From the IMG/VR virus record IMGVR_UViG_3300044991_001301: 64,000 nucleotides of DNA; one strand, 5' to 3'. Position 1 is the stretch's first letter; the number at the start of each line of letters is the position of its first letter. The stretch is from a virus. The translations under genes were made by a program, and so were the position numbers. The notes below the pieces were generated by a model that worked only from the letters and a program-made list of their open reading frames with translations, ran no database searches and was not told the origin of the DNA. Positions 1 to 64,000 of the stretch are shown here, in pieces.

Positions 1-3000
1 GATTGCCCAATTTTCATAAATCTCATAATTAATTCCACCCTGCGGTAGATTAACTCCCTTGAACGCACTAGCAGCGTTAAGTGTTCCTTTGTTCTTAATT
101 AAATTCTTGTATACATTAATTTGAGTAATGTCAGTTAAGTCGGCTAACGCAAGATAATCACGTGGGCGATATCCAATAAGCGAGAAACTTAATAAATCAG
201 CATCTGATTCTAAGTTAGCCTTGTCAACATTATAGTACAATGTGCTTTCATATGAGCGAGTGCTTGAGTTTGGTAGCAACCCTTTTTGAATTTGTTCGTA
301 GTCTGTCCGTTTCCAGTCATTGCTGTTGAATGTCTCGCTAGGTTGTATTACTCGTAACGCAGTCCAGTATTTATTTTTATACTGTACAATAACACCTTTG
401 GTATAAGTTAATGTTCGATTCCATTCTTGTATATTATCTTGATTGAGAATAAATCCAGCAGCATTGATCGTACCATTCCAGTCAGCAGTTTTTGTTCCAC
501 GCAGCACAATACGAAGTTGACGCAAACCTGTAGTTAAATTGTAGATGACATCATTGAACAGGGTAATGTTATCAAAAACAATGCCATGCTCAATGCTATG
601 TATATTAAATTGACCATACGCAAGGGTGTCACCGGCATTTAATGGTTTGATAACAAATTGCGTTTCGTCGCGCACAATTGCAAGATCCATTGATTGAATT
701 GGATATAAATTCTGATTCAATACAAAGTTAGTTTCACGCATTGTTAACGGTTGAACAATGTACCCGTCACGATTTATTTCCATAGTGCTAGCGGCCGGAT
801 TTATAGTCAACACACTGCCAACTTCCCATCCAGTTTGCGCCCAGTATAGCAGTTCAGCTATCATTTGATTCCAGGTAACTTCTAAACCATTTTCAATAGA
901 TGAGAATACCATACCCTGAGCTTCTTGATATGCTCCATATGCTCTTAGAAACTGTGCTAGTTCCTCTACTGTGTAGAACAGCGAACCATAGGGTACGATT
1001 ACTTCTTGAGTTGAGTAGTCGTTTGCCGTTCTTACCCGTAATGCATCCACTTCAGTAATGCTTGTATTACCGTTAGCCAATGGCTTTAATGTTTTGAAAT
1101 ATGCAGCAGTTTGTGAATTGCCATATACAGTATATCCGCTGTCAACTATTTGAATGACAACGCCTGAATACACAATCTTCTTAAAAGGTTGATTGTCATA
1201 TAACAATACCGCATAGCTTTCGTCTGGAATTAATAAGGACGCATTTCTATTATTTGCTGTGCCTTTTTCAACATAGAATTTTAATAATGTTTTGTCACTA
1301 AATCCCGCTAAGCGATATACCAATCTAACATCCAAGTTAAATAACAAGTTGGTGATATTCTGAGTAGCATCTACTCCAATTTGTTTTTCGTAATCAACGA
1401 TCCAATTGATATAACTAGTTTTAGCAGTACCTGATCCGTATATTTGAACATCACTAATAACAAGATGGCTTCTGTTGTTAACTAGATACTGGTCAAATTC
1501 AAGATTATATTTGTAGTTATCTAAATCTACACCTAAATTGAAGAATTGAGCAGGCTTAGCTAAAGCTAATATTTTCATTAGGTCGAAGGGCCAAGAGCTA
1601 CTTCTTCTGTAGCTTAATTCTGCAGGGCCTTCATCTCCCACTTTCCAATCACGTTGGAATATGTTACTATTATAACTGCCTACTATTGAATCTAGGGGTG
1701 ATACTAGATTGCCTTCAGTGTCAACCGGCAATACTTGTAACAGTTCAGGTCTAATAGCTTGTTTGATTACAATAGGTACACCGTTATTCCAATCAATTCC
1801 CTGTGCTAAATCATTCCATAAAATCAAGTTATCACTGGTATACGGTGCTGGACCATATCTGTCTTGCCACCAAGTTGGCTTCTCGGTAAACCCTAACATT
1901 TCCCAAGGTGTACTGTTAGGTGTAGTAGTATCATAATAATATTGATAAATTCCCCTCCAATAGCCTTGCTCAATAGGTTTCTTGTTTATCTTATTTCCAC
2001 TTTGATAATAATTATAAGTAAACTGGTCATTCTTGTTGTAAAGTTGTCTCTTGTAATTGATTCTATTTTGTCCAACCCAATTTAAGAATGATGCGCTATA
2101 CACCTCTAAGAATTCATTGTATGAATAGTCGGTTTCTCTGAAAAAGCCCGGCAACACTTCATATTCTTTAATAGGAATAATTGAACTTAACTTTAAGTTG
2201 TTAAACACCCGCAATTCGTATTCTAACAATACTTGATCTCTAAAGTCTATCAGTAATTCTAAAGTCGCATCATAGTTACCATACAACTTATTGTAAGAAC
2301 CATCGTGCCCTTTAATAAAATAGGTAGGCTGAGCATAATCACTGTCTAACACTACGCCCGGGGTATATGCAGGGTATAGGCCCAATTTAGTAGGTGTGTT
2401 AGGTATATAACTACCATATGTTTGATTGTATTCGTTAATGGTGATAATGTCATTAGGTAGTAAATCTAGCGTTACCGTTAGTGACGGTGAATCAGTACTG
2501 ATAACATAATCAACATTTACAATTAGTTGTTTAACAGAAGTGACACCGATTGTTGTTCGTGTGAGATATACTAAAACGCCATTGTAATTTGCTTTAGTAA
2601 AATCGTATGTGGTGCTTAATTTATAAATGCTTACATCTAAACTGTTTGCGAATGAATAAGAATTGGAAATATACGGGGCCTTAGATGGCACCATATCACT
2701 CCAGAAAAAGGGCTGCTCCTCAGTCTTAGACGCAACAATCTGATCCAGCGCATCATCCAACATTGTTGCAGGATCATACCGCTGTGAATAAGACGCATTG
2801 TTAACCGTATCAACTAATAGAGTTTTAAATTTAATATATTCTCTGCTGTTGAACATCAACGAGTTAAACAAATTATGATTTTGTTTTCTCAAGAATGTGC
2901 CAGGTAATACCAACGATGCGCTATTTTGAATAATACGGGTGCCATATGGAACTACATTACCCAAGTCACGGTAATTGTTCGAACCAAATACATTTCCAGT

Positions 3001-6000
3001 TGTGTCAGGATTGTTATAGAATATACTTTGATATTGTCCTCTAATATCACCTACGTTTGCTGTGGTAACGTCTGCATTTAGTGGATTGTTATTTAAGTTA
3101 ATTGGAATACTGTAGTAAGCGGTAGGACTAACTTGGTCACTTAATATTAATATTTGAACAGGGTTAAGTACCGCGTGATCAATGAACGTAACAGTAGTAC
3201 TGTTACTAGTGGTAGTAACAGTGTAATCTGCAGCGGTTTGTAGTACATTGTTAATGTAAACTTGAATAGTAGGCCAGACTGTTGTGGTACTATCCATTGG
3301 CGCAATATCACATATATACACTGAAGTAGGTGATGGTGTGCTATATGAGAATTCAAAAATTTGATATTGTACGCTCGGTGAGATCGCTGTCTGCCATCCC
3401 AATTGTCTTTCATACACAACGCGAGTTGGGTAATTGTACACATAACCAGTGTTGGTTTTTTGTGTGATCGGTGAAGAACCATTAACATAATTAAATGTGT
3501 CTAGGTTAAGAGATATGTCAAATGATATATCACCCACGTTGTCAATGGAGCTGTATCGGATAGGGAATCCAAGAATACCATCTACAAGTCCGGAACCCAA
3601 TCCATATGCGAATAATTTATTTCCCTTAAACGAAGTTCCGGTGTAAATTTCTGCGTCACCAAAGCTTATGCTGTTATCATCGAATACATCAAACAAGGGT
3701 GGTTGATTTACTTGAGTTTTCTGTTGTGTTTTAATCCATTCCACACCATCAAAATAGAATTCGTTACCTTGATTAAAATATCCACGTAATGCAACGGTCT
3801 GTTGATTAACTAACACTTGTCCGTCAGTAGCCTCAGTCAACGTAATTACCGGATCAGTAGTGCTGGTAACTGTCGAAAAACGACATACATAAATCTTATC
3901 TCTTACATTTTTATCTGTATCTACTGTGAACGCTACCCGAGCACCGTCAAATAACGCATAGGTGTCATTGGTGGTATCAGTTGCTATAATCGACGCAGTG
4001 GAAGTGCCGGCGAAGAAACTGCCTGAACTTGCATCCCACGATACTTCAAATATCGTTTGACTAGTAGTTACGGTGATCGCAGTTATCAGCGCGTTGGTTG
4101 GTATTAAATTAGTTGAGTCGGTAACATATTGCCCCAGAGCAAATGTTCCTGTTACGTCGGTGTTGTCTACTACAACTTCAGTGCTGCGTGGTGTCCAATA
4201 AAATCGCATTGACCCCGACGAACTTGACAAGGCAAATACATCACCGTTTTGTTCAGATGAGATAGTGAATGTAACTAAATCAATAATTTCTTTTACATAA
4301 TAATTTGCTTCAGCTACGACCCCTCCAAATACTGGTCCCAAGTCAACCGCATTAAACACTATCAGGTCATTAACTCTAAAACCAACCGTGCTATCGCAAG
4401 TAATAGTATTTGAAACTGCGGGAAGAGCCACGGTACCGATAGTATCAGTAGCTATTCTAGCGGATACATAATCAGTAGATGCGATAGTTCCGCTATACGC
4501 GGTGTACACTGTAACGTCAGGATAGTAATTTTGTTGTCCTGCTACTAAAGAGAATGCATCTATAGTTCTGGTGTCGATAAAATCAACGGGCGACTTACCT
4601 TCTGTTCCAGCGTTGAACAACCGTAAGTTAGGATAAAATTCGATAATGGGGCGTTTAGCTTTATTATCTGCGGTAGCATAAACACTTACTGAATTGGGAT
4701 TGTTATTGTACAGTGCTGCCGCGTTGATTACGTCTACGTGGAACCAACGATTACTCCTTGACCAGGCATTTTTGTCTAATGAATTTCTAGATATGGTTAT
4801 ATAATCGGGTGTTACCGGAACATACGAGTTACCTTCCCAATTTCCAATATCATACGCTAGAGTATCCCATGGTATGTATGTGCTAGATGTAAAACTTTCG
4901 GGTGATATTAAATCAGAAACCGGTACTAGTTCTATTGCGCTGCCAACACCTTCGACATAATATTGCCCTGATTTATAGCTTGCGGGAACGATGTCTCCCT
5001 GAAATACCACCTTCAATCCATTTGTAAATACAATCCCGGTTGATGATGTGAAATTCTTTCTACCCAAAATATCAGCATCAACATCCAAGGTGTTAGTAAC
5101 ATTACTCTCGATCAATCTAATGATGCCAACTTTATTAGCTGAAGTTCCATCTTGGTAATACAATATATCTAGAGGCGCAGTTATGTAGGGGATTAACACA
5201 ATGGCGCCGGCTGGATTTTTATAGAAATATCTATTCAACCATTGTGTACCATACAACGCTGTTATCTTTTCATTAGTAGGTATAGAGCTACTTGGGATCA
5301 ATCTTATAACAGGGTCCGTTGGGTCACCGACATAAGTAATTGTGTAAAAGGTCTGACTTACTGTAGTGTAATATCCCTCTTCATATAAACCTTGATTGAT
5401 ATTACCGATCATTGATCCAGATGCAGTGGTTAGTACTACGTCGCTACCGCCTAACAGAGCGGAGACAGTAAATTCTGTCAATGACGAAATTGAACTTATA
5501 TAGTATATTGTTGGTAAAAAGGCAGTCGCATTGCCGGTGCCAGATCCAGCAGCTATCGCAGTGAATATCTTACCCGCTACAATATCATACCCGTAAATAG
5601 TAGTACTAGCTACAGTTTGTGATTGATCTAGCGTGTATGTATCTGTAGCTAAATCATAACTAACAATTACTGTACCTGCGGTAACTCCAAATCCTGCTAG
5701 TGTTTGTCCTATAACTAGCGAGCCTGAGTTTACTGTAGTAACTGTTAATGCGTATCCAGCAATAGAGCCTGTAATGTCAGCACTTGCTGTTACACCTGCC
5801 GCTATCCAATCCGTTGTTCCAATAGTAGTGATAGCATATTCTTGCCCGATAGCAAACGACCCGGCAGCTATTACTGTAGGTGTGCCGGTAAAGTAAGATT
5901 GTATTCCACCGAATGTAGTTCCGGTAAAGGTGATAGTATCGTTTACTGATAGATTTGCAGTAGAATTACAAGTGATTAAATTTCCAGTTGCACTGGTATC

Positions 6001-6987
6001 GGTCACTGTGATAGTTTCTGCTGGAACTAGGTTATTATTTTCATCATAATTAGTATAGTCAAAGAAGTTGGATACAAATCCAATCTCAGATGGATATCCT
6101 GTATTGTAAAACATTACAGTTAGCCCGTCCAGAGAAGTTATCCCGTCAATGTTTCCCACTTGCGATAGTAGTTGTCCATTGATGTCGCTATACGGCAATG
6201 TGCTTACTACACCAACAACATTGTTCCCGGGAAAATTATACTGGTCGTCTTGTGCAGTTTTACTAGGTACAGCGAACGTTACAATGCCATTCATTGCTCC
6301 GTTATTTGATACACCATATACCTCACGTGTATATATATTTGGTTGAGTAGGGCTATACCCACTAACGCCCGGTTCAGTTTGTATCCAAAAAGCAGAATTT
6401 TGATTAACTTCAAACGTATATGACCCACCACGAAGCATTGTCAAGGTTGGGTTTATAGTGCCGCCGGCCGTACCCACAGGAGAGATTTGATATCCGTTTG
6501 CTAGATCAGTTACAGCATATGCGGTACTGCTGTATACAGTTTCAGTAGATACAGTAACTTGATCAGGACCTTCAGGAAGCCAATAATATTGGTTGAAGTT
6601 AATTATCTTATCTAAGTTAGTAAATGAATCCCACGAATAGAATTCACTATTGAATAGTCTGTTGTTGTTTTCAGTGAGGCCACCCTCTATTTGAAGAGCA
6701 TCCAATATACCGGGATAGCTAATAAAATCTTGAGCAACAGATTCGTTGGGTTTAGTAAAAACAACACCCGGATCTAATTGGTAATCAACCCTAGTTTTAG
6801 TAGGTTCAGTTACATAATAGTCTTTGGCATTAATGCCATATCCAAATTTACTACCGATATACCCTTCAATTTTTTTAGTATTTGGTTGCGATACCAATTG
6901 ATCGAGGGTAGCACTCAAAAATTGAGCGTTAGTGGGTGTTTGGAATATTTCCGGAAGAAATGATAATGTTCTAATTCTTGTGGCCAT
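1..6987 (-). CDS. Very large virion/baseplate wedge protein (gp7-like position), 3' end beyond window, >2329 aa
   Basis: Missing from the ORF track because no stop lies in the window. ATG at 6987 reads [31 protein letters not shown]..., and the same frame reads ...[13 protein letters not shown] at position 1; internal segments checked are open. Lies directly after the gp6-like gene and is preceded by TAAGTA. Confidence 0.8.
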
Positions 6988-6995
6988 AATAGTAC

Positions 6996-9900
6996 TTATC
7001 TTATTTGTAATTGTGCTGGGGTGAGGGCTGCGATAACTAACACATCATTTGCTGTGGCCGCGTTTACAAATATTTCGTACGGTGCGCATTTAATTTCATA
7101 TAAATCTCCAAAAGCCATTGTTGGGTCATTGGGAACTAATACTGCTGAATTAATTAGTTCCCCTGTTTCCGAATGCAGATATGCACTTAATTCTGAGAAG
7201 TAAAACGTATCTCCAAAATTCCAATTGTTAATTGAAAAATAATTATTCATAGCCGTAAGTACTGCGCTACGAATTTCACTGTCACTAGCGTTCGTGTTAG
7301 AGGCTTTAATTACTTTGATAGTTGATCTAAGTGCAGGTGCTGCTTTAGGACCAAATAATGGTTTAAAGACAACACTGTTTAAAATAACACTATCACTCAG
7401 CATTTTGTAATTATTTACTTCACCGTATTCTTGATTCAATTCACTAATAGTTGGCTGATTTGGTTGTGGTATTGTATCTGTAGTGTCTTGTATCCAATTT
7501 TGATATGCTGTATAATATGCTTGCGTTACTACATACAAATCTATAATATTAGTAGTTGCCGGATCTATACGAGTGGTGTTATTAGAGTTGTGCCGATATT
7601 GGAACTGCAGACCTTGTCGCCCGGGTTTAGTAGAATATTGAGGCTGCGGTACTAAGACATAATACGGCGTAGATACCGTAATATCCTGCACAGTAATATA
7701 AAATATATTTTCAGCATATGCGTAGAATATCTGTCCCAGTGGATAATCATACTTGGAAACTTCTACTTGGGTATTAGTAGGATAGGTATAAACTACATCA
7801 GTTGACGGCACTATTTGATATCTAGACAGACTTAGTGCGTCCTCTATTAGTTCAAAAAAGACATATATACCAATGTTTGTATTACCAGATACATATCCAG
7901 TGACTGTTTGAAAGAATGTAGGATTTAAAATTAAGCCGCGATTATTAATATCGGTGCTTGATATCTCTACTTCAAAATCATTGATATATCCATCTGATTC
8001 AACAGTCTGCCCAACAATGTTAGCCGAAACAGAAGTTGCTAGTGGATAATTAGAACTAGGCTGTGTATTAGTAGCTAGCACCTTAATAAAATCTTGTAAA
8101 ATCTTTCCAGAGAAGGGATCATACACCAATTTATCTCGTTCAAATGAGAATCTAGTATCTTTTACACTACCAAAATAATATGCTAATGAACGCGATGTAA
8201 TGCTATATCTATTACCACCTAAACTTAAGAAGTTGACAAAGTAATTTGCATCGTTGTATTGGTTGATACTCCAACGAAGCTGATTCACTGTTAATGCGTT
8301 ATTAAACACCAGTGAGAAGTTCTGTTGTAACTCCATTCTAGTAATACATTCCTGTATAATCTCGTTCGCTAACGTATTATCAAACGATGGTAATACCGTA
8401 ATTGTCGGTGTGCTAGATGGTACATATCCGTTTAACGTGACTGGCCCAGTACCGTTAGTAAACCCACCTAACCCGTTATTGTACCCATCACCAATAACAT
8501 TAAGAACTGTTGTCCATATCGAAGTAATATCTGACGGGCCGGCAATGCCAGCTACCAATCTATTATTGCTATCAAAATAATATCCAGGAGGTGCAGTAAA
8601 TTTGAGAAGCGCGCCGGTTGTGATGTACTTTACATTGGTTGTGGAGTACGTACCCAATCCGATCGGAGTGTTGACATTGTTTACTTTAGTGTAAAAATAT
8701 CCTGTTACCGAGCTAGCGTCTACTGAACTGGTTTGCCAATAAACTGTATTAGTTCCTGAATCGTCAACTGAATACGTAGCATAATTTTGCGTATAGTATT
8801 GTATCGCACGATTAGATGACAATGTGGAAGCTAAGGTGTCAGTCAGGAATGTGATAATGTTACCGATAGAATTAATAGTCAATGCTAGACTATCGGTGGT
8901 ATCATTTTGCCAAATTGCACCGTCAGTAGCAAACGAATTTAAACTTGAATATTTTCCCGTTGGATCAAGTAGGTCTAGATTTTTAGAAACACCAATCGAG
9001 CTACGATTAATAGCTTTGCTTTTAAGAATTGAACTGTATAGTGTATAAGGGAAGTTATTATAATCTTCTCCATTGACCATACGATTTTGCGAGTAGTATC
9101 TAGTAGGTGCCCGTTGTTTAATGCTTGCTAATGATTCTCTTGCTTGAGCGTTAGAGACTGGCAGCTGTAATTCTAGCCCAACTGTTAATTGTTCCACTCT
9201 ACCCACTCTGCTAAGATACGAGAATGTTATAGAGATGCCCTGCATTTCTGACGGGTCGATGGTGTAGGTAAGCGCATTACCAGCCCGAACATATGCCCTA
9301 AATGCTCCAACTGGGATTTCCGAGAATACCCCGTCACCAAACGTGTAACTTACTTGATCGTTAAATCTAGAAGTTACTGCAAAGATTGCTCTGTTACTAG
9401 TTTCAGTTTGCAGATAAGCATCGGCGTAGACATTCTCAACTTGTTTCCAAAGTGCGCTGGTGCCATTGTTGTCGCTAAGCTGATATAGCCATGTGTCAGT
9501 ATTGTTGATGCCCTGAATATCTATGTTGATTACCTGATTGGTAATCTGCTGCTCTAAGTTAAAATCAGAATTTTGTAGGCCACCTTGTTTAAAGTAAAAG
9601 AAAAATCCGGTATTTGGACTACCATATCCTAATTTGTCATTACGATATAGCATATTAAATCTACCCGATGGGATCGGTGGAATTTCATATATATAATCTT
9701 TATCTACACTTGTAACACTTACTAGCTCAAAATTCATATTGAGGCTGTCTACTGTTGAGGTGAATGGCACTACAGGGATATTATCCGCCGGAATACTAAG
9801 AGTATACTCACTAGTAGTCACCCCTAATAAATCAGCCTGATTGCCCGGGCGACCTACCCGCTGTGTGTTTATCAATGCAGCATTAATAATAGTATTAAAT

Positions 9901-10364
9901 TGTTCAGCCCAATTAGCGTTTGCCGGGTCATTCCATAATATTGGAAGATTGCTTAAATTAACCCCGTTCAAATCAGAGATATTCTGAGTGGTTTGAATAC
10001 TAACTACTTTCAAATATCCCTGCGCAGCTAAGTTTCGTTTAGGAGTATAGCTTACTAAGTTGGCTAGTTTAACAACGGAGTCTCTACGCTCAGCAGTGTC
10101 AATGAAATTTTCTCTGGCGTTTAAGTCGTTTCTAAATGCGAGACCTTGACCCATGAACGCCATGACATCCAGAATTGCAATAAATTCTGAACTTTCAATA
10201 AAGTCATTAAACGTTTCCGGATAATAGACACGCAGATAGTCGATGAAACTCTTACGAAGCGTTTCATAATCAAAACTACGAAAATCAGCTTCTCTGAATG
10301 TTTGGTAAATAGCTTTCCAGTCATTTACACCGAATAGGGAAGATTGTCTTGCGCTTGTCGCCAT
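6996..10364 (-). CDS. Baseplate wedge subunit (T4 gp6-like / baseplate J family)
   Basis: N-terminal motif [15 protein letters not shown]...[19 protein letters not shown]...[26 protein letters not shown] and internal [11 protein letters not shown]...[10 protein letters not shown] are typical of gp6. Confidence 0.85.
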
Positions 10365-10421
10365 AGTTGTTCTCTTTTAAGTATTTATCATACCTAAAAC
10401 CGTGCTTGTAATAGGATAGGA

Positions 10422-10871
10422 TTATTGTATTACGGCTCGACTGGTATTGCTATCAAAGAACACACTCAATATCTGAGCATTATTGAATGGGGTGACCGAC
10501 ATTTCAACTTCAAGCAATATTCCGTGTTCTTGCGGGAAGGCTTTAACTGAATTTAGTTGTAGTCTAGGATCCAGACTGGCTACTCTACGAATTTCTGCTT
10601 CTATTTGAAACTGAACATCAGCGGTGTTGGGTTCGAATACAAAAGACCACAGTGAAGTACCATATCCCGGTTGTCCTACTTTTTGTCCTTGCCTAATATT
10701 CAACGCATTCATCAGGTCTTGTATAACTAGTGGATAATCAACCAATCTAAATTTCTTCCCCGTGTTGACAGGTTTTAAGATGGTACCGACACCACCATCA
10801 ACCCCTCCACCTGCGTTAGTGGTCTTTGGTTTATTTGCGCCTATTGTGCTGAATCCGATATATGATGGCAT
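10422..10871 (-). CDS. Baseplate wedge protein gp25-like (GPW_gp25)
   Basis: IQDLMNALNIRQGQKVGQPGYGTSLWSFVFEP...IRRVASLDPR motif; 149 aa; lies between the gp5-like and gp6-like genes. Confidence 0.85.
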   Translation of the reverse strand: MPSYIGFSTIGANKPKTTNAGGGVDGGVGTILKPVNTGKKFRLVDYPLVIQDLMNALNIRQGQKVGQPGYGTSLWSFVFEPNTADVQFQIEAEIRRVASLDPRLQLNSVKAFPQEHGILLEVEMSVTPFNNAQILSVFFDSNTSRAVIQ

Positions 10872-10888
10872 AAACTATTTATCACTTA

Positions 10889-13800
10889 TTATATACGGTA
10901 TGCGCGTGGTTGACTAGCTACGAATTCAGCGTACTGCTTGTCTGTTACCTCTTTGGTCAATGACGCTAGTTCTTGGCTAGCTGCCGCAATTTGAGGATCA
11001 CCCTGTGGTAACGTGTTTGATAGCTCCTGAAATCGATCTTTAGCAACGGTAGCTTTATCCTGCAATGATTGTATTTCAGCCAGTGCTGCGGCGATTGGTT
11101 CTGCTTTTGCTAAATTAGCTGCCTGAGCCGAAACTGCTGCGGCAGAAATTGTTCCAGAGAAATTGGGCTTGGGAATACCTGCCCCCAATAATGATCCAAT
11201 TTGCCCATCTATTGCGCTTCTATCTGTTGTGTTCAATCCTACTGTAGGTAATTTAATAGGGAATGCTCCACCGGATCCGAGCGCGGCGACAGCAGCATTA
11301 AGTTGAGCGGCGTCCGCACTTGGCAGTCCGCCTGTAGCAACTGATGCTAAACTTGTAGTTCCTGATTTGAGCTTATCAAATACGCCTGAAATTGCTCCGG
11401 TAGTTTTACTCAATAGATTAGAAGCAGCTCCAGTTATAGAGCCAACTGCACCCGAAATTGAATTAGGTAATGATATCCCGTTTGTAACTGCTGTGGTTGT
11501 ATTAGTAAGTAGCGCTCCTATAGCAGCCGTACCCGGGATAGCATTAGTCGCACCCTTGGCATAATTAACTACAGCAGATATTGCGTTTTGACCACCCGGT
11601 AAAGCATTTACCCCGCTAGCTAATGCAGAAGCTACCCCTGCAGGGGCCCCTGCTGCCGCGCCAGTCGCTGCTGCTACCGCACCTGTTGCTGCTGCTACCG
11701 CACCTGTTGCTGCTGATGTTAACCCACCTAATGCACCGGTTGCGGCTGATGTTAACCCACCTACTTCGCCAAGTGCTCCGCTAGCTGCACTTGCCAATCC
11801 ACCTGCTGCACCTGCTGACTCTGCCGCTTTAGCAGCCTCTGCAATTGCTGTTAGATTTTGCGGCATGCCGGCTTGTAGTGGCTTGAATGCACGTGTTATG
11901 GCTGAGAATGCTGAACCGGCCACACCCTTTGCCGCATCCATCAACCCACTAAGTCCTGCTATTTTAGTCATTGATCCCAATGCGGTGGAGATAGATCCCA
12001 AGCCACCGGTAACATTTTGTGCGATGCCGGCAGCGAGATTACCAGAGTTAACCGCATTAGATACTGCGGATACTGCACCAGCAGCGCCTGATACAGCATT
12101 CCCAACACCACCTGAAATGTTTTTTATGCTAGATAGGGTAGCGTCCACCCCCGCAGTTGCACCTGACATAATAATGCCCGCAACTGCGCCAGGGGCTTCT
12201 TTACCGGTCATCGCCCCCGCTGCGGTTAATGCCGTTTGAGACTGTTGAAGGCCAATAATTGCTGCATTAACCTGTGCGGTTGGATTTTGAATGAGTGCAG
12301 TAAGATTTTGTGCACCAGGAACACCCGTGAATAAATTAGATGTCAGTGCCGATTGCAAGTTTGATCCACCTTGAACTAGTGAGTTAGTCAGCGCGGCAGC
12401 ACCGGGTTTAAGAATCCCGGCGGCCTCTAACTGGTTTGGTACCTGGGCTAGACTACCTACCGATGCTACAGCACCTTGAACAGTTGATACTATTCCCGAA
12501 CCTGCAGCGACTGCCGCTGCAGCTGGACCAGTAGCAGCATTTCTAGCCATTGCCCCAACCATTGCTGCACTAGTATTTGTGTCAATCGCTGCGCTCACCG
12601 CACTTAGTGGTGGCATTGTTGAGGCAACTGCGACAGTTACCGGAGATGGAGTAGCTGCTCCTTGAGCATCTGCATTAGTTGCTTCAACAGCAGCACTAGG
12701 TGCAGAAGGTAAAGCATCTTTTGCGTTTACTGTGCTCTGAACATCTACTCCCTGTCCTGCATTTGCCCATGGCGCGTGAGCCGGCGCCCTAGACACAACA
12801 CTAATAAGTTTACCTGGCGCAGCAGCAAATCCCTTAGCCGAATCATACAATGTATCTGTGTGTGCAGTGACGGGGAGAGGTGGCACCACATCTGGCGTAG
12901 TTGATGTAGCTCCCGTGTTTAAATTAACTACCGAGCCATTAATGTATGTTGTACCGCTACTAGCATATGAAGCGTCGCCAGCTGACTCCATACTCATTGC
13001 ACCATCTACTTTGTGTGTATGAGTACCCATTGTATAGACTGTATTGTTAGTACCTGTCTTTTGATTAAAGTCTTTTTCTGCATTGATATTGATAGACTCT
13101 GCTTGAATGTTTAATTTTTTCATAGCGTGAATATTAATATCATTATCTGCGTGTAGATTTAAGTCACCCTGTGTTCTAATATTAACAGAGTTAGTTGAAT
13201 ACATATCAATTGTGCCTTCTTTCCCTAACTCAATGTATGACTGTCCGTTAGAATGTAGGATCATCAACGTTTGACCATTATCACTCATTAATATTTGATG
13301 ACCCAGAGAAGTGCGAATTCTTACCAATTGATCGCCGCCTATTTGATCGCCATCATCCATCACGATTGAATGACCACCCCTGCGAGAAATAACTTTTAAT
13401 CCGGCACTTTGACCGCCCTGCCCCGCAGCTTCAGCTACTGTCTCGTCTGTAAAACCACCTTGATAGATAGGTCTACCGGGTGTGCTTATTCCCCAGCCAA
13501 CTCTACTAGGGGATTCTCGTTGCGCACTAGAGCTAATTGGCCCTCTGATCGGATCTCGGATGATACCCTGTTGATTCATAATCATCGCAACATCACTATG
13601 AACAGGCTTAGACACTTTTAGAAAGTTAGGCTCATTAGTAATAGCGGCGTTATTAGTATTCATATTGGTTACTGGAAGTCTAGTAGACCCTCCATAACCA
13701 CTTGCTTCGCCGGAATTTGGCACAACATTAGTACTTGATCCGATAGCAGGAACCATGTGCAGTGCTTCTGGCTTAGGGACACATCCAATGTAAAAGCCAT

Positions 13801-14155
13801 AATTCATATCACCATTAACAAATATACAGACAACAGTAGTACCTAGATCAGGTGGGCTATTCCAAAATCCATATGAGACTGAATTTGTTTTATAGGTGCC
13901 GAAGCCTGTATTAGCTGAGGTAGATTCTACTAATCCATAAAAAGGACTCATGTATGATACGGTCATCCAACTATCGGCGTCATCTGGGTCATTGCTACTA
14001 AAGTCTGCAATGTATACCTGTATTCTGCCGGCTCGTATGGGATCTATGTTATTTTTTACTACACCCAATACAGGTACCGATCGGATATTAGCTCCGCCCG
14101 CATCGGGCTTATTTGCTTTTTTAGTGCCTACAGGTTTAAAAACGTCTTGTGCCAT
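10889..14155 (-). CDS. Baseplate central spike (gp5/VgrG-like: OB-fold plus beta-helix, Ala/Gly-rich C-terminus)
   Basis: GVVKNNIDPIRAGRIQV...PPDLGTTVVCIF OB-fold motif; GHSIVMDD...IRTSLGHQILMSD...SYIEL beta-helix region. Confidence 0.8.
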   Translation of the reverse strand: MAQDVFKPVGTKKANKPDAGGANIRSVPVLGVVKNNIDPIRAGRIQVYIADFSSNDPDDADSWMTVSYMSPFYGLVESTSANTGFGTYKTNSVSYGFWNSPPDLGTTVVCIFVNGDMNYGFYIGCVPKPEALHMVPAIGSSTNVVPNSGEASGYGGSTRLPVTNMNTNNAAITNEPNFLKVSKPVHSDVAMIMNQQGIIRDPIRGPISSSAQRESPSRVGWGISTPGRPIYQGGFTDETVAEAAGQGGQSAGLKVISRRGGHSIVMDDGDQIGGDQLVRIRTSLGHQILMSDNGQTLMILHSNGQSYIELGKEGTIDMYSTNSVNIRTQGDLNLHADNDINIHAMKKLNIQAESININAEKDFNQKTGTNNTVYTMGTHTHKVDGAMSMESAGDASYASSGTTYINGSVVNLNTGATSTTPDVVPPLPVTAHTDTLYDSAKGFAAAPGKLISVVSRAPAHAPWANAGQGVDVQSTVNAKDALPSAPSAAVEATNADAQGAATPSPVTVAVASTMPPLSAVSAAIDTNTSAAMVGAMARNAATGPAAAAVAAGSGIVSTVQGAVASVGSLAQVPNQLEAAGILKPGAAALTNSLVQGGSNLQSALTSNLFTGVPGAQNLTALIQNPTAQVNAAIIGLQQSQTALTAAGAMTGKEAPGAVAGIIMSGATAGVDATLSSIKNISGGVGNAVSGAAGAVSAVSNAVNSGNLAAGIAQNVTGGLGSISTALGSMTKIAGLSGLMDAAKGVAGSAFSAITRAFKPLQAGMPQNLTAIAEAAKAAESAGAAGGLASAASGALGEVGGLTSAATGALGGLTSAATGAVAAATGAVAAATGAAAGAPAGVASALASGVNALPGGQNAISAVVNYAKGATNAIPGTAAIGALLTNTTTAVTNGISLPNSISGAVGSITGAASNLLSKTTGAISGVFDKLKSGTTSLASVATGGLPSADAAQLNAAVAALGSGGAFPIKLPTVGLNTTDRSAIDGQIGSLLGAGIPKPNFSGTISAAAVSAQAANLAKAEPIAAALAEIQSLQDKATVAKDRFQELSNTLPQGDPQIAAASQELASLTKEVTDKQYAEFVASQPRAYRI

Positions 14156-14157
14156 AA

Positions 14158-16560
14158 TTAGAATTCCCTTCCGCCTTCTGCCGGAGCATATGTTGTATTA
14201 CTACTTTGCCCGTCATCCGATGCAACGTACGGATTTAATGCGTCACCGGTGGCTGTTGTCAACTGAGTAGATGCAGGTGCATTTTGTAGTGCGTTAAAGT
14301 TAGTAGTTATTGTTGAGGTAAATCTACTTATTGCATTCCCCACACTGGTAACAGCACTCTTTAAGAATCCGGTAGTTGCGATTGGTGTAGCAACTACCGT
14401 TGGTGAAGTACTCCGTAAGTCAGTATTGATACCCAACAAACCCAAATCAGCTACACGGCCTTCTCCAGTACTGGCAGCATCTGCTGTTGCATCCACAAAT
14501 TGTGCCATAGAACATTCAAGAACCTGAGTGAATTTACCACCACTAAAGTTACTCACGACCTCTAGTACCATATAAACGATGCCGCCACCTCGCGCATTAA
14601 CTTCTCGTTGAATACTTGCGGGATATTTAATAAATGATATTCTATTGTTTATGTTGAGCAAGCCAGTGGTATTGTTATAATCTGTTACTTCATTGAAATT
14701 AATCTCGATAAATACTTGTCCTCCATTTGGATTAATAGTAAACCCGTCACCACCATAAAATTGATTATATACTTGATTGATGCTAGTAGGAGCTTCATTC
14801 ATTAAGAAATCCGGGTCACCTAATATAGTAATTTTTGCTTTAGCAAACGAGGAAGGGTCCAGTAAACTATTAATGTATGAGTTTTGTGCCTCCATTCCAT
14901 CGCTCAGTTTGTTTAGTCTAGAACCCGGCTGTCTCTGCCCACTTACCAGAGGGATCTCATCACTTCCTCCGGTGGCGGCTCCCGTATTATCTAGTTCGGG
15001 TATGTATAAGTTGTCTAACACGACATTATAATACAGATTGTCTAATGTTTGCTCGTAATTGATAACCTCAGAATTTTTTCCAGTGAACCAATAGTCATAT
15101 CGTTTACAAGGACCGTAATATGATCCGGCTTTTTTTGCAAAGGCGCTGCCAACTACTACCGGAGTTTCATACGGTTGAATAACATATGTGATGTTGTATG
15201 CAAAGTCTTTCGAAACTGAATCCCATCTAGGATTAGTTACTTCAGCCGCAACATTATACCATTTAATAGTTGCCGCCTTTCCCGGTGGAACGATAATATC
15301 CTCCTTTGGATTTTCTGTATCTGGTTCAAGGTTAGTTTTGATGACTACCTTCAAGGCATCTTCTAAATATGAGCTTTGTGCAATAATTTGGCTTATTGCT
15401 TGTAGAATAGGGGTAGCATCTTTAAATACAATTTGCCGTTTATTAAGATTAGGAACAGTAGTTACTTCTAATGTTGGATTGACCTCTCCAATATTTTTTG
15501 CCGCGCCCATAGCTATTTTCGACTTGTCTAAGTCAGCTTTGCTAATAATAGATGCATTCTTAATAAACGCAACGTCATCACCGATGTATCGAATGCTATA
15601 AATATTTTTTTCAATATTAGACAGAATACTTTGGTCTTTATTTAATTTGGCAATTAGGCCATCCGGACCCATAAATGCATCATCTACCGTTTTGGCAATT
15701 ATTTTAGTATTTGTATTAATAAATCCTCTTTTAGTACCGTAGGCCTCCGTGGACGCTACGGCACTAGCGGCAATATTGTATGTAGTTACCCTGCCGTCTA
15801 GCTTAAATTTAATAGAGGTAATCTTAATATCATAAAATCTTTCAAATACACCATGACTAGTACCAGATGGGTCAAATGTGTCTTGTGAAAAGACTTCCTT
15901 TCCGGTAATCAGTTTGCCGGAAGCATCGTACCCCAAGAAACCTAGTCGTAAGATGAAAAAATCTCTTGATGGGTTATCTGGTAATTTTTTATTTTTACTA
16001 TAAGATTGGATTGCGTCTCCGGCTTGCCTCAACTTGGAAATGAATGAAAAGCCATATGGTTCATAAATTGTAAAACTCATCACAGTTACATTAGATTGAG
16101 TCCCTGTTGACTTTCCGCTAGTAGCCGTATTAATTTTTAAATTATCGATGTAATAGTCCAAATTCCCGGCAAGACTCATTGAAGTTTGATTGTTTATCCC
16201 GCCACTTTGCGCAACGAGATACGCTCCGCCGCTGCCACTATTATTTCGATCGGCCAGTGCGTTTAAATTCTTCCTACCAGAATTGATAAACGAAGTATAT
16301 GCGTCCGGAGTTACCATAAACAATGCTATATTATAGGTGTAGCTTGAAAAATTTCCTAAAGGATTGAAGAGTCTTCTACCAGGAATCTTCTTAGCGGACG
16401 CGGCTGCAGTTCCGGCTTTGCCAGCCTGTGTTGTTCCGGCATTGACAGCGGCGCTAGTCGCTGCTTGATTAATTGGTTGTCGTTGTAAGCGGGCTGCTTC
16501 AACCTTATCATAACTGTTGTCGTCATTCGCAGAACCTGTTAATGCATTATCGGCCGGCAT
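14158..16560 (-). CDS. Baseplate hub protein (gp27/gpD-like)
   Basis: FTIYEPYGFSF and AKITILGDPDFL...GIVYMVLEVVSNFSGGKFTQVL motifs; lies immediately upstream of the gp5-like gene. Confidence 0.6.
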   Translation of the reverse strand: MPADNALTGSANDDNSYDKVEAARLQRQPINQAATSAAVNAGTTQAGKAGTAAASAKKIPGRRLFNPLGNFSSYTYNIALFMVTPDAYTSFINSGRKNLNALADRNNSGSGGAYLVAQSGGINNQTSMSLAGNLDYYIDNLKINTATSGKSTGTQSNVTVMSFTIYEPYGFSFISKLRQAGDAIQSYSKNKKLPDNPSRDFFILRLGFLGYDASGKLITGKEVFSQDTFDPSGTSHGVFERFYDIKITSIKFKLDGRVTTYNIAASAVASTEAYGTKRGFINTNTKIIAKTVDDAFMGPDGLIAKLNKDQSILSNIEKNIYSIRYIGDDVAFIKNASIISKADLDKSKIAMGAAKNIGEVNPTLEVTTVPNLNKRQIVFKDATPILQAISQIIAQSSYLEDALKVVIKTNLEPDTENPKEDIIVPPGKAATIKWYNVAAEVTNPRWDSVSKDFAYNITYVIQPYETPVVVGSAFAKKAGSYYGPCKRYDYWFTGKNSEVINYEQTLDNLYYNVVLDNLYIPELDNTGAATGGSDEIPLVSGQRQPGSRLNKLSDGMEAQNSYINSLLDPSSFAKAKITILGDPDFLMNEAPTSINQVYNQFYGGDGFTINPNGGQVFIEINFNEVTDYNNTTGLLNINNRISFIKYPASIQREVNARGGGIVYMVLEVVSNFSGGKFTQVLECSMAQFVDATADAASTGEGRVADLGLLGINTDLRSTSPTVVATPIATTGFLKSAVTSVGNAISRFTSTITTNFNALQNAPASTQLTTATGDALNPYVASDDGQSSNTTYAPAEGGREF

Positions 16561-16872
16561 TTATATCCCCAACACTTGTGTTAACGTGGATAATTTTGGA
16601 ATATAAATTCCAACACCTACTACAAAGTCAAAGAAGGGATCGGGCAATGAGTTTGGATTTCTCTGCGCAAATACCCACCATAATCTAGAATCGCTGTATA
16701 AGTCAAATGCCAGTAAGTCAGGACGGTACTCGTATACTTGTGTTATAGTCCAATATACATCGGACGGCTGCATTGGTAACGGTCGATTAATCATCACATC
16801 TAAAAATTTTTCATTCACTACGTCAGTATTGTAATACGGACTAGCTGCTGAATATAAATTATTGTTTGCCAT
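16561..16872 (-). CDS. gp53/LysM-like baseplate protein
   Basis: YEYRPDLLAFDLYSDSRLWWVFAQRN...G..IYIP motif. The true start is probably ATG 16872, overlapping the upstream stop (TAATG). Confidence 0.8.
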   Translation of the reverse strand: MANNNLYSAASPYYNTDVVNEKFLDVMINRPLPMQPSDVYWTITQVYEYRPDLLAFDLYSDSRLWWVFAQRNPNSLPDPFFDFVVGVGIYIPKLSTLTQVLGI

Positions 16873-18890
16873 TACCAAATACCTCCGCCTGACGGTCGAT
16901 GTGTTAATTCACCGGTTGCATATTTCTTCAAACTAAAGTTGTTGCTTATATCGTTGCGAGTAACAATTGGTATTGCTGATATTTGTATTGACATTTTTGT
17001 GGGTACATATGTTGGGTCAATCGTGCCAGCAGGTGTATTCTGAAATACAGGTGGGGCGGCAAGTCCACCAGCTTGAAGCCCTGCAGCTTGCCGCCTATCA
17101 TTTCCTACTGAGTTTGTGTTAGATGGTATATTTGCAGGATCTTTACTAACACCCGCTTCCGTTGAGGTGTTAGATGCGCGAATATAATCTACGTCTGTCG
17201 GTAGAGAATAGTTGAATGCAGTAATAGCTATAGGATGTCTATCAAATTGAAATGCCCCCAACCCTGTCAAATAGCACAGTGGGGGTGGCACCCCGGGCTT
17301 TGGATTTTGATCCTGGCCATAAAACATTTTTGTAATCGATCTAAAAAAGTGTATTACTGCTAGTAAATAATTTGCCTCGTATGTATCCTGCGCTGTAAAA
17401 TCACAACTAATCGATATGCTATCCACACTACTGTTTTTATATTGAAATATCTTATAGTTGCTGTGAGTTATATCGCTAGCGTCATAATGCGCAGCATATG
17501 CTACTTGTATTGACGGGGTATAGGGGAAGATGATGCCATCAGTTGCTATTAGAGGTTTCAGTATTCCAACCACTGTTTTGGCTTTGTATAGATAGTCGCT
17601 ATAATCCCCTGGTGCTAGCTGAAGTTTAACTCGCCAGTCTTTTCTTAAATTGAAGTTTACAACATCCTGCGTAGTAGCTTGTGCCTGTGCGTTATTTTTA
17701 GCGGCTTGTAATCCTCTACTTGATCCAGTGGCTCCGGGATCAGTATTAATCCCTAGCTCACCCAAAGCAGCGGCTTCCTGTGCTGCTACTTGATCAGTGT
17801 TGATACCCAGTTCACCCAAATCAGCTTGTTTTTGTGCTTGAATTACTTGGTCAGTATTAATCCCTAATTCACCGAGTTCGGCGTTTCGTTGTGCTTGAAT
17901 AACCTCTTCGGTCTGCGCAGTATTGATTCCCAACTCACCCAGATCAGCATCACGCTGTGCCTGCACTAAATCAGCCGCTGTTTTATCTGTGTTAATGCCC
18001 AGTTCACCTAGATCAGCATTCTGTTGTGCTTGGACTAAATTAGCAGCAGTTTGATCAGTGTTGACACCTAGTTCACCCAGATCAGCGTCCTTCTGTGCTT
18101 GAGCTAAATTATCTGCGGTTTGATCAGTGTTGATACCAAGCTCACCTAAATCAGCTTGTTTTTGTGCCTCAGCAATAGCAACTTGATCTGAATTTAAACC
18201 CAACTCACCTAGATCGGCATCTTTTTGAGCTTGTATAGTTGCTGGAGATGGATTTATCGCATCAAACTCAGCTTGATTTTGTGCTTTGATTGTGCCTGCA
18301 TCAGCTTGATTTGCTTCTAACAATCGTTGCTGTTCAGCCGATATCGGTATGGTAGCTGGTGTAGCAGTAGTAGTCGGTGTATTGGCTGCTTGTGGTACAG
18401 GCGACGGGTTTTGACTATCAGGTACTTGTGCAGGTGGATTTATTGAGGCAGTGTAACCCGGTGGTGGGGTAAAGGTGTTAGTGCCGGGGGGGACAGCGCC
18501 GGCCGCTTCAAGATTACTAATTGCAGTTTGAGAAGTTTGTATTGCCTCTTCTCCTCTTTGAATCACACCAACTAACCTGTCAGCTTGTCCATTTAGGTCT
18601 GAACGTTTTGCTTGAAGTTCCTCATATGTAGCTTGTAATGCAGCCGCATTTGGATCACCTTGTGCCACTGCTGTCGCTGCCGCAGTTCTAGCCGCTCTTA
18701 CAGTTGCATATGAATAAGGGCCGTTAGTTTGATCTTGAATTTGGGCAAGAGTCGCTTTATTTTCTATTAATCTGGATTGGACTGATGATAGATTTTGATT
18801 CATTGTTAGAAGCGCATTACTTCTATCCAATGGCGTTAGCTGAGTTTGTACAAACGCAGGATCAGTTAAATTTTGCGGTGTCCATGCCAT
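16872..18890 (-). CDS. Tail tube initiator / baseplate-tube junction protein with repetitive N-terminal half
   Basis: C-terminal domain IIFPYTPSI...ISISCDFTAQ...FFRSITKMFYG...PPPLCYL..LG resembles tube-fold baseplate proteins. SD AAGGA and TAAGTA lie upstream. Confidence 0.6.
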   Translation of the reverse strand: MAWTPQNLTDPAFVQTQLTPLDRSNALLTMNQNLSSVQSRLIENKATLAQIQDQTNGPYSYATVRAARTAAATAVAQGDPNAAALQATYEELQAKRSDLNGQADRLVGVIQRGEEAIQTSQTAISNLEAAGAVPPGTNTFTPPPGYTASINPPAQVPDSQNPSPVPQAANTPTTTATPATIPISAEQQRLLEANQADAGTIKAQNQAEFDAINPSPATIQAQKDADLGELGLNSDQVAIAEAQKQADLGELGINTDQTADNLAQAQKDADLGELGVNTDQTAANLVQAQQNADLGELGINTDKTAADLVQAQRDADLGELGINTAQTEEVIQAQRNAELGELGINTDQVIQAQKQADLGELGINTDQVAAQEAAALGELGINTDPGATGSSRGLQAAKNNAQAQATTQDVVNFNLRKDWRVKLQLAPGDYSDYLYKAKTVVGILKPLIATDGIIFPYTPSIQVAYAAHYDASDITHSNYKIFQYKNSSVDSISISCDFTAQDTYEANYLLAVIHFFRSITKMFYGQDQNPKPGVPPPLCYLTGLGAFQFDRHPIAITAFNYSLPTDVDYIRASNTSTEAGVSKDPANIPSNTNSVGNDRRQAAGLQAGGLAAPPVFQNTPAGTIDPTYVPTKMSIQISAIPIVTRNDISNNFSLKKYATGELTHRPSGGGIW
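17744..18230 (-). repeat. Eight imperfect coding repeats QAQxxADLGELGINTDQ
   Basis: Directly visible in the protein and in the DNA (cagtgttgatacccagttcacccaaatcagc-like units). Confidence 0.9.
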
Positions 18891-18980
18891 AATATGTTGT
18901 TATCCTTAATTATACTTATCGTTAAATAATACGCTCTTCACCCAAAATAGATTGACACTAGGTATTTCCACCGTATTGCT

Positions 18981-18997
18981 TATTTATCTGATAAATA
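18981..18997. promoter_or_regulatory. Back-to-back late promoters (TATTTATC-T-GATAAATA)
   Basis: Palindrome carrying the late motif GATAAATA on both strands, between the divergent baseplate and sigma operons. Confidence 0.55.
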
Positions 18998-19020
18998 TAC
19001 AGCCCCTTTTACTTTATCGG

Positions 19021-19049
19021 TTGCTATTCATAGCCGATTGTGCTACAAT
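19021..19049 (+). promoter_or_regulatory. Host sigma70-type promoter for the late sigma gene
   Basis: TTGCTA-17 nt-TACAAT with an extended -10 TG. Confidence 0.6.
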
Positions 19050-19075
19050 AGTAGAATGCTATTCATAAGGAATCT

Positions 19076-19984
19076 ATGTCATTAATCCCAACGCCTGCAC
19101 CAAAGAAAAAAAACTATTTAAATAACCGGGATATCCTAAAAGAAATCCACGAAAGCAAAACGACATATTGTCATTTTACAAAACCCGAATATCACCGATA
19201 TGACCTAATCGTTGATCTACCACTCACTTCTATTGAAAATAGTTTTGAATATGCTTTCAGCGAAGATGCTATCACGCTTGCTAAAGAAACCAGGGCATCT
19301 AGGTTAAGTGTGGATTCTGGTGTTAAAGTAGATCCATCAGAAATTCCCGTCACTGACTTGGTATTTCGTGTAATGACTTGGGATCACGTTCCGGTAGCTG
19401 TTAAACAACCCAGAAAAACAGTTAAAAAGAAAACAGCAAAAGATATATTTGAGTTCAATGAGATAGATCCTAGTGAGGTTTTTGCCGATTTAGAGGATCC
19501 TGTCACTAAAGCTGAAGTAGATGATATGGTTCACGTTAAGGTAAATTTCCCTCCGTTCCAACACTACAAAATTGATGAGAATAACTCTTTCTACTGCGTT
19601 GGTAAATCACATTGGCAAGGTTCATTAAACGAGGGTGCCTTCTCCAAAGATCACGGCAAAATTACTAATACACTCGCCCGTATGTATATTATGATGTGTG
19701 AAAAATACGCTATGAAATATAATTGGCGTGGTTATACATATAATGATGAAATGCGTAACTCAGCAATCCTTCAGTTAACTTATGTGGGTCTTAGATTTAA
19801 TGAGGCCAAATCAGCTAACCCATTTGCTTACTACACCGCAGCCATCACTAATAGTTTTTGTAGGGTTTTGAATACTGAAAAACGAAATCAGAATATTCGG
19901 GATGATATCTTGGAAATCGCAGGTTTAAATCCCAGTTGGTCTAGACAATCAGCCGGCAGTCAAAGCGGGCAATATGAAGAGTAA
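19076..19984 (+). CDS. Late transcription sigma factor (T4 gp55-like)
   Basis: NYLNNRDIL at the N-terminus and NWRGYTYNDEM...KSANPFAYYT...NSF.R.LN.EK; sits before gp47/gp46 as in T4-like phages. Confidence 0.8.
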   Translation: MSLIPTPAPKKKNYLNNRDILKEIHESKTTYCHFTKPEYHRYDLIVDLPLTSIENSFEYAFSEDAITLAKETRASRLSVDSGVKVDPSEIPVTDLVFRVMTWDHVPVAVKQPRKTVKKKTAKDIFEFNEIDPSEVFADLEDPVTKAEVDDMVHVKVNFPPFQHYKIDENNSFYCVGKSHWQGSLNEGAFSKDHGKITNTLARMYIMMCEKYAMKYNWRGYTYNDEMRNSAILQLTYVGLRFNEAKSANPFAYYTAAITNSFCRVLNTEKRNQNIRDDILEIAGLNPSWSRQSAGSQSGQYEE

Positions 19985-20004
19985 TTAACTTAATTTTATG
20001 CCAC

Positions 20005-20032
20005 ATTACGGATTGGTATACCAATCCGTAAT
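20005..20032. repeat. Perfect 28-bp palindrome
   Basis: ATTACGGATTGGTATACCAATCCGTAAT. Confidence 0.9.
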
Positions 20033-20042
20033 CCCAATAGTG

Positions 20043-20071
20043 TTGTATTCTAGCTAGCTTGGTAGTATAAT
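20043..20071 (+). promoter_or_regulatory. Sigma70-type promoter, probably giving a leaderless gp47 mRNA
   Basis: TTGTAT-17 nt-TATAAT; ATG at 20077 lies 5 nt after the -10 box and there is no SD. Confidence 0.65.
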
Positions 20072-20076
20072 ATCGT

Positions 20077-21090
20077 ATGTCAAATTTATTTAAAAAAGCC
20101 GCAATATTTACTGATGTGCATTTTGGTGCCAAAAGTAATAGCCTAGTTCATAATCAGGATTGCGCCCAATTTGTCGATTGGTTCATAGCAAAAGCCAAAA
20201 AAGAGGGTTGCGAAACTTGCTTCTTTTTAGGTGATTGGAATCACCATAGAGCAAGTATTAATATCCATACGCTTCAATTTGGATTGCAAGCATTGGAAAA
20301 ATTGAACAATGCGTTTGACCAAGTATTTTTTATTCCAGGAAACCATGATCTCTACTATCGTGATCGCAGGGATATCCATTCCATTGAATGGGCCAAGCAT
20401 TTACCAAATGTCACTATCGTTAATGACTTTTTTAAACAAGGAGATGTTAGTATCGTTCCTTGGTTGGTGCAAGATGATTACAAAAAGCTAAAGAAGCTGT
20501 CAGGTAAATATTTATTCGGTCATTTGGAACTGCCTCATTTCCATATGAACGCGATGATAGCTATGCCTGATCACGGGGAGATAAATGAATCCCATCTTTC
20601 TGGATTTGACCAAGCTTTCTCGGGTCATTTTCATAAACGGCAGGCTCGTAAAAACATCTGGTACATTGGGAACGCATTCCCTCATAATTATGCCGACGCA
20701 GGCGATGATGCTAGAGGAATGATGATATTGGATTGGGGTCAAGATCCAGTATTTCATAGTTGGCCAAGACAACCTTTGTTTAGAGTGTATAAACTTAGCG
20801 AAGTTCTTGAAAACCCTGAAGGATTGCTGTTGATAGATAGTCACGTTAGGGTACACCTTGACATTGATATATCGTATGAAGAGGCAAACTTTCTTAGAGA
20901 AACATTGATACCGGAACATAAATTGAGAGAAATGACATTGATTCCTATTAAAGGTGAACAAACTGAGCAAACAACTGGCGGAACACTACAATTTGAATCG
21001 GTAGATCAAATTGTGCTGGAAAGCATTAATGCTATTGAAAGTGAAGCTTTTGACAAAAGGCTTTTGTTGGACATCTACAATAATCTATAA
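20077..21090 (+). CDS. Recombination endonuclease subunit gp47 (Mre11/SbcD family)
   Basis: Metallophosphoesterase motifs DVHFG, GDWNH, GNHD, GHLE, SGHFH. Confidence 0.92.
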   Translation: MSNLFKKAAIFTDVHFGAKSNSLVHNQDCAQFVDWFIAKAKKEGCETCFFLGDWNHHRASINIHTLQFGLQALEKLNNAFDQVFFIPGNHDLYYRDRRDIHSIEWAKHLPNVTIVNDFFKQGDVSIVPWLVQDDYKKLKKLSGKYLFGHLELPHFHMNAMIAMPDHGEINESHLSGFDQAFSGHFHKRQARKNIWYIGNAFPHNYADAGDDARGMMILDWGQDPVFHSWPRQPLFRVYKLSEVLENPEGLLLIDSHVRVHLDIDISYEEANFLRETLIPEHKLREMTLIPIKGEQTEQTTGGTLQFESVDQIVLESINAIESEAFDKRLLLDIYNNL

Positions 21091-21093
21091 GCT

Positions 21094-23178
21094 ATGGCAA
21101 TAATACTTAAAAACATCACCCTACGCAACTTTCTTTCAATTGGACAGGTAACGCAAGCAGTTAATTTTGACAGAACTGATCTAACGCTGATACTGGGAGA
21201 GAATCTAGACCTAGGCGGTGACGGAGCTAGAAATGGTACGGGTAAGACTTCTCTGATCCAAGGTCTTAGCTATGCGTTGTTTGGCGTACCCATCAATAGT
21301 ATCAGGAAGGACAACCTCGTCAATCGTACCAATAGTAAAGGTATGATGGTTACATTAGACTTCAGCGTTAATGGTACCGAATACAAGATTGAGCGTGGTC
21401 GAAAGCCTAACATCCTTAAATTCTATGTGAACAATGTTCAACAAAAAGTACAAGATGACGCTCAAGGAGAAAACAAAGAAACGCAAGTTGCCATTGAGCG
21501 GGTAATCAATATGTCAGCAGATATGTTTCGGCATATTGTTGCGTTGAATACTTATTCAGAGCCTTTCCTCGCGTTGAAGTCAAATGAGCAGCGAGATATC
21601 ATTGAACAGTTGCTTGGTATCACGCTGTTGTCGGAAAAAGCTGATGTCATCAAAGAAATGATTAGAAATTCTAAAGATGATATTCAGTCTGAAGAATTTA
21701 AAGTTAAAGCCATTGAAGAAGCCAATAAACGAGTCAAAGAACAAATTGAAAGTTTGAAGCGTAGACAGAGGCTTTGGCAAACAAAGCACGACAGCGACCT
21801 CTCTATCCTAGTCTCACAATACGATGAACTAAGTAAAATTGACATCGATGTTGAATTGCGGTCGCATAAAGACTTGATCGTCTATGAGCAAAATAAAAAG
21901 AAACAGGAACTGCGAGGATCGCTCCTAGCCAGGCAATTGGTTTGGAAGCAAAAACAAACGGCCGACATTGCTGAATTGGATCTAGAGTGGACTAACAAAA
22001 ATAAAATAGATATTATCGCAGAGCTAGCGGCTCATAAGGCATTGGCTCTCTATGTAAGCACAAAGGCGTCACTGGAAATAGTAACGCGGGCTATTGAAAC
22101 GCTTGAGACCAATCTAAAGAAAGAAAAGAAAACAGTAGATAAACTAGCAAAAGAGGTAAAAACGCTTGAGAATCATACCTGCTATGCCTGTGGTCAAGAT
22201 TTCCACGATGACAAGCACATTGAAGTGCTAGCTGAGAAAAAATCACTACATACTATGGCAGTGGCTGATCAGACTGCAATAGAAACAGAGCTAGTAGTGA
22301 AGAGGAAAGAAAGTTCCAAGTTAGGTAAATTGGGTGCGATGCCTGTCACTCATTATCAGAGCGAAGCAGAAGCTATTCGGCACAGTAGTGATACTGATAA
22401 TATCAAACAGAAAATTACTGCTAAACAAGGGGAAAGTGATCCTTATTCAGAGCAGTTAGTTGAGTATCCCGAAATTGAGTTGGGGACGATGCCAGTTACT
22501 ATCTATGAAACTGAGATAGAAGCGGTAGAACATAGAAGCACTGTATCTAATCTACTACAACAAATTACAAATAAAAGTGCTGATACCGACCCTTATAGTG
22601 AACAAGTAGTTGAGATGGAGAGTCAAACTCTACAAGAAATCAATTTTGCCACTATCAATCGGTTGACAAAGACGATGGAACATCAGAAGTTTTTACTTGA
22701 TTTGCTTTCAAGTAAAGATAGTTTTGTTCGGAAACGAATTATTGATCAAAATCTAAGTTATTTGAATACCAGATTGACGCATTATCTTGACAAAATTGGG
22801 TTGCCGCATCAAGTGGTATTTCAAAATGACCTGACTGTGGAGATTACTGAGTTGGGCAGGGACCTGGATTTTGATAATTTGTCAAGGGGAGAACGCAATA
22901 GATTGATTCTGGGATTGAGTTTTGCATTCCGAGATGTGTGGGAAAATCTATACCATCCCATCAACACCCTGTTTATTGATGAGCTTATTGATTCAGGATT
23001 AGACACCATGGGAGTTGAAAATGCTATTGCTATTCTTAAAGATATGAGTCGGCGTAGGCAGAAATCAATATGGTTAGTCAGTCATCGGGAAGAGTTGGCT
23101 GGGCGTGTACCTAGTGTTTTGAAGGTGATTAAAGAGGGCGGATTCACCTCGTATTCTTCAGCTTCGGACATGGAATAA
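21094..23178 (+). CDS. Recombination ATPase subunit gp46 (Rad50/SbcC family)
   Basis: Walker A GARNGTGKT, zinc hook CYAC, signature LSRGE, Walker B LFIDE, SH switch. Confidence 0.93.
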   Translation: MAIILKNITLRNFLSIGQVTQAVNFDRTDLTLILGENLDLGGDGARNGTGKTSLIQGLSYALFGVPINSIRKDNLVNRTNSKGMMVTLDFSVNGTEYKIERGRKPNILKFYVNNVQQKVQDDAQGENKETQVAIERVINMSADMFRHIVALNTYSEPFLALKSNEQRDIIEQLLGITLLSEKADVIKEMIRNSKDDIQSEEFKVKAIEEANKRVKEQIESLKRRQRLWQTKHDSDLSILVSQYDELSKIDIDVELRSHKDLIVYEQNKKKQELRGSLLARQLVWKQKQTADIAELDLEWTNKNKIDIIAELAAHKALALYVSTKASLEIVTRAIETLETNLKKEKKTVDKLAKEVKTLENHTCYACGQDFHDDKHIEVLAEKKSLHTMAVADQTAIETELVVKRKESSKLGKLGAMPVTHYQSEAEAIRHSSDTDNIKQKITAKQGESDPYSEQLVEYPEIELGTMPVTIYETEIEAVEHRSTVSNLLQQITNKSADTDPYSEQVVEMESQTLQEINFATINRLTKTMEHQKFLLDLLSSKDSFVRKRIIDQNLSYLNTRLTHYLDKIGLPHQVVFQNDLTVEITELGRDLDFDNLSRGERNRLILGLSFAFRDVWENLYHPINTLFIDELIDSGLDTMGVENAIAILKDMSRRRQKSIWLVSHREELAGRVPSVLKVIKEGGFTSYSSASDME

Positions 23179-23214
23179 ATTATAAATGCTCGAAAGCATA
23201 GCATAAGTATTAAT

Positions 23215-23766
23215 ATGACATCACCGCAGAAAGCAAAGGGATCTGGATTTGAAAGGGAAGTTGCGAAATTTCTCTCAACCTTGTATGGCGAAAGCTTTAT
23301 TAGGGCTCCAGGCTCAGGTGCTTATATCGGTGGTAAAAACCAGCATCGCACTACATTCTTACACGAAAATCAAGTTCGTTCTTTTAAGGGCGATATTGTA
23401 CCAGGTGAAAGCTTCTCTAAGATGAACATGGAGTGCAAATTTTATGCTGATTTTCCTTTTCATTTACTTCTATCAGGCGAATGTAAGATAATAAACGCCT
23501 GGATTGATCAATTGATGGAAGTTGCCGATATAGGTGACATAAATCTATTGTTTATGAAGTTCAACAGAAAAGGTCGTTATGTGGCTGTGCAATGCGGCCC
23601 CACTTGGATAACCGACAACTTTATTTATTATTCATCTAATAAGTTTGGAGATTGGTTAATCATAGAATTTGATGATTTTTTTAAACACAACAAAGACTTA
23701 CTTAAAACTTATTCATCAACCCCCACCGACACCAAGTCAATTTTAACAATCAACACCACCGTTTAA
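23215..23766 (+). CDS. Holliday junction resolvase (Hjc-like PD-(D/E)XK)
   Basis: KAKGSGFEREVAKFL...R.PGSGA...GDI...ECK. Confidence 0.75.
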   Translation: MTSPQKAKGSGFEREVAKFLSTLYGESFIRAPGSGAYIGGKNQHRTTFLHENQVRSFKGDIVPGESFSKMNMECKFYADFPFHLLLSGECKIINAWIDQLMEVADIGDINLLFMKFNRKGRYVAVQCGPTWITDNFIYYSSNKFGDWLIIEFDDFFKHNKDLLKTYSSTPTDTKSILTINTTV

Positions 23767-23779
23767 AAAAATAACATTT

Positions 23780-32935: not shown

Positions 32936-33097
32936 ATGGCTTTGTATCTTAGAGGTAAAGATCACTTGCGTAATGTAACGCAAGTGTATCTGTACAGTAG
33001 GACTCGTACATCCATAGAGCGATGTACGAGTCCTTGTACGCTTACTAGATACAAAACTACAAATAGTTGGTCATTTCGTTCGACGGAGATTCTATAA
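32936..33097 (+). other. Duplicated protease start plus structured insert forming a 53-codon uORF
   Basis: ATG GCT TTG TAT CTT AGA (MALYLR...) is open to TAA 33095-33097, which overlaps the real ATG GCA TTA TAC TTA AAA (MALYLK). Contains 9-bp and 14-bp perfect stems. Confidence 0.7.
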
Positions 33098-33738
33098 TGG
33101 CATTATACTTAAAAGAGCACTTGACATTTGACCGCGCTGGAATGGTGGTTGAATCAGTAAGTGAAGGGGATAAAAAGAACCTGTATATGAAGGGGATTTT
33201 TATTCAGGGCGGAGTTACGAACGCAAATGACCGTGTGTATCCTATTTCTGAAATAGAATCTGCGGTAAATACGTTGAATGAACAAATTACAACTGGTTAT
33301 TCAGTATTAGGTGAAGTAGATCATCCAGACGATTTAAAAATTAATTTAGATCGGGTATCACATATGATTACTAGTATGTGGATGGATGGCGCTAATGGGT
33401 TTGGAAAACTAAAAATCTTACCAACTCCAATGGGTCAGCTAGTAACTACCATGTTAGAGAGTGGTGTTAAACTTGGTGTATCAAGTCGTGGTAGTGGTAA
33501 TGTTAATGATATGGATGGCAGAGTTAGTGATTTTGAAATAGTAACAGTTGATATCGTAGCGCAACCATCTGCTCCAAATGCTTATCCAAAAGCTATTTAC
33601 GAAGGTATGTTGAATATGAAGCACGGCCATAAGATTTTATCAAATCTTAAAGGTGCAGATGCTAGTAAAGATGCTAAAGTTCAAAGATATGTGAAAGAAG
33701 AGATAATTCGTTTAATCAAGGATATGAAAATAAAATGA
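33097..33738 (+). CDS. Prohead protease (T4 gp21-like)
   Basis: GIFIQ...NAN.RVYP, LGEVDHP, DRVSH, GVSSRGSG, DIVAQPSAPNAY; SD GGAG before ATG 33097. Confidence 0.93.
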   Translation: MALYLKEHLTFDRAGMVVESVSEGDKKNLYMKGIFIQGGVTNANDRVYPISEIESAVNTLNEQITTGYSVLGEVDHPDDLKINLDRVSHMITSMWMDGANGFGKLKILPTPMGQLVTTMLESGVKLGVSSRGSGNVNDMDGRVSDFEIVTVDIVAQPSAPNAYPKAIYEGMLNMKHGHKILSNLKGADASKDAKVQRYVKEEIIRLIKDMKIK

Positions 33739-33828
33739 TTAAGCGGATACAAATACACGGAGTAGATAGGTCTACTTCTGTAATACTTGGTGAACCAGAG
33801 TTAAATGGTTCAAAACAAGGGGGAAATA

Positions 33829-34935
33829 ATGAATTTAGAAATCATTAAACCGTTGCTTGAAAGCGGCCTCATCAGCGAAGAAACTAGTGCTTCTATTACT
33901 GAAGCCTGGCAGTCTAAGCTAGTTGAAGCACGTGAGCAAGTTCGTGCAGAACTCCGCGAAGAGTTTGCGCATCGGTATGAGCATGACCGTACTGTGATGG
34001 TTGAAGCCTTGGATAATATGGTAACTGATAGTTTGACTGGTGAAATCTCAGAATTTCATACAGAAAGACAATCAATGCACGAAGACCGTGTACAAGCAAA
34101 ACTAAAGCTACGTGAAAATGCGTCAAAGTTTAATGAATTTATGGTTACTAAACTAGCCGAAGAAATCAAAGAACTACGCAGTGATCGTAAGATTGCAAAA
34201 GAAAGTCAACACTCACTAGAACAATTTGTTGTTCAAGCTCTTTCCAGAGAAATTAAAGAATTCTCACAGGACAAGAGAGCAGTTGTTGAGGCTAAAGTTA
34301 AACTTGTAGCTGAAGGTCGCAAACAACTTGAAAAACTAAAAGCTAAATTTGTAGCTGAAAGTGCGTCAAGAATGAATGCTGCTGTTACTAGACATCTAAA
34401 GGGTGAATTAAGTCAGCTTAAAGAAGATATACAAAGCGCCAGAGAAAATAACTTTGGACGTAAATTGTTTGAAGCATTTGCTAGTGAATTCTCTGTCACT
34501 CATTTAAATGAGAAAGCAGAAACTCGCAATCTAATGCATAAGTTACAAGAAAAAGATCAACAACTATCTGAGTCTGTCCGTAAAATGGAACAAGCTAAGA
34601 AATTGATCGAAACCAAAGAACGTGAAGTTCGAATTATTAAAGAATCTAATCTCCGTGAAAAAACAATGGGTGAATTAATTAGCACATTGAACGAAGAAAA
34701 GGCTTCAGTAATGAAGAGCTTGCTAGAAAGCGTGCAGACACCTAAGTTGCAGGCCGCTTTCGATAAGTATCTACCAGCAGTTCTAAATCAAGGTACTGAT
34801 AAGAAATCTGTTAAACAGGCTATTTCTGAATCAAGAATGATTAGTGAAGTTACTGGTGATAAATCTGCCAAAAAAGAATTTGAAGTCGAAGCACGTGATA
34901 ATGTCATTGACATCAAACGTCTGGCAGGGCTTTAA
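33829..34935 (+). CDS. Prohead scaffolding protein (T4 gp22-like)
   Basis: Coiled-coil, E/K-rich; lies between the protease and capsid genes; ends IKRLAGL; SD GGGGG before ATG 33829. Confidence 0.8.
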   Translation: MNLEIIKPLLESGLISEETSASITEAWQSKLVEAREQVRAELREEFAHRYEHDRTVMVEALDNMVTDSLTGEISEFHTERQSMHEDRVQAKLKLRENASKFNEFMVTKLAEEIKELRSDRKIAKESQHSLEQFVVQALSREIKEFSQDKRAVVEAKVKLVAEGRKQLEKLKAKFVAESASRMNAAVTRHLKGELSQLKEDIQSARENNFGRKLFEAFASEFSVTHLNEKAETRNLMHKLQEKDQQLSESVRKMEQAKKLIETKEREVRIIKESNLREKTMGELISTLNEEKASVMKSLLESVQTPKLQAAFDKYLPAVLNQGTDKKSVKQAISESRMISEVTGDKSAKKEFEVEARDNVIDIKRLAGL

Positions 34936-34964
34936 TCAAAGACATATATTAGGAGAAAACACAA

Positions 34965-36161
34965 ATGTCAAAAGTACTCTTAGAAAGCCGTTGGGATGAG
35001 ACCAAAGAGGCCCTGTTAGAAGGATTAAAAGGCAATCGCCGCTCAACAATGGGTGTTCTTTTAGAGAATACCAAAAAGCAACTACTTGCTGAATCTACTG
35101 CCGGTACAACAACTGCAGGTAATATCGCTACTTTAAATCGCGTTATTCTTCCAGTTATCCGTCGTGTAATGCCAACCGTTATCGCTAACGAATTGGTAGG
35201 CGTTCAGCCAATGACTGGACCAGTTGGTCAGATTCACACTCTACGTGTTCGCTATGCTCAGTCGTTAACCGACAATTCAGCAGCGCAAACTAGCGTTACA
35301 GCAGGTGAAGAAGCTTTGAGCCCGTTCAAAATCGCTCAGGCATATTCACGTGTTAAGAGTGATGCAACTACAACTGACTATTACACTGGTAATGACACTG
35401 CTGCCCTTGAAGGCAATGGTGGTAAACAAATCAGCGTTCAGATTCTACGTCAGGCCGTTGAAGCCAAGTCACGTAAGTTGCAAGCTCGTTGGACATTCGA
35501 AGCTGCTCAAGATGCTCAATCGCAACACGGGATTGACGTTGAGGCAGAAATCATGGCTGCTTTAGCGCAAGAAATTACCGCTGAAATCGACCAAGAAATT
35601 CTATTGTCGCTACGCACTCTAGCATCGATTGAATACACTTACAACCAAGCTACAGTTTCAGGTACTGCTACATACGTTGGTGACGAACACGCTGCTCTAG
35701 CTGTTCTTATCAATCGTGTTGCTAACTTGATTGCTCAACGCACTCGTCGTGGCGCTGGTAACTGGGCTGTTGTATCTAGTGCTGCATTGACTGTTCTTCA
35801 GTCTGCTACTACTAGCGCATTCGCTCGCACTACAGAAGGCACCTTCGAAGCACCTACAAACACCAAGTTTGTTGGTACATTGAATGGCGCTATGCGCGTG
35901 TTCGTTGACTCATATGCTCCTGACAATACTCCAGTATTGGTTGGATACAAAGGCTCTTCAGAAACAGATGCAGCGGCATTCTATTGCCCTTACATTCCGT
36001 TGATGAGTAGTGGTGTTGTTCTTGATCCGTCAACATTCGAACCAGTCGTTTCGTTTATGACGCGGTACGGGTACATAGAGCTTACTAATACTGCATCCTC
36101 ATTCGGCAATGCCGCGGATTACGTTGGCGAGATAAACGTGCAAAATCTTACTTTTCAGTGA
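34965..36161 (+). CDS. Major capsid protein (T4 gp23-like)
   Basis: RRVMPTVIANELVGVQPMTGPVGQI, AKSRKLQARWTFEAAQD, EITAEIDQEI, FYCPYIPL, DP.TFEP...FMTRYG. Confidence 0.96.
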   Translation: MSKVLLESRWDETKEALLEGLKGNRRSTMGVLLENTKKQLLAESTAGTTTAGNIATLNRVILPVIRRVMPTVIANELVGVQPMTGPVGQIHTLRVRYAQSLTDNSAAQTSVTAGEEALSPFKIAQAYSRVKSDATTTDYYTGNDTAALEGNGGKQISVQILRQAVEAKSRKLQARWTFEAAQDAQSQHGIDVEAEIMAALAQEITAEIDQEILLSLRTLASIEYTYNQATVSGTATYVGDEHAALAVLINRVANLIAQRTRRGAGNWAVVSSAALTVLQSATTSAFARTTEGTFEAPTNTKFVGTLNGAMRVFVDSYAPDNTPVLVGYKGSSETDAAAFYCPYIPLMSSGVVLDPSTFEPVVSFMTRYGYIELTNTASSFGNAADYVGEINVQNLTFQ

Positions 36162-36202
36162 AATCAAGCACTTACGAGTGCTATTGAAAGTAAAATCACA
36201 GC

Positions 36203-36227
36203 AAAGGGAACTTCGGTTCCCTTTTTT
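36203..36227 (+). terminator. Intrinsic terminator with UUCG tetraloop after the capsid gene
   Basis: AAAGGGAAC-TTCG-GTTCCC-TTTTTT. Confidence 0.9.
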
Positions 36228-36299
36228 ACGGCTCCCATTCCGCTAGCTATTTTCTTTATATACTGCTATATTGAGTTAACAAACATACTAAATATTAGC

Positions 36300-37046
36300 A
36301 TGAACAAATATGAAAAATGGCACAAACAAATTACAGAGCGCGGCCAGAGCCGTATCTATGATCCTAAAAACGAAAACCATCATATTCTTCCGAAAAGTTT
36401 AGGCGGCACGAATAAGAAAGAAAATCTTACTAACATAACACCTAGGGAACACTTTATATGTCATTGGTTATTAACAAAGATATACAAAGACGGCGAAGCG
36501 CATTGGAAAATGCTAAATGCTATTCGTATAATGCGGGCTGAAAATAAGAATCAACAGCGACACACTACTAAAATTACTTCCAGAGTGTATGCCAGACTCA
36601 AAGAGGAATATGCTTTACTTAGTAGTGAGAAACGTAAGGGTAAAGGAAACGGGATGTTTGGTAAGAAACAAACAGACAACGCTAAGCGAAAAATAAGCGA
36701 GGCAAATTCTGGTAGAATTCAACCCGATCATGAAAAACAAAAACAAATTGAGGCTATTACAGGAAGAAAACGAAACCCTTTCTCTACTCAATGGAAAGAA
36801 AAAATGTCATCATCCAAACAAGGGGAAAAGAATAATATGTTTGGAAAAAATCACACTGATGAAACTAAACAGAAACAGCGTGAGAAAGCAACAGGAAGAA
36901 AACAATCACCTGAAACTGTTGCTAAAAAAGCAGAAGCTATCAGAGGACTAAAGCGTGAAAAGAAACTATGCCCACATTGTAATAACGAAGTAGCAGTCAA
37001 TGGTTATACAAGATGGCATGGAGACAATTGTAAGCAAAAAGCATAA
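36300..37046 (+). CDS. Free-standing HNH homing endonuclease with NUMOD3 repeats
   Basis: ENHHILPKSLGG.N...NL..ITPREHFICHWLL; repeats N.MFGKKQT/NNMFGKNHTDETK; C-terminal CPHC...RWHGDNC. Confidence 0.88.
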   Translation: MNKYEKWHKQITERGQSRIYDPKNENHHILPKSLGGTNKKENLTNITPREHFICHWLLTKIYKDGEAHWKMLNAIRIMRAENKNQQRHTTKITSRVYARLKEEYALLSSEKRKGKGNGMFGKKQTDNAKRKISEANSGRIQPDHEKQKQIEAITGRKRNPFSTQWKEKMSSSKQGEKNNMFGKNHTDETKQKQREKATGRKQSPETVAKKAEAIRGLKREKKLCPHCNNEVAVNGYTRWHGDNCKQKA

Positions 37047-37081
37047 ATACAATATCTCAATGGGATGGGAAGTTTACATCA

Positions 37082-37109
37082 AGGGCTCTGTATATACAGA
37101 GCCTTTTTT
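37082..37109 (+). terminator. Intrinsic terminator
   Basis: GGCTCTGTA-TA-TACAGAGCC followed by a T tract. Confidence 0.8.
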
Positions 37110-37128
37110 GTTTTTTAATAAATATATA

Positions 37129-37551
37129 ATGGAAACTACACAACTACCTCAACCAAAGAAAATTACAAAAAAGCGCCAAGCAAAATTACTTGCCCACGCT
37201 AATAGAGATGCACTCCACACTGTAAAACGAAGTGGCAAGTGGCCGGGAGTTAAGAAGAAACATTTAAAACTCAACTCAACTTGTGCTGCGTGTGGTACTA
37301 AAAATGATTTAGAAGTTCATCATAAAAAACCCTATCACTTGCATCCAGAGTTAGAACTTGATCTTACCAACTTGATCACATTGTGTATGGAAAACTTATG
37401 TCACATAGATATCGGTCACGGTGATAGCTTTAAGGCATACAACCCCAATGTAGCAGAAGATGCCAACACAGTGCTTGCTAATAAAGATCAGCTTAAACGT
37501 ATCTTAGCCGAAGTATCAGTAAAAGCAAAACAGCAACGATTGTTTGAATAA
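37129..37551 (+). CDS. HNH endonuclease (small, Zn-binding)
   Basis: CAACG...LEVHHKKP...NLITLC...CH...GH. Start reassigned to ATG 37129, after the terminator and TAAATA. Confidence 0.8.
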   Translation: METTQLPQPKKITKKRQAKLLAHANRDALHTVKRSGKWPGVKKKHLKLNSTCAACGTKNDLEVHHKKPYHLHPELELDLTNLITLCMENLCHIDIGHGDSFKAYNPNVAEDANTVLANKDQLKRILAEVSVKAKQQRLFE

Positions 37552-37554
37552 CAG

Positions 37555-37920
37555 TTAAATTAAAATATCAGCATCCACTGTAATGTCCATTATAGAAGAG
37601 GAACTTTCTTTTAACTTTTTCTGATAGATTCTATTACAGTTAGCGCATAGTGTTTTTATGTTAACAGTGAGTTTGTTCTTGGTATTGCCGTCAAGATAGA
37701 TTCTATCAAGTTGGCATTTGTCTTGTGGAATAAAATTACATTGCTCGCACGTATTTTTTTTATCCAACAAGTAACCAAACTTTTTATCGTAAGCCGCTTT
37801 AGCGCAAGAGGCACAATATTTGTGCCATTTTTTAAATCCATTCTTACTTGTACCGTTTGGTTTGACAGGGGATACCTTACAGTTGCCGCATAATGATCTT
37901 GATGGTTGACGGGTCAGCAT
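37555..37920 (-). CDS. Zn-finger / degenerate HNH-like protein
   Basis: Four CxxC pairs; HNH-like segment CQLDRIYLDGN...NIKTLCANCNR. Start reassigned to ATG 37920 (TAAATA-5 nt-ATG). Confidence 0.7.
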   Translation of the reverse strand: MLTRQPSRSLCGNCKVSPVKPNGTSKNGFKKWHKYCASCAKAAYDKKFGYLLDKKNTCEQCNFIPQDKCQLDRIYLDGNTKNKLTVNIKTLCANCNRIYQKKLKESSSSIMDITVDADILI

Positions 37921-38026
37921 ATATGTATTTAGAAAAAAGATACTAGCTGTGCTTTTTTCACACCGCACCAATTTTACTTTTTTGATAAATAATTCATACA
38001 ACAATTTATTATACGGGACATTGTTA

Positions 38027-38959
38027 ATGGCATCTGAACTTTTTAATGCGGTAAGTGGATTTTCGGTGGGCATTCCGCCTATTGCCGTTATTGACGAAAC
38101 TGGAAATATTGTAACAAACGTATTAACACCTACCGGTAACGTTGCAGCAAATGTAATTTATGCTGGAAGTTATCGGTATGCCAACGGTCAACCATTGGTA
38201 TCACCGGCAGCTGGCGCCAATACACAGGTTCAATATAATCTTGATGGGGAATTGGGTGCTAGTGCAGGGTTGACGTTTGACAGTTCATCTAGCACCATAA
38301 CAGTTTACAATACAAATACCCTATTCAATACAAATACTAGTTCATTGGTAGTAACGGAAGAAGCAAATTTAGGTAATGTAAGCAATGTTACCATTGATGG
38401 CGGATCCGCTAACTATATTTTAACAACGGATGGATTTGGGAATTTAGAATGGAGCCCGACTACAGCAGTCGCAGCAGCGGGTGCAAACACACAGGTTCAG
38501 TTTAATACAGATGGACAGTTTGATGCTGCTGCTGCACTGACATTCGATACCACTTCAAATACATTAGCAGTAACTGGTAATTTGGATGTAGTTACTTTTA
38601 AAATAAATGTTGGTGAATATGATTTCTACACTTCAATGGTGTACAGTGCTACAACTGCTAGCACTGTACCAAATCAAGTGTTGTTTTCTATCCCTGCAAG
38701 TACTGTTTCTGCACTAGAGTTTACTATAATTTCTACAGACCTAGTTGCAAACCGTAGACAAACTACCAAGATATCTGCGGTTATTTTAGGGGATACTGTG
38801 GTATTTAATGAATATGCTGGGTTGATAATCAACGGCGGCGTAGGAAGTTGTAGTGTAATATATGATCCAGTAATACCACCTAGCGTACAATTGGTAGTAG
38901 ATCCGGATTCTGATAACTTGACACGGTATAATATGCTGATCGTCAAATTTGCTTCGTAA
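38027..38959 (+). CDS. Virion fibre/decoration protein
   Basis: N-terminal FNAVSGFSVG motif shared with the next two genes; AGANTQVQYN repeats; start at ATG 38027. Confidence 0.65.
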   Translation: MASELFNAVSGFSVGIPPIAVIDETGNIVTNVLTPTGNVAANVIYAGSYRYANGQPLVSPAAGANTQVQYNLDGELGASAGLTFDSSSSTITVYNTNTLFNTNTSSLVVTEEANLGNVSNVTIDGGSANYILTTDGFGNLEWSPTTAVAAAGANTQVQFNTDGQFDAAAALTFDTTSNTLAVTGNLDVVTFKINVGEYDFYTSMVYSATTASTVPNQVLFSIPASTVSALEFTIISTDLVANRRQTTKISAVILGDTVVFNEYAGLIINGGVGSCSVIYDPVIPPSVQLVVDPDSDNLTRYNMLIVKFAS

Positions 38960-38976
38960 ATAAGAGGAACATTAAA

Positions 38977-41900
38977 ATGGCAATTAGAGCTTTAAATTCA
39001 ATCGGTGGTTTCTCAATAGGTGAAACTGCCGCTAATATAATATTAGCAAACGGCGATATTACAACCGGTAACGCAACCTTCACTGGAAACGCAGCTGCCG
39101 CTAATGTTCTAACTGACCATTTGCTGTATGCCAACGGAACGGCTTGGTCTTTTACTGCGGTTGCAGGTGCAAACACACAGATTCAGTTTAATAACGATGG
39201 CGCGCTAGGAGCTAGCGCAAACTTTACCTTTAGTTCTTCATTAAATATCCTCACTGTACTTGGCAATATAGTATCAACTAATGCTAATCTAGGAAATTCA
39301 GCTACTGCAAACTTCTTTACTGGTGTGTTGACTACTAATGCTCAGCCTAATATTACTAGTGTCGGTACACTGACTAGCTTAGCAGTAACGGGTAACATAT
39401 CATCAGGTAATGCTAATCTTGGTAATTTAGCTATAGCTAACTTCTTTTCAGGTACATTAACTACTAATGCACAGCCCAATATCACTAGTGTTGGTACTTT
39501 AACCGCGTTAGACGTAACGGGAAATATCTCGTCAGGTAATGCTAATCTTGGTAATTTAGCTATAGCTAACTTCTTTTCAGGTAACGGTAGTTTATTAACA
39601 GGTTTAGTTATAGCTGCCGGAACCTCAATTGTCAATGGTAATAGTAATGTTATTGTTACAGCTAATAGTAATGTTAATATAAGCAGTAATGGTGTTGCTA
39701 ATGTTGTAGTTGTAACTAGTACCGGGGCTAACATTGACGGAACACTAGCTGCAACCGGTAATTTATCAGCCGCGAATGCTAATCTTGGTAATTTAACTAC
39801 ATCAAACTTTTATGCAGGTACATTAACTACCGCAGCACAGCCCAACATCACTAGTGTTGGTACACTAACAGCGTTGATCGTAACTGGCACTGCATCTGCC
39901 GGTAATATTGCTACTGCAGGCAATGTGACGGCTAGTTTCTTGGTATCAAATGTTTCGACTGGCACAGCACCTATCGCAGTAGCTAGCACAACTCGCGTTG
40001 CCAACTTAAATGTTGACTATGCTAACGTCTCGGATTTTGGTGTTGTCTCTGCGCAGACCACTGGTACATATTTCCCTGTATTTGCTAATGGTAGCAGTAC
40101 TGCTAATTATGCGTTAGCAGCAAATAGTGGGTTCTCAGCTAATTTAGCTAACGGTGGATTAACAGCAACTACGTTCATTGGTGCATTAAGTGGCGCAGCT
40201 ACTACCGCAGGTACTGTTACTACTGCTGCTCAGCCTAATATTACTAGTGTTGGTACGCTATCTAGCTTGTCAGTTACTGGTACAACTACTAGTGGTAACT
40301 TCGCTACCGCAGGCAACTTAACAGCTAGCTTTGTTGTGTCAAATGTCACAACAGGCACCGCACCACTCACAGTAACTAGTACAACTCGCGTTGCTAACTT
40401 AAATGTTGACTATGCTAACGTAGCTGACTTTGGGGTTGTAACAGCACAAACTACTGGTACTTTCTTCCCTACATTCGTAAGTGGTAGTAGTACAGGTAAC
40501 TATGCACAAGCAGCAAATTCAAACTTATCATTTAATGCGGCCACTGGAGCACTATCAGCTACGTTATTTACTGGTACGTTAACTACAGCGGCTCAACCAA
40601 ATGTAACAAGTGTTGGTACACTAACGGCGTTAGCTGTTACTGGTAATATCTCTGCAGGTAATGCTAATCTTGGTAACTTAACCACATCAAACTTTTATGC
40701 GGGTACATTAACTACCGCAGCACAGCCCAACATTACTTCAGTTGGTATACTAACGGCGTTGGCTGTTACTGGGAATCTCTCTGCAGGTAATGCTAATCTT
40801 GGTAACTTAACCACATCAAACTTTTATGCGGGTACATTAACTACGGCGGCACAACCCAACATTACTTCAGTTGGTACGTTAAATGACCTAGCAGTAACCG
40901 GAAACATTACAACTAGTGCAAATCTAATAACTGATTTGATTGTGGGTAGAACATCCGGTATAACAATAACCGCAACCGGATCTAATCAAAACATCAACTT
41001 AACCCCTACAGGTACTGGTACAGTTAACGTTGGTAACTTTATAATCTCTAATGTTGCTACTCCTGTAGCAGACTTTGATGCGGCAACAAAGAAATATGTT
41101 GACGAGGTTGCTCAAGGGTTACATACTCACGATAGTTGTCAAGCTGCAACTCCAACCATACTATCAACTATTACCAGTGGTACAATTACTTATAACAATG
41201 GTGCAAGTGGCGTAGGAGCTAATCTTGTAACAACAGGAAGTTTCAATTTAATTGACGGTGTTAACGTTCAATCATCTGGAACACGTATTCTTGTTAAGGA
41301 TGAAGCAAATGCTGCACATAATGGTATCTATGTTTGGTCAAATGCAACGGTAATTACACGTGCTGATGACTTTAATACTCCAACTGAAATGGCAGGTGGT
41401 GACTTTACATTCGTTACTGCGGGTACAGTTTATGACAATACTGGTTGGGTAATGCCTGATTCAGTTACTACTGTTGGAACAAGTCCTGTTGTTTGGGTGC
41501 AATTCTCTGGTGCAGGCACATATACTGCAGGTACTGGATTAGCATTAAATGGTACTGTATTCAGTATCGCTAATACTACTGTAACAGCAGGTGCATACGG
41601 TAACGGGGATTACAACGCTACTTTTACTGTTAACGGTCAAGGTCAACTATCTGCTGCTGCTAACGTAGCAATTACAGCTAACGCTGGAAACTTAAGTGGT
41701 ACCGTATTGAAATCAACAGTTGTTACTTCTAGTTTAACAAGCGTTGGAACATTGGGCAGCTTGGCAGTCACTGGTACAACCACTAGTGGTAACTTTGCAA
41801 CTGCCGGTAACTTGACAGCTAGTTTTGTTGTATCTAACGTGGCTACTGGCACAGCACCTATCGCAGTAGCTAGCACAACTCGCGTTGCCAACTTAAATGT

Positions 41901-43020
41901 TGACTATGCTAACGTTGCTGATTTTGGGGTTGTAACTACTCAGTCGTCCGGCACATACTTTCCAGTATTTGTAAATGGTAGCAGTACAGGTAACTATGCT
42001 CACGCATCAAACAGTGGATTATCAGCTAATTTAGCTAACGGCGCATTGATAGCAACTACATTCGTAGGTGCATTGTCAGGGGCAGCTACTACTGCTGGTA
42101 CTGTTACAACTAATGCGCAGCCTAATATTACTAGTGTTGGTACACTGTCTAGTTTAGCAGTAACAGGAACAACCACTAGTGGTAACTTTGCAACTGCAGG
42201 TAACATAACAGCTAGTTTCTTGGTATCAAATGTTTCGACTGGCACAGCACCTATCGCAGTAGCTAGCACAACTCGCGTTGCCAACTTAAATGTTGACTAT
42301 GCTAACGTTACTGATTTTGAAGTTGTAACAGCACAAACTACTGGTACTTTCTTCCCTACATTCATAAGTGGTAGTAGTAGTGCTAATTATGCGTTATCAG
42401 CAAACAGCGGGTTCTCAGCTAACATAGCTAATGGCGCATTAATAGCAACTACATTCGTAGGTGCTTTAAGTGGTGCGGCAACTACTGCGGGTACCGTTAC
42501 TACTGCTGCTCAACCCAATATTACTAGTGTTGGCACACTAACTACACTAGTGGTAGGTAATGCGACTGCTAATACAACTTTTGGTAATGGTACAATCACT
42601 GCATTAGGTAATCTAAGTGCTGCCAATATTAGTACCGCCGGCAATATAAGTGCGAACAATGCAACTGTCTCTGCGTCGCTAGAAATAGGTAATACTGGAG
42701 TATCTTGGAGCACAACAACAACCACTGGTACTGGTGCAAATCAAACATTAGCAACTTTTGCGGTTTCTAGCAGTACATTTACAGGAGTCGAGTTCCTAGT
42801 GAAGAGCACTGATTCAACTGGATCAAAATATGCAATAGCTACTGTACAAGCAGTGACTGATGGAGCTACGGTTGATTATGCTACATTTGGAACTGTAAGA
42901 TTGGGTACGAGTACAGGCACAATCACTGTAAATATCATAGCAGGACCAAATATAGCACTACAGGTTACCCCCGCTAGCAGCAATTCAACTGTATGGACTA
43001 CACAATATAGATTCCTATGA
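38977..43020 (+). CDS. Long repetitive fibre protein
   Basis: Many (A/N)AQPNITSVGTL and STTRVANLNVDYANV repeats; DAATKKYVD domain. Confidence 0.75.
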   Translation: MAIRALNSIGGFSIGETAANIILANGDITTGNATFTGNAAAANVLTDHLLYANGTAWSFTAVAGANTQIQFNNDGALGASANFTFSSSLNILTVLGNIVSTNANLGNSATANFFTGVLTTNAQPNITSVGTLTSLAVTGNISSGNANLGNLAIANFFSGTLTTNAQPNITSVGTLTALDVTGNISSGNANLGNLAIANFFSGNGSLLTGLVIAAGTSIVNGNSNVIVTANSNVNISSNGVANVVVVTSTGANIDGTLAATGNLSAANANLGNLTTSNFYAGTLTTAAQPNITSVGTLTALIVTGTASAGNIATAGNVTASFLVSNVSTGTAPIAVASTTRVANLNVDYANVSDFGVVSAQTTGTYFPVFANGSSTANYALAANSGFSANLANGGLTATTFIGALSGAATTAGTVTTAAQPNITSVGTLSSLSVTGTTTSGNFATAGNLTASFVVSNVTTGTAPLTVTSTTRVANLNVDYANVADFGVVTAQTTGTFFPTFVSGSSTGNYAQAANSNLSFNAATGALSATLFTGTLTTAAQPNVTSVGTLTALAVTGNISAGNANLGNLTTSNFYAGTLTTAAQPNITSVGILTALAVTGNLSAGNANLGNLTTSNFYAGTLTTAAQPNITSVGTLNDLAVTGNITTSANLITDLIVGRTSGITITATGSNQNINLTPTGTGTVNVGNFIISNVATPVADFDAATKKYVDEVAQGLHTHDSCQAATPTILSTITSGTITYNNGASGVGANLVTTGSFNLIDGVNVQSSGTRILVKDEANAAHNGIYVWSNATVITRADDFNTPTEMAGGDFTFVTAGTVYDNTGWVMPDSVTTVGTSPVVWVQFSGAGTYTAGTGLALNGTVFSIANTTVTAGAYGNGDYNATFTVNGQGQLSAAANVAITANAGNLSGTVLKSTVVTSSLTSVGTLGSLAVTGTTTSGNFATAGNLTASFVVSNVATGTAPIAVASTTRVANLNVDYANVADFGVVTTQSSGTYFPVFVNGSSTGNYAHASNSGLSANLANGALIATTFVGALSGAATTAGTVTTNAQPNITSVGTLSSLAVTGTTTSGNFATAGNITASFLVSNVSTGTAPIAVASTTRVANLNVDYANVTDFEVVTAQTTGTFFPTFISGSSSANYALSANSGFSANIANGALIATTFVGALSGAATTAGTVTTAAQPNITSVGTLTTLVVGNATANTTFGNGTITALGNLSAANISTAGNISANNATVSASLEIGNTGVSWSTTTTTGTGANQTLATFAVSSSTFTGVEFLVKSTDSTGSKYAIATVQAVTDGATVDYATFGTVRLGTSTGTITVNIIAGPNIALQVTPASSNSTVWTTQYRFL

Positions 43021-43048
43021 TAATTGCCATAACTAAATATAAGAGAAT

Positions 43049-44494
43049 ATGGCAACCACCTTTAATTCAATAAACGGATTTTCGTTTGGAGAACTCGGAA
43101 ATACTGTAATTGATAGTAACGGCAATGTTATTGCTAACGCATTGTCAGCTTCGGGCAATGCTACTTTTACTTCCGCTGCAACTAGCACCAGTACAACTAC
43201 TGGTGCAGTAAAGGTCACCGGCGGCGTTGGTATAACCGGTAATATTTATGTAGGTGGAAATCTTAATGTTGCAGCGAAAAGTAATTTAGGCGCCGTTGGA
43301 AACGTTGTTATTACCGGTGGTACATCTGCGTATGTGTTAAGCACTGACGGGTTAGGTAATTTAAGTTGGGTAGCACAAACCGGTGGAGGTGGAGCCTCGA
43401 TCAGCAATGGTACTAGTAATGTTAATATTGCTAGTGCAAATGGTAACGTAACTGTAGGTGTTTCTGGAAACGCTAACATTGTACAGTTTACTGGTACAGG
43501 TGTTAATGTCGCCGGGACATTACAAGTAACTGGTGTTAGTAATCTGGGGCCTGTGGGAAATGTCGTTATTACCGGCGGTAGTAATGGTCAAATGTTAACA
43601 ACAGATGGTTCAGGTAACTTAACTTGGACTTCTAGCAGTGGTAATATCACCATTGATACTTTCACTGGTAATGGTGTACAGACTATCTTTACTCTCAGCA
43701 CCACACCAACCAGTAACAATTTCATACAAGTTAACATCGATGGTGTAACTCAATTACATAACGCATTTACCGTAGCCAGTGCAAATGTAACGATGTCTGC
43801 TGCCCCATCGTCTGGCGCACAGATAGAAGTAACTACCTTTGCATTGGGTGGTGGCGCCGGGGGTGGTGGATCCGGTACATTTATAACCAGGACTTACACG
43901 GGTAACGGTGTTCAAACTACCTTTACTGTTACGTCAGGTGTCACGGTTGACAGTGTGTTAGTGATGGAAAACGGCATTGTTCAAGTACCTACCACAGACT
44001 ACACGGTATCTGGTGCTGTTTTAACCTTCACTACTGCACCGGCTGTCGCTATGGGGATTCAAATCCGTGAACTGGCGAGTGGCGGCGGTGGCACCCCTGG
44101 TGGATCAAACACCTATATTCAGTTCAACAATGCCGGTTCATTTGGTGGCACGGCTAATTTAACTTGGGACGGCGCAAACTTTAGAGTTAACACCACTACA
44201 ATTCAATTGGGCGCTAATGCTGGACTTACCAGTCAAGGTGCTAATTCGATAGCGATTGGTGCAAATGCTGGTGTTACCAGCCAAGCAGCCAACTCAATCA
44301 TTATCAATGCAACCGGTGCTACTTTAAATCAAACCACCGCCAATACATTCACAGTTGCTCCGATACGAAATGATACTAGTAATGTAGCCAATGTGCTTTA
44401 TTACAATACATCGACCAAAGAAATATCATACGCTCCGCCAGGTGGAATAACAGCACAGGATTTATTAAGTCCATTCTTGTTAATGGGAGCATAA
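43049..44494 (+). CDS. Fibre protein (proximal component of cassette 1)
   Basis: GAVKVTGGVGI, LSTDGLGNLSW and FTGNGVQTIF modules; hydrophobic C-terminus SPFLLMGA. Confidence 0.7.
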   Translation: MATTFNSINGFSFGELGNTVIDSNGNVIANALSASGNATFTSAATSTSTTTGAVKVTGGVGITGNIYVGGNLNVAAKSNLGAVGNVVITGGTSAYVLSTDGLGNLSWVAQTGGGGASISNGTSNVNIASANGNVTVGVSGNANIVQFTGTGVNVAGTLQVTGVSNLGPVGNVVITGGSNGQMLTTDGSGNLTWTSSSGNITIDTFTGNGVQTIFTLSTTPTSNNFIQVNIDGVTQLHNAFTVASANVTMSAAPSSGAQIEVTTFALGGGAGGGGSGTFITRTYTGNGVQTTFTVTSGVTVDSVLVMENGIVQVPTTDYTVSGAVLTFTTAPAVAMGIQIRELASGGGGTPGGSNTYIQFNNAGSFGGTANLTWDGANFRVNTTTIQLGANAGLTSQGANSIAIGANAGVTSQAANSIIINATGATLNQTTANTFTVAPIRNDTSNVANVLYYNTSTKEISYAPPGGITAQDLLSPFLLMGA

Positions 44495-44503
44495 GGAAAT
44501 AAC

Positions 44504-44833
44504 ATGGCAATCACATACAAAGTTTTAGGGCAAAGTAACCCAGCTGCAAACACAAACACAGATTTGTATACAGTACCTTCTGCTACATCAGCAGTTTGTA
44601 GTACACTTGTTATTTGCAATCAGGCAGCAAGTGCCGCAACATTTAGAATTGCAGTAAGGCCAGCTGGAGCAGCAATAGCAACGCCACAGTATATATCGTA
44701 TGATACCAATATAAACGCTAATGATAGTATTACAATGACTATTGGGATTACATTAGCAACAACAGATATAATTACAGTTAGAGCTAACACAACAACAGTT
44801 AGTTTTAACTTATTTGGGTCAGAGTTGACATGA
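44504..44833 (+). CDS. Small beta-rich fibre adaptor protein
   Basis: 109 aa; LYTVP...VICN...FRIAV...FNLFGSE; translationally coupled to the next gene. Confidence 0.65.
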   Translation: MAITYKVLGQSNPAANTNTDLYTVPSATSAVCSTLVICNQAASAATFRIAVRPAGAAIATPQYISYDTNINANDSITMTIGITLATTDIITVRANTTTVSFNLFGSELT

Positions 44834-47800
44834 GTATAACGTCAGTTGTAAATGACCTTGTAACTAGCGTAAGTGTCATTAACGCATTAAAACCTTTACC
44901 TCCGACTATCTCTGGCTATAGTGTTGGTGGGGTAGATGATACAGCGTTAGATCCAGCCGGCGGACAAACTGTTCTAATTAATGGTACTGGCTTTTTAGCA
45001 GGAGCAACTATTACATTTGATGGTAGTGCTGTGGCAGTGGTAACTTATGTTAATCCAAATCAATTAACATTCACCAGCCCTGCAAAAAGTGCAGGCACAT
45101 ATACAATTTATGTGGTAAATGCTGACGGTGGTACCGCAATATATATTCCCGGCATTATCTATAGCGTATTACCAACTTGGACAACAAGTGCCGGTACATT
45201 AGGCAGCTATTATGAGACAACAAGTATATCAAATACAGTAATCGCTTCGGGTGATGCCCCGATCACTTATGCATTATATTCTGGTAGTTTACCAACTGGA
45301 TCTACCCTATATGCCAATGGTGTAATAACTGGCACAGCCCCAGTAGATAGCAGTAGTACAACATATTCATTTACAATCCAAGCAACTGACGCACAATTAC
45401 AAGATAGCACCAGAAGTTTTAGTTTAACAATTAATGTTGATGCTGTTACCTGGGTTTCACCAGCAAATGCCGCAACATATACCACTGCGGTAGATAGTGT
45501 TATAGCTAATGTAGCATTAAGTGCAACAGATGCCGCTGGTTATGCGGTTAGTTATAGTGCTAATGCACTACCAACTGGATTGACATTAACTGGTTCAAAC
45601 ATATCTGGTACACCAACTGTGATAGCTGATAGTAGCACATTGTTAACTGCTACGGCTGCGACAACAACTCGTAGTGCGGTAAGAACTATCAATTGGAGTA
45701 TTACAGTAGCCAATGATCCCTACTTTGAGTACAATACATTATTGATACCGGGTGCAAGTACAACTTTTGTAGATGATGCAAGTACAAATAACTTTGCCGT
45801 AACGATTGCGGGTGATACAAAGCCAAACAGTTTTAATCCGTATAGTCCTGGTTATTATAGTAACTATTTTGATGGCACCGGGGATTATATAAGTGTTCCG
45901 GATAATGTTGCGTTTACTATGGCAGCTGGTGACTTTACAATTGAATGCTGGGTAAATTTATCAACAATATCCGGATCTCAAATAATAATTGGAACCTGTG
46001 ATTCAGGTGGTTCTCAGGGTTCTATGAGTTTTGTACTTAATGTAAACAGCGGGACACCAAGAATTGGCGTTGGCTATGGTGGTACTATGTATTTTGCTAC
46101 AGCAGCATCTGCTATTACAGCAAATACATGGGTACATATAGCAGGAGTTCGTAACGGAGCCAGTGTTTATATATATGTAAATGGAGTTCAATCTACTGCA
46201 TTGAATATGGCAAGTTTAGCCATAACTGACTCAACGCAAATAGTTGCTATTGGTAGAAATGGAGCCGGTAATTTTGAGTATGTCACTGGATATGTATCTA
46301 ACGCACGCATCGTCAAAGGCACAGCAGTATACACTGGTGCATTCACCCCGCCCACACTTGCACCACTCACCAATGCGGGTTCAACTTCTGCTGCCGCATA
46401 TCCAAGTACAATAAATGTAGATATCACTTTTGCATCTTCAGCAACAAGCTTGTTAACCAGCCAATCTAATCGTTTCATTGATAACAGTACAAACGCATTT
46501 ACAGTAACAGTTGCGGGTAATACTTCAATAAAATCATTCCAACCCTTCACGCCAAACAGTAGTTATAGTCTATATGGTAGTGGATACTTTGATGGTACTG
46601 GTGATAGCATATATTCAAGTGTTTCTGCCGCTGGCGCAGGTTCATTTACTTACGAGGCGTGGGTTTATCCTGTAGCATTTGCAAGCAATAAGACAATTTT
46701 TAGAACTGATAACGGTGGAGCCCTTGACATTTCACTATTATGCAATTCAACAGGTCAACTTTTATCTTATGATAATTCTGGAACTTTACTTGCTTCTACT
46801 ACTACAACTTTACAACTTAATACTTGGGCATATGTTGCATTAGTGCGTAACGGAACAGCAATGCAAATTTACATCAATGGTGTTGAAAGTCGAACAGGTG
46901 GATCCGGTACTTTTTCTAACAACATCACCTATACTCAACTTGATATTGGTGGTCGTTCAACTAATGGTGATGAAAGTTGGAATGGATATATCACTGATGC
47001 TCGGTATACCAAATCAGCAGTCTATACTACAACATTTACACCACCCTCTGCACCCTTAACAGCAATAGCAAATACAAGTTTATTAACCTTACAAAACAAT
47101 CAATCAGTAAACAATAGTGTATTCTTAGATAACAGTACAAATAACTTTTTAGTAACACGCAACGGTAATACTACTCAAGGTACATTTTCACCTTATGGTG
47201 GTAACTGGAGTAATTACTTTGATGGTAGTGGTGATTATTTAAGTGTTCCGGGCAATTCCGTATTTGCATTTGGCACCGAGGATTTCACTTTAGAAGTTTG
47301 GTTATATGCAAACAGTATTAGTACAGGTACATTTGATAGGATATGTGCAACATCAGATTACAATGGATCAGGTTTTGACTGGTCATTAAACACTAGTACC
47401 TCTTTTTTATACGTAGGTGGTACAGCCTATTCAATAGGATCTATTACTACTAACACATGGCATCATCTTGTTTATACAAGAAGTGGTTCTGTCATTCGTG
47501 GCTTTAAAAATGGTAATCTTTCTAGTTACACAACCGGAGCATCACAAAATGTTGTATCTGTTACTCAATTATACATTGGTACCGGTTATAGTGGAACTGC
47601 ACTTAATGGGTATCTATCAAATCTTCGTATAATAAAGGGATCAATTCCAGTTGCCTATCAAACAAGCAGTACGACTACTGGTACTCAAATATTTACCTCA
47701 CCTACATCTCCTGTAACAGATATATCTGGTACAAGTTTATTAACCTGTCAGAGTAATCGTTTAATAGACAATAGTACAAACAACTTTGCTATTACAAAAG

Positions 47801-49677
47801 TCGGGGATACTAGTGTACAGCGTTTCTCACCATTCAATCCATCAATAGTAACCCCAACAAGTTATAGTGGTTATTTTGATGGTACTGGAGATTACTTAAA
47901 TACTCCAAGTAATGCCGCTTTTGGATTTGGTACAGGAGATTTTACTATTGAAGCTTGGTATTATTTTACCGGTACAATAGGAACATATCAACGACCATGG
48001 TGGTTTGGTGATGATAATGATAATATTGAAATTAACGGTAGTGTTCTAAGAGTTGGTGGTGCTAGTCAAGGTACATTAATAACAGGTGGTACTACAATTC
48101 TTGCTAACACATGGTATCATGTTGCATTAACAAGAGCAAGTGGTAGTTATAAATTATGGCTAAATGGAACACAACAAGGTAGTACAGCTTCAAATAGTTA
48201 CAATTCTTCTGCTAGAACTTTTACTATAATGGCAACTTCAGGAGGCTCTAATCCGTCGACCGGCTATGTTTCTAATTTGCGTATCGTCAAAGGTGTCGCA
48301 GTATACACCGGAGCATTCACTGTACCCACAAGCCCACTAACAGCAACACAAAGTAGTGGTACAAATATTGCCGCAATTACTGGAACATCAACAAGTTTAT
48401 TAACCTGTCAATCAACTACATTTATAGATAACAGTACAAACAACTTTACTATATCTGCATTTGGCAATAGTCAACCAACTCAACAAAACCCATTTGGATA
48501 TACCAGTGCAACTACAAATGGTTATACGGCGAGTACAATCGGCGGTAGTGGTTACTTTGATGGTACTGGAGATTTCCTACAGCTCTTAAGTGCTGGTACT
48601 TCGTTCAATATGGGTACTGGAGCTTTTACTGCCGAAGCTTGGATCTATCCACTGGTTTCAGATACGTGGCAAGGCGGCATTTCTACCATTGGTACTTTTG
48701 GAACCGGATTTGGCTTTAATATAACTAATACAAACAAAATACGATTTACTATTGGCGATAGCGGATCAGGTACTGACTTAGATAGTACTGCTAGTGTTCT
48801 TAAAAATACTTGGACACACATTGCAATTACCAGAAATTCTAGTGGAACTATGTCAGTGTTTATAAATGGCGGTTTACAAGGAACTGCTACCTCCAGCGCA
48901 AATATTACTAATACAGAATGTATACTTGGTAGAGGTTATCTTAACTTAGACCTAAATCTCTTAAACGGATACATGACAGATGTTCGTGTTATAAAAGGCA
49001 CATCACTGTACACTAGTAACTTTGTACCACCTTCAGCACCCTTAACCGCAATACAAAATACAACACTGTTAACTAATATGACCGGTGCCGGTATCTACGA
49101 TGCCGCAATGATGAATAACATGGAAACTGTTGGTGATGCAAAACTAAGTACAGCAATCTCAAAGTTTGGCGGAAGTAGTATGAGTTTTGACGGTACCGGG
49201 GACTATGTTATCGAGCCTACTAATGTCAACTTTGGTTATGGCACAGGCGATTTTACTATTGAGTTCTGGCTATATTTAAATACATTGGGATTACAAACTA
49301 TTTTTAGTAATTTGACAGCCGATGCTAGTGTAAATCCACACATTTATTACAATTCAGGCCTTTTATATTTTACTAATAGTGCAAACAGAATTACAGGATC
49401 AACACTAAGTACAGCTACATGGTATCATATTGCTGTATGTCGTGCGTCAGGGTCAACAAAGATGTTTATAAATGGAACACAGAGTGGTAGTACTTACGCA
49501 GACACTAATAATTATGGCACTACTGCACCTCTTGGTATTGGCACATATTGGAGATCAGGCACACCAGCTACTACTGAGACATTTAACGGTTACCTAGACG
49601 ATCTACGCATCACAAAAGGTTATGCACGTTATACTTCTAACTTCACACCACCGGCAGCTGCATTCCCAATCTATTAA
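44830..49677 (+). CDS. Receptor-binding adhesin with IPT/Ig-like domains and six LamG/ConA-like lectin domains
   Basis: Six FDG(T/S)GD...FT.E.W...W.H.A..R...GY..N/D.RI.KG units; N-terminal GGQTVLINGTGF (IPT) and GSLPTG (Ig-like) motifs. Confidence 0.8.
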   Translation: MSITSVVNDLVTSVSVINALKPLPPTISGYSVGGVDDTALDPAGGQTVLINGTGFLAGATITFDGSAVAVVTYVNPNQLTFTSPAKSAGTYTIYVVNADGGTAIYIPGIIYSVLPTWTTSAGTLGSYYETTSISNTVIASGDAPITYALYSGSLPTGSTLYANGVITGTAPVDSSSTTYSFTIQATDAQLQDSTRSFSLTINVDAVTWVSPANAATYTTAVDSVIANVALSATDAAGYAVSYSANALPTGLTLTGSNISGTPTVIADSSTLLTATAATTTRSAVRTINWSITVANDPYFEYNTLLIPGASTTFVDDASTNNFAVTIAGDTKPNSFNPYSPGYYSNYFDGTGDYISVPDNVAFTMAAGDFTIECWVNLSTISGSQIIIGTCDSGGSQGSMSFVLNVNSGTPRIGVGYGGTMYFATAASAITANTWVHIAGVRNGASVYIYVNGVQSTALNMASLAITDSTQIVAIGRNGAGNFEYVTGYVSNARIVKGTAVYTGAFTPPTLAPLTNAGSTSAAAYPSTINVDITFASSATSLLTSQSNRFIDNSTNAFTVTVAGNTSIKSFQPFTPNSSYSLYGSGYFDGTGDSIYSSVSAAGAGSFTYEAWVYPVAFASNKTIFRTDNGGALDISLLCNSTGQLLSYDNSGTLLASTTTTLQLNTWAYVALVRNGTAMQIYINGVESRTGGSGTFSNNITYTQLDIGGRSTNGDESWNGYITDARYTKSAVYTTTFTPPSAPLTAIANTSLLTLQNNQSVNNSVFLDNSTNNFLVTRNGNTTQGTFSPYGGNWSNYFDGSGDYLSVPGNSVFAFGTEDFTLEVWLYANSISTGTFDRICATSDYNGSGFDWSLNTSTSFLYVGGTAYSIGSITTNTWHHLVYTRSGSVIRGFKNGNLSSYTTGASQNVVSVTQLYIGTGYSGTALNGYLSNLRIIKGSIPVAYQTSSTTTGTQIFTSPTSPVTDISGTSLLTCQSNRLIDNSTNNFAITKVGDTSVQRFSPFNPSIVTPTSYSGYFDGTGDYLNTPSNAAFGFGTGDFTIEAWYYFTGTIGTYQRPWWFGDDNDNIEINGSVLRVGGASQGTLITGGTTILANTWYHVALTRASGSYKLWLNGTQQGSTASNSYNSSARTFTIMATSGGSNPSTGYVSNLRIVKGVAVYTGAFTVPTSPLTATQSSGTNIAAITGTSTSLLTCQSTTFIDNSTNNFTISAFGNSQPTQQNPFGYTSATTNGYTASTIGGSGYFDGTGDFLQLLSAGTSFNMGTGAFTAEAWIYPLVSDTWQGGISTIGTFGTGFGFNITNTNKIRFTIGDSGSGTDLDSTASVLKNTWTHIAITRNSSGTMSVFINGGLQGTATSSANITNTECILGRGYLNLDLNLLNGYMTDVRVIKGTSLYTSNFVPPSAPLTAIQNTTLLTNMTGAGIYDAAMMNNMETVGDAKLSTAISKFGGSSMSFDGTGDYVIEPTNVNFGYGTGDFTIEFWLYLNTLGLQTIFSNLTADASVNPHIYYNSGLLYFTNSANRITGSTLSTATWYHIAVCRASGSTKMFINGTQSGSTYADTNNYGTTAPLGIGTYWRSGTPATTETFNGYLDDLRITKGYARYTSNFTPPAAAFPIY

Positions 49678-49785
49678 CTTAAACAAATTATGACAATAAT
49701 AACTAGATTAAGCAAGGTTGGGCAGTAACTTAAGTTACAGTATCCATATACCAGACAGCATAAATACACTAAAGGCCCTATCCAA

Positions 49786-51726
49786 ATGGCATTGACAGTA
49801 ATTCAACCCTCAGGAGTTAATAACTCTGCAAACTATACCTTTAATGGAGTGACATTGACGGGGAATCTCACTGTGGCTAATGTGAGTAATCTGGGGGCGG
49901 TGGGCAATGTTATCATCACCGGTGGCAGTAACGGGCAAGTATTAACCACTAATGGATCAGGTGGACTAAGTTGGGCAACAGGTGGAAGTGGTAGTAGCAG
50001 TAATATCAGCAATGGTAATTCAACTGTCAATATCCCCGCAGCCAATGGCAATATAAATCTAACGGCTGTAGGTAATACTACAATAGTAGTGACAGGTACC
50101 GGTGCTAATATCACTGGTACATTAAATGTTAGCAACGCAACTACTAGTGGTAATTTTGCGACGGCTGGTAACTTAACAGCAAGCTTTATTGTATCAAATG
50201 TAGCGACAGGCACAGCACCTCTTACCGTAACAAGTACAACTCGCGTTGCAAATCTTAACGTTAATTATGCCAACGTTGCTGACTTTGGAGTGGTTACAAC
50301 ACAGACTACTGGTACATTCTATCCTGTATTTGTAAGTGGAAATACTACCGGCAACTATGCACCTGCATCAAACAGTGGCTTCTCGGCTAATTTAGCCAAT
50401 GGAGCACTGATAGCAACTACATTCGTTGGTGCATTGAGTGGAGCAGCAACTACAGCAGGTACTGTTACTACTGCTGCTCAACCTAATATTACTAGTGTTG
50501 GTACATTGACAAGTTTAGCAGTTACAGGCAACATCACAGCAGGCAACTTGATTGGAGTACTTGCAAATGGTAACAGTAATGTGTATATTGCTACAGCAAA
50601 CGGCAATGTAACTATAGCAGCAGTTGGTAATACAACCCTAATAATAACTGGGACTGGTGCTAATATCACTGGTACATTAAATGTAAGTGGTAATCTATCA
50701 GCAGGTAATGTAAGTGCAACAAACGGCAATTTTACTACTGCTAACGTAAGTGGTCAATTAATTTCAACTATAGCAATTGGTACTGCCCCGTTAGTTGTTA
50801 CTTCAACCACGCTAGTTGCCAACTTAAATGCTAATACCTTAAACGGAGCAACCACCGCTTCCGCTAATACAGCTAGCACAATTGCATTAAGAGATGCAAA
50901 TGGTAACGTCTCAGCTAACTTTTTTATTGGTAATGGTAGTCAATTAACAGGCATAGCGACTGGTAGTTCATCTAATATATCTAATGGCACAAGCAATGTA
51001 AATATTGCTGCATCTGGTGGTAACATCACTGCGGGGGTAGGCGGAACTGCAAACATATTAATACTAACCACCACTGGTGCTAATATCACGGGTACAGCTA
51101 ATGTCAGTGGTAATGCCAATGTTGGTAACTTGGGTACCGCAACTGCTATCATCGCTACTGGTAATATTACAACGATTAACAGTGGATTATTACAAAATAG
51201 CACTAGTAATATCGTGGTGACTAGTGCGGGAAATGTAACAATAACTGCTGCTGGTAACGCTACTCTAGCCGTCACTGGGACTGGGGCTAATGTCGCCGGT
51301 ACATTAAATGTTACAGGTAATGTGGCACTTAGTGGCGCTAACGTTAGTTTGGGAGCAGTCGGAAACGTTAAGATTACCGGCGGTACAAGTACATATGTGT
51401 TAAGTACAGACGGTGCGGGTAACTTAAGTTGGGCAGCTGCTCCTTCAGGAGCAAATGTTACAGTAGATAATTTTACGGGTAATGGTGTACAAACAATATT
51501 TACTTTAAGCACTACTCCAATTGGTATAAATCAAACCAGTGTTAACTATAATGGAGCTACAGTATTACGTACAGATTATTCATTGACAGGTGCAAACATT
51601 ACATTTAGTAGTGCTCCTGCAAATAGTAGTTATATAGAAGTAACAACAATCAATCTCACATCCGGTGGAGGTGGCGGAACATCAGCGGCAGCCGCAGTAG
51701 GCTATTCATTAATATTTGGAGGATAA
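49786..51726 (+). CDS. Fibre protein (proximal component of cassette 2)
   Basis: Same modules as the other fibres; C-terminus AVGYSLIFGG; TAAATA upstream. Confidence 0.7.
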   Translation: MALTVIQPSGVNNSANYTFNGVTLTGNLTVANVSNLGAVGNVIITGGSNGQVLTTNGSGGLSWATGGSGSSSNISNGNSTVNIPAANGNINLTAVGNTTIVVTGTGANITGTLNVSNATTSGNFATAGNLTASFIVSNVATGTAPLTVTSTTRVANLNVNYANVADFGVVTTQTTGTFYPVFVSGNTTGNYAPASNSGFSANLANGALIATTFVGALSGAATTAGTVTTAAQPNITSVGTLTSLAVTGNITAGNLIGVLANGNSNVYIATANGNVTIAAVGNTTLIITGTGANITGTLNVSGNLSAGNVSATNGNFTTANVSGQLISTIAIGTAPLVVTSTTLVANLNANTLNGATTASANTASTIALRDANGNVSANFFIGNGSQLTGIATGSSSNISNGTSNVNIAASGGNITAGVGGTANILILTTTGANITGTANVSGNANVGNLGTATAIIATGNITTINSGLLQNSTSNIVVTSAGNVTITAAGNATLAVTGTGANVAGTLNVTGNVALSGANVSLGAVGNVKITGGTSTYVLSTDGAGNLSWAAAPSGANVTVDNFTGNGVQTIFTLSTTPIGINQTSVNYNGATVLRTDYSLTGANITFSSAPANSSYIEVTTINLTSGGGGGTSAAAAVGYSLIFGG

Positions 51727-51727
51727 C

Positions 51728-52099
51728 ATGGCAGCACCAAACATAATCAGTGCAACAACAATCAATGGTAAAACAACCGGTGCAAATCTAACAACTACCG
51801 CGGCAACTACAGTATTAAACAATGCCAGCGGTAGTGGTAAGTGTTTAAAAGTAAACGTATTAAACGTAGCTAATTACGGTAATAGCGTAGCTAATATTAC
51901 CATTGGTTATTATAGTGCAGCCAACGTTGGTGGAACATTATTTCAACTTGTGGGAAATGTAAGTGTTCCTAGTAATAGTACATTAAATGTTATTGACAAA
52001 ACAAGTCAGTATTACTTAGAAGAAAACAGTAGTCTAGGAGCAACCGCAGGCACAGCAAACACATTGTGTGTTACTTGCAGTTATGAGGATATAAGTTAA
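51728..52099 (+). CDS. Small beta-rich fibre adaptor protein
   Basis: MAAPNII...VANY...SVPSNSTL..IDK...YLEE...SYEDIS; SD GGAGG before ATG 51728. Confidence 0.65.
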   Translation: MAAPNIISATTINGKTTGANLTTTAATTVLNNASGSGKCLKVNVLNVANYGNSVANITIGYYSAANVGGTLFQLVGNVSVPSNSTLNVIDKTSQYYLEENSSLGATAGTANTLCVTCSYEDIS

Positions 52100-52100
52100 A

Positions 52101-53030
52101 ATGGTTAAAAGATATTATGGGGGCGTAATATCTGCTACACAAGCTGTGGCTAATGTAACATCAGCTTCTGGATTTTTTAATACTAGTCAACAAATACAAG
52201 CTAAACAGGCCGGCAATTGGCCTGGGCCAATACCTGTGTTTACTGTACTTGTTGTTGCGGGCGGAGGATCGGGCGGTGGTGGCGGTAACCAAGCGGGCGG
52301 TGGTGGCGGCGGCGCTGGTGGAGTAACGCCTGTTAGTAACCTCATTCTGTCGGTTGGAGTAACTTATACGGTTAGTGTCGGCGCCGGGGCTACTGCAATA
52401 TCTGGTGGTAGTGGCGTAAAGGGCGGGAATTCTGCAATTGGTACTACTACTGCTGAAGGCGGCGGCTTCGGAGGTGGTTGGAACTATGCTAGCAGTACAG
52501 GAGGATCTGGTGGTGGTGCAGGATATGGCAATGTCCAGGCTGCATCGGCTTCTAACGCAGTAGCTCCTCAACTTGGAAATAGTGGTGGAGCAGGTATTTC
52601 TACTGGCGGATACCCAGGTGGCGGTGGAGGTGGTGCCGGCGCGGCAGGAGGTAATGCACCAAATAATGTGACTGGCGGAACAGGAGGTATAGGATACCAA
52701 TCATCAATTAGCGGCACTGCTACCTATTACGGTGGAGGCGGAGGAGCAGGTAATTGGAGCGGTACTGCAGGTACCGGTGGAACCGGCGGCGGAGGTACCG
52801 GAAGTACTAGTGCGCAGGGATCAAGTGGTACAGCTAATACTGGTGGTGGTGGTGGTGGTAGTACTGCTAATGCTAGTCAAGGCACCGGTGGAACAGGCGG
52901 CGGCGGCATAGTTGTTCTTAGTTATCCGGATTCTTATCGAGCAGCTACATCTGCTCCCGGAGCAACAGCTACAACCTCCGGTGGTAATAGAATATATACT
53001 TGGACTACTTCTGGATCTTTTACATTCTAA
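52101..53030 (+). CDS. Glycine-rich adhesin (polyglycine domain)
   Basis: LVVAGGG..GGGGAGG, YYGGGGG, GTANTGGGGGG, GGGGIVVLSYP. Confidence 0.75.
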   Translation: MVKRYYGGVISATQAVANVTSASGFFNTSQQIQAKQAGNWPGPIPVFTVLVVAGGGSGGGGGNQAGGGGGGAGGVTPVSNLILSVGVTYTVSVGAGATAISGGSGVKGGNSAIGTTTAEGGGFGGGWNYASSTGGSGGGAGYGNVQAASASNAVAPQLGNSGGAGISTGGYPGGGGGGAGAAGGNAPNNVTGGTGGIGYQSSISGTATYYGGGGGAGNWSGTAGTGGTGGGGTGSTSAQGSSGTANTGGGGGGSTANASQGTGGTGGGGIVVLSYPDSYRAATSAPGATATTSGGNRIYTWTTSGSFTF

Positions 53031-53046
53031 ATAAGAAAATTAAATA

Positions 53047-53406
53047 ATGAGTCATTTTGCACAAATAGATGAAAACAACACAGTAACACAGGTTTTAGTA
53101 ATAGAACAAGCTGTTGTAGATACCGGTATGTTTGGCGATCCAACCAGCTGGATTCAAACCAGCTATAATACTAGTGCAGGAGAACATAGACTCGGTGGCA
53201 CTCCGCTCCGTAAAAATTATGCCGGCATCGGCTACTCATATGATAGCACAAGAGATGCTTTCATTCCACCTAAACCATTTGCAAGTTGGGTATTAGTAGA
53301 AGATACTTGCTTATGGCAAGCACCTACTCCACGGCCATCTGATGGAAAAATGTATACCTGGGATGAAGATACACTATCTTGGATTGATATAACTATACCT
53401 CAGTAA
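53047..53406 (+). CDS. Small protein accompanying the glycine-rich adhesin (putative chaperone)
   Basis: MSHFAQID...WIQTSYN...RKNYAGIGYSYD..RDAFIPPKPFASW. Confidence 0.7.
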   Translation: MSHFAQIDENNTVTQVLVIEQAVVDTGMFGDPTSWIQTSYNTSAGEHRLGGTPLRKNYAGIGYSYDSTRDAFIPPKPFASWVLVEDTCLWQAPTPRPSDGKMYTWDEDTLSWIDITIPQ

Positions 53407-53467
53407 CTGTTATAGGAGTCAAATTGGATTAAATACATAGATAGACCAACATATAAGAGATTTACTA

Positions 53468-56400
53468 ATGGCAATTACAAAGTTACAACCGTTTAACCTA
53501 GATTCAACTGCTAACTATACCTTTGCCAATATTACCACCGGCAATGCTAATTTAGGAAATGCAGCTACTGCAAATTATTTCATTGGATCAGGTAATAACT
53601 TAAGTAATATTCAGTCTGCCAATTTGTCCGGACAAGTAGCTAACGCACTAGTATCTGGCACTGTGTATACAAACGCTCAACCAAACATAACAAGTGTTGG
53701 TAATTTAACTGGGTTAACCGTAAGTAATGCAACAGGTGTAGTTGATTTTACTACTACAGCAAACGTTACATTGGGTACAATTGCTAATGTACATATCACA
53801 GGCGGTTCTAGTAGTCAATATCTACAAACAGATGGCGTGGGTAATTTATCCTGGTCTACCATAAGTTCTAGTGCTATTAGTAATGGCACAAGTAATGTTA
53901 ATATCCCCACAGCAAACGGCAATGTAAACTTAACGGCTGTAGGTAATACTACAATGGTAGTTACTGGTACAGGTGCTAATATCACTGGTACAGCTAATGT
54001 TTCAGGGACAAGTTCATTTGGTGCTAACGTAGACTTAAACACCAACTCCATCAATAATCTGCACGACCCTGTTGCAGCGCAAGATGCGGCTACCAAGAAT
54101 TATGTTGATACAGTGGCTAAGGGGTTGAACATTCACGAAGCTGCCTACGTAGCTACCACTGGTAATCTAGATACAGCTACATCGGGAACGGTATCGTATA
54201 ACAACGGCGCATCGGGAGTTGGTGCTAATCTAGTAACAACTGGAACGTATTTGTTAATCGACGGTGGTAATGTACAGACAGTTGGTACTCGTATCCTCGT
54301 TAAAAATGAAGCAAATCAAGCATGGAATGGCGTGTACACATACGCGAATACTACCGTTATTGTACGTGCTATAGACTTTGATACATCCACTGAGGTAAAT
54401 GGTGGAGACTTCTTATTTATAACTTCGGGTAGTACACAGGCTGATACTGGCTGGGTGCAGATAACAGATAATGTGGTTATTGGCACAAGTAACCTCGTAT
54501 TCGATCAGTTTTCAGGTGTAGGTACATATCAAGCTGGTACCGGTTTAACATTAACCGGGCAAACCTTCTCAGTAAATGTAGCGCAGCCCACAATCACTAG
54601 TGTTGGTAATTTAACTGGGTTAACCGTAAGTAATGCAACAGGTGTAGTTGATTTTACAACCACAGCTAATGTTACATTGGGTGCGGTAGGTAATCTACAT
54701 ATAAGTGGCGGTTCTAGTAGTCAATATCTACAAACAGATGGCGTGGGTAATTTATCTTGGTCTACCATAAGTTCTAGTGCTATTAGTAATGGCACAAGTA
54801 ATGTTAATATCCCCACAGCAAACGGCAATGTAAACATAACTGCTGCCGGTAATACCACACTGGTAATCACTGGTACTGGTGCTAACGTTACTGGTACAAT
54901 TAATGTAAGTGGTAATGCTAATATTGGCGCGGGAAATGTTGTTTGGGATGGTACAAATTTTAGAATTAATACAACTAAAATTCAATTAGGTTCTAATGCT
55001 GGTGTTACCAGTCAAGGCGCAAATGCAGTAGCTATTGGTGTCAATGCCGGCAATAACTTTCAAGGCGCCAATTCAGTAGCAATTGGTAGTCTGGCTGGCG
55101 CCAACCCGGCCACTGTATCTACCAATTATGTATCAGGTGGAGAGATTGATACCACCCTAATAGTTGTAGACACTACTGGGATTATTTCAGGTATGAAAAT
55201 ATCTGGAACAGGGTTCACTAGTGGACAAACAGTAGTTTCGGTGACTGATGGAACAACATTGGAAATATCAGCGTCGGCAGACTCAACCCCATCTGGATCG
55301 CTAACATTTGTAGGTGGCCAAGGTGACAATTCAGTAGCTGTGGGTTTGTATGCTGGTTCAGTACTGCAAGGCACATATTCAGTAGCTATTGGCGCTGCGG
55401 CTGGCAGTACCCGGCAAGGGGCATCAGCAGTGGCTATCGGGTTGAGTGCGGGAGTAGGCAGCCAAGGCGCAAGTGCAGTCGCTATTGGTGATAATGCTGG
55501 TCAAGATACACAAGGCGCAAATGCGGTAGCTATCGGTAGTAAGGCTGGTACCTATCTTCAATCTAATAATGCAGTAGCTATAGGACATCTGGCTGGTGCG
55601 TATTCACAAGGTACATATTCAGTGGCTATCGGTTACTATGCTGGCAATAATACTCAAGGTATTTTTTCAGTGGCTATCGGCCAATATGCCGGCTTCGACC
55701 ACCCGGGTGGTTACACAGTTGCAATTGGAAGTTCAGCTGGCCGATATACACAAGGCGCAAGTGCAGTGGCTATTGGTGAGAATGCCGGTAGCAACACGCA
55801 AGGCACATATTCAGTGGCTATCGGTGCTAATGCCGGTAGCAACTTGCAAGGCGCAAATTCAGTGGCTATCGGTGCTAATGCCGGTAGCAACACGCAAGGC
55901 ACATATTCAGTAGCAATTGGTAGAGGTGTAGGTGCCAATACACAAGGCGCAAGTGCAGTGGCTATTGGTGATAATGCCGGTAAAAATACACAGGGCAGTC
56001 GTTCAGTGGCAATTGGCTTCTACGCCGGCGGCGGCGATCAAAGCCTCTATTCAGTAGCTATTGGTGACCAGGCCGGCACCACCAATCAAGGTGGAAATGC
56101 GGTGGCTGTCGGTCCATTCGCCGGCGCGTTCGACCAAGGCGCAAATTCAATAGCTATTGGTGCACGTGCTGGTCAAGGCGATCAAGGCGCAAATTCAGTG
56201 GCTATCGGCCGCTACGCCGGCGGCTATACGCAAGGCGTAAATGCCGTAGCTATTGGTGCTAATGCCGGTTATACCAGTCAAGGCAATAACTCAATCATTA
56301 TTAACGCAACTGGCGCAAACTTAGAGCAAACTACTGCTAATACATTTACTGTGGCACCGGTTAGAAATGATACTTCAAATATTGCTGAAGTTATGTTCTA

Positions 56401-57598
56401 CAATGCTACTAGCAAAGAAGTTACATATGGTAACACAATTAGTATTGCTGGTAATATTTCAGCAGGTAATGTAAGTGGAAATGGCACAGTCCAAGCAAAC
56501 AATCACACTGTAACTGGCGCAGCTACTGGTAATTTGAATGTGTCTACTATTACTGGTAACTTGGGATTTAGATCACTAGCATCAACATACACAGATGATT
56601 CGGCTTCAGCCTCAGGCACTATAGCTCTAGCTGCGGTACACGCATTAGCAATACCAACAATAGCAGCATCAAATGCAACTGTAACCGTCACTACGGGAGC
56701 GACATTGTATGTTGCAGGTGCCCCCGCAAACAGCACTAATATCACCACATTTACTAATCCCTATGCGTTGTATGTGGCTGCCGGTAATAGCTTTTTTGGT
56801 GGCAATATTATAGGTAATCTTGCAAATGGCAATTCAAGCGTTAAGATACCTGCAGCTAATGGTAATATAAATCTAACGGCTGTAGGTAATACTACAATAG
56901 TAGTGACAGGTACTGGTGCCAACATCACTGGTACATTAAATGTAAGTGGTAATGCTAATATTGGTCTAGGTAATGTTGTTTGGAATGGCACAAACTTTAG
57001 AATTAACACCACTACTATTCAATTGGGTGCTAATGCTGGTGTTACCAGTCAAGGCGCGAATTCGGTAGCCATTGGTGCCAACGCCGGCGTTACCAACCAA
57101 GCAGCCAACTCGATAATTATTAACGCAACTGGTGCGACCTTAGACCAAACAACAGCCAATACATTTACAGTTGCACCAATCAGAAATGATACAAGCAACA
57201 TAGCTAATGCGCTATACTATAACATAGCAACTAGCGAGATATCTTATGCTCCACCTGCAGGTGGGGGTAGTACTACGGTAGTAGCGTATCCAGATTCTGC
57301 TACAATTACACTAAATTCAGCAAATACTGACATAGGTACACAAACAAATACACAGGTGGCCGGCACGCTAACTATTGCGGCACCAACTGGTTCACCAACA
57401 GACGGACAAAAAATAATGATTAGACTACAAGCAACCAATACACAGACTTTTTCCTTTAACGCCGTATTCAACGGATCACTAGATTTATCATTGCCCACTA
57501 CCAGTAGCAATGGTAGTAAATACGATTACCTAGGATTTATTTATAATTCAGGTGCTACAAAATGGAACTTTATTACTAGAAACTTTGGATTTGTATGA
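53468..57598 (+). CDS. Fibre protein with YadA-head-like (Hep/Hag) 15-aa repeats
   Basis: More than 20 QGxxSVAIGxxAG repeats; internal ~240-bp duplication; C-terminal PTGSPTDGQKIMIR...DYLGFIYN....W. Confidence 0.8.
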   Translation: MAITKLQPFNLDSTANYTFANITTGNANLGNAATANYFIGSGNNLSNIQSANLSGQVANALVSGTVYTNAQPNITSVGNLTGLTVSNATGVVDFTTTANVTLGTIANVHITGGSSSQYLQTDGVGNLSWSTISSSAISNGTSNVNIPTANGNVNLTAVGNTTMVVTGTGANITGTANVSGTSSFGANVDLNTNSINNLHDPVAAQDAATKNYVDTVAKGLNIHEAAYVATTGNLDTATSGTVSYNNGASGVGANLVTTGTYLLIDGGNVQTVGTRILVKNEANQAWNGVYTYANTTVIVRAIDFDTSTEVNGGDFLFITSGSTQADTGWVQITDNVVIGTSNLVFDQFSGVGTYQAGTGLTLTGQTFSVNVAQPTITSVGNLTGLTVSNATGVVDFTTTANVTLGAVGNLHISGGSSSQYLQTDGVGNLSWSTISSSAISNGTSNVNIPTANGNVNITAAGNTTLVITGTGANVTGTINVSGNANIGAGNVVWDGTNFRINTTKIQLGSNAGVTSQGANAVAIGVNAGNNFQGANSVAIGSLAGANPATVSTNYVSGGEIDTTLIVVDTTGIISGMKISGTGFTSGQTVVSVTDGTTLEISASADSTPSGSLTFVGGQGDNSVAVGLYAGSVLQGTYSVAIGAAAGSTRQGASAVAIGLSAGVGSQGASAVAIGDNAGQDTQGANAVAIGSKAGTYLQSNNAVAIGHLAGAYSQGTYSVAIGYYAGNNTQGIFSVAIGQYAGFDHPGGYTVAIGSSAGRYTQGASAVAIGENAGSNTQGTYSVAIGANAGSNLQGANSVAIGANAGSNTQGTYSVAIGRGVGANTQGASAVAIGDNAGKNTQGSRSVAIGFYAGGGDQSLYSVAIGDQAGTTNQGGNAVAVGPFAGAFDQGANSIAIGARAGQGDQGANSVAIGRYAGGYTQGVNAVAIGANAGYTSQGNNSIIINATGANLEQTTANTFTVAPVRNDTSNIAEVMFYNATSKEVTYGNTISIAGNISAGNVSGNGTVQANNHTVTGAATGNLNVSTITGNLGFRSLASTYTDDSASASGTIALAAVHALAIPTIAASNATVTVTTGATLYVAGAPANSTNITTFTNPYALYVAAGNSFFGGNIIGNLANGNSSVKIPAANGNINLTAVGNTTIVVTGTGANITGTLNVSGNANIGLGNVVWNGTNFRINTTTIQLGANAGVTSQGANSVAIGANAGVTNQAANSIIINATGATLDQTTANTFTVAPIRNDTSNIANALYYNIATSEISYAPPAGGGSTTVVAYPDSATITLNSANTDIGTQTNTQVAGTLTIAAPTGSPTDGQKIMIRLQATNTQTFSFNAVFNGSLDLSLPTTSSNGSKYDYLGFIYNSGATKWNFITRNFGFV

Positions 57599-57831
57599 GC
57601 ATACTTACCACCTACAACACATATCGGTTTGAAAAAACGCTTCCGGATGGCAGAAGATATTCTGATGCTATAATGCTACCAATGGACCATACCTTAACAG
57701 ATGAAGAAATTCTCGCCAAGCAGGAAGCAAGATTTGAACAGTGGATAATAGCTATCACTCGCGTAGACACACCAACTGATGTAGTACCAGACATAGTACC
57801 AGACATAGTACCAGACGTAGTACCAGAATAA
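57595..57831 (+). CDS. Small protein with C-terminal 12-bp repeats (DV/IVP x4)
   Basis: ATGA overlap with the upstream stop; tagtaccaga(c) repeats at about 57778-57828. Confidence 0.65.
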   Translation: MSILTTYNTYRFEKTLPDGRRYSDAIMLPMDHTLTDEEILAKQEARFEQWIIAITRVDTPTDVVPDIVPDIVPDVVPE

Positions 57832-57834
57832 TTT

Positions 57835-60800
57835 ATGGCTACCAAATATTGGAGAACAGCATCAACAGGCAACTGGGGTCTAAGCTCAAGTTGGTCCTTG
57901 ATCGGTCCAGGCGGAGGGACGACTGCCATCCCTACAGCAGCAGATGATGTAATATTTAATGTTAACGCTAATATTACAACCTCCACCGGTGTTTGTAGAA
58001 ACATAACTATAAATAGCGACGTATATCAGACCGGTACCGGCTCGATCACCGTCAGTGGCAGCATTTATATAAATCAATCATTTGGTCAAAGTTCCACTGC
58101 TGGTGCTATGATTATGACCAGCAGCAGCGCCGCAGAAATTTATCAATTCTATGGAAACTTTCACAAATTAACTATTAGTAAGGTTAGTGGAACTGTTACT
58201 TTACTGAGTGCGCTGAACGTGACTGTAGCTCCGACTACTAGTATTCTTAACTTTACTGCCGGTAATTTCTATTTCAACTCCTACACAGTAACTTGTTCGT
58301 TATTTGCTAGTTTAACTGGAACTCGGTCCTGGTCTCAGACTGGTGATATGTACGTCACTGGTACATCAGGTATTGTGTATAACGTATCTCCCGGTGGCGT
58401 TTCTACATATGATAGAACAGGAACGGTATATATACAAGGCGCAGCAGCAACTGTAACCGCAAATATGGGCGCTTTTTCGTATGCGACCTCGTGGAACATA
58501 ACGTTAGGATCTCCCTGGACCTATGCTATTACTGGCGCCGCCTATAATTTTACTCTCAACGGCGCGGCCTCCGGCGCGGTAACCGTATTTAACGACTTTG
58601 CTGGTACTGGTGCTAACTGTCCAAGCTTAGTAGTTACATTCTCTAATTCTTCTGCCGGACAAGTTAGAGAATTTAGTTGGGCAGGAACTTTATCGGGACT
58701 TACTATCCCTGCCCTGTTCGCTAACGTTACGTATAATATTAATTATGCTCGATTTACTGGCGCCAGTCCTCTAAATTTTTCTGGCTCAGGGTACACGTAC
58801 AATCTCTATGATGTGACATGGACTACTGGCCAGACCGCTTTAACTGGCGCTCTCTCCACTTATTACTTTGCTAATGTAAGTTGGACTAGCGGTGTGTTTT
58901 ATATTAGCGCTGCCACTTCTCAATTTTATTTTGGTATTGTACGGAATACTCTTAGTACAGGCTCTATGGTTTTTATAGGGATCGGCACCGTCTATCATAT
59001 TAATGATGGTTCTAACCCAGCAGATATACAATTAACAGGAACACTGGTATTTAGTGCAGGTACAATAGCGTTCGAGGATCTGTTCCATACAACGATAATT
59101 TGTAGAACGTTTACATCTGCGGTAACAACTGCTAGGGTAATTAATTGGAATACATTTTTTGATTCTTTTATTGTATGTACCGGAGTCGATGGCACGCTCC
59201 GCATATCAAACTCAACGGGGCTAACAACAAACACTACTGATAGTATGAATTATTCTGGTCAGGGTTCTGGAAGTAATACTTGTGGATTTAAAATAACCGG
59301 CACCGCCCCGGTTACCGGTAGCTTGTTTGGTACAATGACCCTTGCAAATGGTGCATTCAATGTATACGTTGGCGAAGGTGCAAGTACTAGTATTACTAGT
59401 GGAACAGTACGAAACTTAGTTTTAATAAACAATGTAACGATAACAACTGCATCGGTGGTTACCGTGCTAAAATCAGTGTATGCCTGGGGAGGAAGTTTAA
59501 TTACTCAGAACCTGACCGGGCTTACGTTGAATATGACCGGAATAGATTATTATACTTATGATTTCAATTACCGTGTTAGTGTTGTTAATTTTACTACTGC
59601 AAGCGCCCATTGGACATTAACTAATGTTTATGCGACTACTGGGAATTTTACTGGAGGTTTTTCAACTTACGACTATGGGAATCTTAATATAGTCGGTGTA
59701 TTGACTTATGGTGGATCGCAAGCAAACCATTATTTCATTTATGCACGCGCAGCAAGTGCAACCTATAACGGTACTAATTTTGCTGCTTGTACTTATGATG
59801 ACTTTCAACTTACAGGAGCTCATACGATAGGTGGAACTGATACCACTCATACTATGAATTATGTACGCGCAGCAAGTGGGTCTTATACTGGGACTGGAAC
59901 TTTCAACTACTATGATGTTGGTTTTACTGGCTTACTTACTGCGTCTGGTACTGGTTCCACACACAATCTTACATTAGTAACAGCGGCATCTATCACATTA
60001 TCTGGTACTACTGTAAATTATGCTCTTACAAATTGTACAGCAACAACCACAATTACATTATCTGGTGCATCGTCATATTATACTATTACCTACGTAAGGA
60101 CTGGCAATCTAGTATTAAGTGGATCTGGAGCACAATACTACTCCTATGATGTAGTTGCTACAAACACAACAAGTGGCGTTAATCTTACACTTGGTAATTT
60201 AGTTCTTTATCAAGATTTAACTGCTGCGGCATTCCTATGTACTGGGGCTTCAGCACGGTCTATAAATTTTGGTAATTATAACATAATAACATCAGGTGTT
60301 GGAGTTTGGAATTTAGCAACTACTACCGGACTTACTACAAGCACTACAGGTGGTGGCGCATATTTACAAGGATCAGGTACAGTATCTTTAGGTACACTTG
60401 ATCAAAATAATGCCATAAACATCACTCTGTTAATTAATGCTGCCTTCACCACAGGTACAATGCGAAACTTTGTAAATAGTCTAGGTTACCTTAACAATGC
60501 ATATTATCCAACTGGCACACCAACACTTACTATATATGGAAATGTAATATTATCCAATAATCCCGGATTTGCCTTAGGTCAAACAGATTTCTCACCCTAT
60601 TGGAGTGCTATTCCTATTATTATGGGCAGACCAGATGGTGGTGCGCAAACTTTGCAAACAGCAACTGATACTCCTTGGGGGCCGGCACTACTTACGCTTG
60701 GATCATTAACAATCAATCAGCCTAATACCATACAATTGACATACCCCACTGGGGCAACTACATTTGTGCATACTAATGGAACTCTTGATCTTACTAGTTA

Positions 60801-61911
60801 CTCATTGAATGTGAAAACTTCATATACAGTAACTAATAATGCTAATGCTAAGTATATCTCTTTTGGTGCTAATGATATTATTATTGCTGCAACAACAGGA
60901 ACACCGTGGAGTGCAACAGATAGTAATTACTTAACATGTTCTGGTACTGGGCAAGTAACCATTAGAGGTGGTACTGTTGTAAACGGTAGTACTAGTAGAA
61001 AATATGCAGATCAACCTAACTTCTATCTACAAGAAAATGCAACAGCGTATACATTAACCTCTCCATTTACTACTAGAAATTTGACTATTAACAATTATAC
61101 GCCTACTGCAAGTTTCATATTTTATATTGGTGGAAATTTAGTATGGACTTTCTCTGCAACAGGTATACCAAGTACAGTTACGTTTACTTTTAATTCAAGT
61201 CCTGCTGCTACTATATCAACCAATACAACTAGTTTTGCCCTTCCCTTGGTAACTGTTAATGACAAAACATTAACTGCTGCTAGTAATATATTATTTACCG
61301 ATATGGTAGTGAACTCGGGCTTTGCTTCTGCTGGATATACAATGAATGTCAGTACATTGTTAACAGTTAATAGTGCGGGTTCAATTACGTGTGGTGCAAG
61401 TACTTGGAATATGCTGGGAAGTGGAGCCAGTACAGGATGGAATATGATTTCTGGTGCTACTATTGACGCAGGAACTTCAACTATTGCTTTCAGTGGAGCC
61501 GGCGAGAAATATGCAGCATTTGGTTCGGGACAAACAGTCAATCAACTGACAAATTCAGGAACATTCACGCCGTCAAGTGGTGGCGATGGTACAAATTGGT
61601 TAAATTTAACCACAGCTACTACAGTCCGTACATTGACAAATACAGTTACACCAGCCGGATTTAAGTTTACTGCCACACCAACAGTTGGTAATTTGAGTAT
61701 CACCGGAGTTTCTGGCTCGCCGGCGTACCTGCAAGGAAATCTCACTAATAATGGAGTTTATTTACAAAACATACCATATGTTAGTTTACTTAACTCATCT
61801 ACTACTGGCGGGGCGGGATGGTATCTTGGTTACACTGCAGTAGACAACGGCGGCAGCACAGGCTGGCATTTTATTAATTCTTCTGCTTTTTCAGGGATGG
61901 CATTCTTTTAA
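57835..61911 (+). CDS. Large beta-helix-like adhesin / tail spike
   Basis: MATKYW...GNW...WS...PTAADDVIF at the N-terminus; T/G/N/Y-rich beta-solenoid pattern. Confidence 0.65.
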   Translation: MATKYWRTASTGNWGLSSSWSLIGPGGGTTAIPTAADDVIFNVNANITTSTGVCRNITINSDVYQTGTGSITVSGSIYINQSFGQSSTAGAMIMTSSSAAEIYQFYGNFHKLTISKVSGTVTLLSALNVTVAPTTSILNFTAGNFYFNSYTVTCSLFASLTGTRSWSQTGDMYVTGTSGIVYNVSPGGVSTYDRTGTVYIQGAAATVTANMGAFSYATSWNITLGSPWTYAITGAAYNFTLNGAASGAVTVFNDFAGTGANCPSLVVTFSNSSAGQVREFSWAGTLSGLTIPALFANVTYNINYARFTGASPLNFSGSGYTYNLYDVTWTTGQTALTGALSTYYFANVSWTSGVFYISAATSQFYFGIVRNTLSTGSMVFIGIGTVYHINDGSNPADIQLTGTLVFSAGTIAFEDLFHTTIICRTFTSAVTTARVINWNTFFDSFIVCTGVDGTLRISNSTGLTTNTTDSMNYSGQGSGSNTCGFKITGTAPVTGSLFGTMTLANGAFNVYVGEGASTSITSGTVRNLVLINNVTITTASVVTVLKSVYAWGGSLITQNLTGLTLNMTGIDYYTYDFNYRVSVVNFTTASAHWTLTNVYATTGNFTGGFSTYDYGNLNIVGVLTYGGSQANHYFIYARAASATYNGTNFAACTYDDFQLTGAHTIGGTDTTHTMNYVRAASGSYTGTGTFNYYDVGFTGLLTASGTGSTHNLTLVTAASITLSGTTVNYALTNCTATTTITLSGASSYYTITYVRTGNLVLSGSGAQYYSYDVVATNTTSGVNLTLGNLVLYQDLTAAAFLCTGASARSINFGNYNIITSGVGVWNLATTTGLTTSTTGGGAYLQGSGTVSLGTLDQNNAINITLLINAAFTTGTMRNFVNSLGYLNNAYYPTGTPTLTIYGNVILSNNPGFALGQTDFSPYWSAIPIIMGRPDGGAQTLQTATDTPWGPALLTLGSLTINQPNTIQLTYPTGATTFVHTNGTLDLTSYSLNVKTSYTVTNNANAKYISFGANDIIIAATTGTPWSATDSNYLTCSGTGQVTIRGGTVVNGSTSRKYADQPNFYLQENATAYTLTSPFTTRNLTINNYTPTASFIFYIGGNLVWTFSATGIPSTVTFTFNSSPAATISTNTTSFALPLVTVNDKTLTAASNILFTDMVVNSGFASAGYTMNVSTLLTVNSAGSITCGASTWNMLGSGASTGWNMISGATIDAGTSTIAFSGAGEKYAAFGSGQTVNQLTNSGTFTPSSGGDGTNWLNLTTATTVRTLTNTVTPAGFKFTATPTVGNLSITGVSGSPAYLQGNLTNNGVYLQNIPYVSLLNSSTTGGAGWYLGYTAVDNGGSTGWHFINSSAFSGMAFF

Positions 61912-62058
61912 ATAAATGTAGTTGACCCAATCACTCTTCTCCTGTCATACCACAAGTGTTATACTTATAAAAAGTTAGAGTATCTTGCCGCGCAAAATAT
62001 GTATTTAATTACGGAACTTGCGCGGTGCTAAGTAGTATACTCTACGATATTATAATAT

Positions 62059-62928
62059 ATGACTACTATACTGAACCAAAATAGCTCTATCAAAAAAACG
62101 TTTTACTTTATGGCCGGACTACCCCGCAGTGGTAGCACTTTGCTTTCATCTATCTTAAATCAAAATCCTCGTATTCACAGTGGCCCAAGTAGCCCAGTCC
62201 ACGGCTTAATGCTTAATCTAGACACTCATATTCGCACAGATGAACTATTCCGAGCTTTCCCCAAGCCAATAGAAGCTAATAAAATAATTGGTTCTATTAT
62301 TGATAACTTTTACAGTGATGTAGATCGTCCAATCATTATCGATAAAAATCGAGCTTGGGTAAATCGTCCCCACTACATTACTGGATACTTAAATACCACT
62401 CCAAAAATTATCTGCCCAGTTCGCAACATAGATGAAATTTTAACTTCATTCATCACCATGTGCCGGCGAAATCCATTTAATGGTGAAAAAATCAATTTCA
62501 TTGATAAAATGTTGATTCAGGCTAACGTAGAGTTGAACGATACTGAACGCTGCCGGGCATTGGTAGGACCCGGAATCATTGGGCAATCATATGACGCTAT
62601 TAAGCAACTATTAGTAGATGGTAAATCCGATATGCTACACTTTGTTGAGTATAACGACCTGATTAGAACCCCCAAAGAAGTTATGCGTAAACTCTATCAG
62701 TTTTTGGGTGAGAAATACTATGATCACGATTTTACCAACATAGTAAATGTTCACCCCGAACAGGATATGGATGTGTATGGATTTGCTGATATGCACCAAG
62801 TTCGCCCTGATATTTCTCGGTTGTCACCCAGTCCTCATGATATTCTGCCAGCTGGCGTCATTAAATCGTGTGTCGATGCTGAGTTCTGGAGAGACTTCGA
62901 TGCAAGTAATACCAATACAACAACATAA
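62059..62928 (+). CDS. Sulfotransferase family protein
   Basis: PAPS-binding loop GLPRSGSTLL; DKNR; VRN...ILTS (3'-PB); VEYNDL. Confidence 0.85.
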   Translation: MTTILNQNSSIKKTFYFMAGLPRSGSTLLSSILNQNPRIHSGPSSPVHGLMLNLDTHIRTDELFRAFPKPIEANKIIGSIIDNFYSDVDRPIIIDKNRAWVNRPHYITGYLNTTPKIICPVRNIDEILTSFITMCRRNPFNGEKINFIDKMLIQANVELNDTERCRALVGPGIIGQSYDAIKQLLVDGKSDMLHFVEYNDLIRTPKEVMRKLYQFLGEKYYDHDFTNIVNVHPEQDMDVYGFADMHQVRPDISRLSPSPHDILPAGVIKSCVDAEFWRDFDASNTNTTT

Positions 62929-62941
62929 CAATAGGTAAGAT

Positions 62942-64000
62942 ATGAAGATAAATGTCACTAAACGTTCTGGATTAATAGAGCAGCTTACTATAGAAAAATG
63001 GCAATCGCAAATCGCTAAAATCTGTACAGGGATAGCGGATGTCAGCCAATCTATGATAGAAATCAAAGCGCAGCCGCATTTCTACGATGGTATAACCACA
63101 CAGGAAATCGACGGTATCACGCTTAGAGCTATCGTAGACTTGATAGATGTAGAATCAAATCCAGATGTTGGTCACACTAATTATCAATACGTGGCAGGTA
63201 AACAACGACTATCTATGTTGCGCAAAGATGTGTATGGTGGATACGAGCCTCCCCGTTTGTTTGATATTGTAAAAACAAACGTAGAAACAGGACTCTATAC
63301 CGCTGAGTTGCTGGTGTGGTATACTGAAGAGGAATGGGATAAAATGGATTCGTTCATTGATCATTCTAAAGACGAGCAATATAGTTATGCCGCCATTGAG
63401 CAACTGATTGAGAAATATCTAGTAAAAAATCGCTCTACCAAACAAAGCTACGAAACGCCACAGGTTAGGTACATTGTTGCAGCCGCCACTGTCTTCCACA
63501 AAGAAGAACCTTTGTCTGCCAGAATGCGTTACATAAAGGAATATTACAATGCAGCCAGTGACGGCTTATTCACTCTCGCTACTCCTGTTCTTGCTGGGCT
63601 TGGCACTCCCACTAAGCAGTTTTCTAGTTGTGTCCTCATTCGCAGTGATGATGATCTTGACAGTATTTTTGCTAGTGGCGAAATGATGGCAAAGTATGCC
63701 AGCAAACGCGCCGGCATTGGTTTAGAAATTGGACGACTACGCCCACTAGGTAGCCCCATTCGCGGTGGTGAGATTATGCACACAGGTATGATTCCATTCT
63801 TAAAGAAATGGTTTGGTGATCTGCGTAGCTGTTCGCAGGGTGGGATCCGCAACGCCAGTGCGACCATCACATATCCAATTTGGCACTATCAATTTGATGA
63901 CCTCATTGTGCTTAAAAACAATCAAGGCACAGAAGAAACTAGAGTTCGGCATATGGACTACAATGTTGTGCTAAATGCGTTCTTCTGGAGACGGTTTAAA
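62942..64000 (+). CDS. nrdA: Ribonucleoside-diphosphate reductase class Ia alpha subunit, 3' end beyond window
   Basis: Not in the ORF track. Reads MKINVTKRSG (ATP cone)...KYLVKNR...ETPQ...LATPVLAGLGTPTKQFSSCVLI..DDDLDSI...AGIG...IRGGE..HTG.IPF...SCSQGGIRNASA. Confidence 0.95.
   Translation, partial: MKINVTKRSGLIEQLTIEKWQSQIAKICTGIADVSQSMIEIKAQPHFYDGITTQEIDGITLRAIVDLIDVESNPDVGHTNYQYVAGKQRLSMLRKDVYGGYEPPRLFDIVKTNVETGLYTAELLVWYTEEEWDKMDSFIDHSKDEQYSYAAIEQLIEKYLVKNRSTKQSYETPQVRYIVAAATVFHKEEPLSARMRYIKEYYNAASDGLFTLATPVLAGLGTPTKQFSSCVLIRSDDDLDSIFASGEMMAKYASKRAGIGLEIGRLRPLGSPIRGGEIMHTGMIPFLKKWFGDLRSCSQGGIRNASATITYPIWHYQFDDLIVLKNNQGTEETRVRHMDYNVVLNAFFWRRFK

Follow-up and report, generated by a model that had tools for sequence, protein, structure and literature searches.

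The window analysed here is a stretch of 64,000 nucleotides of the IMG/VR virus record IMGVR_UViG_3300044991_001301, in which a gene for an acidic head protein, with its stop codon at 32916-32918, is followed on the same strand by a gene for a prohead core protease whose start is present twice. As described in the first-pass annotation of this DNA, a first start codon (ATG1) at 32936 opens the peptide MALYLRGKDHL and a second one (ATG2) at 33097 opens MALYLKEHL, codons 2-5 of the two copies differing by synonymous changes exclusively (GCT/GCA, TTG/TTA, TAT/TAC and CTT/TTA), and the first frame is open over 53 codons up to a TAA at 33095-33097 which overlaps ATG2 as TAATG. The duplication spans 27 nt rather than 15 nt, AAAGATCACTTG (32957-32968) matching AAAGAGCACTTG (33112-33123) at 11 of 12 positions, and corresponds to an insert of 161 nt placed after codon 5 of the protease. 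The contiguous native 27-nt site is absent from the window, the upstream copy being broken after 15 nt and the downstream copy being recoded. The features of the locus, with the endonuclease assignments to be read as very probable, are the following:

32920-32935, plus strand: ancestral translation-initiation region of the protease gene, 2-17 nt past the upstream stop codon.
32936-32950, plus strand: stub made of the old start codon and codons 2-5 (MALYL), equal to the near-invariant ATGGCTTTGTATCTY of relatives devoid of the insert.
32936-33097, plus strand: fossil open reading frame of 53 codons plus stop (ORF listing and BLASTP).
32951-33043, plus strand: 5' remnant of an endonuclease gene, comprising the linker and the GIY...YIG motif region, the motif being no longer encoded (local alignment).
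32959-32991, plus strand: hairpin A, a 9-bp perfect stem with a 4-bp extension (folding).
32992-33039, plus strand: hairpin B, a 14-bp perfect stem with a 5-bp outer stem (folding).
32921-33093, plus strand: predicted basal helix (32921-32956 paired with 33040-33093) closing the whole insert and sequestering the old Shine-Dalgarno sequence and ATG (minimum free energy and partition function).
33044-33050, plus strand: approximate junction across a gap of about 460 nt in the endonuclease gene, the alignment blocks jumping from about 2612 to 3078 in the relative L370.
33051-33096, plus strand: 3' remnant of the endonuclease gene, with codons ...NSWSF... (local alignment).
33085-33088, plus strand: Shine-Dalgarno-like GGAG, 8 nt 5' of ATG2.
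33095-33099, plus strand: TAATG, the stop of the fossil frame overlapping the new protease start (sequence).
33097-33123, plus strand: replacement start MALYLKEHL, carried by the cassette, with 5 nucleotide changes in codons 2-5, all synonymous.
33097-33738, plus strand: intact prohead core protease gene of the T4 gp21 type (Pfam Peptidase_S77, E 1.6e-28).
33739-33828, plus strand: second scar, a 90-nt spacer from the protease stop to the scaffold start, in which a further Seg-like endonuclease gene would have left its 3' end.

The ancestral organization of the locus was deduced from the 80 nearest IMG/VR protease loci, whose products share 85-99% identity with the protease of the window over residues 1-213. 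All 76 loci without the insert, representing 45 distinct start haplotypes, open the protease with ATGGCTTTGTATCTY straight after the upstream gene, and the context ...GGAAnCTGAGAGCA-ATG is common to these 45 distinct relatives. The upstream copy of the window is identical to this native start. The first-pass annotation had held that its homing interpretation would fail if relatives devoid of the insert did not use the upstream-type start, and the interpretation came through this comparison. Since all of these relatives possess the upstream-type start, the insert must have entered after codon 5, bringing its own GGAG and a recoded start. A donor lineage using the recoded start as its native start was looked for and none was found; similarly, searches for a close insert-free relative of the window lineage and for a copy with an intact endonuclease in that lineage gave none, the closest cassette-bearing relatives having proteases only about 82-87% identical to that of the window.

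In IMG/VR, this site of the protease gene is occupied in at least 25 loci of related lake phages by an intact endonuclease ORF of 206-281 amino acids. The MALYL stub, which now heads the fossil frame in the window, forms the in-frame beginning of these ORFs, and most of them end with a stop codon overlapping a replacement protease start, the overlap consisting of TAATG, TGATG, ATGA or GTGA in most intact cassettes (e.g., L366, L363, L377 and L370). Motifs of the AAGGA/GGAG type occur 7-12 nt 5' of the replacement start in most of the cassettes, and in none of the 13 cassettes compared is this start identical to the native ATGGCTTTGTATCT. In the locus L358, the fusion point lies after about 34 target codons instead of 5. 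The intact ORFs match PHROG 314, 'homing endonuclease', with E values of 1e-13 to 1e-27, and against Pfam they match NUMOD3 above the cut-off and SegE_GIY-YIG just below it. A first AlphaFold model built from 5 sequences was unusable (pLDDT 48); with a later model of the N-terminal domain (pLDDT 77), the top Foldseek matches were to the catalytic domain of I-TevI, with a probability of 0.99 but an E value of 0.03. Sequence searches of the PDB with profiles returned nothing. The intact gene is a Seg-like GIY-YIG/NUMOD3 homing endonuclease.

Both ends of the insert resemble such genes. With the stub excluded, the 5' part aligns to the endonuclease ORFs of L370, L377 and L379 with z-scores of 6.0, 7.2 and 5.7, respectively, none of 300 shuffled sequences being as good. 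Positions 2501-2570 of L370 align to 32936-33005 with 74% identity. The 3' part aligns to the 3' end of the L370 ORF with a z-score of 7.2 (again 0 of 300 shuffles), L370 3078-3150 corresponding to 33051-33123 colinearly with the 5' block, and the motif GGTTGGTCATTT is common to this part and to many cassettes. Leaving out the protease start as well as the 15-nt stub does not abolish the similarity to L370-type genes. Less favourably for this homology, about 45 nt between the blocks (33006-33050) align to L370 in scraps only. The missing 460 nt or so, out of an L370 endonuclease ORF of 624 nt, correspond to the rest of the catalytic domain and to the NUMOD3 DNA-binding part. Homology to intact cassettes of the same site is thus found on both sides of the deletion. 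At the protein level, BLASTP aligned the N-terminus of the fossil frame to the L370 endonuclease (15 identities over 29 residues, E 2e-7) and, colinearly, its C-terminus (TTNSWSFR against NTNGWSFQ, E 0.03), so that the frame comprises about 23 N-terminal and 15 C-terminal endonuclease codons with a scrambled middle. No Pfam domain was detected in it, the GIY...YIG codons are scrambled, and a GIY-YIG nuclease domain is not encoded. Word-based protein searches with the 53-residue frame retrieved only itself and no longer relative, which is a false negative, since diverged intact endonucleases exist. The insert is therefore very probably what remains of a free-standing homing endonuclease cassette of the Seg-like GIY-YIG type after loss of its nuclease. 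Among the readings of the first-pass annotation, that of a homing element having left its footprint in a replaced gene start is borne out by the ancestral start, by the intact endonucleases of the same site and by the homology at both ends.

The insert of the window was found at the protease locus only, in two haplotypes. No further copy of its core was detected by short-word BLAST within the window, by BLAST and a covariance model run on five records of related phages, one of them a complete genome of 348 kb, or in the GenBank phage collection. Exact matching of the hairpins against IMG/VR, the JGI metagenomes and the GTDB genomes led to the same locus only, the other 19 metagenome pattern matches being chance palindromes. 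A single metatranscriptome contig of 151 nt lies over the insert and may be DNA carry-over. With respect to mobility, the loci L422, which carries a cassette, and L153, which lacks it, differ by 1 mismatch over 442 nt upstream; downstream, they differ at 24 positions over the initial 564 nt of the protease gene and at 9 over the 1776 nt that follow. The presence/absence polymorphism, together with the co-conversion gradient, indicates a recent homing of an intact relative. Behind the protease, about 55 nt of the second scar resemble, by eye, the 3' end of the L372 endonuclease and its junction, and the scaffold gene of the window has a cassette-type start (MNLEI). In the endonuclease-free relatives checked (n=17), the scaffold starts with MFDAI, MLDAI or MFDQL in all cases, and the spacer measures only 12-16 nt in 16 of the 17, L005 having about 120 nt. 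In L358, intact endonucleases occupy both sites, before and behind the protease. Another locus, L161, is a probable mini remnant, with an open frame kept and a GTGA overlap at the junction; its reading as a second remnant is based on N-terminal peptide similarity and layout only, the DNA-level homology between L161 and L361 being not significant.

The insert is also structured well above chance expectation. The perfect stems described by the first-pass annotation are present at 32963-32971/32978-32986 (9 bp) and 32999-33012/33021-33034 (14 bp), as is the complementarity of AGATACAAA (33047-33055) to TTTGTATCT (32941-32949). The minimum free energy of the 206-nt RNA amounts to -70.2 kcal/mol, as compared with -44.4 +/- 4.3 for shuffled sequences (z -6.0; 0 of 200 shuffles as good). 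The duplex energy of the basal helix is -23.5, against -14.4 +/- 3.3 in shuffles, 12 of 1000 being as good. The predicted mean unpaired probability is 0.15 for the old start region, 0.04 for ATG1 and 0.42 for the new start region, the last value being close to the 0.45 +/- 0.05 computed for the native starts of 45 relatives. Counterparts of both hairpins occur in intact cassettes. An equivalent of hairpin A folds in 14 of 16 other stub-fused cassettes and is marginal in 2, and the stem sequences at this position vary among the 17 cassettes folded, with compensating arms. Hairpin B is the counterpart of a quasi-palindrome in the WTH[IV]P...WYVGS codons of the intact endonucleases; of the 13 positions of this quasi-palindrome, 12.0 are paired in stub-fused members and 10.0 in the others. 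Perfect palindromes of 14 bp and 9 bp are nevertheless unlike the product of a simple ORF decay, which counts against the remnant reading, and selection or quasi-palindrome correction is needed to account for them; the stems may be cassette hairpins inherited as such and perhaps perfected by quasi-palindrome correction once the coding constraint was lost. A covariation test has no power within the lineage; the 3 substitutions separating the two insert haplotypes are all compatible with the fold.

According to the history that we propose, an intact cassette would have settled after codon 5 of the protease and been read in frame from the protease's own start; as its frame opens at that start, it would borrow the ribosome-binding region of the invaded gene. 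Its last codons would encode a Shine-Dalgarno motif, and the first protease codons would have been re-spelled or altered. The window lineage would then have lost about 460 nt of the endonuclease gene, leaving the stub, about the first 95 nt and the last 45 nt of that gene, and the replacement start. The last codons of the 3' remnant would double as the new ribosome-binding region. Judging from sequence and predicted folding, the protease would now be translated from ATG2 (33097) by direct initiation at GGAG-N8-ATG, with termination-reinitiation by ribosomes reading the 53-codon fossil frame as a possible extra route, the old start being, in the folding model, largely silenced by the helix it forms with the insert's 3' part.

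The same features could suggest that the insert is mainly an evolved regulatory module, an upstream ORF combined with an RNA switch that tunes, and probably lowers, the protease dosage. The strong fold (z -6.0) with its sequestered old start, the preservation of this fold by 3/3 substitutions between haplotypes, and a 53-codon open frame ending in TAATG, expected by chance in about 2-7% of cases by a rough estimate, all speak for it, and so does L161, probably a second independent mini remnant which also has an open frame and a GTGA overlap. The TAATG overlap between the upstream stop and the downstream start has the layout of a translationally coupled uORF. Such a module is nevertheless improbable as the main explanation: both ends of the insert are homologous to an endonuclease gene, the hairpins, Shine-Dalgarno motif and stop-start overlap are all inherited from intact cassettes, which makes a new regulatory origin superfluous, the insert is confined to one lineage, and the new start is predicted to be just as accessible as the native one of relatives, with no sign of a lowered dosage. 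The dosage-lowering switch contemplated in the first-pass annotation is accordingly not needed to explain the origin of the insert, even if the uORF may still have a coupling role. In this respect, the features of the expression module, namely the native start stub, the conserved hairpin right behind it, the open frame and the stop-start overlap, are all kept both in the window and in L161. It is conceivable, though we consider it rather doubtful, that the remnant is retained because the protease is translated mainly by ribosomes starting at the ancestral site and reinitiating at the overlap, and that in-frame, start-hijacking Seg endonucleases with a conserved post-start hairpin form a distinct and common class of homing element in phages.

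A neutral insertion of unrelated origin, by template switch or local duplication, with a chance resemblance to a mobile element, is very improbable. The core does hold inverted copies of flanking words, and the exact-pattern, BLAST and covariance-model searches gave no other copy of it; however, its similarity to the flanking gene is not significant (best p 0.04), a result which also led to the rejection of a tandem duplication of the 5' end of the gene and of templated copying of the flanks. The colinear homology to both ends of same-site endonuclease genes is highly significant and refutes a neutral insertion, unless the alignments are spurious. A self-splicing intron of group I or II was rejected as well, with no Rfam match at E up to 10 for the region or at the gathering threshold for the window, the insert measuring just 161 nt and providing its own start for the downstream exon. 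Apparent splicing in read mapping, i.e., uncovered bins and a joint that 'skips 220', stems from insert-free relatives in the same samples. An ARAGORN scan for tRNAs yielded nothing relevant, and no late-promoter motif or terminator was found in the insert, of which the 3' end is overlapped by one weak sigma-70-like consensus match (9/12). An IS200/IS605-type mini element or a guide-RNA scaffold, suggested by the subterminal hairpins, found no supporting match and is at odds with the duplicated target.

A bypass like that of T4 gene 60, with a start at ATG1, take-off at CAC TTG (32963-32968) and landing at CAC TTG (33118-33123), is hardly credible in spite of the matched codons 155 nt apart, of a hairpin beginning exactly at the putative take-off codons and of the T4 bypass insert likewise being part of a homing endonuclease cassette (bioRxiv 10.1101/2022.08.31.505936), as the codon following take-off, which in a bypass would be a stop or a hungry codon, is CGT, no stop and not known to be hungry, the gap is three times that of T4, the same-site intact cassettes end in a real stop overlapping a real start, and the landing region has its own GGAG, ATG and five codons synonymous to the native ones, which would be pointless if skipped. 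The downstream segment, with its own start (GGAG-N8-ATG), does not depend on the upstream one. The low rating that bypass and excision had received at first was justified, both bypass and intron lacking their defining features.

The remnant and its intact relatives can be compared with several known systems. The Seg endonucleases of T4-type phages (SegA-G) are free-standing GIY-YIG enzymes that home without introns and co-convert flanking markers; classical Seg genes are intergenic, with their own start. Like them, the intact relatives combine a GIY-YIG N-terminal domain with NUMOD3-type DNA-binding repeats, reside in a T4-like head module, and display presence/absence polymorphism with a co-conversion gradient (L422 versus L153). 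Unlike them, their genes are fused to the first codons of the target, use its ribosome-binding region and re-supply its start, and the copy of the window is devoid of nuclease. In fungal mitochondria, mobile endonuclease ORFs create hybrid genes, enter coding regions and replace the displaced gene end. The WHO elements at the yeast FBA1 gene similarly home without introns, bringing a replacement gene end and leaving the old end as a stub, but in a eukaryotic host, with LAGLIDADG/intein-like enzymes and with replacement of the 3' end (Coughlan et al. 2020, PMC7282813). The stub (32936-32950) and replacement start (33097-33123) of the window, and the same layout in the intact relatives, recall both the WHO elements and the fungal mobile ORFs; unlike in WHO, the host is a phage, the enzyme is of the GIY-YIG type and the 5' end is replaced, and the likeness is one of mechanism, by analogy, rather than of membership. 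The MobA-gene 60 cassette of T4-like phages also associates a homing endonuclease within a coding region with sequence keeping the host gene functional, and shows progressive loss of the endonuclease with retention of a non-coding insert; MobA is an HNH enzyme, and rescue relies on a split protein and a 50-nt ribosomal bypass (bioRxiv 10.1101/2022.08.31.505936). Here, in contrast, the gene is rescued by a replacement start that overlaps a stop codon, and needs no bypass.

Read as a remnant of this kind, an odd duplicated and recoded gene start is explained as a readable fossil of intron-less homing. It points to a little-described invasion route, by which a selfish endonuclease would enter an essential coding region without intron, intein or bypass, through fusion to the first codons of the gene, use of a borrowed ribosome-binding site, and return of a start in altered spelling, coupled to the stop of the element. 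In these lake jumbo phages, the gene of the prohead protease appears as a hot spot with cassettes on both sides, and the intact, recently moved and decayed cassettes offer a natural series on arrival, self-protection and erosion. For annotation, a short 'leader' that is structured and bears a pseudo-start can prove to be an endonuclease scar, of a kind missed by word-based protein searches. If the more tentative proposal of a retained translational role were true, start-hijacking Seg elements would permanently alter how the invaded genes are translated.

The window belongs to an uncultured T4-like jumbo phage from lake water. The insert, a 161-nt segment separating two successive start codons of the prohead protease gene (ATG1 at 32936 and ATG2 at 33097), is located in the head module, whose genes are arranged in the following order:

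29889-31682, portal gene
between the portal gene and the acidic head protein gene, a small ORF
32037-32918, acidic head protein gene
33097-33738, prohead core protease gene (Pfam Peptidase_S77, E 1.6e-28)
next after the protease gene, scaffold gene
next after the scaffold gene, major capsid gene

A late-promoter-like ATAAATA occurs at 31687, upstream of the operon, and no such motif was found inside the insert. The two insert-bearing haplotypes share only 89% identity, with indels, over the acidic repeats of the upstream head protein gene (32037-32500), compared with 97-100% in the flanks. At the beginning of the window, a single minus-strand frame is open for all 2330 codons of 1-6990 and continues past the window start; it is part of a giant gene, and the region appears empty when ORFs with open ends are left out of the ORF listing.

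The duplicated stretch comprises 27 nt, from ATG through CACTTG. Its upstream copy is broken by 6 additional nt and one substitution, and its downstream copy displays five substitutions, all synonymous and confined to codons 2-5, with a GGAG 8 nt upstream of the second ATG. The first-pass annotation had described this recoded duplication around a structured insert, and all the features it listed were recovered in place upon re-reading the sequence and the ORF listing. The RNA of 32920-33125 folds with a minimum free energy of -70.2 kcal/mol, compared with -44.4 +/- 4.3 for shuffles (z -6.0). Besides the window, the insert was found in six contigs, four of them from IMG/VR and two from JGI, always at this locus; all six share one haplotype, with three differences from the window: two in stems, where pairing is kept as G-U, and one in a loop. 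It was absent from 76 of the 80 IMG/VR protease relatives compared (85-99% identical). Neither an Rfam family nor a tRNA-like gene was found for the insert region, searches of the window and of five related phage records detected no further copy, GenBank phages and GTDB genomes gave no match, and word-based search revealed no protein relative of its frame.

At insert-free loci, the protease gene starts 12-20 nt past the upstream gene and reads ATGGCTTTGTATCTY AAR GAR CAY YTN. The wobble positions of codons 2-5 (GCT TTG TAT CTY) are almost invariant over 45 distinct insert-free haplotypes, in contrast to the freely varying ones of codons 6-9. Because insert-free relatives begin with this sequence, the upstream copy in the window is the ancestral protease start, and the downstream copy a replacement start altered precisely at the positions that are constant in relatives. 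The upstream-type start is thus indeed used by relatives devoid of the insert, the locus comparison proposed in the first-pass annotation. The near-invariance over codons 1-5 itself points either to a constraint acting on the nucleotides of the start region, for example an initiation signal, or to an endonuclease target held uniform by repeated conversion.

IMG/VR was scanned for the 14-nt stub, i.e., the ancestral start with its MALYL codons, followed by anything except the native sixth codon, and only loci with a protease homologue were retained. In several relatives, 620-805 nt separate the stub from the protease, and an ORF of 206-266 amino acids begins with the stub and ends no more than a few bases away from the protease start. 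Searching for the family of these ORFs gave 132 IMG/VR relatives; among the best 80, at least 25 are stub-fused and located directly upstream of the protease gene, and another large group of the family lies directly downstream of it. All five ORFs tested matched PHROG 314, "homing endonuclease" (E 1e-13 to 1e-27); NUMOD3 exceeded the Pfam cut-off in three, and SegE_GIY-YIG fell just under it in two and was faint in a third (E 0.29). The conserved N-terminal block, ...AY[LV]Y[KR]WTH.PT.KWYVGSRT...E...N..., is spaced like the GIY-YIG motif. When the N-domain was modelled with AlphaFold (35 sequences, pLDDT 77), the top Foldseek match was the I-TevI catalytic domain (1mk0, 1ln0; probability 0.99, E 0.03), followed at lower rank by UvrC GIY-YIG domains. 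A GIY-YIG fold is accordingly predicted for the stub-fused ORFs with moderate rather than strong confidence, because PDB searches with the family by sequence alone gave no match. Most of these cassettes end in a stop codon overlapping the replacement start as TAATG, TGATG, ATGA or GTGA, a few having a short spacer, and a Shine-Dalgarno-like AAGGA/GGAG motif occurs within the last endonuclease codons, 7-12 nt before that start. All replacement starts keep Y-L-[KR]-E, and their nucleotide string is unlike the native start in 13 of the 13 cassettes compared. In one phage contig, L358 (2399-4736), intact Seg-like endonuclease genes occur on both sides of the protease gene; the upstream one joins the protease gene only after about 34 codons, so that the N-terminus of the protease is present a second time as a diverged copy of 34 codons.

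The 53-codon frame of the insert aligns colinearly with the endonuclease of L370, a cassette-bearing relative, from an N-terminal match of MALYLRGKDHLRNVTQVYLY to MALYLRAKDRLSANTQAYLY to a C-terminal match of TTNSWSFR to NTNGWSFQ. DNA alignments that left out the stub gave z 6.0, 7.2 and 5.7 for the 5' part of the insert core against the relatives L370, L377 and L379, respectively (0 of 300 shuffles each), and z 7.2 for the 3' part against L370, none of 300 shuffles being as good. The aligned blocks (L370 2501-2570 with window 32936-33005, and L370 3078-3150 with window 33051-33123) imply that some 460 nt of the endonuclease gene are missing and that the middle 45 nt or so are rearranged. The footprint of a homing element, as suggested in the first-pass annotation, is therefore borne out by homology of the insert to both ends of an endonuclease gene at the same site. 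The stop-start overlap, the Shine-Dalgarno motif and the re-spelled start are inherited from intact cassettes. Another relative, L161, has a 146-nt insert (4664-4810) behind the same stub, ahead of a diverged protease; this insert forms three hairpins and keeps a frame open for 42 codons, with stop and start overlapping as GTGA. Its DNA-level homology to L361 was not significant; it is probably an independently reduced, nuclease-less second remnant, and its open frame and overlap hint at the importance of start coupling.

Two hairpins are shared with the cassettes:

32959-32991, hairpin A, recurring in stub-fused cassettes just upstream of the A-[YF]-[LV]-Y codons
hairpin B, a quasi-palindrome of the WTH[IV]P and WYVGS codons

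A hairpin occupies the position of A in 14 of 16 other stub-fused cassettes and is marginal in L379 and L383. The stems differ yet compensate (CTTGAGT/ACTCAAG, CTCTAGT/ACTAGAG, CCAAAGT/ACTTTGG, and CTTGCGT/ACGCAAG in the window), and the short segment gives a mean z of -2.1. Hairpin B pairs at 12.0 of 13 positions in the stub-fused subgroup versus 10.0 elsewhere in the family (Mann-Whitney p 5e-5, members treated as independent), and the first base of the I/V codon covaries perfectly with the third base of the Tyr codon (A-T in 11, G-C in 4). Although the window no longer encodes the GIY-YIG motif, neither of its two stems contains a mismatch, possibly owing to RNA-level selection or quasi-palindrome correction. 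Because of G-U pairs in the basal helix, folding is about 6 kcal/mol more favourable for the sense strand than for the antisense strand.

With respect to mobility, L422, with a cassette at 2221-2799, and L153, without cassette (site near 4490), differ by 1 mismatch in the 442 nt upstream; past the replacement start, the first 564 nt contain 24 mismatches and the following 1776 nt only 9. This is a co-conversion gradient, with a tract of about 560 nt into the protease gene, as homing predicts. The lake samples that contain the window phage also contain insert-free relatives, which makes mixed infections plausible.

Other sites in the module also carry endonuclease genes or their possible traces. 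By eye, the 90-nt stretch that separates the protease stop from the scaffold start (33739-33828) looks like the 3' end of a gene from a second Seg-like endonuclease family (L372/L388). The scaffold gene of the window starts with MNLEI, as in cassette-bearing relatives; in the 17 endonuclease-free relatives checked, it starts with MFDAI, MLDAI or MFDQL, and the spacer measures 12-16 nt in 16. The remaining one, L005, has an unusually long (~120 nt), hairpin-rich spacer (near 2712-2840) and no endonuclease, which may be another scar. Directly behind the major capsid gene, the window harbors an HNH and NUMOD3 homing endonuclease gene (36300-37046); L082, whose neighbouring genes are 99-100% identical to the window, has a different HNH there (453-1127, 33% identical), and several insert-free relatives have yet other endonucleases (39-55% identical).

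Ensemble prediction places the old initiation region in a basal helix formed with the insert's 3' portion (mean unpaired probability 0.15, ATG1 0.04), at an opening cost of about 14 kcal/mol; complementarity of the native sequence to that portion moderately exceeds chance (12 of 1000 shuffles did as well). The new start region has an unpaired probability of 0.42, the same as the native start of 45 relatives folded alike (0.45 +/- 0.05). Since the old start is predicted to be locked and the new one as accessible as a native start, the protease would initiate at 33097 via GGAG-N8-ATG, with termination-reinitiation by ribosomes leaving the 53-codon fossil frame as a possible second route. One 151-nt freshwater metatranscriptome contig covering 32926-33076 unspliced, for which DNA carry-over is possible, gives weak evidence of an unspliced transcript.

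To consider the insert as a purpose-built regulatory leader is unnecessary, since each of its elements is already inherited from the cassette, although exaptation of the remnant is conceivable. A translational bypass of the gene 60 type, rated low in the first-pass annotation, fails for lack of two defining features: neither a stop nor a known hungry codon lies behind the take-off site, and the downstream segment possesses its own start. An intron was rejected on account of size, the missing Rfam match and the internal start, and a local duplication because the similarity tests did not support it.

The insert has several known counterparts. Fungal mitochondrial mobile ORFs resemble it in supplying a replacement for the gene end that they displace. 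The same likeness holds for WHO elements, where the displaced gene end is replaced by the element's copy (Coughlan et al. 2020, PMC7282813). The MobA-gene 60 element, in which the homing endonuclease gene decayed and the endonuclease was lost with the accessory insert kept (bioRxiv 10.1101/2022.08.31.505936), shares the loss of the nuclease and the retention of an accessory insert. No description of the four-part combination encountered here was found in the literature searched: the in-frame fusion of a Seg-like GIY-YIG gene with the initial codons of an essential phage gene, a re-spelled replacement start coupled to it by a stop-start overlap, a conserved post-start hairpin, and a 161-nt derivative that persists without the nuclease.
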